Positions 1 through 64,000 of a DNA stretch of 64,000 nt are shown here, in pieces; position 1 is the first letter of the stretch; each line of letters opens with the position of its first letter. The position numbers were made by a program, and so were the translations under genes. The notes under the pieces were generated by a model, which made no database searches, was not told where the DNA came from, and saw nothing but the letters and a program-made list of their open reading frames with translations. The stretch comes from Candidatus Obscuribacterales bacterium (GTDB lineage Bacteria; Cyanobacteriota; Vampirovibrionia; Obscuribacterales; Obscuribacteraceae): contig CBDDIJ010000003.1 of NCBI GenBank assembly GCA_965228855.1, positions 2,240,001 to 2,304,000 on the forward strand, written 5' to 3'.

Positions 1-165
1 ATTTGGAAAATCTATCTTCGTGCCCTTGTCCGATGCCGTCTTTTCAGCACGCATCGAATCCCAGGTCTCCGCCGACAGGTTTTTAGGCTCGCCCTCTTCA
101 GAAGACTCCGAGCTTGCGTCTCGGTGAGACTTATGATGAATTTCCGTTTCATTGCTTCTTGGCAT
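1..165 (-). CDS. Hypothetical protein, N-terminal part (runs off the left edge)
   Basis: Own translation from ATG at 165: MPRSNETEIHHKSHRDASSESSEEGEPKNLSAETWDSMRAEKTASDKGTKIDFPN..., open to position 1; same strand as the neighbouring genes. Confidence 0.45.
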   Translation of the reverse strand, partial: MPRSNETEIHHKSHRDASSESSEEGEPKNLSAETWDSMRAEKTASDKGTKIDFPN

Positions 166-331
166 AGCGTTTCCCGGGCGGTCAGCAGCGACATCGCAAT
201 CACCTTATTCCCGCTCCAAGAAGTCGTTAAACGCTGTCCAGCGCTGACTCAAGCCGAAATCCGGCGTCAAAAGAACTCGGCGAAAAGGTCGCAACTCAGG
301 CTCCCAAACTCAGCGTTTCGGCCGGCTCTAA

Positions 332-1177
332 CTAGAATTGCCGCACTACCGGCAACTTCAAATTCCGCCGCAAAACCATTATGTCAAGACACTCTTCGAC
401 TGTTCGTTTCAAGTTGCCCTGACTTACGTCTTGCACACTAATTGAAGGAGAATACCGCAGACACCCGAGATACGGGACGCCTGTTCCTGTGATCATAAAC
501 AGCTCGAAGTCGTCCTTGGATATGTACCGGTCCATGACCTGTGCTTCAAGGACATTAGTTTCAACCGTCGCCAGCGATAGAACTTGAATGCCGCCACTCT
601 GCAGGTAGTTGAGAGACAAAGAGAGTTTTTCCAGAGCATCTGGAGCATGTTTCGCTACGAGAATAACGGGATAACCGAGGGACCTGATCAAATCCGTCGT
701 TGTATACCACTCATGCGTGAGCTTGTTGAATCCATCCTTTTCGAAACTCAGCGGAGTTGCAACGGTCGTCGGCAGCTCGATAAAGGTTACAGCATCACGG
801 GCGGTGCCCGTCATGATTATTTGATCCCACTCCGATTGACTTAAGGTCGGAGGAAACGACAAATGTATTGACGGATAGTCAACTGGCGTTCTGGTGATGT
901 TGCTGATGAACGAATACTCCGGCGAACTCTTCTGATAGCGAGAGTAAGTCACAGGTTTGACGGCGCGAACCTTTCCGCTATAGTCACCAAGCACTCCAGC
1001 AATGCCAGACATTAAGACTGTCTTTCCGCATCCAGGCTCGGTCCCCACAATGCAGACACCAGAGTGCAAGCCTGTTTTCTTGGTGTCGTAGATCGATCGA
1101 CAGTTGTTAAAGAAAGACTCCTGGAGGGCATCTCCATGGTTGTCGTCGAAGAAAAATGAGTTGTGGTTAGTAGACAT
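332..1177 (-). CDS. Dethiobiotin synthase-like P-loop ATPase (BioD/AAA_26-like, divergent)
   Basis: VCIVGTEPGCGKTV P-loop, AVKPV motif and DLIRSLGYPVILVA segment resemble BioD; the usual EGAGG motif is replaced by ELPTT. Confidence 0.65.
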   Translation of the reverse strand: MSTNHNSFFFDDNHGDALQESFFNNCRSIYDTKKTGLHSGVCIVGTEPGCGKTVLMSGIAGVLGDYSGKVRAVKPVTYSRYQKSSPEYSFISNITRTPVDYPSIHLSFPPTLSQSEWDQIIMTGTARDAVTFIELPTTVATPLSFEKDGFNKLTHEWYTTTDLIRSLGYPVILVAKHAPDALEKLSLSLNYLQSGGIQVLSLATVETNVLEAQVMDRYISKDDFELFMITGTGVPYLGCLRYSPSISVQDVSQGNLKRTVEECLDIMVLRRNLKLPVVRQF

Positions 1178-1335
1178 GGCGAAACTATACTACAAGTGGT
1201 GCCCCCATGCAGAGCAGTTTTTGCCCGAAAGAGATCGAGAGCAGGCTTTTTGGAACCTGCTCTCGAAATTTACATCAATTGTTATTGGACGTATTTATCA
1301 GCTCACTCATTCAGGAATCCGTTCCTGACAAGCAA

Positions 1336-4300
1336 TTATTTCATCGCTGTTACGCTTGGCTCTGAGTAGACTCGGAAGTCACCGTTTCCACCGATGTGCA
1401 TGAGAACTGCAGACGTCTTCATGAGCTTGTTGCTCATGCGGCGGGCATTATCATGCTTGGAACTCATGATTTCCTTTAACGGCTTAACCGAACCGATTGC
1501 ATGCAGAGTGGCAAACTCCGCATTGAATGCTTTGATACCATTACCATGATTGACGGCGGCTACAGACTTGTAACCGACGCTTTCCATCGGGTTCACGCGC
1601 TCGAAGCCATGATTAGAGCGGGTGGTGAGTACCGTGCAGCGACCAGGGCTCAAAGTCGTAGCTCTGGCTCCGGCGGTGACGCGCACGGACCCCTTACGCT
1701 CATCGTGCAGGTCATAGACACCGAGCCTGGTGCCATCAAGCACCACTAGCGCCACCGAGCCTTTCGAGACTTCAATTGTGCCCATCGGCGTTTCAATGCG
1801 AGTATCCTTCGCTGGAGCTAGAACGATGGTTCCTTGACGGAGTTTCGCGACTTCAGTGGATGTGACACCAGGCGCGCTACCATTGCCTGTTCCGGTCGCT
1901 CCAATCGTCGAACCTGAGATACCACTGTTTGCGGAGCTACCACTTAGCATCGTTGCCGAGCCGAGCCCCAGATCTTCGTCGCTCCAAACATAGGCATCAG
2001 TGAGGTAGTCACAGGCGGTTGAAACCGCTTCAGACGTCTGCACTGCCGATGACAAACCAACCACACTATTTTCAGCCTGCGCGGTATTGCTGACGGTGCT
2101 GAGCAAGTCAGTCGGCAGCGGCGAGATGTGCTGGGAGTTGAAAGTGGAACCGATGCTCGAGTTCGCAGAACTCAAATTCAGCGGAGCAGAATCTGAGGCG
2201 ACAAAGGTCTCTGTCGCTGGTTGAGCTAGCAATGATGGCATGATGGCCGCGGCAGAACGACTCGGAGGGTCAGCTTCCACAACGACGTTGCCGCCGAAGA
2301 TGATTTTCTGTGTCGAAGGATTCGCCGATCCATTATTGATGATGACGTCCTTGTTCGTACCACGCGTTTCATTCGACCCGACGACCGTGAATCCGGAAGC
2401 AGCACTGAAATAAGACTGACCCTTGCCAGTGTTGTTCACAGTGACACCAGACGGCGGAGTCGTGTTTGTTGGCTTCTTCGGAGGAGCGCCAATCGCAATG
2501 TTGACGTCCTTGCCTTTGCCTTGGGTTTCAATAACCGTATTGGCACCCAAATTGATATTTCCGGTGGTTATGTCGGTGTTAATCAATGTCAGCGCACCAT
2601 TATTGGCGGTGATTACCGAACCATCGTTAACGGTCAAACCTCCGGTTGCAGCCGTCACTGAGATGCTGCCTTTTGCAGTGTCGATGTCGTTTAGAGTGAC
2701 ACCGGCTGCGGTTGTGAGTGTGAAGCTGCCACCGGCACTGGAGTCATTAACAACTAGAGGCGTGGCTCTCTGGCTCGTGAGATTTACATTACCAGAGGTT
2801 TCAGCGTCAACACTCGCGGCTTGGAAGACAAAGCTCTTCTTGCCGATTGCGCCAGTATCCGCGATGAGAGTCAAGTTATTGACCGTGGTCAAGACCACAT
2901 TTTTCCCTGTCAGAAGCGTACCTTTGCCGCCCGCAGTAAACTTCACGTTTTGAGCCGACAAGATTCCAGCACTACTGTCTAGCTGAACCCCACTTCTGAC
3001 GTTCAACACTTCTATGTTGCTCGCCGTTAAACTTCCTTGCACGCCGTTCTTGGGAGTCTTACTCGCACCAATTGCGAAGTTTTTCGAATAGTTAGAGGTG
3101 AGATTAATCGAACCACCCGTACCGGATGCATCAATTCCACCGCGCACGACCAGTGCGCCGGACTTCTTATCCTGGCTCGCACTTCCGGTAGTGAAACCAC
3201 CGCCAGAGAGCTCGCCGTTGAGGATACTTGGCGCACCCACAACATTTGGCGCAGTCGTACTTATCAGAACACTGCCGCCGTTGGTTCCGCTTGCATCAAT
3301 TCCGCCGACAGAAATGTTTCCAGGACCGATGATTAAGATGTCACCACCATCAGTGGCACCACTTGCATCAATGGCTCCAACTGATATGCTTCCTGCACTC
3401 TGCGTTCCATCGCTAGCAATCAGCGTGACGTTTCCGCCAGCGCCTAAACCGCCGGCAGTGTTGACAGTCACGTCAGACAGATTGATGTTTCCGCCGATCG
3501 CGCTTGGGGTAATGCTCGAATAAGTTACGGCTTCATTGCCTACGGGTCCAACTTGTCCACCGGTTGAAGGAGTGAAACTGAAACCGGCAAGGACTGTTAA
3601 CGCCCCACCAGATGCACCACCACCGAGATTTATCGTAGTGGCCGAGCCGAAGTTAACGTTACCCAGAGCGATGATTGCAAAGTTACCATTCAAAATCACA
3701 TCGCCGCTGAGGGTCACATCACCTTGAGAATTGGCAATGGTGCCGACACCTTCCGGAGCTCTGAATATGAGCGGATTTCCTACGATACTTCCGGCAAAGT
3801 CATATCTTGACGAATTCAATGTTAGCGTCTGCAATCCTTCGATGTCAGCTCCTGCCAGAACGTTGAGAGAACCGGTGTTCTCGATCACATTCATCTCAGC
3901 TTCGCTTATATAGGTTTGAGTTCCCCCAAGAGAAAGGTCGCCGTCGTTCGCTGTAAAGCGAACAAGCTGTCCTACTCCAGTAGCGTTGAAGTTTCGATTG
4001 CCACCGCTACCGTCAACAGTTAAACCGCCAGCACCAATCGGACTTGAAACATCAATTGAGTTAGCAGTCATGTCGGCCTGGGCAGTTAGCACCGTGGTCG
4101 AAACATCGATATCCCCTGATGTCGAAATATTTGCAATCACGGTGACACCCGCCAGAGCGGTTAAATCCAGTGACTGAGTTGTCCCCACAGACCCAAGTTC
4201 CATTGCTGTTGACGCATTATTCTTGAACACGAGGGCACCGCCACCGGTAGCGAACAAGGTGTTCACCGCATTGTCAGCGTTAAGATTGGCCAAACCGGTT

Positions 4301-7300
4301 AACGAGTTAACAGTTAAAAGATCCGCCGTGATGATCGCACCAGCCGTTTGAGTGATACCACTTCCAGCGCTCAGAGTAAGCTGATCGACGGAAATTGCTG
4401 AATTCAGCGCAATGGTTGTTCCAGCGTCCAGTACAAGCAAGCCGCCCTGTCCCGAGGTGCCGACCTGGACTTCAAACTGATTAGCTCCAGCACCCAGGAT
4501 GTTGGTCAATGCGCCATTCGATTCGATAGTGACGGAACCAGCCGTTCCACCACCTAGTGACGCATTAGCTCGCAGGTCAACGTTCAATCCATTGAAGTTA
4601 TAGCTGTTGGCACGAAGGGTGATCGAGCCGCCGTCTTGCGCTGTCGCGCCTTCGCCGGAAGCTTCGATAATGACTGGTCCGTTGATGAAACCTAAAGTTC
4701 CTTGGTCCGCATCAACAGTGATGTGACCTCCATCGCCTGTGTTTTGATTTTGTTGGAGAACAGTACCACTGATATTCACACCGCCGGTTCCTCTATTGAG
4801 GATATTGACAGTGCCACCATTTCCGCTGACCAAACCACCGTCCGCTTCGATATTGCCGACGCTGTTAGTGCCACCCGCTCCAATTGCCAGGACTTCAGTG
4901 CCATTTGTTTCGATTGATAGAGTACCAGCATTCCCGACAGCGTCAGGCGTGATTGATATCCCGCCAATTTGCACGTTTCTTCCGGTAAGGATAGTGACAT
5001 CGCTTCCATCAGTAGCGACCGCGGTTCCGCTTGTCATGCGAATAACCGAATTGGTCGCGGAGCCCGGACTGAAGACTCCAGAAGTCTCGCTCGCAGTGGT
5101 GCGACTGAGAGTGATACCACTACCTGCAGAGCTTGCCGCCACCGTGACAGATCCGGATCCAGTCGCTCCACCTTTAATATTGATTTGACCGTTACCTATG
5201 TTGACCGCGTTGCCGCCGTCGTTGTTAGCGCCGATGATCAGCACATCGCCATTCGTATCACTTCCACTTCCACCTGCTCTAATTGCGAAGGCGTTGTCAT
5301 CCGCGAACAGACGACCGAGACTTCCAGAGTTGCTGGCGTAGGCCACGACTGTAATATCGCCCGCGTCGCCCTGACCAGCCGTGCTGCGACTGTCAAGCCC
5401 CTGGAAGTTATTGCCGAAGTTGATGTCGCCACCACCAGCGGTGCTGCCCGTGATTGTTACGCTTGAGGAGTCCTGCGTATAGGTAGCACCAGCCACAAGC
5501 GTGATGTCACCACGGTCGCTCGCCCCGGCGGTGGTGATCGACATTGCGCCACCGTTGTTGTTGATACTGCCACCTGTGACGAACAAGATACCGCCCGAGG
5601 TAGCAACCATGTTGCCACCTCGCATATCAATTTGACCCGTCGCGGTGACAGAAATTGAGGCCGCGCTGATGCCTTTGATGTTCGCCGTAGAATTGGAATC
5701 GGTCAGACCGGCGTTGTACTGAACGCTGCCACCAGTATTGGTGACTCCCTGCATTTGCACGCCTCGACCGGCATTAGCAATCAGTTTGCCGCCAGCCATG
5801 ACGATTCCGCCTTCGCCGTTACTCTGGAAGATTTGAGAATCCGTTGCGACGCCGCCATCAAAGGTGGTGCTTATCACAGCATCAGATTTCTGAATAACAC
5901 CATTGGCTGGTGCGGCGGTGAGCATAGTCACATCTCCTGTGCCCGCCTGCCCGCCTGTCACGTCGATGTCGGCGTCGATTTGAACGCCAGTGCCGTTTCC
6001 AGCTTGTCCGGAAATCGCGGTAATGTCTCCGTTATCACCGGTGCCGTTACCACCTGTCTTCAGCGTCGCGGTACCGCCGACAAAAATGGAGTTGGAGAAG
6101 ACGTCCGTGCTGGTCATCCGAATGAGGGCGATATCACCTCCGGTACCATTGCCGCCTAAACTACGAGTGTCGATTCCAGCGAACGTATTGCCCAAACTGA
6201 TTGAAGTCGACAGGTTTGAACTTCCTGTAATCGTGACATTCACTAAGTCCTGAGAGAAAGTCGCGCCCGCTACCAGCACGACGTCGCCGCCGTTGCCCGA
6301 TGCACTGGAGGTGTTGAGAGAGGCGCCGGCATTGATGTTGGTGATGGCGCCTCCGGCGACCAATACGATGCCACCAGGAGCGGTGATGCTGGAGCGAATG
6401 TTTAAACTACCGGTCGAGGTGGCAACGACGGTTCCGTTGCCGAAGGTGTTTAGTGTACCGAGGTCTGTAAGCCCTTCAGCGGATAAACGAATCCGACCTG
6501 CACTCAACGTTGTATTCGTCAAATTCAACGTGTTACCGGATCGCATGGTTAACGTGGCGTTGCGGTCAACGTCCATCGTCAAACTGTTGTTAATACCATT
6601 GATGTTGTTGTTGGCTTGAACGGCTCCATTCGTAAAACCAACGGACGTGTAAGCACCGGTGGTTTTGCTCAGTGTCGCACCGTTAATCGGCTGTGCTGAT
6701 AACAGGAGTATATTTCCGGTTCCGCTGGTAGTGCCGTTGGTATCCCATATGCCACCAATGTTGATACCACTACCACCCTGGTCGTTACCAGCCATGACGA
6801 TAATCTCGCCATTGTTTCTTCCCGCTCCCGCGCCTTGAGAGACAACGTCAGCGCTGGTATCAACAAATACTGTTCCGCGGGTACCGGTAGCGGTTTCGCG
6901 ATAAGCGATTAAGTTGATTTGACCGCCGCTAGCATCACCAATTCCTTGAGAATCGATTTGATCGAAACCGTTGCCGAGATTGATGTTGCCGCCGGTCGAC
7001 GATGGACCCGTTATAGTTAAATTCGAAGCAGTTTCGGTAAACAATGCACCGGCAATCAACGAAATCGAACCGGCCTGCGTGAGTGCACCGGGATTGGTGT
7101 TGAAATCAAAGCCGGAATCAATGTTGACTATGTCGCGACCAGCGACGACGAGAATACCGCCTCCGCCCGAAGCTGTTGTATTCCAGCCTAGGCTGCCGCG
7201 CAAGGTGACATCCTGCGTGGAGGTGACGACAATGCTGCCACCTTGTATTGTCCGAAGCTGTACGTCAGAATCAGCTCCACTGGCGTTTATACGAACGGCT

Positions 7301-10110
7301 CCAGTCTGCGCGGTGACCGTTCCTAAATCGATGGCAAGGTTCGAACTCAGACGCCCAGATACTATGTCGACGTCTCCGCCATTAGTTTGAATTGTCGAGC
7401 TAGAACCTGATGATATACCACTATTAACAACGGCACCGCCAAGGAAGGTGCCTGATGCAATGCCGCCGTTTACCTTGGAAAGGACCGCGCCAGTAGCTGG
7501 AGTTCTTGTATGCAGGGTGACATCACCCGAACCATTGTTCGATGCGCCGCTTGTATTTACGCCATTTCCTAGAGCGATGCCTTGACCACCATCATTCCGA
7601 CCAGCAACAACAACGAAGTTGCCATTGCTACCAGTGCCGGTACCGCCTGTGGTGATATTCAGAACACTGTCGGTGAAAACGCCTCCATTAGCAGAATTAC
7701 CTGTGCTCGTATAAGCGACCAGAGTAATGTTTCCGCCACTAGCATTGAGTCCGGTGCCTCGTGAATCTAACGCAGTCAAACCGAAGGTTAGATCGACTGC
7801 TGCGTTATCCGTCGCGTTGGATGGACCAGTGACGGTAACAGTGGTAGCCGTTTGAGTGAAATTAGCACCAGACACCATAGTGATGTCTCCGCCCTGACCA
7901 ACTGCGGAAGTAGAGATGACAGAGTTGGCTGGCGGTAGAATTACCTTGATTTCCTCACCGGCAACCATCAGTATGCCACCAGGGGCGATGATGCTGTTTC
8001 TAATGTCGATGTTCTGTGTTGTGAGAAGAGTCAGACTTCCAGAGACATTGATACCGTTCCCTATCTGAATCGTGCCACCGGAAGTCACTGAATACGATCC
8101 TGCGGTAACACTGCTATTCTGAACGTTCGTTGAATCAGCAGATACGGTGACTGAGTTTCGAGCATTCAGGGTAGATGTGGCAGTAACTGAGCTTCCCGTC
8201 GTCGAACCCGGTGCAAGTGATCCGCTCGTAACCGCTCCGGTAGCATCAATTGATAGAGTGCCCACGATCTGCGGTTGACCGCCGGCTAGCAGTATATTTC
8301 CGGTTCCCGCTGTGTTATTCGTTCCTGCGCCGCTGACGTTTATCGCTCCAGTCGTGATGCTGTTGGCAAACATCGAAACAGTCCCATTGCTGAAACCGTT
8401 AGCGCCGGTAGATGTGATAGTCGTAGCGCCACCCAGGTTGATGACACCGGAGGTGGTGCCCTCGAATGCAGCGAATGTTATGTCACCGCCATTTGCGGCG
8501 GAGCTACTGGCGTTGAAAATCGGAGCAGTACCAGTGAAGGTGATGGCACCCCCGGTGGCAGATGCACCAGTCACGGTCAGCGGGCCTGTACCAGTATGCG
8601 CGGCACCAGCAATGAAGAGAATGTCCCCGCCATCGCCGGTATTCGAAGTGTCAAAGGTCAGACCACTCGCGATATTTATATTTCCTGTAGCGATATAGGT
8701 CAAGGGACCACCACCGGTCGTTTGGCTTGCGCCTACGTTAAGGTCCCCCCCGCTTTCGAACAACGGGTCGCCGCTAGTTACCGTCTCTCCTATGTTTAAC
8801 GTGGAGGTGGCATTGACTGAAGCGGTACCTGCGTAAGTGTTCACGACGCCAGTCAACTCTCCGACGCTTACGCTGACATGACCGTCGCCACCGTTCAGAT
8901 TCAAAGTCTGCGAATACCAGTCGCCACCAGATACGGTGGTATCAACTTTTTCTGTAAAACCTGCCTGCCGGAAATTGATAGCCCCATTCAGAGCATTGAT
9001 TGTTCCACCTGTATTATCAACCGAGATTGAAGCCGGCGAAGCAGTATCAAAGTTGACGTTTCCACCAGTCGAGCTAATTGAGCCGTTGTTTACGACAACC
9101 GAAGATAGCAGTGTCACATCGGATTGAGCAGACACAGAGCCGCTGTTCGCGAGCGTACCGCCAGCGGAGAGCGTTACCGTTCCATTGCTCGAAATCGAAC
9201 CAACGTTGTTCAAATCTCTATCGGCGGAAACCCTCAAATCAATCGGTACGTCGACGGCGTCATTTGCTGATGCCACCGCATCCGGTGCCTGAGTCGTAAT
9301 TGAGCCTGCGTTTGTTACATCGCGAGCACCAATGTTTGCTTTATTGTTCGCAGCATTACTGGTCAGCGCATACATGCTTCCATAGTTAACAAGCTCGCGA
9401 GTAACCTTGAAATCACTGTTTCGACCGAAGTTGCCTATAGCTTCGACGCCTTCGGAGATTGTCAACGAGGATGCTTTGATGTTGCGTCCGGCGTTGTCGA
9501 TGCTTCCGAGGTTGAAGCTTCCATCTACACCGCGTCCCGAGCCATCCACGACCAGGCTTTGCGCATCGCCATCAATCACTTGCTGAAGCGCTACGAATTC
9601 TGCAGCGGTGACTTTCGAACCACTGGTGAGTACTTTCTGCTCGCCGCCGACATTGACGGTATACGACGAAGCGTTGGAGAAGAGGTTATCTCCGAGAACG
9701 ATTGAGCGTGTGTCTGAAGTCAGATCTAACTTCAACCCTTTGGAGACGTTTCTAGTTCTACCTTTATCGGTTACAAAAGTAGTCTGCGTCTCGAATCGAG
9801 GAACAATCGGCGTGACTATCGGCTGAATTACAAACTTGTCATCAACCACGGGCGTGTATTCAAAACGCGGACCATTCGCACCACCAGCGTTTCCTCTGGC
9901 ATCTCGAATTTGCTGGACGTGGTCACGCCTCTCGGTGCGGAACATTTGGCGCAACTCTTGTCTATCCAATCCCGGGTTCGCATCACGGAAATCGCGAAAT
10001 GAAGTTCTATTCTCGTTTGCGAATGCCGGACCTGCCAGCAGCAGCGTTCCTGCCAATGCTATCTTTCCCGTTGCCAGCAGATTGCGACCTTGAGAGTCTG
10101 TGGATTTCAT
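1336..10110 (-). CDS. Giant secreted Gly/Ser/Thr/Asn-rich beta-solenoid (filamentous haemagglutinin-like) exoprotein with a FecR-like C-terminal domain
   Basis: About 2920 aa. Likely start is ATG 10110 (GAGGT RBS), followed by a signal peptide ending AGPAFA. GGxIxLxA repeats throughout. C-terminal LRQGTIVLAP..IETPMGTIEV..VRVTAG..LSPG beta domain. Confidence 0.8.
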   Translation of the reverse strand: MKSTDSQGRNLLATGKIALAGTLLLAGPAFANENRTSFRDFRDANPGLDRQELRQMFRTERRDHVQQIRDARGNAGGANGPRFEYTPVVDDKFVIQPIVTPIVPRFETQTTFVTDKGRTRNVSKGLKLDLTSDTRSIVLGDNLFSNASSYTVNVGGEQKVLTSGSKVTAAEFVALQQVIDGDAQSLVVDGSGRGVDGSFNLGSIDNAGRNIKASSLTISEGVEAIGNFGRNSDFKVTRELVNYGSMYALTSNAANNKANIGARDVTNAGSITTQAPDAVASANDAVDVPIDLRVSADRDLNNVGSISSNGTVTLSAGGTLANSGSVSAQSDVTLLSSVVVNNGSISSTGGNVNFDTASPASISVDNTGGTINALNGAINFRQAGFTEKVDTTVSGGDWYSQTLNLNGGDGHVSVSVGELTGVVNTYAGTASVNATSTLNIGETVTSGDPLFESGGDLNVGASQTTGGGPLTYIATGNINIASGLTFDTSNTGDGGDILFIAGAAHTGTGPLTVTGASATGGAITFTGTAPIFNASSSAANGGDITFAAFEGTTSGVINLGGATTITSTGANGFSNGTVSMFANSITTGAINVSGAGTNNTAGTGNILLAGGQPQIVGTLSIDATGAVTSGSLAPGSTTGSSVTATSTLNARNSVTVSADSTNVQNSSVTAGSYSVTSGGTIQIGNGINVSGSLTLLTTQNIDIRNSIIAPGGILMVAGEEIKVILPPANSVISTSAVGQGGDITMVSGANFTQTATTVTVTGPSNATDNAAVDLTFGLTALDSRGTGLNASGGNITLVAYTSTGNSANGGVFTDSVLNITTGGTGTGSNGNFVVVAGRNDGGQGIALGNGVNTSGASNNGSGDVTLHTRTPATGAVLSKVNGGIASGTFLGGAVVNSGISSGSSSTIQTNGGDVDIVSGRLSSNLAIDLGTVTAQTGAVRINASGADSDVQLRTIQGGSIVVTSTQDVTLRGSLGWNTTASGGGGILVVAGRDIVNIDSGFDFNTNPGALTQAGSISLIAGALFTETASNLTITGPSSTGGNINLGNGFDQIDSQGIGDASGGQINLIAYRETATGTRGTVFVDTSADVVSQGAGAGRNNGEIIVMAGNDQGGSGINIGGIWDTNGTTSGTGNILLLSAQPINGATLSKTTGAYTSVGFTNGAVQANNNINGINNSLTMDVDRNATLTMRSGNTLNLTNTTLSAGRIRLSAEGLTDLGTLNTFGNGTVVATSTGSLNIRSSITAPGGIVLVAGGAITNINAGASLNTSSASGNGGDVVLVAGATFSQDLVNVTITGSSNLSTSISLGNTFAGIDTRSLGGNGTGGDIALIRMTSTDVFSNSIFVGGTATLKTGGNGTGDNGDITAISGQAGNGTGVQIDADIDVTGGQAGTGDVTMLTAAPANGVIQKSDAVISTTFDGGVATDSQIFQSNGEGGIVMAGGKLIANAGRGVQMQGVTNTGGSVQYNAGLTDSNSTANIKGISAASISVTATGQIDMRGGNMVATSGGILFVTGGSINNNGGAMSITTAGASDRGDITLVAGATYTQDSSSVTITGSTAGGGDINFGNNFQGLDSRSTAGQGDAGDITVVAYASNSGSLGRLFADDNAFAIRAGGSGSDTNGDVLIIGANNDGGNAVNIGNGQINIKGGATGSGSVTVAASSAGSGITLSRTTASETSGVFSPGSATNSVIRMTSGTAVATDGSDVTILTGRNVQIGGISITPDAVGNAGTLSIETNGTEVLAIGAGGTNSVGNIEADGGLVSGNGGTVNILNRGTGGVNISGTVLQQNQNTGDGGHITVDADQGTLGFINGPVIIEASGEGATAQDGGSITLRANSYNFNGLNVDLRANASLGGGTAGSVTIESNGALTNILGAGANQFEVQVGTSGQGGLLVLDAGTTIALNSAISVDQLTLSAGSGITQTAGAIITADLLTVNSLTGLANLNADNAVNTLFATGGGALVFKNNASTAMELGSVGTTQSLDLTALAGVTVIANISTSGDIDVSTTVLTAQADMTANSIDVSSPIGAGGLTVDGSGGNRNFNATGVGQLVRFTANDGDLSLGGTQTYISEAEMNVIENTGSLNVLAGADIEGLQTLTLNSSRYDFAGSIVGNPLIFRAPEGVGTIANSQGDVTLSGDVILNGNFAIIALGNVNFGSATTINLGGGASGGALTVLAGFSFTPSTGGQVGPVGNEAVTYSSITPSAIGGNINLSDVTVNTAGGLGAGGNVTLIASDGTQSAGSISVGAIDASGATDGGDILIIGPGNISVGGIDASGTNGGSVLISTTAPNVVGAPSILNGELSGGGFTTGSASQDKKSGALVVRGGIDASGTGGSINLTSNYSKNFAIGASKTPKNGVQGSLTASNIEVLNVRSGVQLDSSAGILSAQNVKFTAGGKGTLLTGKNVVLTTVNNLTLIADTGAIGKKSFVFQAASVDAETSGNVNLTSQRATPLVVNDSSAGGSFTLTTAAGVTLNDIDTAKGSISVTAATGGLTVNDGSVITANNGALTLINTDITTGNINLGANTVIETQGKGKDVNIAIGAPPKKPTNTTPPSGVTVNNTGKGQSYFSAASGFTVVGSNETRGTNKDVIINNGSANPSTQKIIFGGNVVVEADPPSRSAAAIMPSLLAQPATETFVASDSAPLNLSSANSSIGSTFNSQHISPLPTDLLSTVSNTAQAENSVVGLSSAVQTSEAVSTACDYLTDAYVWSDEDLGLGSATMLSGSSANSGISGSTIGATGTGNGSAPGVTSTEVAKLRQGTIVLAPAKDTRIETPMGTIEVSKGSVALVVLDGTRLGVYDLHDERKGSVRVTAGARATTLSPGRCTVLTTRSNHGFERVNPMESVGYKSVAAVNHGNGIKAFNAEFATLHAIGSVKPLKEIMSSKHDNARRMSNKLMKTSAVLMHIGGNGDFRVYSEPSVTAMK

Positions 10111-10704
10111 ACGCCATACCTCGATAACAATATTGAGCGAAGGGATTCCGGGATGCGAAAAGGTTCCAAAGCAAGACAACAGGCGCACCACCTATGGTGC
10201 CCTGTCACCGCAAATTTCATTACATATAAAGTACGGAGAAAAGCGTATCACGCAGATCCGCACACTGTCCACGCTGCGGGCTTGAGAGCAGGTTCACAAG
10301 AAGCACGGTCACAAAACCGTCACATCCGATCCACGTTCAGTTTCCCGATACTTGCTGTAGCCATTTGGCTATTCTAAAAGTTATGCAATAAACGTTACTT
10401 CGCCAACAGTAGCGCAATTCCGGACTTTACGAAGCGCATCAGTCAACGAAGGGAAGACACCAAATTGGCACCAAATTGTTCATACCAAACACTTAGCGCA
10501 CGGAATGTTGTCGAACAACATTTCGACAACGCGACTAACCGCTTACAACAGACCGATTATTGGATAATGCTGACCGAGAAGACCCGGCTGCTCTATGCGA
10601 GTATTCAGGCTCCGCAAACTAGTAAAAGCGTCGCCGAGGCGACGCTTTCCTAATTGACAATCCGATTATTTCAATTCAGCCGGTTACTTGGCAGCGCCGG
10701 CAAA

Positions 10705-10790
10705 GCAACTGACGTTTCACTCACTTAACCGCGCGTTGCATAGCAACTGACGTTTCAATCACTTAGCCGCGCGTTGCATCGCAACTGACG
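10705..10790. repeat. 38-bp tandem repeat (about 2.3 copies) overlapping the ctpA stop codon
   Basis: GCAACTGACG at 10705, 10743 and 10781; unit GCAACTGACGTTTCA(C/A)TCACTTA(A/G)CCGCGCGTTGCAT(A/C). Confidence 0.9.
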
Positions 10791-12117
10791 GAGCCCTCTC
10801 GATACCTTCCTTGAGAGCGTCGAACGCTTTCTTCAGTTGAATATCCTTGAGGTCGTCAGCTTTGCGCTCAACGTTCGGGCCGTCCGGGTCAAGCCACCAG
10901 GGTCCTTTATGGGCCTCAATGTCTTTCTTCTCGAGCTTCACTTCCAGGTCAGGCGCGATGCCCTTCTTGTTGATATCGGTATCATTCGGAGTCAGGTAAC
11001 GCGCAATTGTGATATTGACACCGCTTCCATCTTCCAATCGGTTGATACCCTGTACGAGCCCTTTACCAAAGGTTTTCTCACCCACTAGAATCGCCCGACC
11101 GTTATCCTTCAACGCACCGCTTGTGATTTCTGAAGCAGATGCACTCCCGTGATTTATCAAAATCGCGATCGGCAAATCGCAAATCGGATGTCCGGTGGAG
11201 GCTTCGGATTTCTTGTATCCATCGCGATCTACAGTAGACACGACTGTTCCATTCTTCAAAAACATATTTGAAATTGCGATGGCGTTGTTCAACAAACCAC
11301 CCGGGTTGTCGCGCAAGTCGAGCACAATCGCCTTGGCGCCAGGTAGTTTGGCAATTGACTCCGCAACTTCTCTGTCTGCTTTTTGAGAGATGAAACTGGA
11401 CAGTCTTATGTATCCAACTTCACTATCAAGCATCTGAGCCGTTTGAACTGCTTTCAACGGAATCTCCGCACGAGTGATCTTGATGATCAATTTCTCCGGC
11501 TCTTTTCCGCTCGTTTTGCGAGTGACAGTGAGAGCCACGTCTGTGTTGATCAAACCGCGAATTCTCTTGGCGGCATCATCAACGGTGTAACCTTCGGTCG
11601 GCTTACCATCGATCTCGGTCAGCTCATCACCAGCTTTTACGCCGGCTTTGAACGCAGGAGTGTCCTCGATCGGAGAGATGATGACGATTTTGCGTTCTTT
11701 GTTAGTCCCTATTTGCACGCCTATGCCGCAAATCTGCGCATCGATTTGCGAACGCTCATCATCAAAAGCATCGCGATCCAAAAATCTAGTGTAGCGATCA
11801 CCAAGGCTAGCCAACATGGTTTCGACGGCTTTGTGTGCGTCGTCAGAATTTTTCAGCTTCCCGTCATATTTGTTCTTCCAACGCTTCCAGTCTTGACCGT
11901 TGAATGTTCCATCATAGAAGTCGTCATTAATCAGGTCCCAGACCTTTTCGTAGATCTTCTCAGGATCGCTAAACGGACTCATGTATGGTCGTTGAGCCAG
12001 TTTGGCACCCCGACCAGGAATCGAGGCCAGGGGGCTGGTCTTCCCATAAGTAAAGTCAGAACCGCCAAGACTGACACACATCACCAGCGTCAGCCCGAGT
12101 AAGAGCTTCCCTTTCAT
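10759..12117 (-). CDS. ctpA: S41 family carboxyl-terminal processing protease with PDZ domain
   Basis: Signal peptide, LGDRYTRFL, PDZ GIGVQI, DLRDNPGGLL, catalytic SASASEI and TFGKGLVQ motifs. Confidence 0.95.
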   Translation of the reverse strand: MKGKLLLGLTLVMCVSLGGSDFTYGKTSPLASIPGRGAKLAQRPYMSPFSDPEKIYEKVWDLINDDFYDGTFNGQDWKRWKNKYDGKLKNSDDAHKAVETMLASLGDRYTRFLDRDAFDDERSQIDAQICGIGVQIGTNKERKIVIISPIEDTPAFKAGVKAGDELTEIDGKPTEGYTVDDAAKRIRGLINTDVALTVTRKTSGKEPEKLIIKITRAEIPLKAVQTAQMLDSEVGYIRLSSFISQKADREVAESIAKLPGAKAIVLDLRDNPGGLLNNAIAISNMFLKNGTVVSTVDRDGYKKSEASTGHPICDLPIAILINHGSASASEITSGALKDNGRAILVGEKTFGKGLVQGINRLEDGSGVNITIARYLTPNDTDINKKGIAPDLEVKLEKKDIEAHKGPWWLDPDGPNVERKADDLKDIQLKKAFDALKEGIERAPSVAMQRAAK

Positions 12118-12662
12118 CTTTTACATCACGACTCCCTTAGACACAAACGGTTTCTAATTTGCCTACGCGCCAGGCACTCTGGGAAACAGGGGCGGTATCG
12201 AAAAACCTAGGTCTCATCAGCGTTTCGATAATGCTGGCCGCATTTGTAAATGACGTCATCGCCTCCCGGAGTCGTGAAAGATATGGTGACTAGTGCTTTA
12301 TACCCGTTGCACCAATCTTTTAAGCAGGTGTATCGCTTATTGGCTGCGGCTTTCCAAAATCGAGAAGATTTCCCAATGTCGTCAACGACGATCCCCTGTA
12401 CGTTTACACGAAAACTAGCCGTCGCAAAACGGCTTCAGAGGCTGGAGTACAGGGTTTGGAGATTCCTTTCTCGTCTTGAAGACAAGCGCCATACTAATCG
12501 GGTGATACCATAGAGTGTACTCAAAAATTCCGGCGGTTGCCATGGTGAATTTCCCTGGCCTTTTTCACCGCCCGGTAGGCTTGCGGGCGGTTTTCCTTTG
12601 AAAACTCCTGAGCGCCAAAGGTACTACATGGCAATTCATATTAATAGGTAGGATGGGAGCAA

Positions 12663-13469
12663 ATGGCGGAGAAACCTAAGGCAGACATCGGCGTTTTCGG
12701 AGGATCGGGCTTCTACAAATTGCTCGACGAATTTACCGAGCATGTAATCGAAACCCCTTACGGCGCGCCGAGCGACAAAGTCGCAATCGGCAAGCTCGGC
12801 GGCAAAACTGTCGCGTTCATGCCGCGCCACGGAGCCGGTCACACACTGCCCCCCCACAAGATCAACTATCGCGCTAACGTCTGGGCGATGAAGTCGCTCG
12901 GCGTCAAAAGACTGATCACGCCGTGCGCAGCCGGAAGCTTGCAGACGAACGTAAAGCCGGGCGAATTCGTCGTCTGCGATCAATTTGTCGACCGCACGTC
13001 GGGACGCATCGATACGTTTTACGATGGTCCGATTACCACGCACGTCTCATCGGCTGAACCTTATTGCCCTGAACTGCGCGAGCTGGCGGTGAAGGCTGGC
13101 AAAGACGCAGGCATCACGATGCATGACAAAGGAACCGTCGTTGTCATTCAAGGACCGAGATTCTCCTCGAAAGCCGAGTCCACCTGGTTCACGAATGCGG
13201 GTTGGGAAGTCATCAACATGACTCAGTACCCCGAGGTTCACCTCGCTAAAGAGCAAGAGCTTTGCGTCGTCAATATCTCATTGATCACAGATTACGACAG
13301 CGGCTTGATGGGCGACGTTCCACCAGTTTCGCATGCTGAAGTCGTTAAGGTCTTCACCGAAAATAATGCGAAGCTGCTCACGCTTCTGACGAAACTAATC
13401 GAAGGCATGCCGGATCGCAGCGCCAAGTGCAACTGCGGCTCCGCGCTGGTTGGCGCTCGCATCGAGTAA
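12663..13469 (+). CDS. mtnP: S-methyl-5'-thioadenosine phosphorylase
   Basis: IGVFGGSG, TPYGAPSD, RHG..H..PP..INYRAN, QGPRFSSKAES, INMT..PE and TDYD motifs; GGGAG RBS. Confidence 0.93.
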   Translation: MAEKPKADIGVFGGSGFYKLLDEFTEHVIETPYGAPSDKVAIGKLGGKTVAFMPRHGAGHTLPPHKINYRANVWAMKSLGVKRLITPCAAGSLQTNVKPGEFVVCDQFVDRTSGRIDTFYDGPITTHVSSAEPYCPELRELAVKAGKDAGITMHDKGTVVVIQGPRFSSKAESTWFTNAGWEVINMTQYPEVHLAKEQELCVVNISLITDYDSGLMGDVPPVSHAEVVKVFTENNAKLLTLLTKLIEGMPDRSAKCNCGSALVGARIE

Positions 13470-13599
13470 TTTTAGGTGCGGTCTCTGCGTGGTGACGCGG
13501 GATAGCCTGAGGCACTCCGAACTTTCGCCTTAGGTACTCGTTAGTCCCAAACGGCATCAAAAAGCAAACTTCATTCCACTTGGGACTCAGATTCCAGAG

Positions 13600-13680
13600 C
13601 GCATCGACCAGCTCTGGACTCGCATCGACCAGGTTCGGACTCACATCGACCGGGTTTCGAACTCACATCGACCAAACTCT
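13600..13680. repeat. Degenerate 21-22-bp tandem repeat, 4 copies of the CATCGACC core
   Basis: CATCGACC at 13602, 13623, 13644 and 13666, most preceded by ACTC(G/A). Confidence 0.8.
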
Positions 13681-13823
13681 GGTTTAAATCGATCCGCAAA
13701 CTGAGCTTCAACGTGTTGACTCACGAAATTCGTAGCCGATTTATGTCCTAAATGGACTAAACAGCTAAATTCAATTCCTCTCAGTAATATTGGGTCACTA
13801 AGGCAAAAGTTAAATGGTCATAG

Positions 13824-13970
13824 TGCTTCAATAAGCCTGGCAAACCATTGCTTCAATGACTCCTGGCATCAGCCAGGCAAACACTGCTTCAATGACGCCT
13901 GGAAGATCCGCCTGGAAGATCCGCCTGGAAGATCCGCCAGGCAAAAACTGCTCCAATGACGCTTGGAAGT
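13824..13970. repeat. Composite intergenic repeat cluster
   Basis: TGCT(T/C)CAAT at 13824, 13849, 13885 and 13949; 13-bp CGCCTGGAAGATC x3 at 13896-13934; GCC(A/T)GGCAAA x3. Confidence 0.8.
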
Positions 13971-14112
13971 GTGACGCTTGGCTACCATTTGCTTGCACGG
14001 GACCTTGACGTGCGCAGGCGCAGATTCTCTGCGATAATGTGACTCTGTCGACACTAGATGGCGTCTGCTTCAGACTTCCGTGTCGGTATCGCATCTTTGC
14101 AAGAGACGGGTC

Positions 14113-14310
14113 ATGAATTTTCCGCGTCTGAAAGTCAATCACATGGTTGCCATTTTGGCAGTATGTCTTGCCCTAAGTGCGTATCTTGCAATGAGGCGCT
14201 TTGGTTTTCCTGAAAAAGTTTGCATAGGCACAGGATTTCTCTGTGTTCTGGTAGTGGCCATTTTTTGGTCGTGCGTAATACTGACGGATGATGAGGACGA
14301 AGATGATTAG
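14113..14310 (+). CDS. Small two-TM membrane protein with an acidic tail
   Basis: 65 aa from ATG 14113, two hydrophobic helices, DDEDEDD tail; overlaps the start of the downstream peptidase gene. Confidence 0.55.
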   Translation: MNFPRLKVNHMVAILAVCLALSAYLAMRRFGFPEKVCIGTGFLCVLVVAIFWSCVILTDDEDEDD

Positions 14311-15844
14311 GGCGATTCGAAAGAATGCGGCGTTCGCGCTGGCGATGTCGTTTGTTATGTCTGGTACAGCGGCCTCGGCAGCGAATAGTGACGAAAAAAC
14401 GAATGAAAAAGCGTACAACGCGTCACTAGCAAATTTGACTGACCAAATTGGTTACCCGGGCTACCCCTGCCCCGCCGTTCAAGATTGGAAGACACGTTCA
14501 GACAAGAAACGACGGATCGCGCAAGCGGTTTCGCAGGAGAAGCCGAAGCTGCCTAAGCCGCTCATTCCAATCACAAAAGACTTCAAGTTGGAAAACGGCT
14601 TGCGCGTGATCGTTTCGGAAGACCACTCCGTGCCGGTCGCGTCTTTCGTACTTATATATGATGTCGGCGCCCGCGATGAGAAGAAAACGAAGTCGGGGTT
14701 CGCGCATCTGTTTGAGCACATGATGTTCGAGGGCTCTGACAACGTTCCGAAGGGAGCGTTCTTCAAACACGTACAAGCCTCCGGCGGTCAGCTTAACGCT
14801 TCTACCCATGCCGATTTCACGGACTACTATGAGAAATTGCCGAGCAATCAGATCGAACTCGCGTTCTGGCTTGAGTCCGACCGCATGCGCTCCTTGAAAG
14901 TTACCGAAGAGAATTTCAAAAACCAACTCGATACGGTTAAGGAAGAAAAACGTTTGCGCATCGACAATCAGCCGTACATGCCGGCGGCATTGAAGACGGA
15001 AGAAACTATCTTCGATAACTGGGCGAACGCTCACCCGGTAATTGGTTCGACCGAGGATCTAGAGGGTTCCACAGTTGCTGATGTGAAGCAGTTCTTCGAT
15101 ACCTACTATGCGCCCAACAACGCGACTATCGCTGTTGTCGGCGATGTGAAATCTGACGAAATCGAAGAATTAGCCAAGAAATATTTTGGTTCGATTCCAA
15201 GTCAGAAACCGCCTGAACGCCCTAATCTTGATGAGCCCAAACAAGAGAAAGCTAAGTATCTCAAGATTGAAGATAACCAGGCAAAGATGCCGGCGTTCTG
15301 GATGGCGTGGAAAGCGCCTCAACGCAGGGACAAAGATTCCTTTACGCTCAACATGATTCAGAGCATACTGACAGGCGGCGCCTCGTCGCGTCTCTATCAG
15401 CGTCTCGTGAAGGACGATCAGGTTGCTCTGAAGATCCAGAGCAGTTACGAAGAACGTCGCGGTCCCTCGGAATTCGACATCTTCTGCGTCCTGAAGAAGA
15501 GCGATGCGGAAACGGTTCGCAAGATAATTCTCGAAGAGATTCAAAAACTTAAAGACACACCGGTGTCAGCAAGTGAGCTGGAGAAAGCGAAGAATAAAAC
15601 ACTGGCTTCTTTCTTTTCCTCATCCAGCTATTCATCACTGCAGCGCAGCCTGGGACGCGGAGAGATTTTGGCTCAATATGCCAGCTTCTACGGTGACCCG
15701 ACGCTCGTCGATCAGGACGTTGAAGCTTATTTGAATGTCACCGCAGACGACGTTCAAGCACTCGCGAAGAAAATATTTACGCCTGAAGGCATCACGATTT
15801 GCGATGTAGTGCCAGGTTCGGCGAAACCGAAGGCAGAGGGTTAA
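14288..15844 (+). CDS. M16 (pitrilysin-like) zinc peptidase, catalytic subunit, secreted
   Basis: KLENGLRV, SGFAHLFEHMMF (HxxEH), NAST, ESDRM and VKEEKR motifs; signal peptide. Confidence 0.93.
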   Translation: MMRTKMIRAIRKNAAFALAMSFVMSGTAASAANSDEKTNEKAYNASLANLTDQIGYPGYPCPAVQDWKTRSDKKRRIAQAVSQEKPKLPKPLIPITKDFKLENGLRVIVSEDHSVPVASFVLIYDVGARDEKKTKSGFAHLFEHMMFEGSDNVPKGAFFKHVQASGGQLNASTHADFTDYYEKLPSNQIELAFWLESDRMRSLKVTEENFKNQLDTVKEEKRLRIDNQPYMPAALKTEETIFDNWANAHPVIGSTEDLEGSTVADVKQFFDTYYAPNNATIAVVGDVKSDEIEELAKKYFGSIPSQKPPERPNLDEPKQEKAKYLKIEDNQAKMPAFWMAWKAPQRRDKDSFTLNMIQSILTGGASSRLYQRLVKDDQVALKIQSSYEERRGPSEFDIFCVLKKSDAETVRKIILEEIQKLKDTPVSASELEKAKNKTLASFFSSSSYSSLQRSLGRGEILAQYASFYGDPTLVDQDVEAYLNVTADDVQALAKKIFTPEGITICDVVPGSAKPKAEG

Positions 15845-15849
15845 GAGTC

Positions 15850-17616
15850 ATGAGAAGAGAAACAAAGATGAATTCAATTTACGAAAGCATCAAAGCTGCC
15901 ACCACAACCGGTGTAGTCGCGGTGATGTTTATGACCACTACCGGCGGTTCCATCGCCTTTGCAGAAGATGCGAAGAAGCCGATGCCACCGGCACTGAAGG
16001 ACTCACCGGAGGCCGGCAGCTGCATGCCGGACATTAGCAAAGCGGAAGCTCTTCGGAACGCGGCAAAGTCAAAAGCGACAAAATCGGAAGCCGCAAAGTC
16101 CGGAGCATCTCAGTCAGCAGCATCTCAGTCAGCAACAGCCTCGCAAACAGCAACATCGAAGGAAGCAGCATCAGCAAAACGTTCGCAGAAGAAACTGCTT
16201 GCAGCAGTTGAAGAAAGCTGGCGGGCTAAACCGCCAACCCTTCCGGCGCCCAAAGAATTCAAAATGCCGGAAGTCAGAACATACAAACTCGACAACGGTC
16301 TGAAAGTTCAACTGGTCGTCGACCACCGCTTTCCTTACATCACGACATTTCTCGGGATGAAAACCGGCACCATTGCTGATGATCCGGAATCTCTGGGTGT
16401 CGCGGACATGACCGCCGACATGCTGAAAGAGGGAACCAAAACACTCAAGAGCAAACAGATTGCCGAAGAAGTGGATTTCATCGGTGGCTCACTGAATGCG
16501 ATATCAGACTACGATTTCACAATCGTCAGCAGCAGCGCGTTATCGAATTACACGGACAGAATGTTTTCGATCCTGCACGATGTTTTGTTCAATCCGAGCT
16601 TTCCTGAAGACGAATTGAAGCTCAAGAAAACCAACTGGATTCAAGAACTGACAATGAAGCGCAGCAATCCTGATTACCTTCTTGAGGAGCGTTTCCGCAA
16701 AGTCGTGTTCGGCAAACACCCTTATGGCGTCGTCTCACCAACGCCTGCCATGATTGAGAAAATCACCCAGGCGGATCTGCAAAAGTTCCACAAAGCCAAC
16801 TACATTCCAAACGATTCAACCTTGATTGTGCTGGGCGATATCGATGAAAAGAAAATCGATGAACAGATTAAGGCGACCTTCGGATCGTGGGAAAAAGGCG
16901 AGCGCAAATCAGGCGAATTGGCGGAGGCGGCGGTCAACAAAGAGCGTCGCGTCTATGTCGTCGACCGTCCCGGTTCCGTTCAAACGGCACTGATGATCGG
17001 CAACCTTGGAATCAAGAAAAAGGATCCCGACTATTTTGCAACACGCGTCATGAACCAGATCCTTGGTGGCAGCGCTCACTCGCGATTGTTCCTCAATATT
17101 CGCGAGCAGAAGGGATACACGTATGGCGCCTACAGCAGCATGCCCGCTCGCATCTATCCAGACGCGTTCTCTGCCGGAGCCTCTGTTCGTACAGAAGTGA
17201 CGGCGCCAGCGGTGAAAGAGTTTTTGTTTGAACTCGATCGCATTCGCGACTCAGCCGTCACCAAGGAAGAGATCGATGACGCGAAAGCGTATCTCGTCGG
17301 TCAATATCAGCTAGGTTTGGAGACACAAGCTGGTTTTGCACAACGTCTGCTCGAGGTCGATTTGTTCGACATGCCGGCTGACTATTTGGAAACCTTCACG
17401 AAGAAAATCATGGCTGTGGAAGCCGCTGATATTCAACGTGCAGCAAATCGCGTCATCCAATCGAAGGATCTGGTTATCACCGCAGTTGGTGACGCTGCGA
17501 AAATTAAGTCCGGTCTTGAAACTTATGGAAAGGTCGAACTTTACGATGCCAACGGCGAAATGACGACGATGGCAAATCCGACAAAGCCTGCCGATACAAA
17601 AACAATCGAGCAGTAA
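15850..17616 (+). CDS. M16 peptidase family protein, non-catalytic partner subunit
   Basis: KLDNGLKV; HxxEH replaced by DMTADM; SRLFLNIREQKGYTYG (R/Y pair); likely start ATG 15850. Confidence 0.88.
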   Translation: MRRETKMNSIYESIKAATTTGVVAVMFMTTTGGSIAFAEDAKKPMPPALKDSPEAGSCMPDISKAEALRNAAKSKATKSEAAKSGASQSAASQSATASQTATSKEAASAKRSQKKLLAAVEESWRAKPPTLPAPKEFKMPEVRTYKLDNGLKVQLVVDHRFPYITTFLGMKTGTIADDPESLGVADMTADMLKEGTKTLKSKQIAEEVDFIGGSLNAISDYDFTIVSSSALSNYTDRMFSILHDVLFNPSFPEDELKLKKTNWIQELTMKRSNPDYLLEERFRKVVFGKHPYGVVSPTPAMIEKITQADLQKFHKANYIPNDSTLIVLGDIDEKKIDEQIKATFGSWEKGERKSGELAEAAVNKERRVYVVDRPGSVQTALMIGNLGIKKKDPDYFATRVMNQILGGSAHSRLFLNIREQKGYTYGAYSSMPARIYPDAFSAGASVRTEVTAPAVKEFLFELDRIRDSAVTKEEIDDAKAYLVGQYQLGLETQAGFAQRLLEVDLFDMPADYLETFTKKIMAVEAADIQRAANRVIQSKDLVITAVGDAAKIKSGLETYGKVELYDANGEMTTMANPTKPADTKTIEQ

Positions 17617-17669
17617 TCAACCAATACTGAAGGTGTTAACACTTACAGCAAAAAATACGACCCGGAGCG

Positions 17670-19367
17670 GTGCGAAAGGATCGACTGCGTTTCACAACGA
17701 AAGTTACGGCGAATCCAATTTCACACCGCTCCTTCGCTTACATAGGAAACCAATTGGCAGCTACCGATTTTGACACCGTCATACGGGGCGGCACTATATA
17801 CGATGGCGATGGAGGCGAACCTTTCATCGGAGATATCGCCATTAAGGGCGATACCATAGCAGGGCTCGGTCCCAAACTCACAGGTCGAGGCACCAGAGAG
17901 TTGGATGCTACGGGACTTGCTGTGGCGCCTGGTTTCATCAACATGCTGAGCTGGGCAAATGAAAGCCTGATTGCCGACGGACGTTCCATGAGCGACATCA
18001 AGCAGGGTGTCACTCTCGAGGTGATGGGCGAAGGAAGTTCCATGGGGCCCTGGAATGACGTGATGAAGCGTGAGCGCGTAGAGAACCAGGGTGATATCAA
18101 ATACGATATCGAATGGACAACTCTTCGCGAGTATCTCGACTTTCTAGAGCGCAAAGGAGTCTCGTGCAATGTGGCGTCGTTTGTCGGCGCCACGACAGTC
18201 CGCGTGAATGTTCTCGGACGCAACGATGTCGAGCCGACCGCCGACCAATTGGAAAACATGAAAAACTTCGTGCGCGAAGCCATGAAAGACGGCGCGCTGG
18301 GAGTGGCTTCGGCTCTGATCTATGCTCCCGCCTTCTACGCAAAAACAGAAGAACTCATCGCCCTGGCATCGGCAGCCGCCGAATACGGTGGCATGTACGC
18401 ATCACATCTCCGCAGCGAAGGAGACGCCTTCCTTGAGGCATTGGACGAATTCATAAGAATCGCAGAAACATCAGGCGCTCGCTCGGAAATTTATCACCTC
18501 AAAGTAGCCGGCAAAGCAAACTGGCCAAAAATGGAGCAAGCGCTAAATCGCATTGAAACCGCTCAAGAACTGGGTCTTCCAATTACAGCAGATATGTATA
18601 TGTACAGCGCGGCGCAAACGGGACTCGATGCTGCGATGCCACCATGGGTTCAAGAAGGCGGTTTGCGTGCCTGGATAGAACGCCTGCGACAACCGGAAGT
18701 TCGAGCCCGAGTCGTTGCCGAGATGGAAACAGCGACTGACAGCTGGGAAAACGGTTACCTGCACTCGGGTGCAGACGGTGCGCTCCTCGTCGGATTTAAA
18801 AAGCTCAAACAATATACGGGCAAAACCCTGGCACAAATTGCCACGGAGCGCGGGACTACGCCGGCGGAAACAGCAATCGATCTGGTAATCGAAGACGAAA
18901 GCCGGGTTGAAACTGTTTACTTCTGGATGTCCGAAGAAAACATCCGAAAGCAGCTCGTCAAGCCATGGTTCAGCATCGGCTCAGATGGTTCATCCCTCGC
19001 CACCGAAGGAGTTTTTCTAAATTCGAGCACTCATCCGCGAGCCTATGGGAATGTCGCGCGTTTCCTGGGGAAATATGTCAGAGACGAGAACTTGATGACT
19101 TTGCAAGAAGGCATCAGACGTCTGACGGTTTTACCAGCGACCAATTTAAGGCTTAATAACCGAGGCGCGCTCAAACTCGGCTGCTTTGCCGACGTGGTAG
19201 CTTTCAATCCCGAAGAAATTCAGGACAAGGCGACCTTCGAGAACCCTCATCAATACTCGCTCGGCATGCACCATGTTTTCGTCAACGGCACACAAGTTTT
19301 AAAAGATGGTGACCACACTGGAGCACTGCCAGGTCGAGTAGTTCTTGGTCCTGGCGCGAAGCATTAG
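17670..19367 (+). CDS. N-acyl-D-amino-acid deacylase family amidohydrolase
   Basis: IRGGTIYDG, APGFIN, QGVT, SHLRSE, IGSDG, HPRAYG and VFVNG motifs; start codon uncertain. Confidence 0.88.
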   Translation: MRKDRLRFTTKVTANPISHRSFAYIGNQLAATDFDTVIRGGTIYDGDGGEPFIGDIAIKGDTIAGLGPKLTGRGTRELDATGLAVAPGFINMLSWANESLIADGRSMSDIKQGVTLEVMGEGSSMGPWNDVMKRERVENQGDIKYDIEWTTLREYLDFLERKGVSCNVASFVGATTVRVNVLGRNDVEPTADQLENMKNFVREAMKDGALGVASALIYAPAFYAKTEELIALASAAAEYGGMYASHLRSEGDAFLEALDEFIRIAETSGARSEIYHLKVAGKANWPKMEQALNRIETAQELGLPITADMYMYSAAQTGLDAAMPPWVQEGGLRAWIERLRQPEVRARVVAEMETATDSWENGYLHSGADGALLVGFKKLKQYTGKTLAQIATERGTTPAETAIDLVIEDESRVETVYFWMSEENIRKQLVKPWFSIGSDGSSLATEGVFLNSSTHPRAYGNVARFLGKYVRDENLMTLQEGIRRLTVLPATNLRLNNRGALKLGCFADVVAFNPEEIQDKATFENPHQYSLGMHHVFVNGTQVLKDGDHTGALPGRVVLGPGAKH

Positions 19368-19369
19368 TT

Positions 19370-19414
19370 CAGCTAAAGCAGAGAACAGCTAAAGCAAAGG
19401 AGCCAGCTACAGCA
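19370..19414. repeat. Three short direct repeats CAGCTA(A/C)AGCA between convergent genes
   Basis: Copies at 19370, 19386 and 19404. Confidence 0.7.
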
Positions 19415-19446
19415 GAAAGAAAGAGCATCCGTGAGACCTAGCGGTC

Positions 19447-19884
19447 TCACTCAGTCTGCGCGGTCTTCGGATTCTTGATTTGATAGGTGTAGGTTGACGT
19501 GAACACGACGCGATTGCTGTCCGGTTTCAAATTAAACGCAAGAAACGGCATCGGAACTGCGCAAACGGTTTGAGTCTGTAATTGTATGACCCGCACATCC
19601 GCAGCGATATCGTCTTTAAAGGCGGTGTATTGGGGATGACTGATGAACGCACCGCCGTACCCACAGTTGTCCATTCCATGCCGCGCGGCACCTTGAACTG
19701 CTTCAGTCGGTTTCCCTTCGAGAGCGGCTCCGGCAGCCAGCGCTATTGAATCACGGCAGACCTTATCATTGTATGTCTTAGCGAGATACAGGATACAGGT
19801 GTTGGTAGCAAGTAGAGACATAATTACGAGCAAGAGAACTGCTACACCAAGCTCGAAAAGACCGTGACCGGAAGGGTTGCGCAT
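19447..19884 (-). CDS. TadE-like pseudopilin
   Basis: Class III signal G|HGLFE (Glu at +5) followed by a hydrophobic helix; similar to the N-domain of 57935..60520. Confidence 0.7.
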   Translation of the reverse strand: MRNPSGHGLFELGVAVLLLVIMSLLATNTCILYLAKTYNDKVCRDSIALAAGAALEGKPTEAVQGAARHGMDNCGYGGAFISHPQYTAFKDDIAADVRVIQLQTQTVCAVPMPFLAFNLKPDSNRVVFTSTYTYQIKNPKTAQTE

Positions 19885-19952
19885 AGATTCAACCTGAGGG
19901 GTTACAAAACTAGTTTACCCTTTTTTGGCGATCTTTTTATGCTCCAGACAAA

Positions 19953-20513
19953 CTAGCCGTTCAGATCCAACTCGGCGAGGAAAGGCAGTTCGCGATACTT
20001 TTCATCGTAATCGAGACCGTAGCCGATAACGAACAAATCATCAATCGTGAATCCGACATAGTCAGCATTGATATCGACGACTCGGCGAGACGGTTTATCG
20101 AGGAAACAAGCGAGTTTCAACGATGCCGGATGGAATTGACCTTCCAGATAATCCATGAAGAACTTGGCGGTTCTGCCTGAATCGATGATGTCTTCAACCA
20201 CCAGGATATGGCGATTGGAGATGTTCGGCAGGTCCAGATAAGGCGCTTGCACGTGCCCTGAACTCTCCGTTGCACTGCCATAACTCGACAGTCTCACGAA
20301 CTCCATCTGCAGTGGATCTTTGGTCTTCAATTGACGCACGAGATCGGCGAAGAAAACCAGAGCCCCCTTCATGACGCCGATTACAACGAGTTCTTCGACA
20401 TCCTTGTATTCGTCACTGATGGTTTTTCCAAGCTCGATTATTCGCTTCTGGATCTTGTCGGCACTGTACAATTCAGTGATTTTCGGTCCCGCAGTCTTCT
20501 CACCAGTAACCAT
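19953..20513 (-). CDS. hpt: Hypoxanthine phosphoribosyltransferase
   Basis: GVMKGA, LSSYG, VVEDIIDSGRT (PRPP motif) and FVIGYGLDY..YRELP. Confidence 0.95.
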   Translation of the reverse strand: MVTGEKTAGPKITELYSADKIQKRIIELGKTISDEYKDVEELVVIGVMKGALVFFADLVRQLKTKDPLQMEFVRLSSYGSATESSGHVQAPYLDLPNISNRHILVVEDIIDSGRTAKFFMDYLEGQFHPASLKLACFLDKPSRRVVDINADYVGFTIDDLFVIGYGLDYDEKYRELPFLAELDLNG

Positions 20514-20685
20514 AGTTCCTCACCGCCCTTTTCGTAGGAAGTTGTAGATCCTAACAAAAACCACCGGCTGCGTACACGATGATTTGCGAGCTTTCATTGA
20601 AGATGACGAGCAAATGGGCTTTTCGGCAGATGAAATTGTTCACAATCGATTATTGATTAAACATTTGTCGCCGGTTTCACTGCAA

Positions 20686-22074
20686 CTATCGACGCAAACC
20701 GCTCAACTCGAGTGCATCCTGTTTGTTGAAGATTTGCCGTCCGCGCACGAAAGTAGCTTCGACTACCCGGTCGTCGCCCAGAAAGACCAGCGCAGACAAT
20801 ATCTCGTCGGTTGGTTTCGACAGGATGTCGTCGATAATTCCGGTTCGATGAGTCGGGTCGACAACCACAAAATCAGCTTCCTTCCCCTCATCCAGACTGC
20901 CAATCTTTTCTTCGAGACCCAGAGCAACTGCACCGCCAAGAGTGGCACGATACAGTAGCTCGCTGGGATAAAGCCACTCATCGGGCTGAATGTAGTTCGC
21001 ATCCTTCATAACGCAAAAGAGAGACATCTGCGGTCCGGCAGCGACATCGGAGCCGATGCCAAACCGAATCCCCTTCTTCTCGACACGACGGTAGCCGAAA
21101 ACCCCACTCTTCAAAAAGAAATTCGAGCTCGGGCAATGCGACAACGATGAATCGGTTTCCTTCAAGACATCAAGATCTTGGTCGTCCAGATGAATCGCGT
21201 GCGCGAGAATGTTATTTCTCGCGAGCAGACCATGCTGATGGTAAACCTCAACGTAAGTGCGAGCTTTCGGAAAGAGCTCCTTCACGAAATCAATTTCTTC
21301 ATGTGATTCGGCAAGATGAGTATGCATGTAAGTGCCAGGCTTCGAATGCCACAACTTTCCCGACTCAGACATCAATTCGCTGGTGGAGGTCACCGCAAAA
21401 CGCGGCGTGAAGGCGTACAGCAATCGACCGTCGTCATGTCCATGCCACTTTTCGCAGAGCTCCAACGAGCCCTGTAGACTGTCGCTCAAATTCTCAGTGA
21501 GCGCCGGAGGCGAATTGGTGTTCATCATCACCTTGCCCATAATGGCCCGACAACCGACACTATTTGCGACTTCAAAAGCTATATCGGTAGCCTGTTTGTG
21601 AATGGTGCTGAATACGACACCGAGTGTGGTGCCGTTTCGAACCATTTCGTCGAAAAACCAGGTAGCAATTTTCAAAGCATAGTTAGGGTCGGCGCAACGA
21701 GCTTCGGAAGGAAATACAAAGCGCTCCAACCACTTCATCAGATGCTCGCCGGACTTGCCGGTGACTGTGACCTGAGGAAGGTGTAGATGAGTATCAATAA
21801 GACCTGGCAAGATAATTTTGTCGCCAAAATTATGAATCTCTTTCAAGTTGCTGTGCCGGTCGAACTCCGCCCACAGTCCGCAAAAAACAATCTTGCCGCG
21901 ATCGTCTACAATGAGAACTCCGTCGCGAATGTCATTCAACTCACCGTTTATCTTCGGCGATATGACGTGACCTCGGTAGGCAGTCAGTTCCTTCGATTGA
22001 TTTACTGCATGCATCTCAGAGAATCCAATCCATTTGCGCGCTCTCTCAGCAGCCGTTCTCAAGTAGATAACCAT
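20686..22074 (-). CDS. guaD: Guanine deaminase
   Basis: PGLIDTHLHLPQ, WL..FVFPSE, NGTT, TPRFA, HTHLAES, HCPSSN..L.SG, GSDVAAG; adjacent to hpt. Confidence 0.92.
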   Translation of the reverse strand: MVIYLRTAAERARKWIGFSEMHAVNQSKELTAYRGHVISPKINGELNDIRDGVLIVDDRGKIVFCGLWAEFDRHSNLKEIHNFGDKIILPGLIDTHLHLPQVTVTGKSGEHLMKWLERFVFPSEARCADPNYALKIATWFFDEMVRNGTTLGVVFSTIHKQATDIAFEVANSVGCRAIMGKVMMNTNSPPALTENLSDSLQGSLELCEKWHGHDDGRLLYAFTPRFAVTSTSELMSESGKLWHSKPGTYMHTHLAESHEEIDFVKELFPKARTYVEVYHQHGLLARNNILAHAIHLDDQDLDVLKETDSSLSHCPSSNFFLKSGVFGYRRVEKKGIRFGIGSDVAAGPQMSLFCVMKDANYIQPDEWLYPSELLYRATLGGAVALGLEEKIGSLDEGKEADFVVVDPTHRTGIIDDILSKPTDEILSALVFLGDDRVVEATFVRGRQIFNKQDALELSGLRR

Positions 22075-22153
22075 CTATGCAAAATACGGCAGCGATAAGA
22101 TTTTAAACCAAGTCGACTATTTTCACCTCTTTCTCCTCCGCGGCGACGCATTC

Positions 22154-23269
22154 ATGATGAAAAAAAAGCTCGAAATTGCTGACTGGTGCGATGTTCAGCG
22201 AGTTCTGAAAGAAACCTACGAAATCTGGTCGCCGGGTCTCAGCCGAGACCAGTACCATGAGTTTGTCGAAATGCAGATGTCTCATCCCTGGAGTAAGAGA
22301 AACTACTCTTACTTGATCCTGCGCGACAAAAGGAATTCGGCGACGCCTGCATCCAGTATGAAGTATTACAACCTCAAGTTTCAGAGTCATAGTAAACAAT
22401 ACAAATTTGCAGGCTTCGGAGCGATCTATACGCGAAAAGACTTGCGGGGCGAAGGCTACGCCACTGAGATGATCAAGCAGGCTCTCGACCGAGCCTGGTA
22501 CGACGGTTGTCACGGCGCGTTGCTTTTCTCCGATATTGGCGTTGATTATTACGCGCGCATCGGTTTCTTCGACTTGAATAATGAACGTTTCGTTCTGCAG
22601 CTCAATCCGGCGCATCAAGGCTCCGAAGTCCATGTCCCAATCGATTGGACCACAGAAGCACCTGATATCACAGGCGATACCACGGAGTGGAGCAGTTGTT
22701 ACCGCATTGAAAGCAACCTTATTCGTACGCGTTATCTCACGACCTCGCCCGGTCAACTCGAGTACATAGAGAGGCACTACAGGCGATGGCTGCGAAAACA
22801 ATCTTTCGGCGTCGCAAGAAGCAGAGATTACCTGCACTTCAAAATAATGCGCGAGAATTATCTGGCCAGGTTTTCCAGAACTTCCTGGCCGAAACTGGAA
22901 TTACTGACCGTCGATCACAGCTCGGCGTCAGGATATGCAATTCTCGAGTATGGCGGTCGCGTCTTGCGAATTCTCGAATTGGTTGGCGATGAAAATACAC
23001 GCCGCTTGCTCTGGAAGGGCGTGGTCGCCAGGGCGCGAGAACTCGAAGCAGTGCGGATAGCCGGGTGGGAAGCGATACTAGCTGACTTTGCGCCGGGTTT
23101 CTCCCTAAATCAGCTTGATTCAATCGACGCGTCACTCGCAAACAGTTTTCAATCCCTGATGTTTGCAGAAAAGAAAAAGGGGCGAGCTATGATTCTGCCG
23201 CTCAAAGATGACATCGAAGATTGGTTGACAGTGTGTCCTTGTCCCCTGCTTGAGATTGATCATTTATAG
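22154..23269 (+). CDS. GNAT family N-acetyltransferase
   Basis: GAIYT..DLRGEGYA (motif A) and LFSDIG..YYARIGF. Confidence 0.85.
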   Translation: MMKKKLEIADWCDVQRVLKETYEIWSPGLSRDQYHEFVEMQMSHPWSKRNYSYLILRDKRNSATPASSMKYYNLKFQSHSKQYKFAGFGAIYTRKDLRGEGYATEMIKQALDRAWYDGCHGALLFSDIGVDYYARIGFFDLNNERFVLQLNPAHQGSEVHVPIDWTTEAPDITGDTTEWSSCYRIESNLIRTRYLTTSPGQLEYIERHYRRWLRKQSFGVARSRDYLHFKIMRENYLARFSRTSWPKLELLTVDHSSASGYAILEYGGRVLRILELVGDENTRRLLWKGVVARARELEAVRIAGWEAILADFAPGFSLNQLDSIDASLANSFQSLMFAEKKKGRAMILPLKDDIEDWLTVCPCPLLEIDHL

Positions 23270-23374
23270 ATGCAGCTCGGTCGTTCGATTAGGTTTGCTG
23301 ATTTACCGACCGGGTCGGGTCGATTAGACTATACTCGTGTTAAACAGTTTTCCTAACAGCCTTTACCAAAGAAC

Positions 23375-25063
23375 ATGACAACCGCACAATCGCGTAAATC
23401 GCTAACTGTCCATCAGGTGCTTGATCAGCTTCGAGTGGAAGGAGTCAGGTATCTGTTCGGCTCCGTGAGTTCGTCCGACTCGCCAATCTCAGCAAGCGTA
23501 ATGGCGCTTCGAGGCAAGGAAGGCGAGAACATACACTTCTTGGGTTCCGTCCATGAAGCTTCGGCGGTGTTCATGGCGTCCGGTTACGCCCAGGCGACCT
23601 CACTGCCCGGCGTTGTCAACATAGCCAGCGGTCATCTTTTGAATGCGGTCCCTGCGATATACGCGGCCAATCGATCGCAAATCCCACTCGTCATTCTGGC
23701 CGACCAGGAAGACTCGCATATCATCAACGATGAGCCGCCCCTGACCGTCGAACATCATTTGACGGTGCGCACCATCGCTAAGTGGATGGCGGAAGCACGT
23801 ACCGCCCGCGAAATTGGACGACTTATGAGACGCGCGTTCCATGAGGCTCTTTCGCCTCCGAAGGGACCTGTCGTTCTTTCCATACCTATAAACCTTTTAT
23901 TGTCGACGGCTAAATCCCAGGTGATTAGACCACCTCTGACGAGCCCGCTGGGAACAGCCGATCAAAACTTCGTCAGCAAAGTAGTCGGACACCTCGTCCG
24001 CGCTGAGAATCCAGCGATCATCGCCGGCAATGAGGTTTCGCAATACCGCGCCCGCCGAGACACCGTGCTGATGTCGGAGGTGCTGGGCTGCCCGGTGTAC
24101 TGCGAAGCAGCTCCCATCGGTGTCAACTTCCCAAACCGTCACCCGCATTTCGCCGGAGTTTTGCCCCAGGATGTTGATGCAGCGCACGAGCGCCTGAAAG
24201 CTCATGACCTCATTTTGGCTCTTGGTGTCCAGAATCGATTGCCGAATAGAAGTGAGGGACCGTCGATGGTTCCTGACACCGGCACAATCATTCAAATAAA
24301 TATGGATGGCCGATTGGCCGGCATGACGTTCCGCTCGACGATGGCTACACAGGCGGATATTTCGGAAACCCTGTCTCGCATTCGCGCTGAAATGCAACTT
24401 GCTGTAGACAACGATTGGTTATCGAAATCTAAGGTCAGGACCCGAAATACGATAACCGGAATTGCCGAACTGCGACACCATCAAGAAGAATCTTTGCTTT
24501 ATCCCAATCCTGCAAAACCGACCAGCTTGTTCTGGCTAATGCGCCTGCTCGAAGGCATCAGACCGCCAAAGTCAGTCGTAGTCTCGGATATCATCCATGC
24601 GAATGCCATGCCGTTTGAGATTCTCAGCTTAGAGAGCGGCTCTTCCTTCTTTTCAAGCAACAGCGGGGTAAACGGTTTTGCATCCGGAGCCGCATGCGGT
24701 GTTCAATTTGCCGGTCTCGACATTCCGATCATCTGCCTCACCGGCGATGAGTCATTCCTTGGATACCCGCAGACACTCTGGACCGCAAGACATTATGGAT
24801 TAAACACAAAATTCGTAATCGCCAATACGCAGAGCCGAGCCCGGCTCAACATGCTGCCTTCGGCGCCCACCCGCCGACCACCGCGCTTTGAGCTCACGCG
24901 TCCGGAAATCTCCTTAACCCGCCTGGCGGCTTCCATGGACGTGCCGGCATTTCAAGTTCAGCAATTCAGCGACCTGGAGCCGGCGCTCGTCAAACTATTC
25001 TCCGAGCCAGGTCCAGCACTTATTGATGTATTGATCGATCCTGAATCGTACCTGGGAAGCTGA
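23375..25063 (+). CDS. Thiamine-diphosphate-binding enzyme (benzoylformate decarboxylase/acetolactate synthase-like)
   Basis: GVRYLFG, HEASAVFMASGYA, PKGPVVLSIP, GDESF...N and GPALIDV motifs. Confidence 0.85.
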   Translation: MTTAQSRKSLTVHQVLDQLRVEGVRYLFGSVSSSDSPISASVMALRGKEGENIHFLGSVHEASAVFMASGYAQATSLPGVVNIASGHLLNAVPAIYAANRSQIPLVILADQEDSHIINDEPPLTVEHHLTVRTIAKWMAEARTAREIGRLMRRAFHEALSPPKGPVVLSIPINLLLSTAKSQVIRPPLTSPLGTADQNFVSKVVGHLVRAENPAIIAGNEVSQYRARRDTVLMSEVLGCPVYCEAAPIGVNFPNRHPHFAGVLPQDVDAAHERLKAHDLILALGVQNRLPNRSEGPSMVPDTGTIIQINMDGRLAGMTFRSTMATQADISETLSRIRAEMQLAVDNDWLSKSKVRTRNTITGIAELRHHQEESLLYPNPAKPTSLFWLMRLLEGIRPPKSVVVSDIIHANAMPFEILSLESGSSFFSSNSGVNGFASGAACGVQFAGLDIPIICLTGDESFLGYPQTLWTARHYGLNTKFVIANTQSRARLNMLPSAPTRRPPRFELTRPEISLTRLAASMDVPAFQVQQFSDLEPALVKLFSEPGPALIDVLIDPESYLGS

Positions 25064-25331
25064 TTACAACACGTTTTCTGGTTCGGGACAGGCGAAAAGG
25101 TTTCCTACCTGACAGTTTTGAAAATTAGATTTTGAAAATGTCGAGCAGTACCCACTTTCGCACTGCTTGCGGTCCCGCTTGACAATATTATTGCAATTAA
25201 AGCTCAAGAACCTTATCGAAATCGGTATGGAACCCAATATCCGAGCGGTCACTTGATAAACTTTAAAACCGTAGTGGGCAACAAATCGCCAGGTATTTAT
25301 CGTGAAAACTCTAGCAAGAGATAGCAAAGAC

Positions 25332-27134
25332 ATGACCGAGGACAAGAAGCTCATCGTAAATGACTTCTCGATCCACGTAGCAACGGTCAACGGCTCGGGG
25401 AGCCAATCCTCAAACACAGTGCTCTTGAGATCAATATTTCAAATGGGCATTCCAGTAAGCGGCAAAAACCTCTTCCCATCGAACATCATGGGATTGCCGA
25501 CCTGGTTCACCATTCGTGTAAACAAAGACGGCTACATCGCTCGTAAAAAAGAGGTCGATATTCTTGTCGCCATGAACCCGCAAACGGCGATTGAAGACGT
25601 TAAAGAATTGCGTCCGGGCACCGTTTGCGTCAGCCCCATCGAACTTAGCCTCGACAAAATTCGCGACGACGTTAAGCACTATCAAGTGCCGTTCGGCGAG
25701 CTTGCCAGCCAGGCCACCGACAACGTCAAGTTGAAAAAGCTTGTGACCAACATCATCTACGTAGGCGTTGTAGCGGAGCTGCTCGAAATCGATCAAGCAG
25801 AAATCGACAGAGCTATCGAAGCGCAATTCGAAGGCAAGCAAAAGGCGATCGACCTCAACAAAAAAGCGGCAATGATTGGTCGCGAGTGGGCGAAAGAAAA
25901 CCTCAAAAAGGCTGACCCTTACAGAGTCGAGCGTCTCGATTTGACCAAGGGCAAAATCATCATCGACGGCAACCAGGCTGCAGCTATCGGCTGCATGATG
26001 GCCGGCGTGTCGGCGGTTACCTGGTATCCGATCACACCATCGTCCAGCCTCTGCGAATACTTGATCGATTATCTCCACAAATACCGCGTAGACAAAGATG
26101 GCAAAAACACATTCGCCGTCGTCCAGGCGGAAGATGAACTTGCTGCAGTAGGAATGGCTATCGGAGCAGGTTGGGCAGGTGCTCGCTCGATGACATCGAC
26201 CTCGGGTCCCGGCATCTCGTTGATGTCCGAATTCTGCGGATTCGCTTACTTCACCGAGATTCCAGTTGTAATCTTCGATGTTCAGCGCGTCGGTCCGTCG
26301 ACCGGTCTGCCGACACGAACATCGCAAGCAGACTTGCTCTCCACATACTTCCTCTCACACGGCGACACCAAGCATGTCGTGCTGCTTCCGAATTCGGTGG
26401 GCGAGTGCTACGAATTTGCGATGGCCGCATTCGACCTCGCGGAGCGCCTCCAACAGCCGGTCTTCGTTCTTACCGATCTCGACATCGGCATGAACAACTG
26501 GATGTCGGATCCGTTTGTCTATCCTGAAAAACCTTTCGATCGCGGCAAAGTTCTCAACGCAGAACAGCTCGAAAAGGCAGGCGGTTTCGCCCGATACAAA
26601 GACGTCGACGGCGACGGTATCGCTTACCGCACTCTTCCGGGAACGGAACATCCCAAAGCCGGTTACTTCGTTCGCGGTTCCGGTCACAACGAAAACGCCG
26701 CATACAGTGAGCGTCCTGAAGACTATGTCAAACTCATGGATCGCTTGCTGAAGAAGCTTGAAACTGCAAAGCAATATGTGCCTCAACCAGTGATCGAGCA
26801 GAACAAAGATGCGAAAGTCGGCATCCTCGCCTTCGGTTCGACCCACTGGGCAATTGAAGAAACGAGAGATCAACTTTCTCGCGAAGCAAAATTGCCGACC
26901 AGCTATTGCAGAGTGAGATCGTTGCCCTTCACCGAAGGCGTTCAAAAGTTTGTCGAAGACCACGACCACGTGTACGTCGTCGAACAAAACCGCGACGGTC
27001 AAATGCTCGACCTGCTCCGCCTGGAGATGCCGCAACTCGCGACCAAGCTGAGATCGGTCAAACACTACAACGGTCTACCCGTTGATGCAGAATCATTTAC
27101 GACCCAAATTCTTGAACAGGAGAAGAACGTTTAA
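25332..27134 (+). CDS. korA: 2-oxoacid:ferredoxin oxidoreductase subunit alpha
   Basis: NGSGSQ, PSNIMG.PT, YPITPSS, QAEDE.AA, TSGPG and QRVGPSTGLPT motifs. Confidence 0.93.
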   Translation: MTEDKKLIVNDFSIHVATVNGSGSQSSNTVLLRSIFQMGIPVSGKNLFPSNIMGLPTWFTIRVNKDGYIARKKEVDILVAMNPQTAIEDVKELRPGTVCVSPIELSLDKIRDDVKHYQVPFGELASQATDNVKLKKLVTNIIYVGVVAELLEIDQAEIDRAIEAQFEGKQKAIDLNKKAAMIGREWAKENLKKADPYRVERLDLTKGKIIIDGNQAAAIGCMMAGVSAVTWYPITPSSSLCEYLIDYLHKYRVDKDGKNTFAVVQAEDELAAVGMAIGAGWAGARSMTSTSGPGISLMSEFCGFAYFTEIPVVIFDVQRVGPSTGLPTRTSQADLLSTYFLSHGDTKHVVLLPNSVGECYEFAMAAFDLAERLQQPVFVLTDLDIGMNNWMSDPFVYPEKPFDRGKVLNAEQLEKAGGFARYKDVDGDGIAYRTLPGTEHPKAGYFVRGSGHNENAAYSERPEDYVKLMDRLLKKLETAKQYVPQPVIEQNKDAKVGILAFGSTHWAIEETRDQLSREAKLPTSYCRVRSLPFTEGVQKFVEDHDHVYVVEQNRDGQMLDLLRLEMPQLATKLRSVKHYNGLPVDAESFTTQILEQEKNV

Positions 27135-27136
27135 TC

Positions 27137-28192
27137 ATGGTTGAAACAGCAACACCTTCTCCAGCACCGAAGGCACCCGCAACAAACAAATTGAACCTGA
27201 CGCTGGCCGACTATAAGGGTTCACCTTCCACACTATGCGATGGCTGCGGTCACGACGCCATCACAAGCCAGATCATCAAAGCGTTTTGGGAACTCTCAAT
27301 CGAGCCGCACCAGGTTGCAAAACTGAGTGGTATCGGTTGCTCATCAAAAACGCCCGCGTACTTCTTGAGTCGCGCTCACGGATTTAACTCCGTACACGGA
27401 CGCATGCCGTCCGTCGCGACCGGCACGCACATGGCTAACCACAAGCTGATCACAATCGGCGTCTCCGGCGACGGTGACACCGCTTCAATCGGTCTCGGTC
27501 AGTTTGGTCACTTGATTCGCCGCAACATTCCGATGGTTTACATCGTTGAAAACAACGGCGTTTACGGACTGACCAAAGGTCAATTCTCGGCGACCGCTGA
27601 CGTCGGTTCAACATTGAAAGATGGAACCGTCAACAGACAATCAGCGATCGACCTTTGCGGATTGGCTATTGAACTTGGTTGCGGTTTCGTAGCTCGTTCA
27701 TTCGCCGGTGACCCGAAACAGCTCGTCGCTCTAATCAAAGCCGCCCTCGCTCATGAAGGCACCGCATTGCTGGACGTAATCAGCCCCTGCGTGACCTTCA
27801 ACAACCACGAGGGTTCGACGAAGAGCTATAAGCACGCAAAAGAGATGGATCGCCCGCTCCACGAGCTAGGCTTCATTCCGTTCTACGAGCAAATCACAGT
27901 CGACTATGAACCGGGAACGGTCCAAGACGTCGAGATGCATGACGGCTCGCACTTGCGTTTGAAAAAACTCGGTCACGATTACGATCCGACCGACAGATTT
28001 GCAGCCGATAGAGCAATTCACCAATCTCACAAAGATGGCACTTTGCTTACCGGCTTGCTCTTCCACGATAAAGATCTGCCGAGCTGGACGCAACTCAACA
28101 ACCTTGTTGACCAGCCGCTCTCTAGACTCTCGCAGGAACAACTGAGACCGAAGAAAGAAGTTCTCGATGAGATCATGAAATCATTGACGTAA
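27137..28192 (+). CDS. korB: 2-oxoacid:ferredoxin oxidoreductase subunit beta
   Basis: LCDGCGH, SGIGCS, HGR, SGDGD..SIG, NNGVYGLTKGQ and SPCVTFN motifs. Confidence 0.93.
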   Translation: MVETATPSPAPKAPATNKLNLTLADYKGSPSTLCDGCGHDAITSQIIKAFWELSIEPHQVAKLSGIGCSSKTPAYFLSRAHGFNSVHGRMPSVATGTHMANHKLITIGVSGDGDTASIGLGQFGHLIRRNIPMVYIVENNGVYGLTKGQFSATADVGSTLKDGTVNRQSAIDLCGLAIELGCGFVARSFAGDPKQLVALIKAALAHEGTALLDVISPCVTFNNHEGSTKSYKHAKEMDRPLHELGFIPFYEQITVDYEPGTVQDVEMHDGSHLRLKKLGHDYDPTDRFAADRAIHQSHKDGTLLTGLLFHDKDLPSWTQLNNLVDQPLSRLSQEQLRPKKEVLDEIMKSLT

Positions 28193-28218
28193 TTTCGATC
28201 CGGAATTAAACCACTTGA

Positions 28219-28254
28219 GACGGGCTTGCTCTGCGGCAAGCCCGTTTTTTTTTT
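28219..28254 (+). terminator. Rho-independent terminator of korAB
   Basis: ACGGGCTTGC-TCTGCG-GCAAGCCCGT followed by a long T run. Confidence 0.9.
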
Positions 28255-28362
28255 GAAATTGGGAATGAGCACGAAACCAGATCCGCTGTCGCAGCGCTAC
28301 GGACTTCCAGCGAGATAATTTCTTACTCGTCGCAACCACAGGTGGTATTTAAAACTAAACCA

Positions 28363-29730
28363 TTAATGCGCTTCCAACAGCGGAGCCACTTTCGGCAAGC
28401 AGTGGTTCAATAAATACAACACGTCTTTATAGCGCTGTTTGTTGCAAGTAGCATCGTCGAACAAGCAGATTCGTTTCGACGTCCCATCTACCTCAAGTTT
28501 GTCAGTAAACAGGTCCGCCTCCTTCACGTCGTTGTACATAGAAACCATCCGGGCATCATCACCATAAACAGCCTTGCCTTCGACGAAAACAAGACTGATG
28601 TTCTTTGGCTCCGTCTTCAAAAGACTGACGAACGGATTTTGATCTAGCTTAGGAGCAAGGAAAAAATCACCTGCGAATCCCTTTTTCAGATGACCGAAGT
28701 GGTCTTCGAGACCAGCTGTTAGCGCGGCATCCGTCGTGACCATCTTGTATAAACGTTCAGGCGTGACGGGATTCTCGGCGCCCCAAGTTTTCTTGGCGTA
28801 GTCAAACGCAAACTTCATCTCGCCGAGCAAGTTGTCGGAACCGGAAATAGTCCAGTCCGGACTCAGTGCAACCGTGACGCCAGATTCGATGGCAGCAGGA
28901 ATATTTGTGGTTTGGTTGTACAGGCTTATATTGCTCCGAGGCGACCATGAAAGATACATCTTGTTGTCAGCCATCTCTTTGAACTCTGGCTTAGTAAGCG
29001 CGACTCCATGGATGACGACCATGCCGGGCGTGACCAGATTGTTGTCTCGCAAAACCTTGAATTCATTAATGCTAGCTGGGTCATCAGCGCGACCTTCGCC
29101 GATGTGCAAGAAAAAGCGTTTCAACTCTTTGCTTTTAAGCTTCGCGGCATTTGCTTGAAGTTTCTCATTGCCAATCTTAAGAATATTGTTGCTGGAATTC
29201 GCTACCAGACCGCCTGTCAGATTGCGGATTGGAAGCGAAGGTGGTTTCGTATAATAAGACGATTGGATCATAGTAGTACCGCCAATGATGGCACGAATCT
29301 CCGCGTACTTAATAGACGTCGACATCACGTCTCCTGATGCTTCCATGTTCGCTTTAAAAATGTCCACGACGTTATCGAAATATTCTTTGTTTTGCGGACT
29401 CTTGTTCTGCTCATCGTTCCACTGGTAGCGGTTTACGAAAAACGATTTCGGTTTCCACAATGGAATGGAGTTGTAGTGGACGTGATTGTGAGTATCAATC
29501 AAGCCAGGGTAAGCGTAGCCCTCATACTTCAGTTTTTTCGCAGAACTCGGGACGTCAGCCTCGGAAGTGAAGACATCAAGTATGGAATCGCCATTCTCCG
29601 AATCGATCAGCAACCAACAATTCGTCGCGCCGGTTTCGCTCACCACATCGGCATTGATTGCAAGAGGTTCCGCATGAGCCGCGGTTGCAATCAAGAGCCC
29701 CGCGACGGCTAAAGCAATCTGACTTTTCAT
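28363..29730 (-). CDS. Secreted metal-dependent amidohydrolase
   Basis: Start ATG 29730 with GGAGG RBS; signal peptide ending AAHA; PGLIDTHNH, HIGEG, IHGV, WSPRSN and SPDW motifs. Confidence 0.85.
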   Translation of the reverse strand: MKSQIALAVAGLLIATAAHAEPLAINADVVSETGATNCWLLIDSENGDSILDVFTSEADVPSSAKKLKYEGYAYPGLIDTHNHVHYNSIPLWKPKSFFVNRYQWNDEQNKSPQNKEYFDNVVDIFKANMEASGDVMSTSIKYAEIRAIIGGTTMIQSSYYTKPPSLPIRNLTGGLVANSSNNILKIGNEKLQANAAKLKSKELKRFFLHIGEGRADDPASINEFKVLRDNNLVTPGMVVIHGVALTKPEFKEMADNKMYLSWSPRSNISLYNQTTNIPAAIESGVTVALSPDWTISGSDNLLGEMKFAFDYAKKTWGAENPVTPERLYKMVTTDAALTAGLEDHFGHLKKGFAGDFFLAPKLDQNPFVSLLKTEPKNISLVFVEGKAVYGDDARMVSMYNDVKEADLFTDKLEVDGTSKRICLFDDATCNKQRYKDVLYLLNHCLPKVAPLLEAH

Positions 29731-29801
29731 TTCTACCTCCGGTCCCATTGAATTTCGCAAGCACGTTCTTGCTGAGCTTTCTGCTATCGCTAAAGGACGC
29801 T

Positions 29802-29825
29802 AACAACAACAACAACAACAACAAC
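29802..29825. repeat. (AAC)8 trinucleotide microsatellite
   Basis: Eight perfect AAC units in the intergenic region between two co-oriented genes. Confidence 0.95.
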
Positions 29826-29837
29826 AGACGAGATACG

Positions 29838-30995
29838 CTACAACAGACCTTCAAGCGCATAAAGCTCTCGACAGTTGCGATATAGAACTTTTTCAGCGAT
29901 AGCCTGAGCTTGCGCCAACGTCAGATAGTTCTCATCAATCAGATCGTTCAGCACCGACTGTAGTGCTTCCTTCATAATTACCGCACCGTACCAGTGCATC
30001 TCGGGCAGAGTATGTCCATCACTCCCAGCAAGAATTTTAGTCGCAGGCGCGATTGCTAAAGTTTCGCGCACGAAGTTTTTCACCATCGCGGATACGAGAA
30101 TGACTGACAACGATAAATCCATATAGCAGTTTGGAAAAACGGAACAAAGATATGCCGCCTCGCGGTGATATGGATAGCAATGAAGGAAGACGAATTTGCA
30201 TGAAGCAAACCGTTTATCCTTCACTATTGGCGTCATGACGGTAGGGTTCGCCTCATGCAATACGAGGTCTGCGTCACCAATGCCGGTGTGAATTTGGATG
30301 GGCAATTTCGAATGTGCGGCAAGTTGAAACGCGTTAAGGAGCAAGTAATGATACAGGGGAGACGCGGATATTCGAAAATCCTTCTTGTCATTTTTCGAAG
30401 CAGCTTCAATCTGCCTTCTGGTCTCTGAGAAACTTTCTTTAGCAGCCTGCAAATCGATTTCCGGTTCTCTGGGCAAACCGCCGCGGTAAGCAGCTATTGT
30501 TTTAAACCCAACTGGAAGCGACTCTTTGAATGAATGCATTTCGAGTTGCAAATGATTTATAAGGTCTTGAAACGAATCGTGTTCGCAAATCAAGCGCTCG
30601 AAAACAGATTCAAGGCGAACAATTTTGAACACCGGACGTCCGCAAACTTTTGCTACTTCATTGACCGACATGGACGCTTCCGAATTGAATCCATCATCAA
30701 TAAGCAATCCGCCAATAGAGGCGTCGTCCCAGAGTTCATTCACGTAATCCGAAGCGGAAAGCGCCTGTCGCGCCTCGACAAGTTGCTCGTCGGTTTCGAA
30801 CCGGAGATAGTCCTTAAGGCGCTCGCGCATGTTCATATAATGCAAACTATGTGGCACATGGTTTTCTATCATTGACAGCGAGTTAGACTCACTGAATGTT
30901 CGCCGAAAACCAACAACATCGACTTCCAGATGCCGCCTTAAAATGGAATGCGCATGGTGGTCGATAAAGACACTTTTGCTGATATCGAGTTTCAC
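29838..30995 (-). CDS. Amidohydrolase_2 family protein (FluG/NodGS N-domain-like)
   Basis: IDHHAH, LLIDDG, FKTIAAYRGGL, QIHTG.GD, LHCYPY and GSDGH..PE motifs. Confidence 0.88.
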   Translation of the reverse strand: MKLDISKSVFIDHHAHSILRRHLEVDVVGFRRTFSESNSLSMIENHVPHSLHYMNMRERLKDYLRFETDEQLVEARQALSASDYVNELWDDASIGGLLIDDGFNSEASMSVNEVAKVCGRPVFKIVRLESVFERLICEHDSFQDLINHLQLEMHSFKESLPVGFKTIAAYRGGLPREPEIDLQAAKESFSETRRQIEAASKNDKKDFRISASPLYHYLLLNAFQLAAHSKLPIQIHTGIGDADLVLHEANPTVMTPIVKDKRFASCKFVFLHCYPYHREAAYLCSVFPNCYMDLSLSVILVSAMVKNFVRETLAIAPATKILAGSDGHTLPEMHWYGAVIMKEALQSVLNDLIDENYLTLAQAQAIAEKVLYRNCRELYALEGLL

Positions 30996-31052
30996 GCGGA
31001 TAACCTCGCTAAACTAGACGAACTGGCTAGTACTGGAAGTGGTGCACGCATC

Positions 31053-32405
31053 CTAGTACCGCATGCGGTGATGGCTTAGCTCGAAGTCCTGGTCGAGGCT
31101 ATAGGCTTCCGCCTCGGACGACTTTACGATTATGTATGCGTTCGCCAGCTCCTCTCCAAGTGTCTTCATCATGTAGACATCTGCTTCCAGTTCTGTAAGT
31201 GCCTGCTGAAGCGTTTCCGGTAAGCGAACCGCGCCGCACTCCTCACGCTCCTCATCTGATAAATCAGCTGGATCTATTGTCACCGGTTTCGGTGGCTTTA
31301 GTTTTTTGCGAACGCCATCAAGTCCTGCCGCAATTATGCATGCCAATGCAATATAGGGATTCATGGTGGCATCGACGCACTTCACTTCAATATTCGACGA
31401 AGCCATCTCATGTCCCCAGTACACGGAGGGAACTCGCACTGCCGCCTCGCGGTTTTCATACCCCCAACATTTATAAGCCGAAGACCAGTGTTTCGGTTTC
31501 AACCTTCTATATGAATTAAATGAGGGGCAGGTCACCGCCAGTAGTGCTGGTAGATGCTCAACGATTCCTGCGACGAACTGCAAGCCGAATTCGCTCAATC
31601 GACCTTCATCAGCCCAGAGCAAGTTTCGCTCCCCGTATTGGTCCCAAACCGAAAGATGAAGGTGACAGCCGTTTCCAGGCTGGTCTTCAAACGGTTTTGG
31701 CGCGCAGGTCACAAGCATGTCCTGTTCCAATGCTAAACCGCGCAGAGTCTCACGCAGCATCACCCACTGATCGCAAGCCGCCAGTGCCGGCTGATGGGAG
31801 ATACTTACCTCATGCTGCCCATGTCCAAGTTCCGGATAATACTGCTCTACCTGCAACCGCTGGCGGTGCAAATAATCTACGAGCTTTGAAACGTACCTGT
31901 TAGCACGATTCATTCCATCCGTGCCGAAACAAACGCTATTGTCCACAGAAACAAAGCGCCCATCGAAGTCTTTGCTACCAAGAAAGAACTCGGTCTCGAA
32001 AGCAGCTTGAATCGACAATCCCATCGACGCGGCTTCAGCAATCTGTTTCTTCAGCAATGAGCGTGGACAGAGCGCCCACGGTTTCTTATCCAGGTCAATC
32101 AAATCGCAAATCATCGAAGCTGTTGTACCGACGAACGGAAGCACCGTAAATGTGTCCAAATCTGGTACCATCCGAACTTCACCGACGGCACCTAATCCGG
32201 TATCAGACTGCGGTCTGTCCAGCGAATTCATGGCGAGCTGACCCTTGACCAGACCGATGCCCGTATCGATTCGATCCTTGAGCCTCGGCAGAGACGAATT
32301 CTTGCCGCGAACCATACTGCAGAAATCAACGTATAAGAATCGTACGAGATTGACGCCAAATTTATTGGCCGTTTCCATTACATCGTCCTTGGTCTTTTTC
32401 TGCAT
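31053..32405 (-). CDS. Glutamine synthetase-like (gamma-glutamyl ligase) protein, FluG C-domain-like
   Basis: GEVRMVPD, FETEF, PELGHGQHE, PKP....GNGCHLHLS, NSYRRL, WGYENREAAVR, NIEVK..DAT.NPY. Confidence 0.9.
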   Translation of the reverse strand: MQKKTKDDVMETANKFGVNLVRFLYVDFCSMVRGKNSSLPRLKDRIDTGIGLVKGQLAMNSLDRPQSDTGLGAVGEVRMVPDLDTFTVLPFVGTTASMICDLIDLDKKPWALCPRSLLKKQIAEAASMGLSIQAAFETEFFLGSKDFDGRFVSVDNSVCFGTDGMNRANRYVSKLVDYLHRQRLQVEQYYPELGHGQHEVSISHQPALAACDQWVMLRETLRGLALEQDMLVTCAPKPFEDQPGNGCHLHLSVWDQYGERNLLWADEGRLSEFGLQFVAGIVEHLPALLAVTCPSFNSYRRLKPKHWSSAYKCWGYENREAAVRVPSVYWGHEMASSNIEVKCVDATMNPYIALACIIAAGLDGVRKKLKPPKPVTIDPADLSDEEREECGAVRLPETLQQALTELEADVYMMKTLGEELANAYIIVKSSEAEAYSLDQDFELSHHRMRY

Positions 32406-32627
32406 TTTCCTTTGTCCAACTAAATTTTCTTGCCGCGAATTTTCGATCGCGATTTATTCCAGAATACTCGCTGCACACGGCAGTTGCTTGCAATTTTACA
32501 GCAGTCAGCGAAATCGATTTCGATTATTAAAACAGGCTGTCAAGGGGCTTTTGGCGTGTTATTCGGTTAGAAACGAGGGAACAATAGTTGTACCAAGGAA
32601 GGTTTCTCTCCGGACAAGTTAGTTCCG

Positions 32628-33179
32628 GTGCTGGTTGGTATTGCTATGTCTCCGACAAGGATACTCAAAATTTACTACACGGCGACGCTCCTAGCGGGGT
32701 TCGCAATGACGATTCCGGTTTCTCACTGGGTCAAACTCGATGAACTCGGCACACGCGGAGCGTTCGGCTTGATCCTCTGCTGGAATGTGTTCTGTTTGAT
32801 GATTCTGCCGCTCGTAATCGACTGGGCGGAAAGAAGTTACTTAAAAGCGCGATTCGTCGCCCTCCAAGATATCGCGAAAGACAACCCTGAGCTGGCAGCG
32901 GTCATCACCGCACAATGCGAGCGTCTCTCAATAAGCAGTTTGAAGCTGGCCGTCGTCGACACGCCTGCTAGCGAGATGATGTCGTACGGCTTGTGGCGCT
33001 CAAATCCTCGCCTGATCGTTCCTGGCGATTTGTTGAAACCTGAAAATCAGGAAAAGGCAATTCCAAGTGTTGAAGCTGAACTGGCACGATTTATAAAACG
33101 CGACGACAACACAACAATCTATCTAATTTTCGCGGGCTTCGAAGCGATGATGCTCGTATTGCTCGTCTGGCTGACTTAG
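32628..33179 (+). CDS. Hypothetical membrane protein
   Basis: 183-aa ORF with three hydrophobic segments, filling the intergenic gap. Confidence 0.7.
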   Translation: MLVGIAMSPTRILKIYYTATLLAGFAMTIPVSHWVKLDELGTRGAFGLILCWNVFCLMILPLVIDWAERSYLKARFVALQDIAKDNPELAAVITAQCERLSISSLKLAVVDTPASEMMSYGLWRSNPRLIVPGDLLKPENQEKAIPSVEAELARFIKRDDNTTIYLIFAGFEAMMLVLLVWLT

Positions 33180-33194
33180 AGCGCGACTGTCTTA

Positions 33195-34793
33195 TTAGTG
33201 TCGCTCTTCTTCGAACATGATCGATTCGAAGATGTCATAGTGGGCACTGTTACGCCAATCTTGAGCTCCAAAGCCGGCTTTACGAGCAAGCTGACTCAAA
33301 GTTTCCTCCAACGTCCAGCCAAATTCCGATGCAACATGCGGGAGAAAAACCGATTGCCGCCCGCGCAGATACATCACAATTCCGTGTTTGCCGATCTCGA
33401 TTTCTTCTTCAGATTGGGCGCGTGTGAGCGGCGTCAAAACGCTGACCTCAATGTCGATATCACTGAGTTCGCTTTCCTTTACCTCAATGAAGCGCGGATC
33501 TTTAGAGCAAGAACCAATTGCATTATCAATCACAGCCTCGATAAGCGGCTTGATTGGCCAGATGTAGCCAATGCAACCACGCAAATCGCGGTCCTCAGGT
33601 GTCCCATCGGCACGAATCCTCTCGCTGCCACCACCGGCGCTACCAGCCGATCTTGGCTTCGGGTTGCCATGTTTGAATAATGTGACAAACGCGCCGAGCG
33701 GTTGCCTCATCGCTGGTGTTATTTCGACACCAGCATCTTCTGCTCTCAAGACCTTTTTCTCGCGAACAAACAGGTCGAGCGCCTGCCGCGCAACAAACAG
33801 CAAGTCGGACTTTTCGATTTCGTTGAGCAACTCTTCTTTGGATAAACCTTTATCAGCTTCCCATGAAGCGGCTCCATCGGCTCCAGTGAAAGCAATAGCT
33901 AGATAGGAAACCGAATTTTCCTTTTCGTCGCTGCTTACATCCATGGATGTTCGATACTGCAGCAACTCTGCCTTGGCGCCGGGCGGCAACATCGATAGTA
34001 GAACTGCTGTCGGATAGAAACCACATATGGTGCATCGAGTCCGGTCGTGAAACTCTAGAAATCCGGGAAGATCAGCATGTTCGAGACAACGGAAAGCCTC
34101 CAGATCTAATTCCTTGACCTTTTCGGGGGCGACTGAAGTGGGGAATGGAACGTAATCATAGCGCGGACCATAGTGAGTAAAATCGGAACTAACGACGACA
34201 AGATCATCCTCATGGATGTAGCGCCGTATTATCTGCCCGACTAAGCGAACATCGCCCGGATCGGTCAAAAGCCCAACTATAAGCGGCACAATCGGCACTT
34301 CACCAAATGCTTTTCGAATAAATGAAAGTTGCAGTTCGAGCGAATGTTCTTTCTGATGAACTTCGCGCGATTCGTCAAACATCGGATACTGCAAGAGAGC
34401 ATCAATTGTCTTTCTGTCGAGAGGCAAGTCACCAAGCGGCGTTTCAAAGCTTTCATCCGGAGTGAGGACAACGCCTTGAAATCCGACATAATGACTCGGC
34501 CCCATCAGGAAGACACGTTTGGGCTTGAATCGTTTTGCAAAACTATAAGCAACCCCGGCAGTGGCACCGGAATAGATATAACCGGCATGCGGAGCGATAA
34601 TCGCATACAGAGCTTGCTTCAAATCGTCGAAATGGGCAGTTGCCGGATTACGTACTAAAACATCCTCGCCAGCGCTAAGATACCCACTCACTTCCTCATC
34701 AAGCGCCTTCGAATTGCCTTCATACCAGGTGCCGGCAAACCGAGTCGGCCGCTTACTACTTCTACCCTTATCTTTTCGGCCGAAAATGTTCAT
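33195..34793 (-). CDS. AmmeMemoRadiSam protein B/A fusion (MEMO1 + AMMECR1 domains)
   Basis: N-part: AGTWY, PHAGYIYSG, GPSH, EHSLELQL, SSDFTHYG, TICG, SVSY. C-part: GAFVTL, LRGCIG, DPRF, EVSVLT, FLPHVA. Confidence 0.93.
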   Translation of the reverse strand: MNIFGRKDKGRSSKRPTRFAGTWYEGNSKALDEEVSGYLSAGEDVLVRNPATAHFDDLKQALYAIIAPHAGYIYSGATAGVAYSFAKRFKPKRVFLMGPSHYVGFQGVVLTPDESFETPLGDLPLDRKTIDALLQYPMFDESREVHQKEHSLELQLSFIRKAFGEVPIVPLIVGLLTDPGDVRLVGQIIRRYIHEDDLVVVSSDFTHYGPRYDYVPFPTSVAPEKVKELDLEAFRCLEHADLPGFLEFHDRTRCTICGFYPTAVLLSMLPPGAKAELLQYRTSMDVSSDEKENSVSYLAIAFTGADGAASWEADKGLSKEELLNEIEKSDLLFVARQALDLFVREKKVLRAEDAGVEITPAMRQPLGAFVTLFKHGNPKPRSAGSAGGGSERIRADGTPEDRDLRGCIGYIWPIKPLIEAVIDNAIGSCSKDPRFIEVKESELSDIDIEVSVLTPLTRAQSEEEIEIGKHGIVMYLRGRQSVFLPHVASEFGWTLEETLSQLARKAGFGAQDWRNSAHYDIFESIMFEEERH

Positions 34794-34832
34794 CCTGAAG
34801 TCCTATTACCGGCTGCCAGTCTTATGGCATCG

Positions 34833-35348
34833 CTATTCGGGTTTCGGTGGTGGCGCCATCGGATCCATTTTTGTGGTGATGTTCCTATTCGAGTCGCCGT
34901 GCGGATCAGCGTATGACTCAAATATGACTGTAAGCTTGACGCGCTCGCCCGCGCCCGCGGGCAGACTACCCATTGGCTGAGCTTTCGCGAACGCTTCATT
35001 AGCAGCTTGTTCCGCCTGCTGGTTCGAAGGTGCGCTGCTAATACTGAGGTCGGAGGCAATTCCATCCGAGGCAACTGTCGCGGTCAGTGTAACTCGATTT
35101 TTGCCGTCAGCCAGCTCCCAGTACTGATCGAGCTTATCGCGCAAACCCGATAGATAGCTGTTGATCGCAGCGGTATTCAGGTTCGGCCCCCCCTGACGTT
35201 GCGCGGGTTTGGCGGGCGCTTTTTTCTTAGCTTGAGCTAAAGCCGCAAAATTGCAGTTTCCCGTCGGAGACAAAAGGTTGAATCCGGAGACCAGTATCAA
35301 TGAGGACACGGACAGGATACCTTTTCTCAGCAACGCGTTCATCTTCAC
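34833..35348 (-). CDS. TonB/TolA C-terminal domain protein, exported
   Basis: Signal peptide; Y...LRDKLDQYW, VTLTATVASDG and AA..A...AQP...LP pattern. Confidence 0.7.
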   Translation of the reverse strand: MKMNALLRKGILSVSSLILVSGFNLLSPTGNCNFAALAQAKKKAPAKPAQRQGGPNLNTAAINSYLSGLRDKLDQYWELADGKNRVTLTATVASDGIASDLSISSAPSNQQAEQAANEAFAKAQPMGSLPAGAGERVKLTVIFESYADPHGDSNRNITTKMDPMAPPPKPE

Positions 35349-35390
35349 TCCTAAATAGAACGAAAACCAATCTTCCTTCAGTTTAACATC

Positions 35391-36596
35391 TTATTTTTGT
35401 CGAAAAATTCCGAACGAAGAGGTATAACCATGCAAATAAGTGTTATTGCCGACCGGACCAATTTCACCATTGCAAAAGAAACCGCCAAGCGGCACCGCTC
35501 CCAAATAATCGCGAAAGCAATCGCTGTCATGATTGGGACGTCCATAGAGATATTCGCCACGCCCCAAGCACGAAAACAGCAGCGCGCCTTTGACACCGTC
35601 TGCGGTTCCGTCCAATTTTTCATCACGATACTTTTTTAGTAGCAAGCGCAAATCATCTGCTGAGGTCGCTGCATCGCGGACGTGAAACTGAACTGTCCGT
35701 GCATCGTCAAGGATTTCACCGACTACCAGCGCACCTGAGTTTTGTTCTATGCCGATGATGTTGCGAACAAGAAAATCTCCAGCTTTTGGCTTTTCATCTG
35801 ATTCTTCCATCACGACGCCGAGAAACATTGCATCTCGGACCAAACCGCGTTCAACCTCGGACAGGTCGTCCATAGTTTTCTTGAGACTCATTATCGCCGG
35901 CTCTCCGTCCAACTCGTAGAGAATATGACGTTTGGATCTTGTGATTTTTAGAGGCTTGCCGATAGGTTTACAGCCTTGCGCCACAACACTATCTACAATT
36001 ATGTTTCCAGTAAACGCAACCCCAACTAGTCCTGAACGCAAAGTGTGATCGTTCAAAAACAAAACATTGCTGCCTGGCTCATTGGCACCACTAGCCAGAC
36101 CACCTATCTTGATTGAGCCGGGGAATGCATAATCCAGACCACGAATTACGTCATCGGAGTGAATCGTAAATGGATCTGGCATGATTATGAAAGCCGGCTT
36201 TTCAGCGGGTTTTACACAGAAGAGATCAATCCAGGAATCAGGTGACGCATCGGAATCAGGAAGTTGCTCTTTGGTTATATGAAACGCGTTTATTCCAACG
36301 TCCGGCAGCGAGGCTGCGGTGAAAGATACGCATGGTTTATGCTCGATCTCCTTGCCACCACCTATGGAGCCACCGGCAGAGCAGCCAATGAACACCTTGG
36401 CTCCGAAAGCTGCTTTCGCAAGATCGGGAACATCATCGAATTGATCGATAAACTGCGGTGCGATAAATCCAATTAACAGATCTGGTTTCTCTATTTCCCG
36501 TTTGATCTGTTTTGCGCACTCATTGATAGCACGTTCGAGTTCATCCGGGCCTCTTCCGAGCCCCTCGGGACCATAGAGTGCCGATGCCCATTTCAT
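35391..36596 (-). CDS. FIST signal-transduction domain protein
   Basis: GCSAGG, DPF, GGLASG, VAQGCKPIG, FHVRD, LFSCLGRG, GFFCNGEIGP and LHGYT motifs. Confidence 0.92.
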   Translation of the reverse strand: MKWASALYGPEGLGRGPDELERAINECAKQIKREIEKPDLLIGFIAPQFIDQFDDVPDLAKAAFGAKVFIGCSAGGSIGGGKEIEHKPCVSFTAASLPDVGINAFHITKEQLPDSDASPDSWIDLFCVKPAEKPAFIIMPDPFTIHSDDVIRGLDYAFPGSIKIGGLASGANEPGSNVLFLNDHTLRSGLVGVAFTGNIIVDSVVAQGCKPIGKPLKITRSKRHILYELDGEPAIMSLKKTMDDLSEVERGLVRDAMFLGVVMEESDEKPKAGDFLVRNIIGIEQNSGALVVGEILDDARTVQFHVRDAATSADDLRLLLKKYRDEKLDGTADGVKGALLFSCLGRGEYLYGRPNHDSDCFRDYLGAVPLGGFFCNGEIGPVGNNTYLHGYTSSFGIFRQK

Positions 36597-36622
36597 TTAT
36601 TTGACCTCTTGCTAAATTTAGT

Positions 36623-38014
36623 CTACTCGGGAGCCGTCATCTTGAACGGATCGAGCAATTCGTCCAGTTGATTCTCGGTCAAGTTTGTCGTCTCAAGGGC
36701 AATCTCACGAACAGTTTTTCCGCTCTCGAAAGCCTGTTTCGAAATTTTCGCGGAAGCATCATATCCGATTGCCGGTACGAGCGCGGTAGACAAAGCCAAT
36801 CCTCGCTCAACTAGTTCAGGACCACGTTCTGTCGCCTTGATACCATCAACACACTGTCGCGCAAAGTTCTCGGCAGCCGAAGCAAGCAGGTTTATCGATT
36901 CCAAAAGATTGTAAGCGGCAACCGGCATCATAACGTTCAACTCAAAATTTCCGGATTGTCCGGCAATTGAAACGGTCGCGTCATTTCCTATGACCTGGGC
37001 TGCCACCATAGCTAGTGACTCAGCAATCACCGGATTGACCTTTCCGGGCATAATCGAACTGCCCGGTTGGACCTCAGGAAGAGCAATCTCGCTGAAGCCG
37101 GCACGAGGACCGCAGCCGAGCCAGCGAATGTCATTTGCTATTTTGATCAAACTGCACGCAACTGTTTTCATCACACCAGACGCGTCAACAACTTCATCCA
37201 AAGTACTTTGAGCTTGGAAATGATTAGTCGTCTCGGTAATCTGATAATCGATCATCTTCGAAAGCTTTTCCAGAACGCGACCGGCGAAATCACTCCTGCT
37301 GTTTATTCCGGTACCGACGGCGGTGCCACCGAGAGCTACCGAACTGAGCCTGGTGAAGGCGTAGACAACCCGTTCGCGGGCGCGCTCGACCTGACCGGCG
37401 TAACCAAGAAATTCCTGCCCAAGCCTTATTGGAGTGGCATCCTGTAAATGTGTCCTGCCGGTTTTAATCACAGGCATGAACTCATCTGACTTCTGACGCA
37501 GACTCTTCTCAAGCAATGTCAGAGCCGGGTGCAAACGTTCTTTCATATCAATAATTGCGGCGACATGAATCGCCGTAGGAATAGAATCGTTCGAACTCAC
37601 GCCTTTATTGACATGGTCGTTCGGATGGACGAGCCCGCGGTCGCCAAGCTTGCCACCCAATATCTCAATAGCCCGGTTAGCAATAACCTCGTTAGCATTC
37701 ATGTTGGTCGAGGTGCCGGAGCCGGTCTGGAAAATGTCAACTGGAAATTCGGAATCGTACTTGCCATCTGCCACTTCCCTGGCGGCCTGCATAATCGCAT
37801 CGGCGTGCTTTGCATCAAGCTCCTGAAGTTCCTTATTAACCTCAGCACAGCAATATTTGATCAACCCCAGCGCGCGAATGAAAGATCTTGAAAAGCGCAA
37901 ATTGGATATCGGAAAGTTCAAAACCGCTCGTTGCGTGCTTGCACCGTAATATGCGTTGCATGGTACCTGCATCTCGCCCATCGAGTCTCGCTCAATTCTT
38001 GTCTTCTCAGCCAT
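36623..38014 (-). CDS. fumC: Fumarate hydratase class II
   Basis: R.E.DSMG, QTGSGTSTNMN.NE, GRTHLQDATP and GSSIMPGKVNP signature; likely start ATG 38014. Confidence 0.95.
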   Translation of the reverse strand: MAEKTRIERDSMGEMQVPCNAYYGASTQRAVLNFPISNLRFSRSFIRALGLIKYCCAEVNKELQELDAKHADAIMQAAREVADGKYDSEFPVDIFQTGSGTSTNMNANEVIANRAIEILGGKLGDRGLVHPNDHVNKGVSSNDSIPTAIHVAAIIDMKERLHPALTLLEKSLRQKSDEFMPVIKTGRTHLQDATPIRLGQEFLGYAGQVERARERVVYAFTRLSSVALGGTAVGTGINSRSDFAGRVLEKLSKMIDYQITETTNHFQAQSTLDEVVDASGVMKTVACSLIKIANDIRWLGCGPRAGFSEIALPEVQPGSSIMPGKVNPVIAESLAMVAAQVIGNDATVSIAGQSGNFELNVMMPVAAYNLLESINLLASAAENFARQCVDGIKATERGPELVERGLALSTALVPAIGYDASAKISKQAFESGKTVREIALETTNLTENQLDELLDPFKMTAPE

Positions 38015-38385
38015 CACAAGTCCCTTGATTACTTTCAAATCGGCGGACACGATCGTAACGCCGCCGGAACGCCCCATTGTGGCAGAATGGAGTCGAGAAT
38101 TCCTGAGATCCGGTCTTGGCCGTTCTCATATATAGGTAGAAGTTATTTTTCTAGATCTCGGACATGCGTCAAGAGCCTGATCGATAGAGCTTTTACATCA
38201 CAAGAGAATGAAACTCACACGCACGCAGTATAAGCTTTGTATATATACTTCATCTCCATTAGCCACCAAAGGCGCCACCACTGTAGTCCCACCGATCAGT
38301 CATATCGCATATCGCCGAAAACCACTGCACGTCCTGACTTCTTGGCAATATTTACCACGTTAGAATCAAATGTCTTATGGGGTAC

Positions 38386-38413
38386 TTCCAATATCTATTC
38401 CAGGTGCTAAACT
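38386..38413 (+). promoter_or_regulatory. Putative sigma70-type promoter, copy 1
   Basis: TTCCAA-16 bp-TAAACT with extended -10 TG (TGCTAAACT); conserved in copy 2. Confidence 0.65.
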
Positions 38414-38417
38414 AATG

Positions 38418-38632
38418 ACATAAACGGTGAGCACACACCAAATGGTTGAGTGCGTTGAGCCGAGGGGCCTTACGGAAACGCCAGACGGCGCCGTTCGGAA
38501 ACGGTAGTAAGTGAGCCCGCACCACGCTGACATCTGATGCGCACGTGATGAAATACTGTGCCTTTCGCAAGGGGCACATCAGACAGTAGCTAAAACACCG
38601 CTCGAGAGAAATCTGAGTGGTGTTTTTGTTTG
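38418..38632 (+). ncRNA. Unidentified structured ncRNA, copy 1 (~215 nt)
   Basis: Bounded by promoter and terminator; multiple stems; identical to copy 2 except in one hairpin loop. Confidence 0.75.
38592..38631 (+). terminator. Intrinsic terminator of ncRNA copy 1
   Basis: AAAACACCGCTC-GAGAGAAATCT-GAGTGGTGTTTT-TGTTT. Confidence 0.85.
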
Positions 38633-38787
38633 CGCGCCCATGAGCATATCGAACGCATATCGAATAGTCACCACCGGCGCCACCACTGTAGTCCCATAGC
38701 CTATTAATGATCTATATTCCGGAAACCGCACAGCAAGCGGATACTGACAATAGCGATTCGAGATCTCTTAAATGTCTAAAGGGGTAC

Positions 38788-38815
38788 TTCCAAGATCTCG
38801 CTTCGATGCTATACT
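38788..38815 (+). promoter_or_regulatory. Putative sigma70-type promoter, copy 2
   Basis: TTCCAA-16 bp-TATACT with extended -10 (TGCTATACT). Confidence 0.7.
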
Positions 38816-38819
38816 AATT

Positions 38820-39035
38820 ACATAAACGGTGAGCACACACCAACACGGTTGAGTGCGTTGAGCCGAGGGGCCTTACGGAAACGCCAGACGGCGCCGTTCG
38901 GAAACGGTAGTAAGTGAGCCCGCACCACGCTGACATCTGATGCGCACGTGATGAAATACTGTGCCTTTCGCAAGGGGCACATCAGACAGTAGCTAAAACA
39001 CCGCTCGAGAGAAATCTGAGTGGTGTTTTTGTTTG
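38820..39035 (+). ncRNA. Unidentified structured ncRNA, copy 2 (~216 nt)
   Basis: As copy 1, with loop AACAC instead of AAAT; same terminator at 38995-39034. Confidence 0.75.
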
Positions 39036-39086
39036 TGCATTAGTAGCGAGCTTTGAATGTATTCGGAACAAAGTTGCCGCTCGTGT

Positions 39087-39749
39087 CTAAATCAAACCTT
39101 CACGCATGGCTTTGACTGCGGCTTGTGTACGATCGGACACGGCCAGCTTCTCCATGATGTGTCGCATGTGAGTCTTGACAGTCTCGACGCTTAAAACGAG
39201 CTTGTCTGCAATTTCTTGATTGGTAGACCCATCTACGACCAACCGCAATACATCCAGTTCGCGAGATGAAAGTGTAGAGGCTGGGTTTGCTTTTTCATCC
39301 TCTCGGTCTTTGCCACCCGTTCCGATAGAACGCAATACTCGACCTGCAATTCCAGGATCAAGCCAGGCAACTCCCTCAGCAACGGCCTTGATTGCCATAA
39401 CCAATTGCTGTGACGGCGCTTCCTTCAAGCAGTAGCCATCGGCACCTGCAGAGAGCGCAGCAAATACATGACGGTCGTCATCGTGCGAAGTCAACATTAT
39501 GATTCGCTGGTCGGGACTGTCGGTCTTGATCTGTTTAGTCGCCTCAATCCCATTGAGAACCGGAAGTCCAATGTCCATTAACACCACGTTGGGTTTCAAT
39601 GCCAGAGCAGTTGCAACCGCTTCTTGACCATCCTGAGCAACTCCAAGAACCTTGATTCCGTAGTTTGCCTCAAGAATTACCTTGAGACCTACTCGCGCAA
39701 TCTCCTGGTCCTCGACAATCACAACTGATATGCCAGTATCTTCGACCAT
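39087..39749 (-). CDS. NarL/LuxR family response regulator
   Basis: IVED, LMDIGLP..NG, MLTS, GADGY.LK; HTH LSSRELDVL..TNQEIA..L.LS.ETVKTH. Confidence 0.95.
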   Translation of the reverse strand: MVEDTGISVVIVEDQEIARVGLKVILEANYGIKVLGVAQDGQEAVATALALKPNVVLMDIGLPVLNGIEATKQIKTDSPDQRIIMLTSHDDDRHVFAALSAGADGYCLKEAPSQQLVMAIKAVAEGVAWLDPGIAGRVLRSIGTGGKDREDEKANPASTLSSRELDVLRLVVDGSTNQEIADKLVLSVETVKTHMRHIMEKLAVSDRTQAAVKAMREGLI

Positions 39750-39799
39750 CTCGACGCTTCCAACCTTCTGAAAACTTCTACCTATCCTAGCACGGCTAC

Positions 39800-41413
39800 C
39801 TACACCAAAAGGCGTTTCAAAACTTTGCCCGTCGAATTACGCGGCAGAGCATCTCGAAGTTCAACAATCTTTGGCACCTTATATGGTGCCAACACCTGCG
39901 AACAAAACTCTTTGACTTCGTCCTCAGTCAAACGAATTCCTGGTCTCGGCACCACGACCGCCTTGACGCGCTCGCCCATGAATTTGTCGGGAACTCCGAT
40001 GACAGCAACTTCGAAAACTGTTTCCATGCGCATAATTGCAGTTTCAACCTCGCGCGGATAGACGTTCTGTCCACCCCGGATGATCATTTCTTTCGTGCGT
40101 CCACTTATGTACAGATAACCGTCTTCGTCGAAATATCCAAGATCGCCTGTCAGAAACAAACCATCCTTGAGGCATTCGGCACTTGCTTCGGGCTGTTTGT
40201 AATAACCCTGCATTACGTTGGGGCCTTTGATGGCAACCTGACCGATACTATCCTTGCCTGCCGGCAGAGGCCGCAAGTTAGCATCTACTACGACAAGTTG
40301 GATGCCTGGAACTTTCGGTCCGACGGAACCAAACTTTCTGGGTCCTCGAAGCGGCGTCAGCGTCGCAATACACGTTGTCTCAGTCAGCGCGTATCCTTCC
40401 AATACCGGAACGCCAAGTTGATCGTCAAGCCGCGTCAACAGTTCAGCTTCGAGCGGTGCCGCGCCACATAATCCATACCGAAGAGATGAAAGGTCGTAGG
40501 TATTTTTTTCAAGCTCAAGGGACAAAAATTGATACATCGCGGGCACAGCCGGCATGACAGTGACACCACGATTTTCAATCGTTTTCAAAACCACTTCTGG
40601 ATCGAATTTCTCGACGATCACCATTCCGCCACCCTGGCTTACCATGCCCAGCATGACGACAGTCAGTCCGTATATGTGACACAACGGTAAAACAGCAAGA
40701 ATTCGATCGGACGAGGTGAAATCCAGAATCGCGCGTTTCATCTCTATTGCAGCAATCAGATTTCCATGAGTCAGCATGGCACCTTTAGGTTTGCCAGTAG
40801 TTCCCGAGGTGTAAACCAGCACTGCAAGGTGCTCCTGGCTGATGCTCACTCCGTGGTCGGCAAGCTGCCTGGCAGCAGACGAAGATTCACTTTCGACTTT
40901 AGCGAGTGCTTCACGATCTAACGTGACTACGTACTTACCAGAAGTTTCCTCAATCCTTTTGTCACCCTTGTAGGACAGCGTGAAAATCACATCAAGCTCT
41001 CGAAGCCTTGGCAACGAAGCTTCCAACTCAGCGCACAAATGCTCGTGAAGGATGACACCCCTGGCTTCGGAGTCGCTGAGAATGTGGGCAATCTCGTCCG
41101 CTTTCAACAAAGGATTGATCGGAACTACGGTTGCTCCGGCGTGAACCACCGCAAAAAATGCTGCAATAAAGTCCGGGTGATTTGGAAAGAATACTCCGAC
41201 CTTGTCACCATATTTGATACCAGCTTCATGTAGAGATATCACAAGCGCTCGGACGCGCTGACCAAGTTCTCCGTAGTTGAGAACTTCATCTCCGAAGAAA
41301 ATCGCGGGTCCGGCAGATTGCGATTTGACTTGCTCGGTTAGAAGTCCGGCAATCCCAAAGGGAAAAGTTGAATCTGATACAGCTGCAGGCGCCATAGTCA
41401 CAGAGGTATCCAC
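39800..41413 (-). CDS. Long-chain-fatty-acid--CoA ligase (AMP-binding family)
   Basis: YTSGTTGKPKG, EGYALTE, TGDLG, GR.KEMIIRGG.NVYP and LPRNSTGK motifs. Confidence 0.92.
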   Translation of the reverse strand: MDTSVTMAPAAVSDSTFPFGIAGLLTEQVKSQSAGPAIFFGDEVLNYGELGQRVRALVISLHEAGIKYGDKVGVFFPNHPDFIAAFFAVVHAGATVVPINPLLKADEIAHILSDSEARGVILHEHLCAELEASLPRLRELDVIFTLSYKGDKRIEETSGKYVVTLDREALAKVESESSSAARQLADHGVSISQEHLAVLVYTSGTTGKPKGAMLTHGNLIAAIEMKRAILDFTSSDRILAVLPLCHIYGLTVVMLGMVSQGGGMVIVEKFDPEVVLKTIENRGVTVMPAVPAMYQFLSLELEKNTYDLSSLRYGLCGAAPLEAELLTRLDDQLGVPVLEGYALTETTCIATLTPLRGPRKFGSVGPKVPGIQLVVVDANLRPLPAGKDSIGQVAIKGPNVMQGYYKQPEASAECLKDGLFLTGDLGYFDEDGYLYISGRTKEMIIRGGQNVYPREVETAIMRMETVFEVAVIGVPDKFMGERVKAVVVPRPGIRLTEDEVKEFCSQVLAPYKVPKIVELRDALPRNSTGKVLKRLLV

Positions 41414-41607
41414 GAAGAGATCTCCACTAACGAACCAACCGAGAGAAGAGTGTAGAACATTTAGTTATATAGCTTGTTAATGCTTCTTAACGAAAACAAA
41501 ACCGGAAAGCGTCAGGACAGTTCGGGGTTTTAGAAATGAATGAGCCATATTTTCCGATCGCATGAAGACGCAGATGGTAAGTCGCACTTGGGAACAAGAC
41601 CTGTTGT

Positions 41608-43953
41608 CTAACGCGACAGGGATACGCGCTCCTTACGTCCGGCGTGCTCGAAGTAATATTCGCGTTGCGGCGCGATGTACCCGAAATTAACCAGGTCGCT
41701 TTTGAACTCGCCGTTCTCCCACCTTAAAAGCCACTCGTTGTAACCATCTTCCTCGTACTCGAAACTGATTCCATCATCGTCAAGGTACAAACCGATAGCC
41801 TTATCTCCCCAGATTCTGAAGGTGATCGGCGTCAATTCGTACTCATCAGTAGATTGAATTTGATCGACAAAAGGAATGATCGCACCATCTCGAACAAATG
41901 CCGGAATATCATCAAGGTCGAACGAAACCTTGTGCAGACGCCCACCTTCGAGTGCCTTGCCTCCATCGAACGGATGCCAGAGACCTTCAGGGAGATAAAC
42001 GCTGCGCTCTGCCTGTCCGCGCTTGAGAACTGGTGTCACTAGAATATCTCGACCGAATAGAAACTGATCGTCGATCTCCGCAGCAAAATGATCGTCCGGA
42101 TAGTCCCAGATCATCGGACGAACAATCGGTGCTCCTGTGCGCACGTGCTCCCAGAACAACGCACGAATATAAGGAAGCAGACGATATCGCGTTTCAACAA
42201 AGTGCCGAATCGCGTCTTCAACCCGCGGGCTGAAGGCCCACGGCTCTTGCTCCGCTCCGGCTTTGGAACAGTGGTTCCGGAAAAACGGATAAAACATTCC
42301 GACTGCATACCAGCGAGCAAGGAGTTCCGGCGAACAATCATCACCGAATCCACCAACATCGACTCCGCAAAACGGAACACCGCTCAAGCCCACGTTTAAC
42401 AACATCGGAACTGAAATTGCCAGATGCTCCCACCACGACATATTGTCCCCGAGCCAGACAGCGGCATAGCGCTGAATACCGGCGTAACCGGAGCGAGTTA
42501 AAACGAAAGGTCTCTCGTCCGGACGCAATGCCCGCAGCCCTTCGTAAGTGGCGCGACTCATTTGGGCTCCATAGAGATTGCGAACCTCGAAGTGCCCGAC
42601 GTCACCTTCCGGACTGTGTTGAATAAATAATTGATGATGTTCTTTGGGCAACTCAATCGCTTCAAGAGGAAGAGGACATCCTTGTCCCAGAAGACATGGT
42701 TCGTTCATGTCATTCCAAATTCCGTTCACCCCATTTTCAATGAAGAAGCCGTGAAGAGCCGCCCACCAGAGACGAACGTCCTGGCGCAGGAAGTCCGGAA
42801 ACACACTTTGTCCTGGCCATACCTTTCCATAAAACGGTTTACCATCGGCCTTCTTACAGAAGTAATCGTGCTTACGCCCATCGTTGTAAACGAAATACTT
42901 TGCGTCTTTTTTCACGCCAGGATCAACGATAGTCACGACGCGAAAATTCATGTCCTGCAATCTGGCTACCGTGTCCCTGAAGTTCGGAAATCTCTCCGGC
43001 GATGTAGTGAAGACCCGGTATTCGTCCATATAATCGATGTCGAGTGTGATGACGTCGCAAGGGATTTTGCGAGCACGAAACTCCTGTGCAACTTCAAGCA
43101 CCGTTTTATCATCCGGATAACTCCAGCGCGATTGATGATGTCCAAGCGACCAGGTCGGCGGAAGTTTCGACCGTCCGGTCAACGCGGTGTACGATGCCAG
43201 CAAGTCCGGCAGCGAAGCGTTTAAAAACATATACAGCGTCCATCCCCGCCGCGAAAGCAGCTCGACGCTTGCGCTTTCAGCCAATTCAACATCGAGGGAC
43301 CAACGCTGACGCGCAGGCGAATCCAGGAAAATTCCGTGGTATCGCCCCTGGTGCCGGATAATTAAAAACGGAATGGACTTGTACATCGGATCAAAGTTGG
43401 GAACATGCGTGCTGTCTCCGTAATTGAACAGAGTATGTACGCGCCCCCTCAAATTGAATCCGGAAAGCCGCTCACCAAGACCAAAACATTTCGCCTCTGC
43501 GGGCAGATTGAAGTAAAAATGCCAGCGACATTCCGAAGACTGTTGCCATTCCAGATTGAACGGCAATTTCTCTTCTAAGCTCTTTCTCCAGGACAGCGAC
43601 TCTTCCACATCACCGTCGCCAAGTTGCGCCGTCGCGGTCTCTTCCAAAAGTGCAAATGATACCGGCGCGGCTTCAGCACCTCTGGGCCACGCACAAATTC
43701 TGGTTACAGGAACGCCCTGAACTTCAGTGGTGTCCGACGTCCACCCCCCAGCGAAGACATTTTCGGGGCGCTTTTCTTCTCGACCTCTCGTCTTGATCTT
43801 GCGCGCTTCCAACCAATCAGTGGGTGACTCTAGCTGTTTCAATTGACACTCTCCGACGCAAAACAGGTCATGACTCATCGGCAAACAGACGCAGTGCCGC
43901 AGACTTTCATGACAACCGCGCGCGGAAACGCACGCACCTGATAAGTTTATCAC
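41608..43953 (-). CDS. Glycoside hydrolase family 31 alpha-glucosidase
   Basis: FGLGE, YKSIPF, QSRWSY, LDIDYM, WNDMNEP nucleophile, W.GDN and PFFRNH motifs; true start probably downstream of 43953. Confidence 0.92.
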   Translation of the reverse strand: MINLSGACVSARGCHESLRHCVCLPMSHDLFCVGECQLKQLESPTDWLEARKIKTRGREEKRPENVFAGGWTSDTTEVQGVPVTRICAWPRGAEAAPVSFALLEETATAQLGDGDVEESLSWRKSLEEKLPFNLEWQQSSECRWHFYFNLPAEAKCFGLGERLSGFNLRGRVHTLFNYGDSTHVPNFDPMYKSIPFLIIRHQGRYHGIFLDSPARQRWSLDVELAESASVELLSRRGWTLYMFLNASLPDLLASYTALTGRSKLPPTWSLGHHQSRWSYPDDKTVLEVAQEFRARKIPCDVITLDIDYMDEYRVFTTSPERFPNFRDTVARLQDMNFRVVTIVDPGVKKDAKYFVYNDGRKHDYFCKKADGKPFYGKVWPGQSVFPDFLRQDVRLWWAALHGFFIENGVNGIWNDMNEPCLLGQGCPLPLEAIELPKEHHQLFIQHSPEGDVGHFEVRNLYGAQMSRATYEGLRALRPDERPFVLTRSGYAGIQRYAAVWLGDNMSWWEHLAISVPMLLNVGLSGVPFCGVDVGGFGDDCSPELLARWYAVGMFYPFFRNHCSKAGAEQEPWAFSPRVEDAIRHFVETRYRLLPYIRALFWEHVRTGAPIVRPMIWDYPDDHFAAEIDDQFLFGRDILVTPVLKRGQAERSVYLPEGLWHPFDGGKALEGGRLHKVSFDLDDIPAFVRDGAIIPFVDQIQSTDEYELTPITFRIWGDKAIGLYLDDDGISFEYEEDGYNEWLLRWENGEFKSDLVNFGYIAPQREYYFEHAGRKERVSLSR

Positions 43954-44085
43954 CGAGACGATTTTTTAATTCACCCAGAGACTACTTTGGATCTCACTTC
44001 CAATTAGATTTTGCGTTTGCGCTAAGTGCGTCACTAATGAATCGTTCCGCAACGGTTGCAAAAAGAGTCGCGCAGCTGAGCAAAT

Positions 44086-45879
44086 CTATTGAGTTACTTT
44101 CTTCAGCTCGTCAAGACGCTTTTGAACTTCGTCCACCCGCTTGTCCTCTTTAGAGGTTCCATCCACAAATCGAGTCCAAGCCTGAATCGCGCCAGCCGTG
44201 TCGTTTGTTTTTTCAAGCGCCTGTCCGAGTACATAGTAGTATTCAGTCTCACGAGCTCCCAATTCCAGTGCCTCGCGATAAGCCGCATGAGCGGCGTGTT
44301 CATCCTTATTCGCCATGAGCAGATTGCCAAGGTTCACGAGCGCATCGAAAGAGTGTTCGTCAAGAAACACTGCTTCCTGAGCTTCCGAGATAGCTTGTTT
44401 CAATTTCCCCTGTTTAACGAGCACGTCACTCATTCTGACCCGAAGACCAGCGTCACCGGGATAGAGTGTAACCGCATGAGTAAGCAATTCAGAAGCTCGA
44501 TCGTACTGCTCAGATTCCTGAGCAGCATTTGCCAGGTTATCAATCGCACTCAAGTTCTTATCATTCAATCTGTAAGCCTCTTGCCACTCTTCGGTGGAAT
44601 TTTGTCCGAGGCGATCCTGCGTTCTTGCAACCCATGAGTGATAGCTGCTGACGAATGGAGATACTTTGGTAGCTTCTTTGTATTCAGCAAGCGCATTCTC
44701 ATGCTCGCCTTTAAACTGCAATAGCCGTCCTAATAGATAATGCCCAGCTCCAAAGCTGGGATTTTCCTTCAGGTGTTCACGAACGGTAGCGATCATAGAT
44801 TCGACCGAGCCTTTGAATTCTTCAGAAATCGAACTCGGCGATGTTGAATCTTCAAGCTTGCGCAATGGAGCCGACGAGTCAGACCAGCCCTCGAGTTTCG
44901 CTCGATTAGCACGATGTTGATCCAGCAACTCCTGCCCCTTCGAGTAAATCTCCTGCCCTTTGAGATACAGAGCGATTTCTTCCGGAAGTTTGGAAACAGG
45001 ATCTTCTGCTTTCACGCTCAAGTTGATCGCTGAAGTGTTATTTTTAGACAACATAATCGGTGTTTGAACCTTACACCCGGCACAATCCTTCGCAGTGTCA
45101 TATACGGTGTCATTACGAATTTTATTGAAGAGATCGCTGATGGAACCCTCTTCCTTACCAATAGTAAGATCCTCAGCAAAATTGTCAGAGAAATAGGTAC
45201 CCCAAGTAGGCTGCCCCGGCTTGCTCGAGCAGAGCACCGTGAAGTTGTCACCGATATCATTATGGTGAATCGAGACATTGTATCTGCCGAACGCAGTCTT
45301 TAGACCCGCCATCATCTCCGGTGCACCGCTGAATGATGTTTGAAAAACCATCACGATATCCTTGGCTTGAACATTCGTTTTCACCACATGGATAATATCG
45401 TCGACTGAAATCGCTGAGGTAAAGAAATTGGAAAGCCTTGTATCGTACGGCAGTAGGTAAACCTTTCCGTCACTTGATGGGAAGCATTGATTTGCAAAAA
45501 ACAAAACGACCAGATCAGACTTGCGACTCAACGTACCGAGCCACGGTTTTGACAGAGTAGAGAAAATCGCTTGCCTGGTGGCGTCGCGATTGACCATCAG
45601 GCGAACGTGATCTTTAGCGAATCCTTTTGCTTGCAAGGCATCACTGACTCGCTTGGCAGTTTCATCCAGCTGCAGCACCGTATTCAGTGCTGGGTCTTGA
45701 TGAGAGTCGATGCCGATAACCACAGCCCATTTGTCACCGTATTTGGTGAACTGTCCGGAGCGGGAACCGGAACTTTCCTTTTCCGACGCGGCGGAGGCCG
45801 GTGCGTTCACAACCAGATTACCGGCAGACAATACCAATAGCGATACCAGAGCAGGCCAGATTCGATTTTTCATTTTCAA
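44086..45879 (-). CDS. Secreted caspase-like (peptidase C14) domain + TPR protein, catalytic dyad apparently lost
   Basis: KWAVVIGID, AT.QAI, D.VVLFFANQ (usually FAGHG), YLLPYDT, FQTSFSG (usually DACHSG), QTP; C-terminal TPRs. Confidence 0.8.
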   Translation of the reverse strand: MKMKNRIWPALVSLLVLSAGNLVVNAPASAASEKESSGSRSGQFTKYGDKWAVVIGIDSHQDPALNTVLQLDETAKRVSDALQAKGFAKDHVRLMVNRDATRQAIFSTLSKPWLGTLSRKSDLVVLFFANQCFPSSDGKVYLLPYDTRLSNFFTSAISVDDIIHVVKTNVQAKDIVMVFQTSFSGAPEMMAGLKTAFGRYNVSIHHNDIGDNFTVLCSSKPGQPTWGTYFSDNFAEDLTIGKEEGSISDLFNKIRNDTVYDTAKDCAGCKVQTPIMLSKNNTSAINLSVKAEDPVSKLPEEIALYLKGQEIYSKGQELLDQHRANRAKLEGWSDSSAPLRKLEDSTSPSSISEEFKGSVESMIATVREHLKENPSFGAGHYLLGRLLQFKGEHENALAEYKEATKVSPFVSSYHSWVARTQDRLGQNSTEEWQEAYRLNDKNLSAIDNLANAAQESEQYDRASELLTHAVTLYPGDAGLRVRMSDVLVKQGKLKQAISEAQEAVFLDEHSFDALVNLGNLLMANKDEHAAHAAYREALELGARETEYYYVLGQALEKTNDTAGAIQAWTRFVDGTSKEDKRVDEVQKRLDELKKVTQ

Positions 45880-45885
45880 CTAATT

Positions 45886-46662
45886 TTATTGAAGTATTTT
45901 CTTGAGTCCGTCGGTTACGTTGTTTTCAGCGTAACCGATCGTATAGGTTACCACTTCTCCGTCAGTATTGAGGAAAACAACCGTCGGAATTGGGCTCACT
46001 TCATATTGATCCACGAGCTTCTCGTTCTTGGGATCGTCGATGTCGACTTTCATGATTGAGATCTTGTCGCCATACTCTAGCTTTGCCTTATCGAGCGCCT
46101 TGTCCATGCTGCGACACGGTTGGCACCAGGCCGCGTAAAAATCAATGACCGTTGGGCGCGGCTCATCACCATCGCCACGCATTCTGGAGATTCCGAACAT
46201 TGAGGCGAGCATTCGTGTATCCGAGCCTGTACGCGGTTTCATCAAATCTCTCGGCAATTTCATCATTAAAGCATTAGCTTTCTGCGAGAACGCGTTGCCT
46301 TTACCTACCCGCACTGCCGTCCTCAGATAACGCGCTGCCGTTTTTGCGTCTCCGGCTTTGAGACTTGCTTCACCTGCAAGATATTGCCCCTCAGCACTCT
46401 GCGGATTGGTTTTCAAATAGGCTTCGATTGCGGTTAACGCCTTCTTCGCATTACCTTTGGCGAGATCGGCTCTGGCCGCCGCAAAGGGAGAGGGTTTGGC
46501 GGAAGTAGCCGGCTTAGCACTTGCCGTCCCGGTCTTCGCGCCTTTAGTCATCGCACTCGGACTTACGGCGCCAGCACCGGCGTATGCGCCGGCGGCTGCA
46601 ACCAGGACCAACGACGATATCGCTGCGGCCTGCAACTTGTCGCGTCGTGTTGAAGATTTCAT
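45886..46662 (-). CDS. Exported TPR + thioredoxin domain protein
   Basis: Signal peptide, TPR-like helices, DFYAAWCQPC and IPT cis-Pro loop. Confidence 0.88.
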   Translation of the reverse strand: MKSSTRRDKLQAAAISSLVLVAAAGAYAGAGAVSPSAMTKGAKTGTASAKPATSAKPSPFAAARADLAKGNAKKALTAIEAYLKTNPQSAEGQYLAGEASLKAGDAKTAARYLRTAVRVGKGNAFSQKANALMMKLPRDLMKPRTGSDTRMLASMFGISRMRGDGDEPRPTVIDFYAAWCQPCRSMDKALDKAKLEYGDKISIMKVDIDDPKNEKLVDQYEVSPIPTVVFLNTDGEVVTYTIGYAENNVTDGLKKILQ

Positions 46663-46684
46663 ACAATAACCTCTCTTGCCGAGT

Positions 46685-47941
46685 CTATTTTAGCTCGCTT
46701 GTTCCGCCAGTGACCTTGTTCGCGTGCTCGTCAGATTGAGCATCAGCACGCTTTTCAGATTGCTCTTCAGTTTTCTTGCCAGTCGATTCTTCAATTGCTT
46801 TTCCGGGCTCCTGCTCGGTCTGCTTCTCAACTGTTTTTTCTGCTTTCTCCTCACCTTGCGCCTCCACCGAAGCCGGTTTTGGCAAGCGCGCCGTGATCCA
46901 GGAATCAACCGTAGCGATTTCCTGATCTGTAAACTGGTTTTCCTCGAAAATTAGGTGCTCCGCTTTCGGAATTAAAACAATTTGACGATCAGCGGTACTC
47001 AAGTGGTTGAAGAGCTCCACAGTCCCCTCCGGTCGCACTAGCTTATCCTGACACCCCTGCACGATCAGGACAGATGTTTTCACAATATTCTTTGCGCAAT
47101 CGTGGTTTCCATTCATAAAGTTCTGAAACTGCAAAAGCTCTTTCGGCGACATCTTCACTCTGGCAAGCGGATCCTCGAGCCAGGCTTTGCGAACTTCTTC
47201 TTTTTGAGTAGCTTGCGTAACTACACCTTCGCCAATATTGATCTCTTTGTTCTTATTGCTCAGATAGGACAACGCCACTTTCAGACTTGTTTTCGCCTGA
47301 TTGAAACGATCGCCTGCCGGAACCGATGAAATCAAACCGTCGACCAGTTCGGGGTAGAGCGATGTCACACGCAAAGCTATAGCACCGCCCATCGATTCGC
47401 CGAGGAGGAAAACCGGCACGCCTGGATGCGCTCGACGCACAACTTTCAAAGTGGTACGGACATCATTCAAACAAAGATCGAAGTCGACCTTTTCCTGACC
47501 CTTGTTCTCCATCCAGGCGCCGAAACCACGAACATCAATCGCATAAACCGCATAGCCCATGTCTGCCATGCGCTTTCCAAACGGCTCGTAAGTTCCGTTG
47601 TGCAAACCCAGACCGTGGACGCATACCAGCACTGCTTGTATCGGCTTGTCACGATTCACCCAAGCTAAGCATGGAGCTGTCCCGCGCACCGCAGATTTGC
47701 TTTTCTGCGATTTGCCTTTACCGCGCACCACCACTTGCTTCTTGCCAGGTTTTGATTTACCAATGTCGCCTTGCTGAGCATTTGGCTCAACGCTCCCGGC
47801 AGGGCGGGCATAAACGCTCGCGTCAAGTGACGTGGCAAAAGCCAGCAACAGCGTCAGAGCTTGAATGGGTCGAGTCAGTTTCACAAAAAATGCCATGTCT
47901 ATCGACAGCAGGCGGACGTTTTGACCTTCCGTATGGACCAT
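46685..47941 (-). CDS. Alpha/beta hydrolase (lysophospholipase/monoacylglycerol lipase-like)
   Basis: VHGLG, D.RGFG, GESMGG nucleophile elbow, QG..D.LV and H motifs; acidic low-complexity tail. Confidence 0.88.
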   Translation of the reverse strand: MVHTEGQNVRLLSIDMAFFVKLTRPIQALTLLLAFATSLDASVYARPAGSVEPNAQQGDIGKSKPGKKQVVVRGKGKSQKSKSAVRGTAPCLAWVNRDKPIQAVLVCVHGLGLHNGTYEPFGKRMADMGYAVYAIDVRGFGAWMENKGQEKVDFDLCLNDVRTTLKVVRRAHPGVPVFLLGESMGGAIALRVTSLYPELVDGLISSVPAGDRFNQAKTSLKVALSYLSNKNKEINIGEGVVTQATQKEEVRKAWLEDPLARVKMSPKELLQFQNFMNGNHDCAKNIVKTSVLIVQGCQDKLVRPEGTVELFNHLSTADRQIVLIPKAEHLIFEENQFTDQEIATVDSWITARLPKPASVEAQGEEKAEKTVEKQTEQEPGKAIEESTGKKTEEQSEKRADAQSDEHANKVTGGTSELK

Positions 47942-48228
47942 GATAGCGAACGCTGCTTGAAATCGCTGAAATCAGGTGTTTTTGTTAACCTCTCAGCCGG
48001 GATTTTTACAGTGCTCGACCAATGGGCGAAAGGTTCGATTTCGATTAGTGAGAACTTATTTAAGGGACGGCAGATTTGTTTGCTTCGGAATTGCCCTTCC
48101 TGAGCCACGTTCGCTCGCTTGCTTTCAGTGAAGCCTGCCGCATATACGAAAACTGATACAGGCTTAAATCGGAAATCCTTTATTGATTAAGGACAATATA
48201 GTCACTATCGGAAAATAGAAGATTACCA

Positions 48229-49608
48229 TTGACCGCAAGTCCTGACAGACCGAGGAACGCGCGTAACACTGGCAGCAGTGTCGATACATCGTTGCGCGCG
48301 GTTGAAGCGCTAACAGTCGTCCAGACACAGGACGTCGCACTGGAGATGCCTTCAGATCGAACAGTCGAGAGAAAGCGTACCGGTGCTCGAGACCGGATTC
48401 AAAAGCTCTCGTTTCTTAACCTTTCATCTTTCGTTGCCACAACAACCGCGGATATTTTCTCAATTCTCGCAGTCTCACCGTTTGTGTTATTTACGGGTCC
48501 GGATCAAACCGATACCGCATTCGGTATCATTGTTCCCGTCACGATTCTCTGCTTGGCACCGTTGATCGGCGCAACTCTCGCGGCAAAACTTCAGCCTTCG
48601 TTCCTGGCTCTATCTTCATGCGGAGCTCGCCTGGTCATAGCGTCTTCACTTTTCGGGAACCTTGGTGGAGTGCAGATGACCGCCAACACAATTTTTTTAA
48701 GTATCGCGTTTATCTGGGGACTTCGCCTTCAGGAAGTATCCGCATCTCCATTGGACAAGACAAAAACAGGAAGAATTTTTCTTTACACATACCCGCTTCT
48801 GGCACTATTGGCGGTGCTCAAATTTTTTGAGCAACTGCAGCCATCATTCATGCCGACTGCATTATCTCTTTATGCGGTCGGTTTAGTTTTACTGGGATTG
48901 GATCAAATTATCGCGCGGATAAGAACCACGGGTAATACCGTACAGAATGATCTGAGCAATCAATCTGATACAACTGCAGATGCCGAAAATAACAAAACAG
49001 TCCAGACGGCAGGGAAGAAAGCGTTCACCACAGAGGTGTACGAAGTATTGCTTTCAGTCATGGCAGCCGTTCTACCGGTGGCTTCCGTGATTCTAGTGAT
49101 AACAGATCAGGGACTTCCGGCACCAATGCTCCGATACGACGTGCTAGCCAGTCTCGCCGGTTTCAGTATCGGAGCCGTGGCAACAGCGATAATAAGTCAA
49201 AAGTACTGGTTTAAAATTACGCATTTGCACATGGCATTTGTTGGTTTTCTGGGCATCCTTCTAATTTCGCGGACCTCGATTCTTGCTTTATCCGCTCTGC
49301 TTTTCACAAGCGTCATCGCAGGTGCCATCACTATGACCGTGAACCAAACGCGGTGGCAAAAGCCAGTGACACTATCATTGCTCGTGCTGGCTGCCTATTT
49401 TTCATATCTCTATCTCACACCTTTTCAGAGCACGTGGATGCCAATCCACGCACTGCGAATGCTGGTTGGAAACATGCTAATTGTTTCAGTCGCTGCGTTA
49501 TTCGTCTCGACCAGGGGACGAGCCACTATTATCGCTCTGGTCAGGAAGATATCGCGCGCGAAAAACAGTGGTGGCGCATTCAATACCAGCTCCGACCGGG
49601 GCATTTGA
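48229..49608 (+). CDS. Polytopic membrane protein (MFS-like topology, divergent)
   Basis: About 12 hydrophobic segments in two blocks separated by a hydrophilic loop. Confidence 0.65.
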   Translation: MTASPDRPRNARNTGSSVDTSLRAVEALTVVQTQDVALEMPSDRTVERKRTGARDRIQKLSFLNLSSFVATTTADIFSILAVSPFVLFTGPDQTDTAFGIIVPVTILCLAPLIGATLAAKLQPSFLALSSCGARLVIASSLFGNLGGVQMTANTIFLSIAFIWGLRLQEVSASPLDKTKTGRIFLYTYPLLALLAVLKFFEQLQPSFMPTALSLYAVGLVLLGLDQIIARIRTTGNTVQNDLSNQSDTTADAENNKTVQTAGKKAFTTEVYEVLLSVMAAVLPVASVILVITDQGLPAPMLRYDVLASLAGFSIGAVATAIISQKYWFKITHLHMAFVGFLGILLISRTSILALSALLFTSVIAGAITMTVNQTRWQKPVTLSLLVLAAYFSYLYLTPFQSTWMPIHALRMLVGNMLIVSVAALFVSTRGRATIIALVRKISRAKNSGGAFNTSSDRGI

Positions 49609-49610
49609 CA

Positions 49611-50375
49611 ATGAGTTCGGAAGTCCTCAACAACACTACTTTCATCCTGGTGAGACCGGAGTATCTGGGTAACATAGGTTCTACCTGCAGAGTGATGAAA
49701 AATTTTGGATTTACGGATCTTCGGCTGGTCAATCCGCCTCGCAACTACAAAGACGCTGAGGCTCGCCAAATGGCTGTCGGCGCTTTTGATGTTTTGAAAA
49801 ATGCGGTGGTCTACGAACAACTAGAAGATGCAATCGCCGACATCAACATGACAGTTTCAACCTCCTCCGGTCGTCGCCGGAGCCGACCGCTCGAAAATCT
49901 CGCAGACATCGTCGACGACCTTGCCGTCAAAGCTGAGTCGAACAAAATTGCGTTTGTGTTTGGTAATGAGCGCAACGGTTTATTAGATGAAGAGGTTTCG
50001 CTTTGCAACAGAAGGATGCGAATTGAATCTTCTGAGATTTATCCTTCTCTGAATCTGGCGCAGTCGGTCGGAATAATTGCATACAGTTTGGCAACAACAA
50101 CGGCAAAACATATTGACCAACCGTCCGCTAAAAAAACGGTGATCGAGTTGCCGAACTCGGCAGAACTAAAGGAACTTATCGACCAGCTAGACCTGCTACT
50201 TGGCAATATTGAATTTTCGCGTTCGTATAACAAGCGACTGATACTCCAAGAACTGAAGGATGGAATTGACCGCATGACGCCCAGCCGGCGCGAAGCGGCG
50301 ATACTGAAGGGAGCGCTCTTCCGGCTCAACGGCAAGTTAAAATCAACGTCAAATAGCTCAGGAGAAGAGACGTAA
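49611..50375 (+). CDS. trmJ: SPOUT tRNA/rRNA 2'-O-methyltransferase, TrmJ/LasT family
   Basis: LVRPEYLGNIGS..RVMKNFG, FVFGNERNGL and YPSLNLAQSV motifs; likely start ATG 49611. Confidence 0.88.
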   Translation: MSSEVLNNTTFILVRPEYLGNIGSTCRVMKNFGFTDLRLVNPPRNYKDAEARQMAVGAFDVLKNAVVYEQLEDAIADINMTVSTSSGRRRSRPLENLADIVDDLAVKAESNKIAFVFGNERNGLLDEEVSLCNRRMRIESSEIYPSLNLAQSVGIIAYSLATTTAKHIDQPSAKKTVIELPNSAELKELIDQLDLLLGNIEFSRSYNKRLILQELKDGIDRMTPSRREAAILKGALFRLNGKLKSTSNSSGEET

Positions 50376-50543
50376 AGGATTTAACATCGAAATCATCGAT
50401 AGAGTCGGCAATCTGATTTTATTCGGGTAAAAAAAGAAGCAAACAGAACAACTGGTCGATTTTTAGGATACTATTTTTAGCTGGGGAAAACGGCTCTCAC
50501 TTCGGCAAGTTTTGAGAGCCAATCAGAAGAGGCACGGCTTTAC

Positions 50544-51215
50544 ATGAGACTTAAATCCGGAAAGTTAGCAGGCGCAACGACCTTGGCACTTTCTTGCTTG
50601 TTAACGCTGACGTTTGTTCTGACCGGCTGCACGCCGCAGACAACTGAGAAAGCCAAGCCCGATCCGAACCAAGCTTTCATTGATAGCTTCTGCAAAGGCG
50701 AACCGGACATGACAGTCACTTTTCCGGAAGCAGAGTTTGCTAAAGCAAAGGAACTTCAGAAGCAGAAGAAACTTGACTCAGCGCAAAAACTTCTTCTGGA
50801 CAAACTCGAAGATGCGCGGAAGTCTGCAAGAGGCACCACCCAACTCGGTCAATACCTGACGCGCCTCAACAACATCTTTTTTGAAAGAGGCAACGACACT
50901 CAAGCAATAAAATACGGCGAAATTGCTTCCAAGATTTTCTACGATCAGCCCCTTGCCAAGCGTCCAATCGCTCCTTGGTTTGTAAACCTGCACTCCTATC
51001 TCGGTATGAGTTACGAGCGTATGGGCAAATATAAGGAAGCGGAACTGGAGTTCCAAAAGGCAATTCGGATTGCGACAAACGCACCGAGAGCTGAAGTAGC
51101 AGACGATTGGATGAGATTGTTGTACCAGCGTCTAGCAGCGTGCTTCGACGCACAGAAGCAGCCGGAAAAGGCGAAGAAGGTACGCGAATCGCTGAAGAAT
51201 TTGAAACGAGGATAG
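50544..51215 (+). CDS. TPR lipoprotein
   Basis: Lipobox LTG|C; TPR-like YLGMSYERMGKYKEAE..FQKAI. Confidence 0.8.
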   Translation: MRLKSGKLAGATTLALSCLLTLTFVLTGCTPQTTEKAKPDPNQAFIDSFCKGEPDMTVTFPEAEFAKAKELQKQKKLDSAQKLLLDKLEDARKSARGTTQLGQYLTRLNNIFFERGNDTQAIKYGEIASKIFYDQPLAKRPIAPWFVNLHSYLGMSYERMGKYKEAELEFQKAIRIATNAPRAEVADDWMRLLYQRLAACFDAQKQPEKAKKVRESLKNLKRG

Positions 51216-51869
51216 TTGGAAGCGGCAGAGGGCCACAAACTGTCAAAGAACGCTCGATTGCAGGAAACTCAGTCAGTCAGCGAAAGCGGATTTCAGTTCA
51301 CTGACCTTTTTTTCTCAAGAAAGCTCTGGCAGCGCATTCGCAAGCCGCTCATCAGCACCGGATTGTTTGTCATACTCTCGACATTCATCATCTATCTTCT
51401 TCTGCCCAATCTTGTTCTTGCGCGGCTTGTTGAGCCACTTCATAAGTTCATAGCCTTTTTCAACCTGGCACAGGGCTATGGAGTTTTCGCACCGAATCCG
51501 ACAACTAAGAACTCGCATATAGTCGGTGTCGTCTTCTACACCGATGGGTCTTCGAGACTCTACGAGTTCCCGCGGCTCGACAGGATTTCCATGACAAATA
51601 AGTTGTGGAAAGAGCGTTATCGCAAATTTCTGGAAGACAACATCCCACAAAAACGCAACGCGCATCTGGTTAACGACGTCGCCCGTTTTGTTGCCAGGGA
51701 AACCGATATATTCCCGAAAAACTCAAGCACGAGCAACAGACCGGAAACAGTCATGCTGCTCAATTATTACGCCGAAGCTCCACCGATTCATGCCCACAAA
51801 CATAGTCCGTCGCACTTCAACATGCGCGTGCTCTGCACTTATTCGGTGACCAGGGAAGATCTCCAATGA
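51216..51869 (+). CDS. SdpA/DUF5819-like membrane-anchored protein (paralog 1)
   Basis: One TM, then LAQGYGVFAP..DGS..LYEFPR..ERYRKF; ATGA overlap with the HTTM gene. Confidence 0.65.
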   Translation: MEAAEGHKLSKNARLQETQSVSESGFQFTDLFFSRKLWQRIRKPLISTGLFVILSTFIIYLLLPNLVLARLVEPLHKFIAFFNLAQGYGVFAPNPTTKNSHIVGVVFYTDGSSRLYEFPRLDRISMTNKLWKERYRKFLEDNIPQKRNAHLVNDVARFVARETDIFPKNSSTSNRPETVMLLNYYAEAPPIHAHKHSPSHFNMRVLCTYSVTREDLQ

Positions 51870-52798
51870 AAATTGCAGAAATAGCAGCGGGCTGGGATAG
51901 ATTTTTCTTTTCACCGGTGTCACCATATCCGGTGGCAGCTTATCGAATTCTACAAGGTTGTATTTACCTGCAATTCGCTCTGGCTCTCGGTCCCGACCTA
52001 CAAGTCTGGTACGGATATCCTGGAATCATTCTGGAAAGCACTTTGGCTGCCGACGGAATAAATAAACTGAATGTACTGAGTTACTACCACAACAACGAAT
52101 GGGTTCTGGCTGTTTGGCTCATCTTGATCGCGGCATCCATTTGCCTGACTATTGGCTTCCAGACTCGAATTGCATCGATTATTCTATTCACCATCCTTGT
52201 CACCTACTCAAACAGAAACGCATATCTATTCAATGCTGGCGACACTTATTTGCGTTCGGTTGCCTTTTGGCTCGTGTTCGCTCCAAGTGCAGAAGTCTGG
52301 TCAGTCGATAGCTGGTTGAAGAATCGAAAAAAGGCTCCTTTCGATCCACTGGTCAGCGCCTGGGTTTGGCGCGCCTTGCAGTTGCAGTTGTGCTTCGTTT
52401 ATTACTCCGCCTTTTACACCAAGACGAGCGGATGGTATTGGTCTGTCGGCGAGGCTGTCTACATAGCGTCCAGGTTCGAATCGCTATTCCGGCTTCCATT
52501 GCCGTTTACCTTCGATGACGCACTCCTTGCCAGCATATTCACGTTTGGAACTTTAGCAGTGGAAGCGGCGCTTTACACGCTCATCTGGGTAAAAGAACTG
52601 CGGTACTACGTCATCGCTCTGGGCACATGTCTACACCTTACCATCGATTGGTGCATGAGCATTCCAATGTTTGAATGGATGATGATTGTGTCATTTGTCC
52701 TTTTCATCGACTCGGTCGACATCACAAATTTTGTCGCAGCGATGAAGCGCTGGCTGAAGAGTCCGCTGAAGGTTCTTCAGACACCAACAAAAGCTTAG
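51866..52798 (+). CDS. HTTM domain (SdpB / vitamin K-dependent carboxylase-like) membrane protein (paralog 1)
   Basis: W..FFF.P, R...G, GFQTR, RN....NAGD, SVD, LQLQLC.VY, K.....W..G.AVY, E and HL.ID motifs. Confidence 0.85.
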   Translation: MKIAEIAAGWDRFFFSPVSPYPVAAYRILQGCIYLQFALALGPDLQVWYGYPGIILESTLAADGINKLNVLSYYHNNEWVLAVWLILIAASICLTIGFQTRIASIILFTILVTYSNRNAYLFNAGDTYLRSVAFWLVFAPSAEVWSVDSWLKNRKKAPFDPLVSAWVWRALQLQLCFVYYSAFYTKTSGWYWSVGEAVYIASRFESLFRLPLPFTFDDALLASIFTFGTLAVEAALYTLIWVKELRYYVIALGTCLHLTIDWCMSIPMFEWMMIVSFVLFIDSVDITNFVAAMKRWLKSPLKVLQTPTKA

Positions 52799-52803
52799 CG
52801 TCA

Positions 52804-53556
52804 CTATTTTGCTTCGCGTGGCGCGAAGACAAGCTCATTTGCGTAAAACTTCTGATTGAGTTCGAGTATCTTAGACAGCTCTTCTCGACCTTGTTCTCGG
52901 CCAGGACGCTCGCGCGCGAGTTCTTCAAGAAGCTGCTTGCAGCTATCGAAATCGCGCGTGCTGTTTTTCGAATAACTGGTGACAAGATTCGCGTTGAGCG
53001 GCTCGTACCGGTCGAACATCTCTGAGCGCAAGTAGCTGGCCACGCCCCGGTCGTTCAAAATCCGGGCACGAAGCAACTTTGCTTCGTACGAAGATTGAGA
53101 CTCCAGTGATTTTAGATTGAGAGTGTACTGCTTTATGGCCGCATCGATGTCCTTCAAACTCATATATAGGAATGCGAGTTTACTGCGAAGTTTAAGAAGC
53201 TCAGCCGGTTTCAAGCTAACGTCATCGAGCGATTTGACATAGTCACTAAGGAGTTCGCGAGCCTTAACTTCCTGCCCGGTATTTAAATGCGCAATTATGA
53301 GATCGGCGCGTATCAGGTCAATTGTTGGAATATCAGGCGGAACCTTACTTTCAGCCTTTTTCAGATCGAGAGTCAGTCGGTAGAGATCGTTGTTGGGCGC
53401 GACAACCTTGGACCTGCTCGTCCAATTTAAAACAACCACCATGGTCGTAAGCCAGACCAATCCCAACCAGACGGCAGCGCGGCCGAAGTCACCTGGCGTC
53501 AACCTAGACACCAGTTTTTCGATTGAAAGACGCTTCGTTTTTTTTGACTTCGCCAT
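52804..53556 (-). CDS. Membrane-anchored TPR-like protein
   Basis: N-terminal TM; LAFLY..LKD.DAA..QY and ARILNDRGV helical repeats. Confidence 0.7.
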   Translation of the reverse strand: MAKSKKTKRLSIEKLVSRLTPGDFGRAAVWLGLVWLTTMVVVLNWTSRSKVVAPNNDLYRLTLDLKKAESKVPPDIPTIDLIRADLIIAHLNTGQEVKARELLSDYVKSLDDVSLKPAELLKLRSKLAFLYMSLKDIDAAIKQYTLNLKSLESQSSYEAKLLRARILNDRGVASYLRSEMFDRYEPLNANLVTSYSKNSTRDFDSCKQLLEELARERPGREQGREELSKILELNQKFYANELVFAPREAK

Positions 53557-54044
53557 TTACCTATATATAGGTTGCTTCGCAGGAGGGAGCTAAAACATCT
53601 TGATACTGCTCGTGATACTAAGCATAGAGGCTGATTCAGTTTTGTAAAAATCTTTACAACAGCCAAAATAGACCGTAACGCCCCTCCCACAATCGATTCC
53701 CTGGAAAACTGAAATTCGTGAAGTGTGAAAATTGTTTGCGCAGTGGGCATGATAGTGATGTCTATTAGAAATGCTCATGCGCGATCCATCATGCATTTGG
53801 GTATACTCGATAGATCAGATAGACAGCCCAAACACAGCATCCTGTCTAAGCTTGACGCGATTGACATCTCAAAAAAGCGCGTGATAGGATTGAAATAACT
53901 CAGATTCCGTGGTGTCATTTGGCCTTGCGCTTGATGACATGTTTGCATCCGGTCCCTATAAGAGTTGTGCCAGGGAGCATAAAATACCGGAGGAGTTCTT
54001 ACTAAATCTTTTTTCTCTCAAGTACTTGTGGATAGTTTCTATTA

Positions 54045-54656
54045 ATGGCACGGTGGACCAAAAATATGACTCGTAGACGTTCATCAATAAAAAGACGTGG
54101 AAAGACCGGAGCTATGGCTGCCGAATACGTCGCGACCATGTACCTTTTGTTCATCTTTATGTTTTTCCCGATTCTTAATTTGGGTACAGTCGGACTGAAT
54201 GCATTCTTCCTCTGGTTTGCGACAAACTGCGCAGCCACAGTGGGAGCCAAATCACAGTGCTTCCAGCAAGCTGTGCAGATTCCATCAGGGACCGGTCCCT
54301 GGTATCCGGGCGCATATGATACCGCCCGAGCAAAGGCGACCGAGATCAGAAATATGTTCCCCGGTATCAGCTGGGTGGCAACAGCTACCAACCCTGAAGT
54401 CAAGGCGATTGCAGAACCTATCGACCCGGCGGCGGGACTGTCTCCCTATCAGCACATCGGACCCGGTGCATGGCCTGCCGGCGCTCCGCGCCCGGACCCG
54501 GATCAATATACTTTGCTTCTGCGTGTGACCATTAACGGCGCAGCCTCGCCACTGATCGTGGTGCCCTGGTTCAACGTACCGGGTCTGAGCAAGCCGATGC
54601 AACTTCAGATGGTGTCGCAAGCACAATTTGAGAACCCGCCTGGTCTGTTGTTCTAG
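54045..54656 (+). CDS. TadE-like pseudopilin
   Basis: Basic leader, G|AMAAE (Glu at +5), hydrophobic helix. Confidence 0.75.
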   Translation: MARWTKNMTRRRSSIKRRGKTGAMAAEYVATMYLLFIFMFFPILNLGTVGLNAFFLWFATNCAATVGAKSQCFQQAVQIPSGTGPWYPGAYDTARAKATEIRNMFPGISWVATATNPEVKAIAEPIDPAAGLSPYQHIGPGAWPAGAPRPDPDQYTLLLRVTINGAASPLIVVPWFNVPGLSKPMQLQMVSQAQFENPPGLLF

Positions 54657-54678
54657 AACCTGGCTTCATCAAGAATTC

Positions 54679-54709
54679 AAAGCCTCGGACCAATGGTCTG
54701 GGGCTTTTT
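54679..54709 (+). terminator. Intrinsic terminator
   Basis: AAAGCCTCGGACC-AAT-GGTCTGGGGCTTT-TT. Confidence 0.8.
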
Positions 54710-54894
54710 CTTGTAAGACACGCATTTCTGTTTCAAATCTAAAAATCTTCCTCACAAAGTCCTCACACAACTTCCATAAGGTGGAAAGTAGGAAATTGTG
54801 CCTATTCGTAAGAACCAGGGAACGAAGAACTCCCGCATGGCACGGTTAGGAATATCGACTCATTTACCACTTCAGAGGAGAACCAGGAGCACTT

Positions 54895-57624
54895 ATGCTC
54901 AAACCACGAAAGATCCGTGATCAAAAAGGGGCTGCAGTGACTGGACTCGTCATTGCGCTTATGTTCTTCATACTCATGGCTGGCTTGTTCGCTTTTGACG
55001 CCAGCCGAGTTCAGATGGCCCAACGGGAATTGACGGCAACTTGCGACGCCGCGGCTCTTGCTGGAACAGCCATGTTGACGAGTTATGACGTAAGTAACGA
55101 CACAGGCCCACCCGCTTCAACGCAGCCGGCAGGAAGCAAACTGCTGGATGCGCAAAACAACTCTGGTGCTTATTCGTACAACATGTTCCTGATGGGCAAC
55201 GTGCTTGGAAAGTGGATTCGTCCGCAGACCGCGCTCGTATCCACAGTCGGACAATTGGGCACGACAACCGATGGCGAAGTCAAAGTTTGTATCGGTCTCG
55301 TCGACCCATTGAATGGATATTCATCGGTACCACCTGTGATACCAGGTAACGCAGCAGGCACCGCGATTGGTGTATACGCAGGGTATGGATATCACCCGGC
55401 GTTTATCTCATTTTTCGGTGTTGGTAACGTTGGTATCAGAGCATCATCGGTCGGCGGCTTGCCGCAGGTCGACGCGGTTCTCGTACTCGACCTTTCCGGA
55501 TCGATGGACGATCTGACGCCGGTAACGCTGGTGAAGCGTTATTGGGATGCGCACCGCGGTGCCAACATGCAGGTATCAACAGCCTACAATGTCACCCCTG
55601 GATACACCACTGCAGCTTACACGCAGCTGAGTACTTCAGGCGGTGTTCCGTCTCAAGTTGTCTATGATGAGCCGGACCCGAACAGAGGCTACAACGGTCC
55701 AGCCACCGACAACAGAGGTTGGACAGACGAGCGACACGTCGCCACTCCCCTGATTAACACCATGATGTCTGGCAACAGTGCATCACCTTACACGCATACA
55801 AATCCTCCAACTTATGCCACCGACCTGACGACTGCCGATCTGGCGTCACAATCAACCGGGGCAAGTTTGGTAAACGGCACGCCCGAGAAGAACGGTAGTC
55901 CCGATAATATTTTCAATCCGGACTTCGATGAGTTTCAGGGGCATGGCTGCGTGACCTATCTAGAGACCAGACACCCGAATGCAAACCAGAGCATTATCGA
56001 GTACGTCGGTCTGGACACAGCGACTTATCTGACCGGTACGTCGTTGAACGCACTTCCTCCGCAGAACCTCGGCTTCTCGGAGAAAGGGACTGTGTTGTCT
56101 GGTGACTCCACGATTGTTTTCAAAAACTATTTGAGACATTCGCCGGACAAAAATGACTACAACAGCGCTCCCGGTAACTGCCCCCTGATTAAGTCGGGAG
56201 TCGGGTCCGGAGTACAGACGATGTCCGGCTTCGGCTGGGTGACCTCAGGCGGCAGATGTTCGCCTTACAAGAACTACCTGACTGACCACCTTCACTATCC
56301 TCTGGCTCCAGCCAGCGGCATGGTCGGTGCGACGCTCAAGCCGCCCTACAATCACAGCGTTATCTATACGGATCTCGTTGTAAACTTCGGCGCTCCAACC
56401 AACGGTCAGAAGCCGATTCAACCGGTTTGGGGACCAAACATATTCCAGGCCGTCAACTATACATTCGGCGACTCGAGTGTTGAGGACGACTCTGTAATTC
56501 AGGGCAACTCATATAGTTTCCCGAACATCGCCGTGCTCGTTGAAGCGTCCAGAGGCAACCTTGATTCACCTGGAACAGGCAGCACAGGCAACTTCGATTC
56601 GACGGCGCTGCACAGAGGTTACGACCTCCGCGGCGGAGAAGGCACGTATCAGGCGTACTACTCCCCCAGTCTCACCGGGATGAATACGAACGCCGGACTC
56701 GTCCAACCTCAAGTGGGCTATCAACGAGCCTATCAACGACTGGCAATGTGGTATTCACAGCCAATCGCAACCACGCTAGATTCATGCGACCAGGCATTCT
56801 TCCAACGTCTGGCGGCTCTTACAGATTGCCGTTTCGGTCTCGTTGGATTCTCCGATCGCTGGACTCTCAGCGGCAACCCTGCTAACAGCGTTGCTTCAGC
56901 AAATACAGGTGTGTTCGGTTCATCCGCAAACTACACCGCAAGCGGTCCATCCGCTAACAGCTACTACTACGACATCAGCTTCACTGGCGTCGTGAACACA
57001 ACTCACGTCTGGGACGGACGGATCGGTCCCTCTGATGCATCTTGTGCGGTTCGACACGAATGTCGAGTGGACCAGAGCGCAGGCGGAGGTACGGGACAGG
57101 GGTTCAGGCTTCCCCGATTCCCACTTAACTCAAGCTTGAATAAGGCCGCATGTTTGCGAAACATGCAAAAGGGTTCTCCTTCCGGATCAACCTGGGCCTG
57201 GTCTAATCCGGACCACGGGGACGGACTGTACAACGGTCGACCGCTTAACGGCACAATGTGCTCAGAGGCGCTCGAAACAGCCCGACTCGCATTCCAAACA
57301 GCGCCGTACTCGATACGGCCCGGAAGTAAGCGCGCCATCATCTTCTTCACAGATGGTGTGCCGGTTCCACCTACTGAGGCAGGTCCTAGCGGCAACACAG
57401 CCGACGCTTGCCAGACAGACGGTATAGCCATCTTCTCGATTGGCTTGAACATGCTAGGAAATGGAGACCTTACAAACCAGCAAACTGCATTCCTCGGAAA
57501 CAGCAGTGGCGGTCTGTCTGGTAGAGCCAAGAACGGCGGTCGATTCTTCATGTGTAATGATGTGACCCAGGTTCAACAGGCGTTCTCCTCGATCGCACGC
57601 CGTCTGACGCAATCTCAGAAATAA
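54895..57624 (+). CDS. TadG-like pilus-tip protein: Tad N-domain + split vWA domain with a large insertion
   Basis: KG|AAVTG leader + TM, REL..TCDAAALAG (Tad motif), LVLDLSGSM MIDAS, later GLVGFS, IIFFTDG and IFSIG; GAGGAG upstream. Confidence 0.85.
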   Translation: MLKPRKIRDQKGAAVTGLVIALMFFILMAGLFAFDASRVQMAQRELTATCDAAALAGTAMLTSYDVSNDTGPPASTQPAGSKLLDAQNNSGAYSYNMFLMGNVLGKWIRPQTALVSTVGQLGTTTDGEVKVCIGLVDPLNGYSSVPPVIPGNAAGTAIGVYAGYGYHPAFISFFGVGNVGIRASSVGGLPQVDAVLVLDLSGSMDDLTPVTLVKRYWDAHRGANMQVSTAYNVTPGYTTAAYTQLSTSGGVPSQVVYDEPDPNRGYNGPATDNRGWTDERHVATPLINTMMSGNSASPYTHTNPPTYATDLTTADLASQSTGASLVNGTPEKNGSPDNIFNPDFDEFQGHGCVTYLETRHPNANQSIIEYVGLDTATYLTGTSLNALPPQNLGFSEKGTVLSGDSTIVFKNYLRHSPDKNDYNSAPGNCPLIKSGVGSGVQTMSGFGWVTSGGRCSPYKNYLTDHLHYPLAPASGMVGATLKPPYNHSVIYTDLVVNFGAPTNGQKPIQPVWGPNIFQAVNYTFGDSSVEDDSVIQGNSYSFPNIAVLVEASRGNLDSPGTGSTGNFDSTALHRGYDLRGGEGTYQAYYSPSLTGMNTNAGLVQPQVGYQRAYQRLAMWYSQPIATTLDSCDQAFFQRLAALTDCRFGLVGFSDRWTLSGNPANSVASANTGVFGSSANYTASGPSANSYYYDISFTGVVNTTHVWDGRIGPSDASCAVRHECRVDQSAGGGTGQGFRLPRFPLNSSLNKAACLRNMQKGSPSGSTWAWSNPDHGDGLYNGRPLNGTMCSEALETARLAFQTAPYSIRPGSKRAIIFFTDGVPVPPTEAGPSGNTADACQTDGIAIFSIGLNMLGNGDLTNQQTAFLGNSSGGLSGRAKNGGRFFMCNDVTQVQQAFSSIARRLTQSQK

Positions 57625-57655
57625 TCTCGAGTTTATTCCCGATTGCGAATCACTT

Positions 57656-57693
57656 AAATTGCCTGCATCCGAAAGGTTGCAGGCAATTTTTTT
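57656..57693 (+). terminator. Intrinsic terminator
   Basis: AAATTGCCTGCA-TCCGAAAGGT-TGCAGGCAATTT-TTTT. Confidence 0.88.
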
Positions 57694-57934
57694 GCTTTGA
57701 ACCCAGCCCATCCTCCTTCGTCCGCCAGAAATTCCTGCAGGGGAAACCGTAAGCCGTGAAATCTTGGGGGTTTTGGGGAATTGTATTAGAGGCGGATAGT
57801 ATCGGCTTCGATAGCATCTGCTTGTCGACGGTCAACATCCCCAAATTGCCCATGTGTTGATACTTTTCACGTACACTTCACGTTCGCAATCTAGGATGTT
57901 AATGTAGGCAATTTCTCTTTTTTGGAGGAGTTCT

Positions 57935-60520
57935 GTGAATAACCAAAATCAGCGTCCAAACAGAAGAAAGAAAAATCTTCTGAAGCGCTTGAAAGGTATC
58001 ACCGCTATTGAACTCGCGGCAATCGTGTCGATTCTCATCGTCATTTGCGCCCTGACATTCAATATATGTATTCTCATATTCTCTGCGGATATGTGCGACC
58101 GGGCTTGCAGAGACTGCGCCCGAGCCGCCGGACAAATGTCCACTCCGAAGGAAGCGGTCGACGCCATGAACGCGTGTTTGCTGCATCACAAGACCTCAGG
58201 TGGTTTTGTGATTACGTCATTCAATGCAGAGCTTCTCGTCTACGAGGACTACATCGATCACAGTAACGATCCGAATCCTCCGGGTCCGCCTGCGATGCCA
58301 CCTCCGAACTCTTCTTACAATACCCAGACAACTACAGCGGATCCGCAAGTTCTTGCAGACCCGCTTCACCGTGTTCCGGCTCCGGTACTCGGTGGTTGCC
58401 CTGGTCCATTCGTAATGGTCCGGACAAATCTGACATCGCGGATTCCGGCACCGATCTTCTTTTTCGGTGCTCACTTCCAGGGCAATAGCGGAAACTTGAT
58501 GGACTTTTCGAGTGTGTACACGTTCCCAATTACGAACACACTCGGACCTCTTGCTGTAGCGCAAACCGGCTCCGACCCTAACCCGGGCGGACCGACCTCT
58601 ACAGGTACTACTGAACCCGTTATTGGTCAAACCACTTCCAATCCACAGGCCGGTCCTTCCGGTCCGTTGGGACCAGGCGGTCCTGGCGGTCCAGTAGGTC
58701 CCGGTGGTCCTCTAGGTCCTGGCGGTCCTAACGGTCCTGGCGGACCTCAAGGTCCTGGTGGACCTCAAGGTCCCGGCGGTCCTGAAGGTCCCGGCGGTCC
58801 TGGTGGTCCCCAAGGTCCTGGCGGTCCTGGTGGTCCCGGCGGTCCTGAAGGTCCCGGCGGTCCGGCTGGTCCTGGTGGACCTGGCGGTCCTGGCGGTCCT
58901 GAAGGTCCCGGTGGTCCCGGTGGTCCTGCCGGTCCCGGCGGTCCTGGTGGTCCTCTCGGTCCTGGTGGTCCTTCCGGTCCACTCGGTCCTGGCGGTCCCT
59001 TAGGTCCTGGCGGTCCTGGTGGTCCTGCTGGTCCTGGCGGTCCTAGCGGTCCTGGCGGTCCTGCCGGCCCCGGTGGTCCTAAAGGTCCTGAAGGACCTGG
59101 CGGTCCCGGTGGTCCTGGTGGTCCGGCCGGTCCTGGTGGTCCTAGCGGTCCTGGCGGTCCTGGTGGTCCGAAGGGTCCTGGCGGTCCTGGTGGACCGAAA
59201 GGTCCTGGCGGTCCTAAGGGTCCTAGTGGTCCCGGCGGTCCTGGTGGTCCTAAGGGTCCTGCCGGTCCTGGCGGTCCTTCCGGTCCTGGTGGTCCTAAGG
59301 GTCCTGGTGGACCTGGTGGTCCTTCCGGTCCTGGCGGTCCCGGCGGTCCTGGCGGTCCTGCTGGTCCTGGCGGTCCTTCCGGTCCTGGCGGTCCTGCTGG
59401 TCCTGGTGGTCCTTCCGGTCCTGGTGGACCTGGCGGTCCTTCCGGTCCTGGCGGTCCCGGCGGTCCTGGTGGTCCGAAGGGTCCTGGCGGTCCTTCCGGT
59501 CCCGGTGGTCCCGGTGGTCCTGGCGGTCCTGTAGGTCCCAATGGACCTAGCGGTCCCGGTGGTCCTGGCGGTCCTAAGGGTCCTGGTGGTCCTTCCGGTC
59601 CTGGCGGTCCTTCCGGTCCTGGCGGTCCTTCCGGTCCTGGTGGTCCTTCCGGTCCTGGTGGACCTGGCGGTCCTAAGGGTCCTGGTGGTCCTTCCGGTCC
59701 TGGCGGTCCTTCCGGTCCTGGCGGTCCTTCCGGTCCTGGTGGTCCTTCCGGTCCTGGTGGTCCGAAGGGTCCTAGCGGTCCCGGTGGTCCCGGCGGTCCT
59801 GGTGGCCCGAGCGGTCCTGGTGGTCCCGGCGGTCCTAAAGGTCCTTCCGGCCCTGGTGGTCCTGGCGGTCCTAAGGGTCCTGGTGGTCCTGGCGGTCCTA
59901 AGGGTCCTGGCGGTCCTAAAGGTCCTTCCGGTCCTGGCGGTCCTTCCGGCCCTGGCGGTCCTAAGGGTCCTGGTGGTCCTTCCGGCCCTGGTGGTCCTGG
60001 CGGTCCTAAGGGTCCTGGTGGTCCTTCCGGTCCTGGTGGTCCTTCCGGTCCTGGTGGTCCTTCCGGTCCTGGTGGTCCTTCCGGTCCTGGTGGTCCTTCC
60101 GGCCCTGGTGGTCCTTCCGGTCCTGGTGGTCCTGGTGGTCCTAGCGGCCCTGGTGGTCCTGGCGGTCCTAAGGGTCCTAGCGGTCCTGGTGGTCCTTCCG
60201 GCCCTGGTGGTCCTAAAGGTCCTAGCGGTCCTGGTGGTCCAAGCGGTCCTGGCGGTCCTTCCGGCCCTGGTGGTCCAAGCGGTCCTGGTGGTCCAAGTGG
60301 TCCTGGCGGTCCTTCCGGTCCTGGTGGACCTGGTGGTCCTGCCGGTCCTGGTGGTCCTGCCGGTCCTGGCGGTCCCGGTGGTCCCGGTGGTCCAAGCGGT
60401 CCTGCTGGTCCTGCAGGTCCAATGGGTCCCGGTGGTCCTCTCGGTCCTGCTGGTCCTCTCGGCCCTGGTGGCCCTGGTGGAGCAGCTGGTCCTGCGGGAA
60501 GTACCGCGCCAATCGGATAA
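57935..60520 (+). CDS. TadE-like pseudopilin fused to about 200 Gly-Pro-X triplets (collagen/silk-like)
   Basis: GGAGGA RBS before GTG; KG|ITAIE prepilin motif + [17 protein letters not shown] repeats from about aa 240 to near the C-terminus. Confidence 0.85.
58652..60505 (+). repeat. 9-bp-period coding repeat (GGN CCN NNN)n
   Basis: 1854 nt, about 206 Gly-X-Y triplets, almost all Gly-Pro-X (X = G, S, K, A, L, E, Q, V, N, M). Confidence 0.97.
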
Positions 60521-60551
60521 GCCAACGCCAACCGATAGACGAGAAGTACGT

Positions 60552-60597
60552 AAAAAAATTGAGGCTCCCCGGTTTGCTCCCGGGGAGACCTTTTTTT
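60552..60597. terminator. Bidirectional intrinsic terminator between convergent genes
   Basis: A7...CTCCCCGG-TTTGCTC-CCGGGGAG-ACC-T7. Confidence 0.8.
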
Positions 60598-60650
60598 ATG
60601 GAGATGTTTCTGAAAGACGAGAGCTAAGTCGCACCACCCTCGGTGCGCAA

Positions 60651-61256
60651 CTACTTCAACAAATCATTCCGTTTCACTCGATAAACGAAATAAGGAGTCT
60701 TGTCCCAGTGCCAGGGTAGATTTTGGAAGTGCACCCAATTTTTCGGATCAGGTTTTGGAACGTCAGCAAAGTTATAGATGTATGTGATGATTGACGGATT
60801 GTTTTTTGGATCTTCATTGCACCAAACCAGATACCGCGCCATGCTTGGAATGTACTTGCGTCCCCAGCGACCCGGCAAATACTCATAAAAAAGTGTTCGT
60901 CGTTTTTCATGAATGAAATGCTCCTGCTGACTGATCAAATTCATTCGCGGATACTCATAAAGTTTTTGAGTGCCATCCGCAAAGGTGATCACGGATAGCA
61001 TATGAAAGTTCGCTTTTCTCAAACCAGAGAACATCGTCCAGTTTTGTTCGAGACCAAAGAAACCCGCATAACGCCTTACGATCGGAATGAGCCAGGATTC
61101 ATTTCCTGGAAGATGCGAAAACGCAATCGCATTAGCGACGATAAGAAAAGTGACTATTAATCCGGAATAGATTTTCCGATCTCCGCTGCTCAAGGGCCTT
61201 TTCACCGGACCAAATTGGTCGGCACCTGCGACGGAAAAATTTTCGACTTCACCCAT
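60651..61256 (-). CDS. SdpA/DUF5819-like protein (paralog 2)
   Basis: [33 protein letters not shown] and NNP motifs. Confidence 0.65.
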
Positions 61257-61259
61257 ACT

Positions 61260-62237
61260 TCACATACCTGTGCTCTGAGCAGTCGAAGAGAGCGTCGAAG
61301 ATACTGATGTTTTCAGGGTTTTCACACGCATCAGATGGACTAGCGTTTCAAGATCCTCGGCACTAACGAACAAAATTAAGCTTGTGATGAAAAACCATTC
61401 AAACGGTCCAAGCCCGAAACAAAGATCCAGCCCGAGATGAAAAAGAAGTGCCGACAAAAGCATTGCGTATCTGATTCTTTTATTGGGAATCCAGAATACG
61501 AAAATAAAAGACGTCTCCAGCGCTAACGTCGACCAGGTCAGGATTTTCGAGACAGCCGGTAAATCAATAAATGGAGGTATCGCGATCCGAGTGTAGTCCA
61601 AAAGACGCGTTGCGTAATAAACGGCAGATCCATCTCGCCACTGCTCGCCGGCGAATTTATAAATCACGTTTACAAGATAAATCACACAAAGTTGGACTTG
61701 AATTACGCGCTGAGCCCATGGTGCATAGAGCTGGTCTGAGGAAGCCGGGTTAATCAAACAGTCGATGGATAGGCGTTTTCCACAAGGGGCAAAGATGAGA
61801 AACAAGCTGATTATTCTTGCGAAGTTATCTCCACCCATAAGCACGATCGGAAAATGATTGCACAAGGACAGGTAGCAAAGAAATAACATTAATGAACTAA
61901 ATCTGGTGGCAAGCCCAATCGTCACAAAGAATGCCATGAGGGCGGAAAAATATAGGAACCCAATTCGGAAGCCGTCTTCCGAAGGCAAAAGCAAAAGAAG
62001 GTCGAAGGCAGGACCACGATTCCACTCATTTAAATCGATGCTCGACGTAGGGAACACGGCATTGGCGCCAAAGAATAATAAATAATCTCTTCTAAACTGC
62101 ACTAATAAACTGAACAACATCACCGTACCGAAGCCGATCCGGAAGACGCTTACCGGAAGAGCGGATTGGGGATTAAACCAGAAGCTGTTCCATCTCGCGC
62201 AGATCTTCGAGCATAACAGTTTAAAGCGCGCTGTCAT
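61260..62237 (-). CDS. HTTM domain membrane protein (paralog 2)
   Basis: WNSFWF.P, FRIGFG, GLATR, GGD, LSID, IQVQLC.IY, K..GEQWRDGSAVYY and FHLGLD motifs. Confidence 0.85.
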   Translation of the reverse strand: MTARFKLLCSKICARWNSFWFNPQSALPVSVFRIGFGTVMLFSLLVQFRRDYLLFFGANAVFPTSSIDLNEWNRGPAFDLLLLLPSEDGFRIGFLYFSALMAFFVTIGLATRFSSLMLFLCYLSLCNHFPIVLMGGDNFARIISLFLIFAPCGKRLSIDCLINPASSDQLYAPWAQRVIQVQLCVIYLVNVIYKFAGEQWRDGSAVYYATRLLDYTRIAIPPFIDLPAVSKILTWSTLALETSFIFVFWIPNKRIRYAMLLSALLFHLGLDLCFGLGPFEWFFITSLILFVSAEDLETLVHLMRVKTLKTSVSSTLSSTAQSTGM

Positions 62238-62836
62238 CTCACACCGCCCCGCGACATCTCATGATGCCTTACAAAAAATGGCAGCTGAACTGTCCGATGA
62301 TCGATCTTACTGAAACTCATGTCCAACTGCTTCGTGTAGGTGGAGAATGATGGAACGTTCATCCCATTAAATGTAGGTTCTACAAGAACTGGCGGATTAT
62401 CGACATTCCAGTTAGCCCTTGCGAGGAACCGAGCCGTATCCGGCCAATATGCCGCATAATGAGGCTCGCTAACTCCGTCGACAACAAACTTGCGAAGCTG
62501 ATTTCTTTCGATGTTAGAGAACGAAAACTTTCGATTCTCCGGCCATTCATACAACTTGATGGAACCGTCTTTGAAGGTGATCAAGCATGTTGCGTATTGA
62601 TTCATTATTCGAATATCGGGACTAAACAAATTCCAGCGTTGCTTCAGCCCGAATAACAAGATAATCGGGTCAACATAAGGTTTCACACGATCTCTAATTT
62701 CGCCGGAGGGCGAAACTTGAATCAATACAATTGAAAAATATGCGACAATAATAAGACTGATAATAATGCGACCGACGCGCTGAATATCAGAGTTTTCCGC
62801 GTTTTGGGAATTATATGTAATGTGATTGTCATCCAC
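62234..62836 (-). CDS. SdpA/DUF5819-like protein (paralog 3)
   Basis: TM, FGLKQRWNLFSP, ITFKDGSIKLYEWP, LRKF, ARFLAR and DNPP; 4-nt overlap with the HTTM gene. Confidence 0.65.
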   Translation of the reverse strand: MDDNHITYNSQNAENSDIQRVGRIIISLIIVAYFSIVLIQVSPSGEIRDRVKPYVDPIILLFGLKQRWNLFSPDIRIMNQYATCLITFKDGSIKLYEWPENRKFSFSNIERNQLRKFVVDGVSEPHYAAYWPDTARFLARANWNVDNPPVLVEPTFNGMNVPSFSTYTKQLDMSFSKIDHRTVQLPFFVRHHEMSRGGVR

Positions 62837-62948
62837 GCGGGATTAAGCCTCAAACACGTTTTTCGTAATGATAAACTGGAAGAAAATCCTTATAGGCACA
62901 CTACCAGACTAGCTTATCATTAAGCGAAGACAAAGGGTTTATAGGAAA

Positions 62949-63629
62949 ATGATGAGCAAAATTCCTGATGATAATTCGCCCAGCGTCGAGAAAGAATTTG
63001 ACTTTGCGGTTGAGAAAGAGCCGCCATCTAATTTCTGGAAACTGGTCGTTTCCGCATTCATGTTCACCTATGTAGCGTCTGTCGTCGTATGGTGTTTCGA
63101 TGACGTACCGTTCAAAAAAGAAATGGCGCCGCTGTCGCACTGGATTAATATTGCAGATGGTGGCGTTCAACATTGGAGTCTCTTTAGTCCGGACGTTCGT
63201 TACGTCATATATCACGAGACCGCGCTTGTTTCGTATAAAGACGGAACTATGAAGCTTTACGAGTTTCCCCGTATGCAAAAACTCAGTAACTGGGAAAAAT
63301 TCAAACACGAAAAATTGCGAAAGCTATTCAGCGATAATATTCCGTGGCCAGGCTACGAATCGTTCCTTCCGAACATCGCCCAGTTTCTTGCCGCAAGCAA
63401 TCAGGATCCGAAGAATCAACCTGCGATGGTTACGATGATCTTTAACTCCACACAAAATCCAAAGCCAGATCCCGATCACTGGAACTATCGTGACAATCTT
63501 CCTTTCCACAACGAGAAATTCGTCACTTTTCTCTACAGCGTGCGCGAAAACGATTTCATAAACGACGCGCAGAACTCCAAGCCCGATACGCATCGGCAAA
63601 GTAACTTACGGGTTCTCGACGCAAAATGA
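62949..63629 (+). CDS. SdpA/DUF5819-like protein (paralog 4)
   Basis: TM, GVQHWSLFSP, YKDGTMKLYEFPR, HEKLRK, PKPDP..W; ATGA overlap with the next gene. Confidence 0.65.
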   Translation: MMSKIPDDNSPSVEKEFDFAVEKEPPSNFWKLVVSAFMFTYVASVVVWCFDDVPFKKEMAPLSHWINIADGGVQHWSLFSPDVRYVIYHETALVSYKDGTMKLYEFPRMQKLSNWEKFKHEKLRKLFSDNIPWPGYESFLPNIAQFLAASNQDPKNQPAMVTMIFNSTQNPKPDPDHWNYRDNLPFHNEKFVTFLYSVRENDFINDAQNSKPDTHRQSNLRVLDAK

Positions 63630-64000
63630 ACGAGCCGAGCAAGAAAGAGAAATTTCTTAAGTGGTGGCAGAGTTTCTTCTTTGAGCCCGCGTCACCTACT
63701 CCAATTGCGTGGTTTCGAATCGCAATAGGAATCGTCACCCTCCAATGCCTCTGTATACACCTTCTTTCCGACTGGTCTCTGTACTTCGGCGATCATCCTC
63801 TGATTACTATAGAAACGATGATCGGAAAATATTGGAGATATGATCCGTATTTTGATCTGATGCTTCTTTTGCCATCTCAAGAAATTTGGCGATGGTATTT
63901 CTTCTGGGCAACAGTCGTATTTGCGACGATGATGACATTCGGTTTATTCACGCGATTCAGTTCTGTAGCGACATTTCTGTGCATGATGTCGTTGCAGCAT
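63626..64000 (+). CDS. HTTM domain membrane protein (paralog 3), truncated by the window edge
   Basis: Own translation from ATG 63626: MNEPSKKEKFLKWWQSFFFEPASPTPIAWFRIAIG...LYFG...FDLMLLLPS...GLFTRFSS..., collinear with paralogs 1 and 2; absent from the supplied ORF track. Confidence 0.85.
   Translation, partial: MNEPSKKEKFLKWWQSFFFEPASPTPIAWFRIAIGIVTLQCLCIHLLSDWSLYFGDHPLITIETMIGKYWRYDPYFDLMLLLPSQEIWRWYFFWATVVFATMMTFGLFTRFSSVATFLCMMSLQH

Follow-up and report, generated by a model that had tools for sequence, protein, structure and literature searches.

Two tandem poplar-1 RNA genes in an Obscuribacterales genome: gene limits, covarying fold, promoter and distribution

The poplar-1 locus

The window, i.e., the whole stretch of 64,000 nucleotides of Candidatus Obscuribacterales DNA that was analyzed, contains two near-identical tandem copies of a structured RNA gene between a divergently oriented gene of the fumarase/lyase family and a convergent gene for a NarL/LuxR-type response regulator (Table 1). 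One substitution and one 1-nt indel, both in the loop of the 5' hairpin, are all that separates the copies, and here the first-pass annotation of this DNA was correct with regard to both the positions and the restriction of the differences to that loop. Its remark that there is no downstream gene to regulate also holds, as the next gene, encoding the response regulator, is convergent. The fumarase-family gene marks a syntenic locus and is no part of the RNA. A perfect 13-nt inverted repeat (38132-38144 and 39773-39785) flanks the RNA pair together with the response regulator gene; both halves are intergenic, lie just upstream of minus-strand genes and may have arisen by chance.

Table 1. Features of the locus in window coordinates; starts of the RNA genes and positions of the distal boxes are predicted.
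Feature	Position	Strand	Basis
Divergent flanking gene, fumarase/lyase family	36623..38014	-	ORF; Pfam Lyase_1; linked to the array in same-genus genomes
Distal upstream box, copy 1 (consensus tnGntCnaGCgcTTgntaat, matched in its left half only)	38285..38304	+	Motif search; probable position by offset
Proximal box, copy 1, AAA-N8-GGGGTACTT, abutting a -35-like hexamer	38368..38387	+	90/91 homologs; strict pattern match
Extended -10, copy 1	38406..38413	+	Upstream motif searches
poplar-1 RNA gene, copy 1, 5' hairpin to terminator	38420..38632	+	Rfam core 38454-38593; extended model R1 38413-38633, 192.5 bits
5' hairpin with kink-turn signature	38425..38462	+	Helices 1 and 2; signature in 94/96 homologs
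Long hairpin with near-symmetric 10x10 purine-rich internal loop and short cap stem	38465..38518	+	Helices 3-5; loop strands tallied; same layout in Rfam
8-bp hairpin, loop 38534-38539 forms pseudoknot	38520..38550	+	Helix 6: two-sided change in 7/8 pairs
3' hairpin, internal-loop strand 38577-38582 pairs with 38534-38539	38554..38588	+	Helices 7-9
Intrinsic terminator, copy 1, outside the Rfam model	38594..38632	+	Helix 10: two-sided change in 11/13 pairs, then U tract
Distal upstream box, copy 2	38687..38706	+	Repeat D3 and motif search; probable position by offset
Promoter, copy 2: proximal box 38770-38789, extended -10 38808-38815	38770..38815	+	Upstream motif searches, strict pattern
poplar-1 RNA gene, copy 2	38822..39035	+	Rfam core 38857-38996; R1 38815-39036, 196.2 bits
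Convergent flanking gene, NarL/LuxR-type response regulator	39087..39749	-	Pfam Response_reg and GerE; syntenic within genus

Of 4227 Rfam families scanned against the whole window, only poplar-1 (RF03041), an entry typed in Rfam as Gene; sRNA, matched, twice and on the plus strand. Either copy scores 125.1 bits at a gathering score of 110.5 and covers model positions 1-141 of 141; RF03041 matched none of 14 control genomes. Among the other Rfam families just two chance matches, far under the thresholds, appeared at E-values up to 10, and no ribozyme or riboswitch family matched at the locus within that limit. We regard it as practically certain that both repeats belong to this family, as complete poplar-1 RNA genes of about 213 nt including the terminator. 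Since both match RF03041 at full length and above the gathering score, they do not represent the new RNA class for which they had been proposed as a candidate; comparison with Rfam had been set beforehand as the refuting test of that proposal and gave a strong match to a known family. The earlier remark that the RNA was not recognised as 6S, SRP, RNase P, tmRNA or a riboswitch stands, as none of these models matches at the locus. SRP RNA, RNase P RNA and tmRNA each sit elsewhere in the genome, on contig C2, and the fold differs from that of 6S RNA (RF00013) in that it forms no closed rod with a central bubble. With these three RNAs encoded elsewhere and a separate 6S-like locus present, the pair does not stand in for a missing housekeeping RNA either.

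Poplar-1 was reportedly first described in the motif survey of Weinberg et al. The word "poplar" is absent from the main text of PMC5737381, the supplement of which may describe the motif and its pseudoknot. In the literature searched, outside of which most subscription papers lie, poplar-1 is named only in a list of one preprint (10.1101/2025.10.18.683149), where it appears, in the part of the text available, among small RNAs enriched in intracellular RNA from drinking water; no paper on non-coding RNA in Obscuribacterales was found in the same literature. The preprint and the articles given below by PMC number are cited for portions of their texts. The class is not new; what is added here to a family already known in Rfam are the gene limits, a covarying pseudoknot, a two-box promoter and an order-wide distribution, details that make this orphan RNA testable.

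With regard to the gene limits, each copy had been described as starting 5 nt after an extended -10 element and ending in a terminator. Both of these signals are present. A start at 38418, however, leaves only 4 nt after the -10 element, while 38420 and 38822 fit the usual sigma-70 spacing better, and we infer that transcription starts at about these positions. A small protein encoded by poplar-1 was considered and rejected: no open frame is shared by more than 50 of 96 homologs, and the lengths of the body are spread over all three frames (45, 26 and 25).

Fold and covariation

For comparative analysis, 156 profile hits in 127 loci were reduced to 96 distinct full-length copies by dropping duplicates and copies at locus edges. 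Mean identity in the alignment is 69%; many homologs were gathered with an exact pattern, which inflates invariance at the positions concerned. RNAalifold proposed 52 pairs, and mutual information in the alignment also pointed to a pseudoknot. In the final structure of 60 pairs, 96.0% of cells are paired and 50 pairs exhibit two-sided change, providing the covariation in homologs that the first-pass annotation had named as a check. Slid controls reach 32-40% paired cells, a comparison that favours the structure as it was derived from the same alignment, and none of 500 shuffles attains its score in a test inflated by relatedness. A single copy folds modestly better than chance (z -2.07; 4 of 200 shuffles equally good), and the evidence for structure is the covariation.

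Read from 5' to 3', the kink-turn hairpin is followed by the long hairpin with its symmetric loop, the 8-bp and the 3' hairpins and the terminator, before which the body measures 159-177 nt. The Rfam model, the 141 positions of which start within the 5' hairpin, drawn as unpaired, and end before the terminator, contains three stem-loops that coincide with covarying helices found here, and its helices (our helices 3-6, 8 and 9) have 91-100% of cells paired in the homologs. Past these 141 nt, the gene extends across the 96 homologs to the 5' kink-turn hairpin, a covarying pseudoknot and the terminator.

In the 5' hairpin, the 5' arm of which lies outside the Rfam model, a stem (38425-38428/38459-38462) is followed by tandem GA (38429-38430 and 38457-38458), a 3-nt bulge (38454-38456) and a canonical stem beyond. 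A standard kink-turn has, between two helices, a 3-nt bulge and then tandem G:A and A:G pairs (PMC8191799; "poplar" is absent from its main text), and the sequences of 94 of the 96 homologs agree with this description, -1b:-1n being mostly C:G and 3b:3n being G:U in all 96; the GA of the bulged strand falls within the exact search pattern and the other strand outside it. The hairpin carries a kink-turn signature, from which a kinked conformation, taken up in Mg2+ or when a protein binds, is predicted. The strands of the 10x10 loop in the following long hairpin (38474-38483 and 38497-38506) each read (G/A)GAAAC...A. Conserved unpaired segments of poplar-1 are generally purine-rich, and GGA motifs (on average 3.2 GGA and 1.4 ANGGA per RNA) are sited in internal loops and one large loop. 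A strong non-canonical correlation between alignment columns 45 and 106 (window 38446 and 38505; U-U, G-C, A-U; z 11.8), linking a bulge of the 5' hairpin with the symmetric loop, reflects either a tertiary contact or only subfamily history.

In the pseudoknot, which does not appear in the Rfam structure line, six pairs form between the 8-bp hairpin's loop and the internal loop of the 3' hairpin (96.2% paired, two-sided change in five of six). In homologs L021, L114 and L115, the 8-bp hairpin's loop is enlarged by a 14-nt insertion directly behind its pseudoknot strand. A generic terminator scan of the window does not have the copy's terminator in its list.

Six stems had been read from the window sequence beforehand. 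GGGC/GCCC, the 3-bp core of CTTAC/GTAAG and the GCC/GGC hairpin recur in the comparative structure, and pairing of TCTGAT with ATCAGA is supported as well, as a pseudoknot and not as a nested stem. CGCC/GGCG (77.6% of cells paired, two-sided change in one of four pairs) and CCGTT/AACGG (44.4% paired) did not survive; jointly 59.3% paired across homologs, they are minimum-energy features of the window sequence alone. The 5' long-range stem with the kink-turn, two further helices and the pseudoknot were missing from that list.

Promoter architecture

The DNA upstream of the two copies is about 73% alike over 170 nt, with a 74-nt block of 84% and a 41-nt block of 85% identity; it is thus partly alike, the DNA between the conserved upstream boxes having earlier been described as heavily diverged. 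Of 91 homologs with sufficient upstream sequence, 90 have the proximal box AAA-N8-GGGGTACTT, in most cases 20 or 21 nt upstream of the extended -10. The distal motif is located 91-95 nt upstream of this GGGG box in 62 of 76 non-redundant upstream regions and has a log-likelihood of 490, as compared with 57-73 for three shuffles. When a weight matrix was run on this genome, some copies of which had been included in the training set, the six best combined scores (24.9-46.6; next 18.7) fell on the six poplar-1 promoters.

A strict promoter pattern matched 72 times, in 22 of the 31 genomes; 71 of these sites lie 37-49 nt before an Rfam match and the remaining one before a poplar-1 copy cut by a contig end, and no match was obtained with a reversed control, in nine genomes from other orders or in four genomes without the RNA. 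This pattern was derived from poplar-1 promoters and finds four of the six copies in the present genome, and degenerate sites at other genes are possible. In the genomes searched, the proximal box is found only before poplar-1 genes. The two boxes at fixed spacing suggest an activator.

Two candidates for such a factor were rejected. The response regulator encoded next to the RNA pair does not track the RNA: its best matches show 62-63% identity in G182 and G254, both devoid of the RNA, and 51-53% in the carriers G011, G210 and G214. Because the family has many paralogs, this distribution amounts to no support rather than to a refutation. GTA-N8-TAC is the NtcA-type consensus, and this spacing fits within the window copies; for a reading of the box as NtcA-like, however, the left half is unconserved and a GGGG in the supposed spacer is conserved.

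Distribution and copy number

The genome studied (95% complete) contains six poplar-1 copies: the window pair, a single copy (C3:433417-433637) and three in a tandem array (C3:265878-267242) that form a subfamily of their own, with about 70% identity to the window copies. The Rfam model matched in 21 of 21 relatives from the same order and in none of nine genomes from other orders of the class. The extended model R1 (221 positions) yielded 544 matches in 97 of 101 Obscuribacterales genomes, with 1-16 copies per genome, a median of 5 and at least two copies in 91 genomes; under stricter filters it matched none of 149 genomes from the rest of the phylum, outside the two families. The "doubled dosage" of the first-pass annotation is right insofar as multiple copies are kept and understated given six copies here and a median of five across the order. 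Larger genomes tend to have more copies (Spearman 0.57; kin are not independent). The RNA and the promoter pattern are both missing from G182, G208, G251 and G254, two of which are 92-97% complete. In view of these four among the 101 genomes, poplar-1 may not be essential, and the four will be useful for finding a co-lost regulator and partner.

An exact pattern search of 185,579 species genomes identified 92 stretches. Among the 80 listed, 58 are named Obscuribacter, Obscuribacterales or Melainabacteria, 13 "cyanobacterium", six after oxygenic cyanobacterial taxa, two "bacterium" and one Proteobacteria. Taken together, the names point to Obscuribacterales as the order that carries the RNA. 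Five of the differently named genomes (oxygenic cyanobacterial or Proteobacteria names) hold 4-8 copies each; these are names only and do not give kinship.

Evolution of the array and expression

The arrangement of fumarase-family gene, RNA array and regulator gene is conserved within the genus with one copy in G007, two in the present genome (G000) and in G004, three in G001 and six in G002. In G007, which is about 92% identical here, the promoter of copy 1 is combined with the downstream flank of copy 2 (G007:C6:92500-96500), a pattern to be expected if recombination had removed a 403-nt unit or if the two units had been collapsed in assembly. Identity is 99% between the window copies and 73% between their upstream regions; the remaining tandem pairs of the tree have values of 70 to 99%. 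At three bases the window copies agree with each other and depart from G007, and the branch joining them has a support of 99/73. Gene conversion, proposed in the first-pass annotation, appears probable from these identities and shared bases, and a recent event between the window copies is likely, changes on the G007 side being able to produce the same pattern.

Four RNA runs from four studies, out of 24 listed, each contributed one contig of 151-170 nt from inside the RNA body (38434-38601, 38845-38989, 38845-39007 and 38833-38992); the flanks are not covered, which alone proves nothing. The runs were found with this very stretch, and the comparison includes no silent control stretch; 18 of the 24 are flagged as small shares, and the evidence comes from four runs. 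The contigs give neither strand nor ends nor level. They are a weak hint of expression.

Possible function and alternative readings

The reading as a trans-acting structured non-coding RNA with its own promoter and terminator and under purifying selection, already put forward in the first-pass annotation, is supported by covariation, promoter and context, and we consider it highly probable that poplar-1 acts in trans. Because the copies are redundant, the promoter private, the terminator their own, the genomic context free and the loops purine-rich, and because an anti-Shine-Dalgarno seed is lacking, we favour an abundant, protein-binding RNA under a dedicated activator that may work by protein titration, a reading for and against which the chances seem evenly balanced. 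Binding at the proximal box and at the distal one, some 93 nt upstream of it, a dedicated activator would turn on all copies together; the RNA would then accumulate, fold compactly and sequester or scaffold a protein bound to it, possibly as a dimer at the symmetric loop. The dose would be set by copy number, and tandem copies would be gained, lost and homogenised by recombination. The GacA-RsmX/Y/Z and CiaR-csRNA sibling systems follow a similar logic.

The CsrB and RsmX/Y/Z sponges occur in several redundant, separately promoted copies with a common upstream box and their own terminators, and poplar-1 resembles them in each of these points. They differ in carrying many GGA in hairpin loops, whereas poplar-1 has about three in the internal loops of a pseudoknotted fold, and in residing in hosts with CsrA/RsmA, whereas no CsrA match was found in the present genome. 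RsmA binds GGA/ANGGA motifs (as cited in PMC2662882). Profiles for CsrA, L7Ae-family proteins and Hfq found no match in this 95% complete genome, the Hfq profile having also missed a cyanobacterial control. CsrA is present in two of 21 same-order relatives and in five of nine genomes without poplar-1; the two distributions do not fit, and a CsrA sponge was rejected. In the class as a whole CsrA is patchy (7 of 31 genomes, L163, L164 and five others). Two matches to the KhpA/B family are encoded in the present genome. KhpA/KhpB are bound by the raiA motif RNA (PMC12968392), which, in the portion of that article cited, is akin to poplar-1 in having about 200 nt, a pseudoknot, a trans-acting nature and a puzzling function and unlike the multi-copy poplar-1 in being single-copy, in occurring in Bacillota and Actinomycetota and in having two pseudoknots; no Rfam raiA match was found in the window.

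In its most specific form, which we regard as doubtful, the protein-titration reading would make poplar-1 the sole output of an Obscuribacterales-specific signalling pathway, with one activator, one private two-box promoter and up to 16 redundant RNAs, the symmetric loops of which titrate a possibly dimeric RNA-binding protein. If true, a non-photosynthetic sister group of the cyanobacteria would have built a Gac/Rsm-type switch around a kink-turn and a pseudoknot, without CsrA.

Poplar-1 could instead function without a protein, as a ribozyme, a ligand-binding trans RNA or a self-assembling structural RNA. Its pseudoknot, its kink-turn signature, many near-invariant loop and junction bases and the missing L7Ae-family protein would suit such a role, and pseudoknots and junctions are regarded as marks of biochemically sophisticated RNAs (Weinberg et al., PMC5737381, in the part cited). 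The same source, however, takes occurrence in several phyla as a criterion, while poplar-1 is confined to one order; moreover, the ribozyme and riboswitch families of Rfam do not match, and as many as 16 copies with separate promoters would be more than a catalyst is likely to need. We deem this explanation unlikely.

A decoy role towards RNA polymerase or a sigma factor, such as 6S and Ms1 play, would agree with a size near that of 6S RNA and with the fact that RF00013 finds nothing in this genome, and is rather improbable all the same: the 5' and 3' ends close no rod with a central bubble, the genome has a separate 6S-like locus (C2:813651-813887, E 2.5e-33, with a profile built from five sub-threshold RF00013 matches of relatives), and a 6S-like match exists beside poplar-1 in 10 of 21 in-order relatives. 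Sub-threshold 6S matches, all under the Rfam cut-off, occur in 14 of the 31 genomes.

An equally improbable option is a family of base-pairing sibling sRNAs with an mRNA seed, like Qrr or the cyanobacterial Yfr2, to which the several copies, the one common promoter box and the terminators would be appropriate. Yfr2 is also multi-copy with a GGAAACA repeat (PMC1242208) and measures 80-95 nt, with a conserved 12-nt hairpin loop and a single-stranded 5' motif through which it pairs with Yfr1 (PMC2662882); at Yfr2-family genes of Prochlorococcus MED4, and according to the parts cited only there, a 21-22-nt palindrome, CGRE1, is found (PMC2662882, PMC1242208, PMC6778093, PMC6191309). Poplar-1 shares with Yfr2 a related lineage, multiple copies, the lack of synteny, a repeated GGAAAC-like motif and a private promoter element, which, unlike CGRE1, is not palindromic. 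Homology to Yfr2, suggested by the twin GGAAAC motifs, was rejected in view of the longer poplar-1 body, the paired state of its 5' motif and the differing distribution. Pairing of this conserved 5' motif, single-stranded in Yfr2, likewise speaks against a base-pairing sRNA, as do the rarity of CCUCC or CUCCU (anti-Shine-Dalgarno) in the homologs (5/96) and the failure of the extended model to find anything in the 149 genomes mentioned above. No 7-mer complement stands out in 3460 crude translation-start regions, where the best ratio was 2.89, the 99th percentile of all 7-mers being 2.84, and the start codon is part of the top hits.

A selfish or mobile repeat whose copies stay similar through duplication and conversion could account for the variation of the array among the five genomes of the genus (1, 2, 2, 3 and 6 copies) and for the rise of copy number with genome size. 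It is made very improbable by compensatory changes throughout the RNA at a mean identity of 69%, by the synteny of loci within the genus and by the flanking genes, as no transposase, integrase or reverse transcriptase occurs among the best Pfam matches listed for 74 flanking ORFs; these ORFs, from 29 loci, have no common Pfam family beyond local synteny. On viral contigs, only one of three pattern matches is a true copy, the other two being unmatched by the model and situated in unrelated DNA. The true copy (L160:1-176), its 5' end cut, lies at the edge of a 2.6-kb IMG/VR contig that may be host rather than viral DNA.

A cis-regulatory leader, i.e., a riboswitch or attenuator, for which the complex fold, the terminator directly 3' and a same-strand ORF downstream of 21 of 60 copies in long loci might be quoted, is scarcely credible, since mechanically called ORFs place a convergent gene (23) or another copy (13; nothing within the locus in the remaining 3) after 36 of the 60, both window copies included, and the same-strand neighbours belong to unrelated families.

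Follow-up and report, generated by a model that had tools for sequence, protein, structure and literature searches.

The locus analysed here, from an uncultivated relative of the cyanobacteria, raises the question of what is built from a pilin-like protein that ends in some 200 consecutive Gly-Pro-X (GPX) triplets, and of the part played by the membrane protein genes around it. The features of the window (the whole stretch of 64,000 nucleotides that was analysed) are collected in Table 1. Translation of the pseudopilin gene gives 203 consecutive GPX triplets at residues 240–848 of 861, in frame with the pilin head, as the first-pass annotation, made from the sequence alone, had proposed. They are GPG (n = 111), GPS (n = 42), GPK (n = 18), GPA (n = 13), GPL (n = 7), GPE (n = 4), GPQ (n = 3), GPV (n = 2), GPN (n = 2) and GPM (n = 1), so that roughly half are indeed GPG. 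The zoning of composition described previously is also found, with E in triplets 15–49, Q in 11–18 and L in 2–39, then K in 48–174, M in 197 and L again in 199–201. Proline, which had been placed at every second position, is in fact the middle residue of each triplet and so recurs at intervals of three residues. The Gly-X-Y run reaches 206 triplets and is followed by APIG alone, which agrees with the reported absence of a globular C-terminal domain. The tail contains 52% Gly and 33% Pro, and its acidic residues are limited to four Glu, without any Asp. Over all six frames of the 8.2-Mb genome, its own antisense frame aside, no other Gly-X-Y run exceeds 14 triplets; the 203-triplet run is therefore far beyond chance. 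RNA-library contigs (three libraries) that are not in themselves proof of transcription match the head at about 98–99% identity, and two of them extend from the head toward the repeat; the upstream HTTM pair is left uncovered by these contigs, which carries no significance.

Table 1. Features of the GPX pseudopilin locus (positions in the window)
Feature	Position	Strand	Remarks
TPR protein, lipoprotein-like N terminus, conserved in locus	50544..51215	+	
DUF5819-like single-pass membrane protein, pair 1	51216..51869	+	
HTTM-domain membrane protein, pair 1	51866..52798	+	Pfam HTTM E 3.3e-15
Membrane-anchored TPR-like protein, conserved in locus	52804..53556	-	
Second TadE-like minor pilin, predicted tip partner	54045..54656	+	
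TadG-like minor pilin, split VWA domain, predicted tip backbone	54895..57624	+	Pfam Tad E 6.7e-7, over cut-off; VWA weak
GPX pseudopilin gene	57935..60520	+	861 aa; GTG start; Shine-Dalgarno GGAGGAG at 57924-57930
Basic 21-aa prepilin leader, Gly last; predicted cleavage G|ITAIE	57935..57997	+	G|xTxxE in orthologues
TadE-like pilin head: long N-terminal helix, second helix, three strands	57998..58549	+	Pfam, structure model
P/T/S/G linker, variable	58550..58651	+	
203 uninterrupted Gly-Pro-X triplets	58652..60478	+	Gly-X-Y run reaches 60505
Antisense shadow frame, Gly-Pro-Pro collagen-like, not a gene	58765..60531	-	Automatic frame, stops in orthologues
Intrinsic-terminator-like hairpin and T run	60565..60598	+	Consensus match only
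DUF5819-like protein, pair 2	60651..61256	-	
HTTM-domain protein, pair 2	61260..62237	-	Pfam HTTM E 1.1e-14; SdpB family E 3.8e-14, below cut-off
Additional DUF5819-like protein	62234..62836	-	
DUF5819-like protein, pair 3	62949..63629	+	
HTTM + DCC1-like protein, pair 3	63626..64000	+	443 aa, continues beyond window end

Each of the 21 complete Obscuribacterales orthologues carries one unbroken Gly-X-Y run of 71 to 212 triplets. Over their 3,485 triplets, the Gly of position 1 is never replaced and the Pro of position 2 is replaced 39 times. The third position (Y) is occupied by G (50%), S (19%), A (14%) and K (8%), and includes eight Glu and no Asp; its hydrophobic residues amount to 20% and 12% in the two end tenths compared to 1–4% inside. 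The GPX pattern is present in 46 of the 107 genomes of the order, and the GPX-pilin architecture is confined to one family. Neither pilins with a GPX tail nor HTTM genes beside pilins were found in the literature, in which subscription papers were thinly covered, so that the architecture does not appear to be already common and characterised. Sister proteins carry Ser/Thr-, PT- or QASS-rich tails devoid of the Gly register, and the same head bears S/T-, PT-, poly-P- and QASS-rich tracts interchangeably. A word-indexed protein search with the full-length query gave no match among 545 candidates, a 'longer' search gave only two proteins (397 and 422 aa), and 212 of 1.84 billion representatives were matched by a profile, all of at most 397 aa among the 150 matches listed; since these collections hold mostly truncated forms, such sparse matches are no evidence of absence. 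GPX pilins may have been overlooked because they fall outside Pfam collagen surveys and because a false GPP-collagen ORF lies on the opposite strand.

The head combines a basic leader, Gly at −1, Glu at +5 and a hydrophobic helix. The G|ITAIE motif noticed initially is located at residues 21–26 (cleavage predicted between 21 and 22), and T2 and E5 are invariant in all 30 aligned heads. Pfam TadE matches residues 21–63 at E 0.0009–0.006, below its curated cut-off (19.8 bits vs 22.9). The head model (pLDDT 71) shows helices 3–45 and 50–64 and three strands; its pilin-fold matches are weak (Z 4.7–5.7) and tied with unrelated folds, including those to GspK (Z 5.7, rmsd 3.5, 92 aligned) and PilX (Z 5.7, rmsd 3.6, 88 aligned). 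Foldseek returned nothing at E 0.001 with this model, and the nearest ESM Atlas clusters are TadE (0.85–0.87), as leads only. The gene order TadE-like, TadG/VWA, GPX pseudopilin is conserved, and the Tad core (CpaB, CpaF ATPase, TadB/C-like, A24 peptidase) lies elsewhere in the genome (G000:C5:1516795-1525024). A three-chain tip model of the GPX head with the TadE-like and TadG/VWA proteins scores 0.63 vs 0.23 for the best control, with a mark that 116 of 157 solved pairs attained, as against 2 of 215 mismatched ones; the runs share at least 87% of their contacts, with partner pLDDT of at least 62, and the model may pass because it resembles solved pilin trimers. In the accessible part of PMC12075869, heterotrimers are predicted for TadE/F/G homologues. 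A pilus-tip trimer of 1:1:1 composition is thus predicted for the head and its two neighbours, which would give one tail chain per tip. From knowledge of the family, the leader is very probably cut after Gly21 and, as the model also supports, the head very probably enters the tip with one copy each of the TadE-like and TadG/VWA pilins. Display on a pilus, as suggested initially, is likely, and the tip model and the 50% Gly at Y also favour the earlier view that this is not a normal bacterial collagen. The tip context, the interchangeable tails of the sister proteins and the flanking HTTM/DUF5819-like pairs were absent from that annotation.

What structure would such a tail adopt? AlphaFold was uninformative on 180 tail residues (pLDDT 53, pTM 0.13). 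The estimated length is 174 nm as a triple helix, 189 nm as polyproline II (PPII) and 219–231 nm at full extension (rises of 0.31 and 0.288 nm per residue are from the literature, the remaining values from general knowledge); the fibre of about 175 nm initially calculated at 0.29 nm per residue therefore corresponds to a triple helix and not to a PPII or fully extended chain. The strict register argues for an ordered PPII assembly over a silk-like coil. In the accessible part of a preprint (bioRxiv 10.1101/2023.11.25.568672), (Pro-Gly-Gly)n forms double-layered PPII sheets and natural PPII bundles consist of short helices joined by loops; the unbroken register of the tail has no such loops, which is a point against the PPII reading. 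As a single chain at each tip that lacks a C-terminal trimerisation domain, the tail would not be a self-contained collagen; we lean slightly toward a tail that packs against those of adjacent pili or folds back on itself, serving as an adhesive or cohesive tether of long reach. Packing could produce PPII layers like those of poly(Pro-Gly-Gly) or, now and then, triple helices, the tails probably zipping along their invariant glycine face. Lys, 8% of Y, cannot be buried in a sheet, which is a point against zipping. Since sister tails lack the Gly register, ordered zipping would not be required for the general role of the cassette.

A disordered elastomeric or entropic-brush tether at the pilus tip, whose register would be a by-product of 9- and 18-nt duplication, is rather unlikely. 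The Gly and Pro content, the lack of a confident fold, the exchange of tracts on the same head, the variable length of the GPX run and the single chain predicted per tip would all suit it. However, a disordered elastomer would not need a Gly that is never replaced where Pro sometimes is and Y is free to vary. The conserved hydrophobic Y residues at both ends also speak against it. Furthermore, GPGG is followed by P in 110 of 110 cases, giving a strict period of 3 or 6, whereas flagelliform silk is made of GPGGX pentapeptide repeats with a period of 5. The tail lacks these pentapeptides; of the elastomeric or PPII fibre proposed initially, the PPII part is favoured, and the elastomeric part, with its silk parallel, is weakened.

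A conventional bacterial collagen, in which three copies would trimerise via their pilin heads and form a low-stability 175-nm triple helix, is unlikely. The sole absolute rule of collagen, Gly at each third residue, is followed over 206 triplets, and homotrimeric type IV minor pilins such as CofB exist. However, the single chain predicted per tip and a Y position that is half Gly disfavour an ordinary homotrimer, a C-terminal trimerisation domain is absent, the head is predicted in a heterotrimer, and in host-guest data a triple helix is poorly supported by Gly or Ser at Y. G, S and A make up 83% of Y instead of the charged residues, Thr and Gln typical of collagen, and Pfam Collagen (PF01391) does not match the tail at E 0.1, whereas it matches a GPT-repeat neighbour protein at 2e-35. 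According to the accessible part of PMC3368898, prokaryotic collagens typically have Pro at X, as here, but E. coli prophage collagens differ from the tail by their Y residues and by Glu/Asp-Lys pairs, which it nearly lacks. Clamped Gly-rich tracts can nevertheless become triple helix (PMC13673506, accessible part).

Three HTTM and four DUF5819-like genes surround the cassette. The HTTM domains are above the Pfam cut-off, with conserved Lys, Trp and Phe. Among PDB sequences, human gamma-carboxylase is matched by the HTTM profile (E 1e-16), whereas a single HTTM protein used as query matched none. The spacing of their invariant K194/W200/F279 resembles that of K189/W195/F273, the predicted menaquinone pocket of DUF5819-HTTM in the accessible text of bioRxiv 10.64898/2026.08.19.745780. 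The Asn-His (NNH) of GGCX aligns to nsGD in these HTTM proteins, so the chemistry may differ. PF19136 matches 7 of 31 DUF5819-like members at E up to 1 (best 8e-4), and our own profile matches two of four annotated DUF5819 proteins (1e-6 and 2e-5). The SdpB family stays below its cut-off (53 bits vs 178), the SdpA family matches none of the flanking proteins, and no short precursor peptide was seen in the locus, where ORFs of at least 110 aa were mapped. The genome carries futalosine-pathway genes and a VKOR homologue, without classical menD/menB over cut-off. The pair would be a split enzyme of the vitamin-K-carboxylase/SdpAB-like kind.

In the stretch examined for each cassette, an HTTM gene is near 27 of 27 cassette GPX genes (two in L074), five of seven cassettes whose tails are of another low-complexity type (a contig end truncates one of the cassettes) and none of four tail-less cassettes. 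Among the 31 TadE/G-like ORFs of the genome, only the three of the GPX cassette are within 3 kb of an HTTM gene (the next at 31.9 kb), and the GPX pseudopilin is the only one with a long tail. Tracts of G/S/T/P/A/N residues, 45 aa or longer, occur at 27 of 40 further HTTM loci, taken from the HTTM match list and kin rather than independent, compared to 56 of 545 15-kb windows. Across the order, the pairs adjoin long G/P/S/T tracts on exported proteins of unrelated architectures (pilins, lipoproteins, large secreted proteins), and in Bacillales the same pair adjoins small exported precursor-like peptides in four of four regions. On the other side, four orphan copies of the GPX gene and five GPX-tailed pilins of the other TadE family have no adjacent HTTM gene, HTTM is found in 101 of the 107 genomes compared to 46 for GPX, and such a tract is missing at 13 of the 40 loci and beside a Ralstonia pair. 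Because of the excess of tracts over background and the lack of HTTM neighbours in tail-less cassettes, the tail is likely the substrate of the HTTM/DUF5819-like pairs. We consider it somewhat more probable than not that these pairs, through menaquinol-type chemistry, remove the C-alpha proton from tail residues of the membrane-anchored pilin. The likeliest outcome would be L-to-D epimerisation of Ser, Ala and Lys at Y, giving glycine mimics, and alternatives would be alpha-carboxylation or Ser dehydration; the linaridin enzymes CypH/CypL reportedly act as an epimerase. Gamma-carboxylation of Glu is unlikely given the near absence of acidic Y residues.

It is improbable that the tail is displayed while the pairs act elsewhere (Cys-rich heads, VWA pilin, lipids), or that the modification is O-glycosylation by downstream membrane proteins. 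One HTTM protein does bear a DCC1-like thiol-disulfide domain, two large membrane proteins, GT-C glycosyltransferase-like by appearance and devoid of Pfam match, follow the locus in several genera, and the orphan GPX pilins have no adjacent pairs. However, tail-less cassettes possess the Cys motif and the VWA partner yet have no HTTM neighbour, the pairs track low-complexity tracts over several kinds of proteins, and Ser/Thr is nearly absent from some tails (five Ser in the 252 triplets of L067).

An assembly expansion, or a real gene on the antisense strand encoding Gly-Pro-Pro collagen, can practically be dismissed: the array is a tandem repeat and a 588-aa antisense ORF reads as GPP-rich collagen, but internal exact repeats do not exceed 98 nt, the array includes 39 distinct 9-mers, independent assemblies (the orthologues, and the second species G043, 95.4% identical over 14.6 kb, with the same 2,586 nt and 64 substitutions, 49 at third positions) rule out the expansion that the first-pass annotation had named as a risk, and the antisense frame, automatic because the GPX pattern is its own reverse complement, is interrupted by two stops here and by as many as 15 in orthologues. 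Likewise rejected was a frameshift that would link the C2 TadG-like gene with the GP-tract ORF following it, since the small lipoprotein-like ORF is separate in relatives too.

The preferred reading is that the TadE-like head and its 203-triplet tail form one subunit in the three-protein tip of an adhesive Tad pilus, carrying a PPII fibre of about 190 nm that is likely modified by the pairs in the periplasm; as a whole it is tentative, and somewhat likelier to need revision than to stand in full. A wider proposal, that the order builds tip and surface fibres from ribosomal low-complexity polymers (GPX, SPT, PT, poly-Pro, S/T) whose backbone is hypermodified by vitamin-K-carboxylase-like membrane enzymes, e.g., Ser/Ala/Lys to D-residues, is doubtful. 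If true, RiPP-type chemistry would operate at hundreds of sites of a structural protein, the D-residue chain would behave as natural poly(Gly-Pro-Gly), and substrates would be named for a widespread orphan enzyme family. The main import is that gene linkage gives candidate substrates for bacterial DUF5819-HTTM enzymes, left open in the accessible text of the 2026 preprint (bioRxiv 10.64898/2026.08.19.745780), and makes their chemistry testable in E. coli; if the tail is modified, vitamin-K-dependent carboxylase-related enzymes would gain a new substrate class. The tail itself is a natural poly(Gly-Pro-Gly) of about 200 triplets, a polymer known mostly as synthetic peptides, and a direct test case of whether Gly-rich Gly-Pro-X forms triple helices, PPII sheets or coils. 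It also takes the diversification of Tad tips beyond globular domains, to polymer tails swapped between pilins.

Compared to known systems, the tail shares very high Gly and Pro and GPGG motifs with flagelliform silk and elastin, but has a strict 3/6 period and lacks cross-linking and terminal assembly domains. Bacillus endospore appendages, which are not type IV, bear collagen-like tip fibrils (ruffles) that are trimeric and have a C-terminal globular domain; as predicted for the GPX tail, a Gly-X-Y fibre ends a pilus-like filament. With poly(Pro-Gly-Gly) sheets and Gly-rich PPII bundles (bioRxiv 10.1101/2023.11.25.568672, accessible part) it shares Gly-Pro-Gly as main triplet and small third residues; unlike in natural bundles, the register is unbroken over about 200 triplets and half of Y is Ser/Ala/Lys. 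Bacterial and phage collagens (EPclA/B in the accessible part of PMC3368898; Scl and BclA from general knowledge) likewise have unbroken Gly-X-Y, Pro at X and surface display, whereas here Pro fills 99% of X and Gly 50% of Y, acidic residues are nearly absent, the anchor is a pilin, and both a C-terminal trimerisation domain and a Pfam Collagen match are lacking. Tad (type IVc) TadE/TadF/TadG tips such as Myxococcus KilLMN also include, in the accessible part of PMC12075869, three clustered minor pilins with prepilin motifs, a large TadG-like backbone, a predicted 1:1:1 trimer, several paralogous cassettes per genome and variable C-terminal extensions; in this locus, a 610-residue GPX polymer and not a globular domain extends the small pilin, and HTTM/DUF5819-like enzyme genes flank the cassette. 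Finally, SdpA/SdpB, linaridin LinG/LinH-LinL, DUF5819-HTTM, MloH and human gamma-glutamyl carboxylase resemble the flanking genes in the HTTM membrane domain with its conserved Lys/Trp/Phe, a small membrane-anchored partner, an HTTM-DCC1 fusion and genes beside an exported substrate. Their known substrates are short peptides, an NRPS intermediate or Glu-rich domains, whereas in this locus a structural tail of 600 residues, almost free of acidic residues and accompanied by three paralogous pairs, is the candidate.

The Gly-Pro-X (GPX) pilin is a real and conserved variant of the Tad tip complex, apparently undescribed so far, that is genetically tied to orphan vitamin-K-carboxylase-like enzymes. 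Its gene is open over 861 codons, with a GTG start preceded by GGAGGAG. The prepilin motif and the approximately 200 consecutive triplets described in the first-pass annotation were both recovered (see table). About half of the triplets are indeed GPG (n = 111, compared to GPS 42, GPK 18, GPA 13, GPL 7 and others 12), and composition is zoned along the tail, as had also been noticed. No comparable run was found elsewhere in the 8.2-Mb genome, where the next Gly-X-Y run has 14 triplets.

Features of the GPX pilin locus and of related loci (G000, own genome; C, its contigs; L, fetched stretches; other positions, window)
Feature	Location	Description
TadE-like gene of the cassette	54045-54656 (+)	
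TadG/VWA gene of the cassette	54895-57624 (+)	
GPX pilin gene	57935-60520 (+)	
Prepilin leader	21 residues	basic; then G/ITAIE and hydrophobic helix
Head	~185 residues	then P/T/S/G linker
GPX tail	residues 240-848	203 Gly-Pro-X triplets in unbroken succession
C-terminal end		three further Gly-X-Y triplets, then APIG-stop
Terminator-like hairpin		3′ of GPX pilin gene
Antisense frame	58765-60531 (-)	convincing but false GPP collagen
Orphan TadE-like gene	19447-19884 (-)	
TPR gene position	53557-54044	gene of ~240-260 aa in most orthologous loci; absent here and in genomes G043, G045, G046
Downstream cluster	L185:2736-14999	just past window end
Tad core	C5:1516795-1525024	
Second HTTM/DUF5819-like pair	G000:C2:2523083-2526855 (L186:4084-7856)	
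Other TadE-family pilin genes	L175:8651-10030; L176:8151-9518; L177:9763-10872; L178:9272-10112; L075:6174-6911	GPG/GPS/GPA tails, three-triplet period

The longest exact internal repeat of the tail array is 98 nt, and 39 distinct 9-mers are in use. The related genome G043 (95.4% identity over 14.6 kb) carries a gene of the same 2,586 nt that differs by 64 substitutions, 49 of them at third codon positions, so that expansion of the repeat during assembly is very unlikely. The antisense strand can be read as a 588-aa collagen rich in GPP. This candidate was rejected because reverse-complementing the GPX codon pattern gives the same pattern again, so that such a frame is automatic: counts of the pattern are equal on both strands in the genome pattern search, and the antisense frame contains two stops in the window and 0-15 in orthologues. 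Any (Gly-Pro-X)n gene thus generates a Gly-Pro-Y frame on the opposite strand, a trap for gene callers.

Forty stretches were fetched around the best head matches. Tail statistics concern 21 complete GPX proteins including that of the window, 10 GPX rows being excluded (contig ends, N runs, frame break). In each of the 21, one Gly-X-Y run continues without interruption over 71-212 triplets. Pro occupies X in 3,446 of the 3,485 triplets, and the third position (Y) is taken by G (n = 1,754), S (668), A (478), K (271), L (108), E (8) and D (0). Non-Gly Y residues avoid one another (421 adjacent pairs observed compared to 855 expected), and hydrophobic ones are concentrated at both tail ends. The GPX pilin gene is duplicated in tandem in L074, L077 (with its TadG partner) and L096, giving two tails of differing composition per locus. 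Sister heads carry other tails in seven cases (Ser/Thr/Gly-, PT-, poly-S/P- or QASS-rich) and no tail in four. In the tree of 44 heads, GPX forms cluster with one QASS form nested within, the deeper order being unsure (long branches). A distinct TadE family has [12 protein letters not shown] tails (83-84 triplets in genomes G024 and G030, shorter in G032, G034 and G042). Since sister heads have varied tails and GPX tails occur on another TadE family, sequence comparison indicates that the GPX tail is a swappable module. Genes of the other TadE-family pilin with GPG/GPS/GPA tails (see table) are orphans devoid of HTTM neighbours.

The AlphaFold model of the tail was unusable. We favor an extended polyproline-II (PPII) fibre of ~190 nm that would join laterally along the Gly face, either to other tails or to itself, because no clamp is evident, Gly is invariant and (Pro-Gly-Gly)n reportedly assembles into double-layered PPII sheets (bioRxiv 10.1101/2023.11.25.568672). 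Lys at Y and the absence of loops are points against a closed bundle. A collagen triple helix would agree with Gly at every third residue, the sole absolute collagen rule, and Gly-rich strands are described as able to form one if clamped (PMC13673506). However, the GPX pilin has neither an evident clamp or trimerisation domain nor any Pfam Collagen match, and the prophage collagens described in PMC3368898 have charged residues at Y that the GPX tail lacks; the view that this is not a normal bacterial collagen is therefore favored. The first-pass annotation had proposed an elastomeric or PPII fibre, of which we retain the latter, since a pure elastomer would have no need of invariant Gly.

Eighteen related records are labelled Obscuribacter or Obscuribacterales/-aceae (n = 12), Melainabacteria (n = 2), Cyanobacteria (n = 2) or other (n = 2). 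Of the 107 genomes belonging to the order, 44 have head matches at E < 1e-30 and 46 have a GPX pattern of ten triplets. Within the family, 46 of 104 genomes contain the alternating GPG-GPX pattern, compared to one, with a short run, among 297 other genomes drawn from the class. A metagenome scan over 11 of 64 parts (122 loci) revealed 10 loci with at least 30 alternating triplets. Eight of these were assigned to the GPX pilin family, seven on the basis of head, linker or flanking genes and one on tail composition alone. Therefore, this architecture is a family trait and is not common. The literature searched, whose scope leaves out most subscription journals, yielded no description of a GPX-tailed pilin. 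Two metagenomic loci (L255, L273) encode high-GC lipoprotein-like proteins that have no relation to the pilin family; in these, 23-50 GPT/GPG triplets run ahead of a non-repetitive domain.

Around the cassette lie three HTTM genes, one of them fused to a DCC1-like domain, and four genes of a small single-pass protein, distantly DUF5819-like. With the HTTM profile, human gamma-glutamyl carboxylase is found at E 1e-16 and SdpB below cut-off. A 2026 preprint presents a DUF5819-HTTM pair as a modelled split carboxylase whose menaquinone pocket is at Lys/Trp/Phe; it likens the pair to MloH, which alpha-carboxylates Asp, and does not settle its substrate (10.64898/2026.08.19.745780). By spacing, these pocket residues appear to match the invariant K194/W200/F279 here. 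SDP maturation is described as requiring HTTM proteins, which are also implicated in the dehydration of linaridins (PMC13343845, PMC5719810, PMC9927463, bioRxiv 10.1101/2020.07.09.196543), and D-residues occur in linaridins (PMC10125368). The own genome encodes futalosine-pathway and VKOR homologues. In linaridin studies, the HTTM enzyme itself reportedly carries out epimerisation.

An HTTM gene is present in the fetched stretch for all 27 GPX genes in cassettes (25 plus two in L074) and for five of seven other-tail cassettes compared to none of four tail-less ones. Among the 31 TadE/G-like ORFs found in the own genome, only those of the GPX cassette have an HTTM gene no more than 3 kb away. 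The second pair adjoins a 547-aa TadG-like gene, and its 171-aa lipoprotein-like neighbour ORF has a GP/GPT tract directly after Cys; this arrangement recurs in L125, L126, L136, L139, L143, L159 and L160 with GPT, GPR or GTS tracts. Two further pairs in this genome adjoin no tract. Among 40 additional HTTM loci, hand-picked from the match list and mostly from genera without the head, 27 have a tract that is 45 aa or longer (one being the end of a GPX pilin orthologue) compared to 56 of 545 own-genome windows. These tracts, (GPT)n, (SPT)n, (PT)n, poly-Pro, (TGG)n, (GTS)n or S/T runs, are carried by pilins, lipoproteins and large secreted proteins. However, all nine orphan GPX pilins lack an adjacent pair, 13 of the 40 loci and a Ralstonia pair show no tract, and HTTM-tract loci are related by descent, all of which count against the linkage. 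In L124, L130, L131, L133, L134, L144 and L149, large secreted proteins beside HTTM pairs have (SPT)n/(GPT)n/(TGG)n stalks of up to ~315 residues, for which a collagen fold is ruled out by interchange of G/S/N/H before Pro.

Since Pro-free and Ser/Thr-free tracts exist and the GPX tail is almost acid-free, the simplest common chemistry is a C-alpha reaction independent of side chains, by which, we hypothesize, the pairs would act on the tracts, probably including the tail. It is conceivable, though rather unlikely, that low-complexity polymer fibres of Obscuribacterales (GPX, SPT, PT, poly-Pro, S/T) are backbone-hypermodified by dedicated vitamin-K-carboxylase-like membrane enzymes, which would be categorically new. 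On Bacillales plasmids (L191, L193, L194, L195), DUF5819 and HTTM/DCC1 genes adjoin those of exported, precursor-like peptides of 100-140 aa and may form SDP-like bacteriocin clusters not described so far. The downstream cluster, conserved behind the locus in several genera, encodes two large membrane proteins without Pfam match that by eye resemble glycosyltransferases, two membrane proteins paralogous to each other, three NAD-dependent epimerase/dehydratases, and Mpo1-like, GH3-family and enolase-superfamily proteins.

The Pfam TadE match to the head is weak. Its model (pLDDT 71) has two helices, the first 43 residues long, and three strands, and pilins are among its top fold matches, not set apart from others. 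The GPX pilin gene follows the TadE-like and TadG/VWA genes in that order. The own genome carries at least 31 TadE/TadG-like ORFs, dispersed over many cassettes, compared to one Tad core, which includes an ATPase and an A24 peptidase. Co-folding of the three heads scored 0.63, and the highest of three controls reached 0.23 (contacts agree to 87% or more, with a partner pLDDT of 62 or higher); the mark used for such scores is passed by 116 of 157 solved pairs and two of 215 mismatched ones. The predicted complex supports binding, but may mirror likeness to solved pilin trimers. Tad tip membership of the head, as modelled, is well supported, and the predicted complex points to one tail per pilus tip. 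The heterotrimeric Tips predicted in Myxococcus (PMC12075869) match the three-head complex predicted here.
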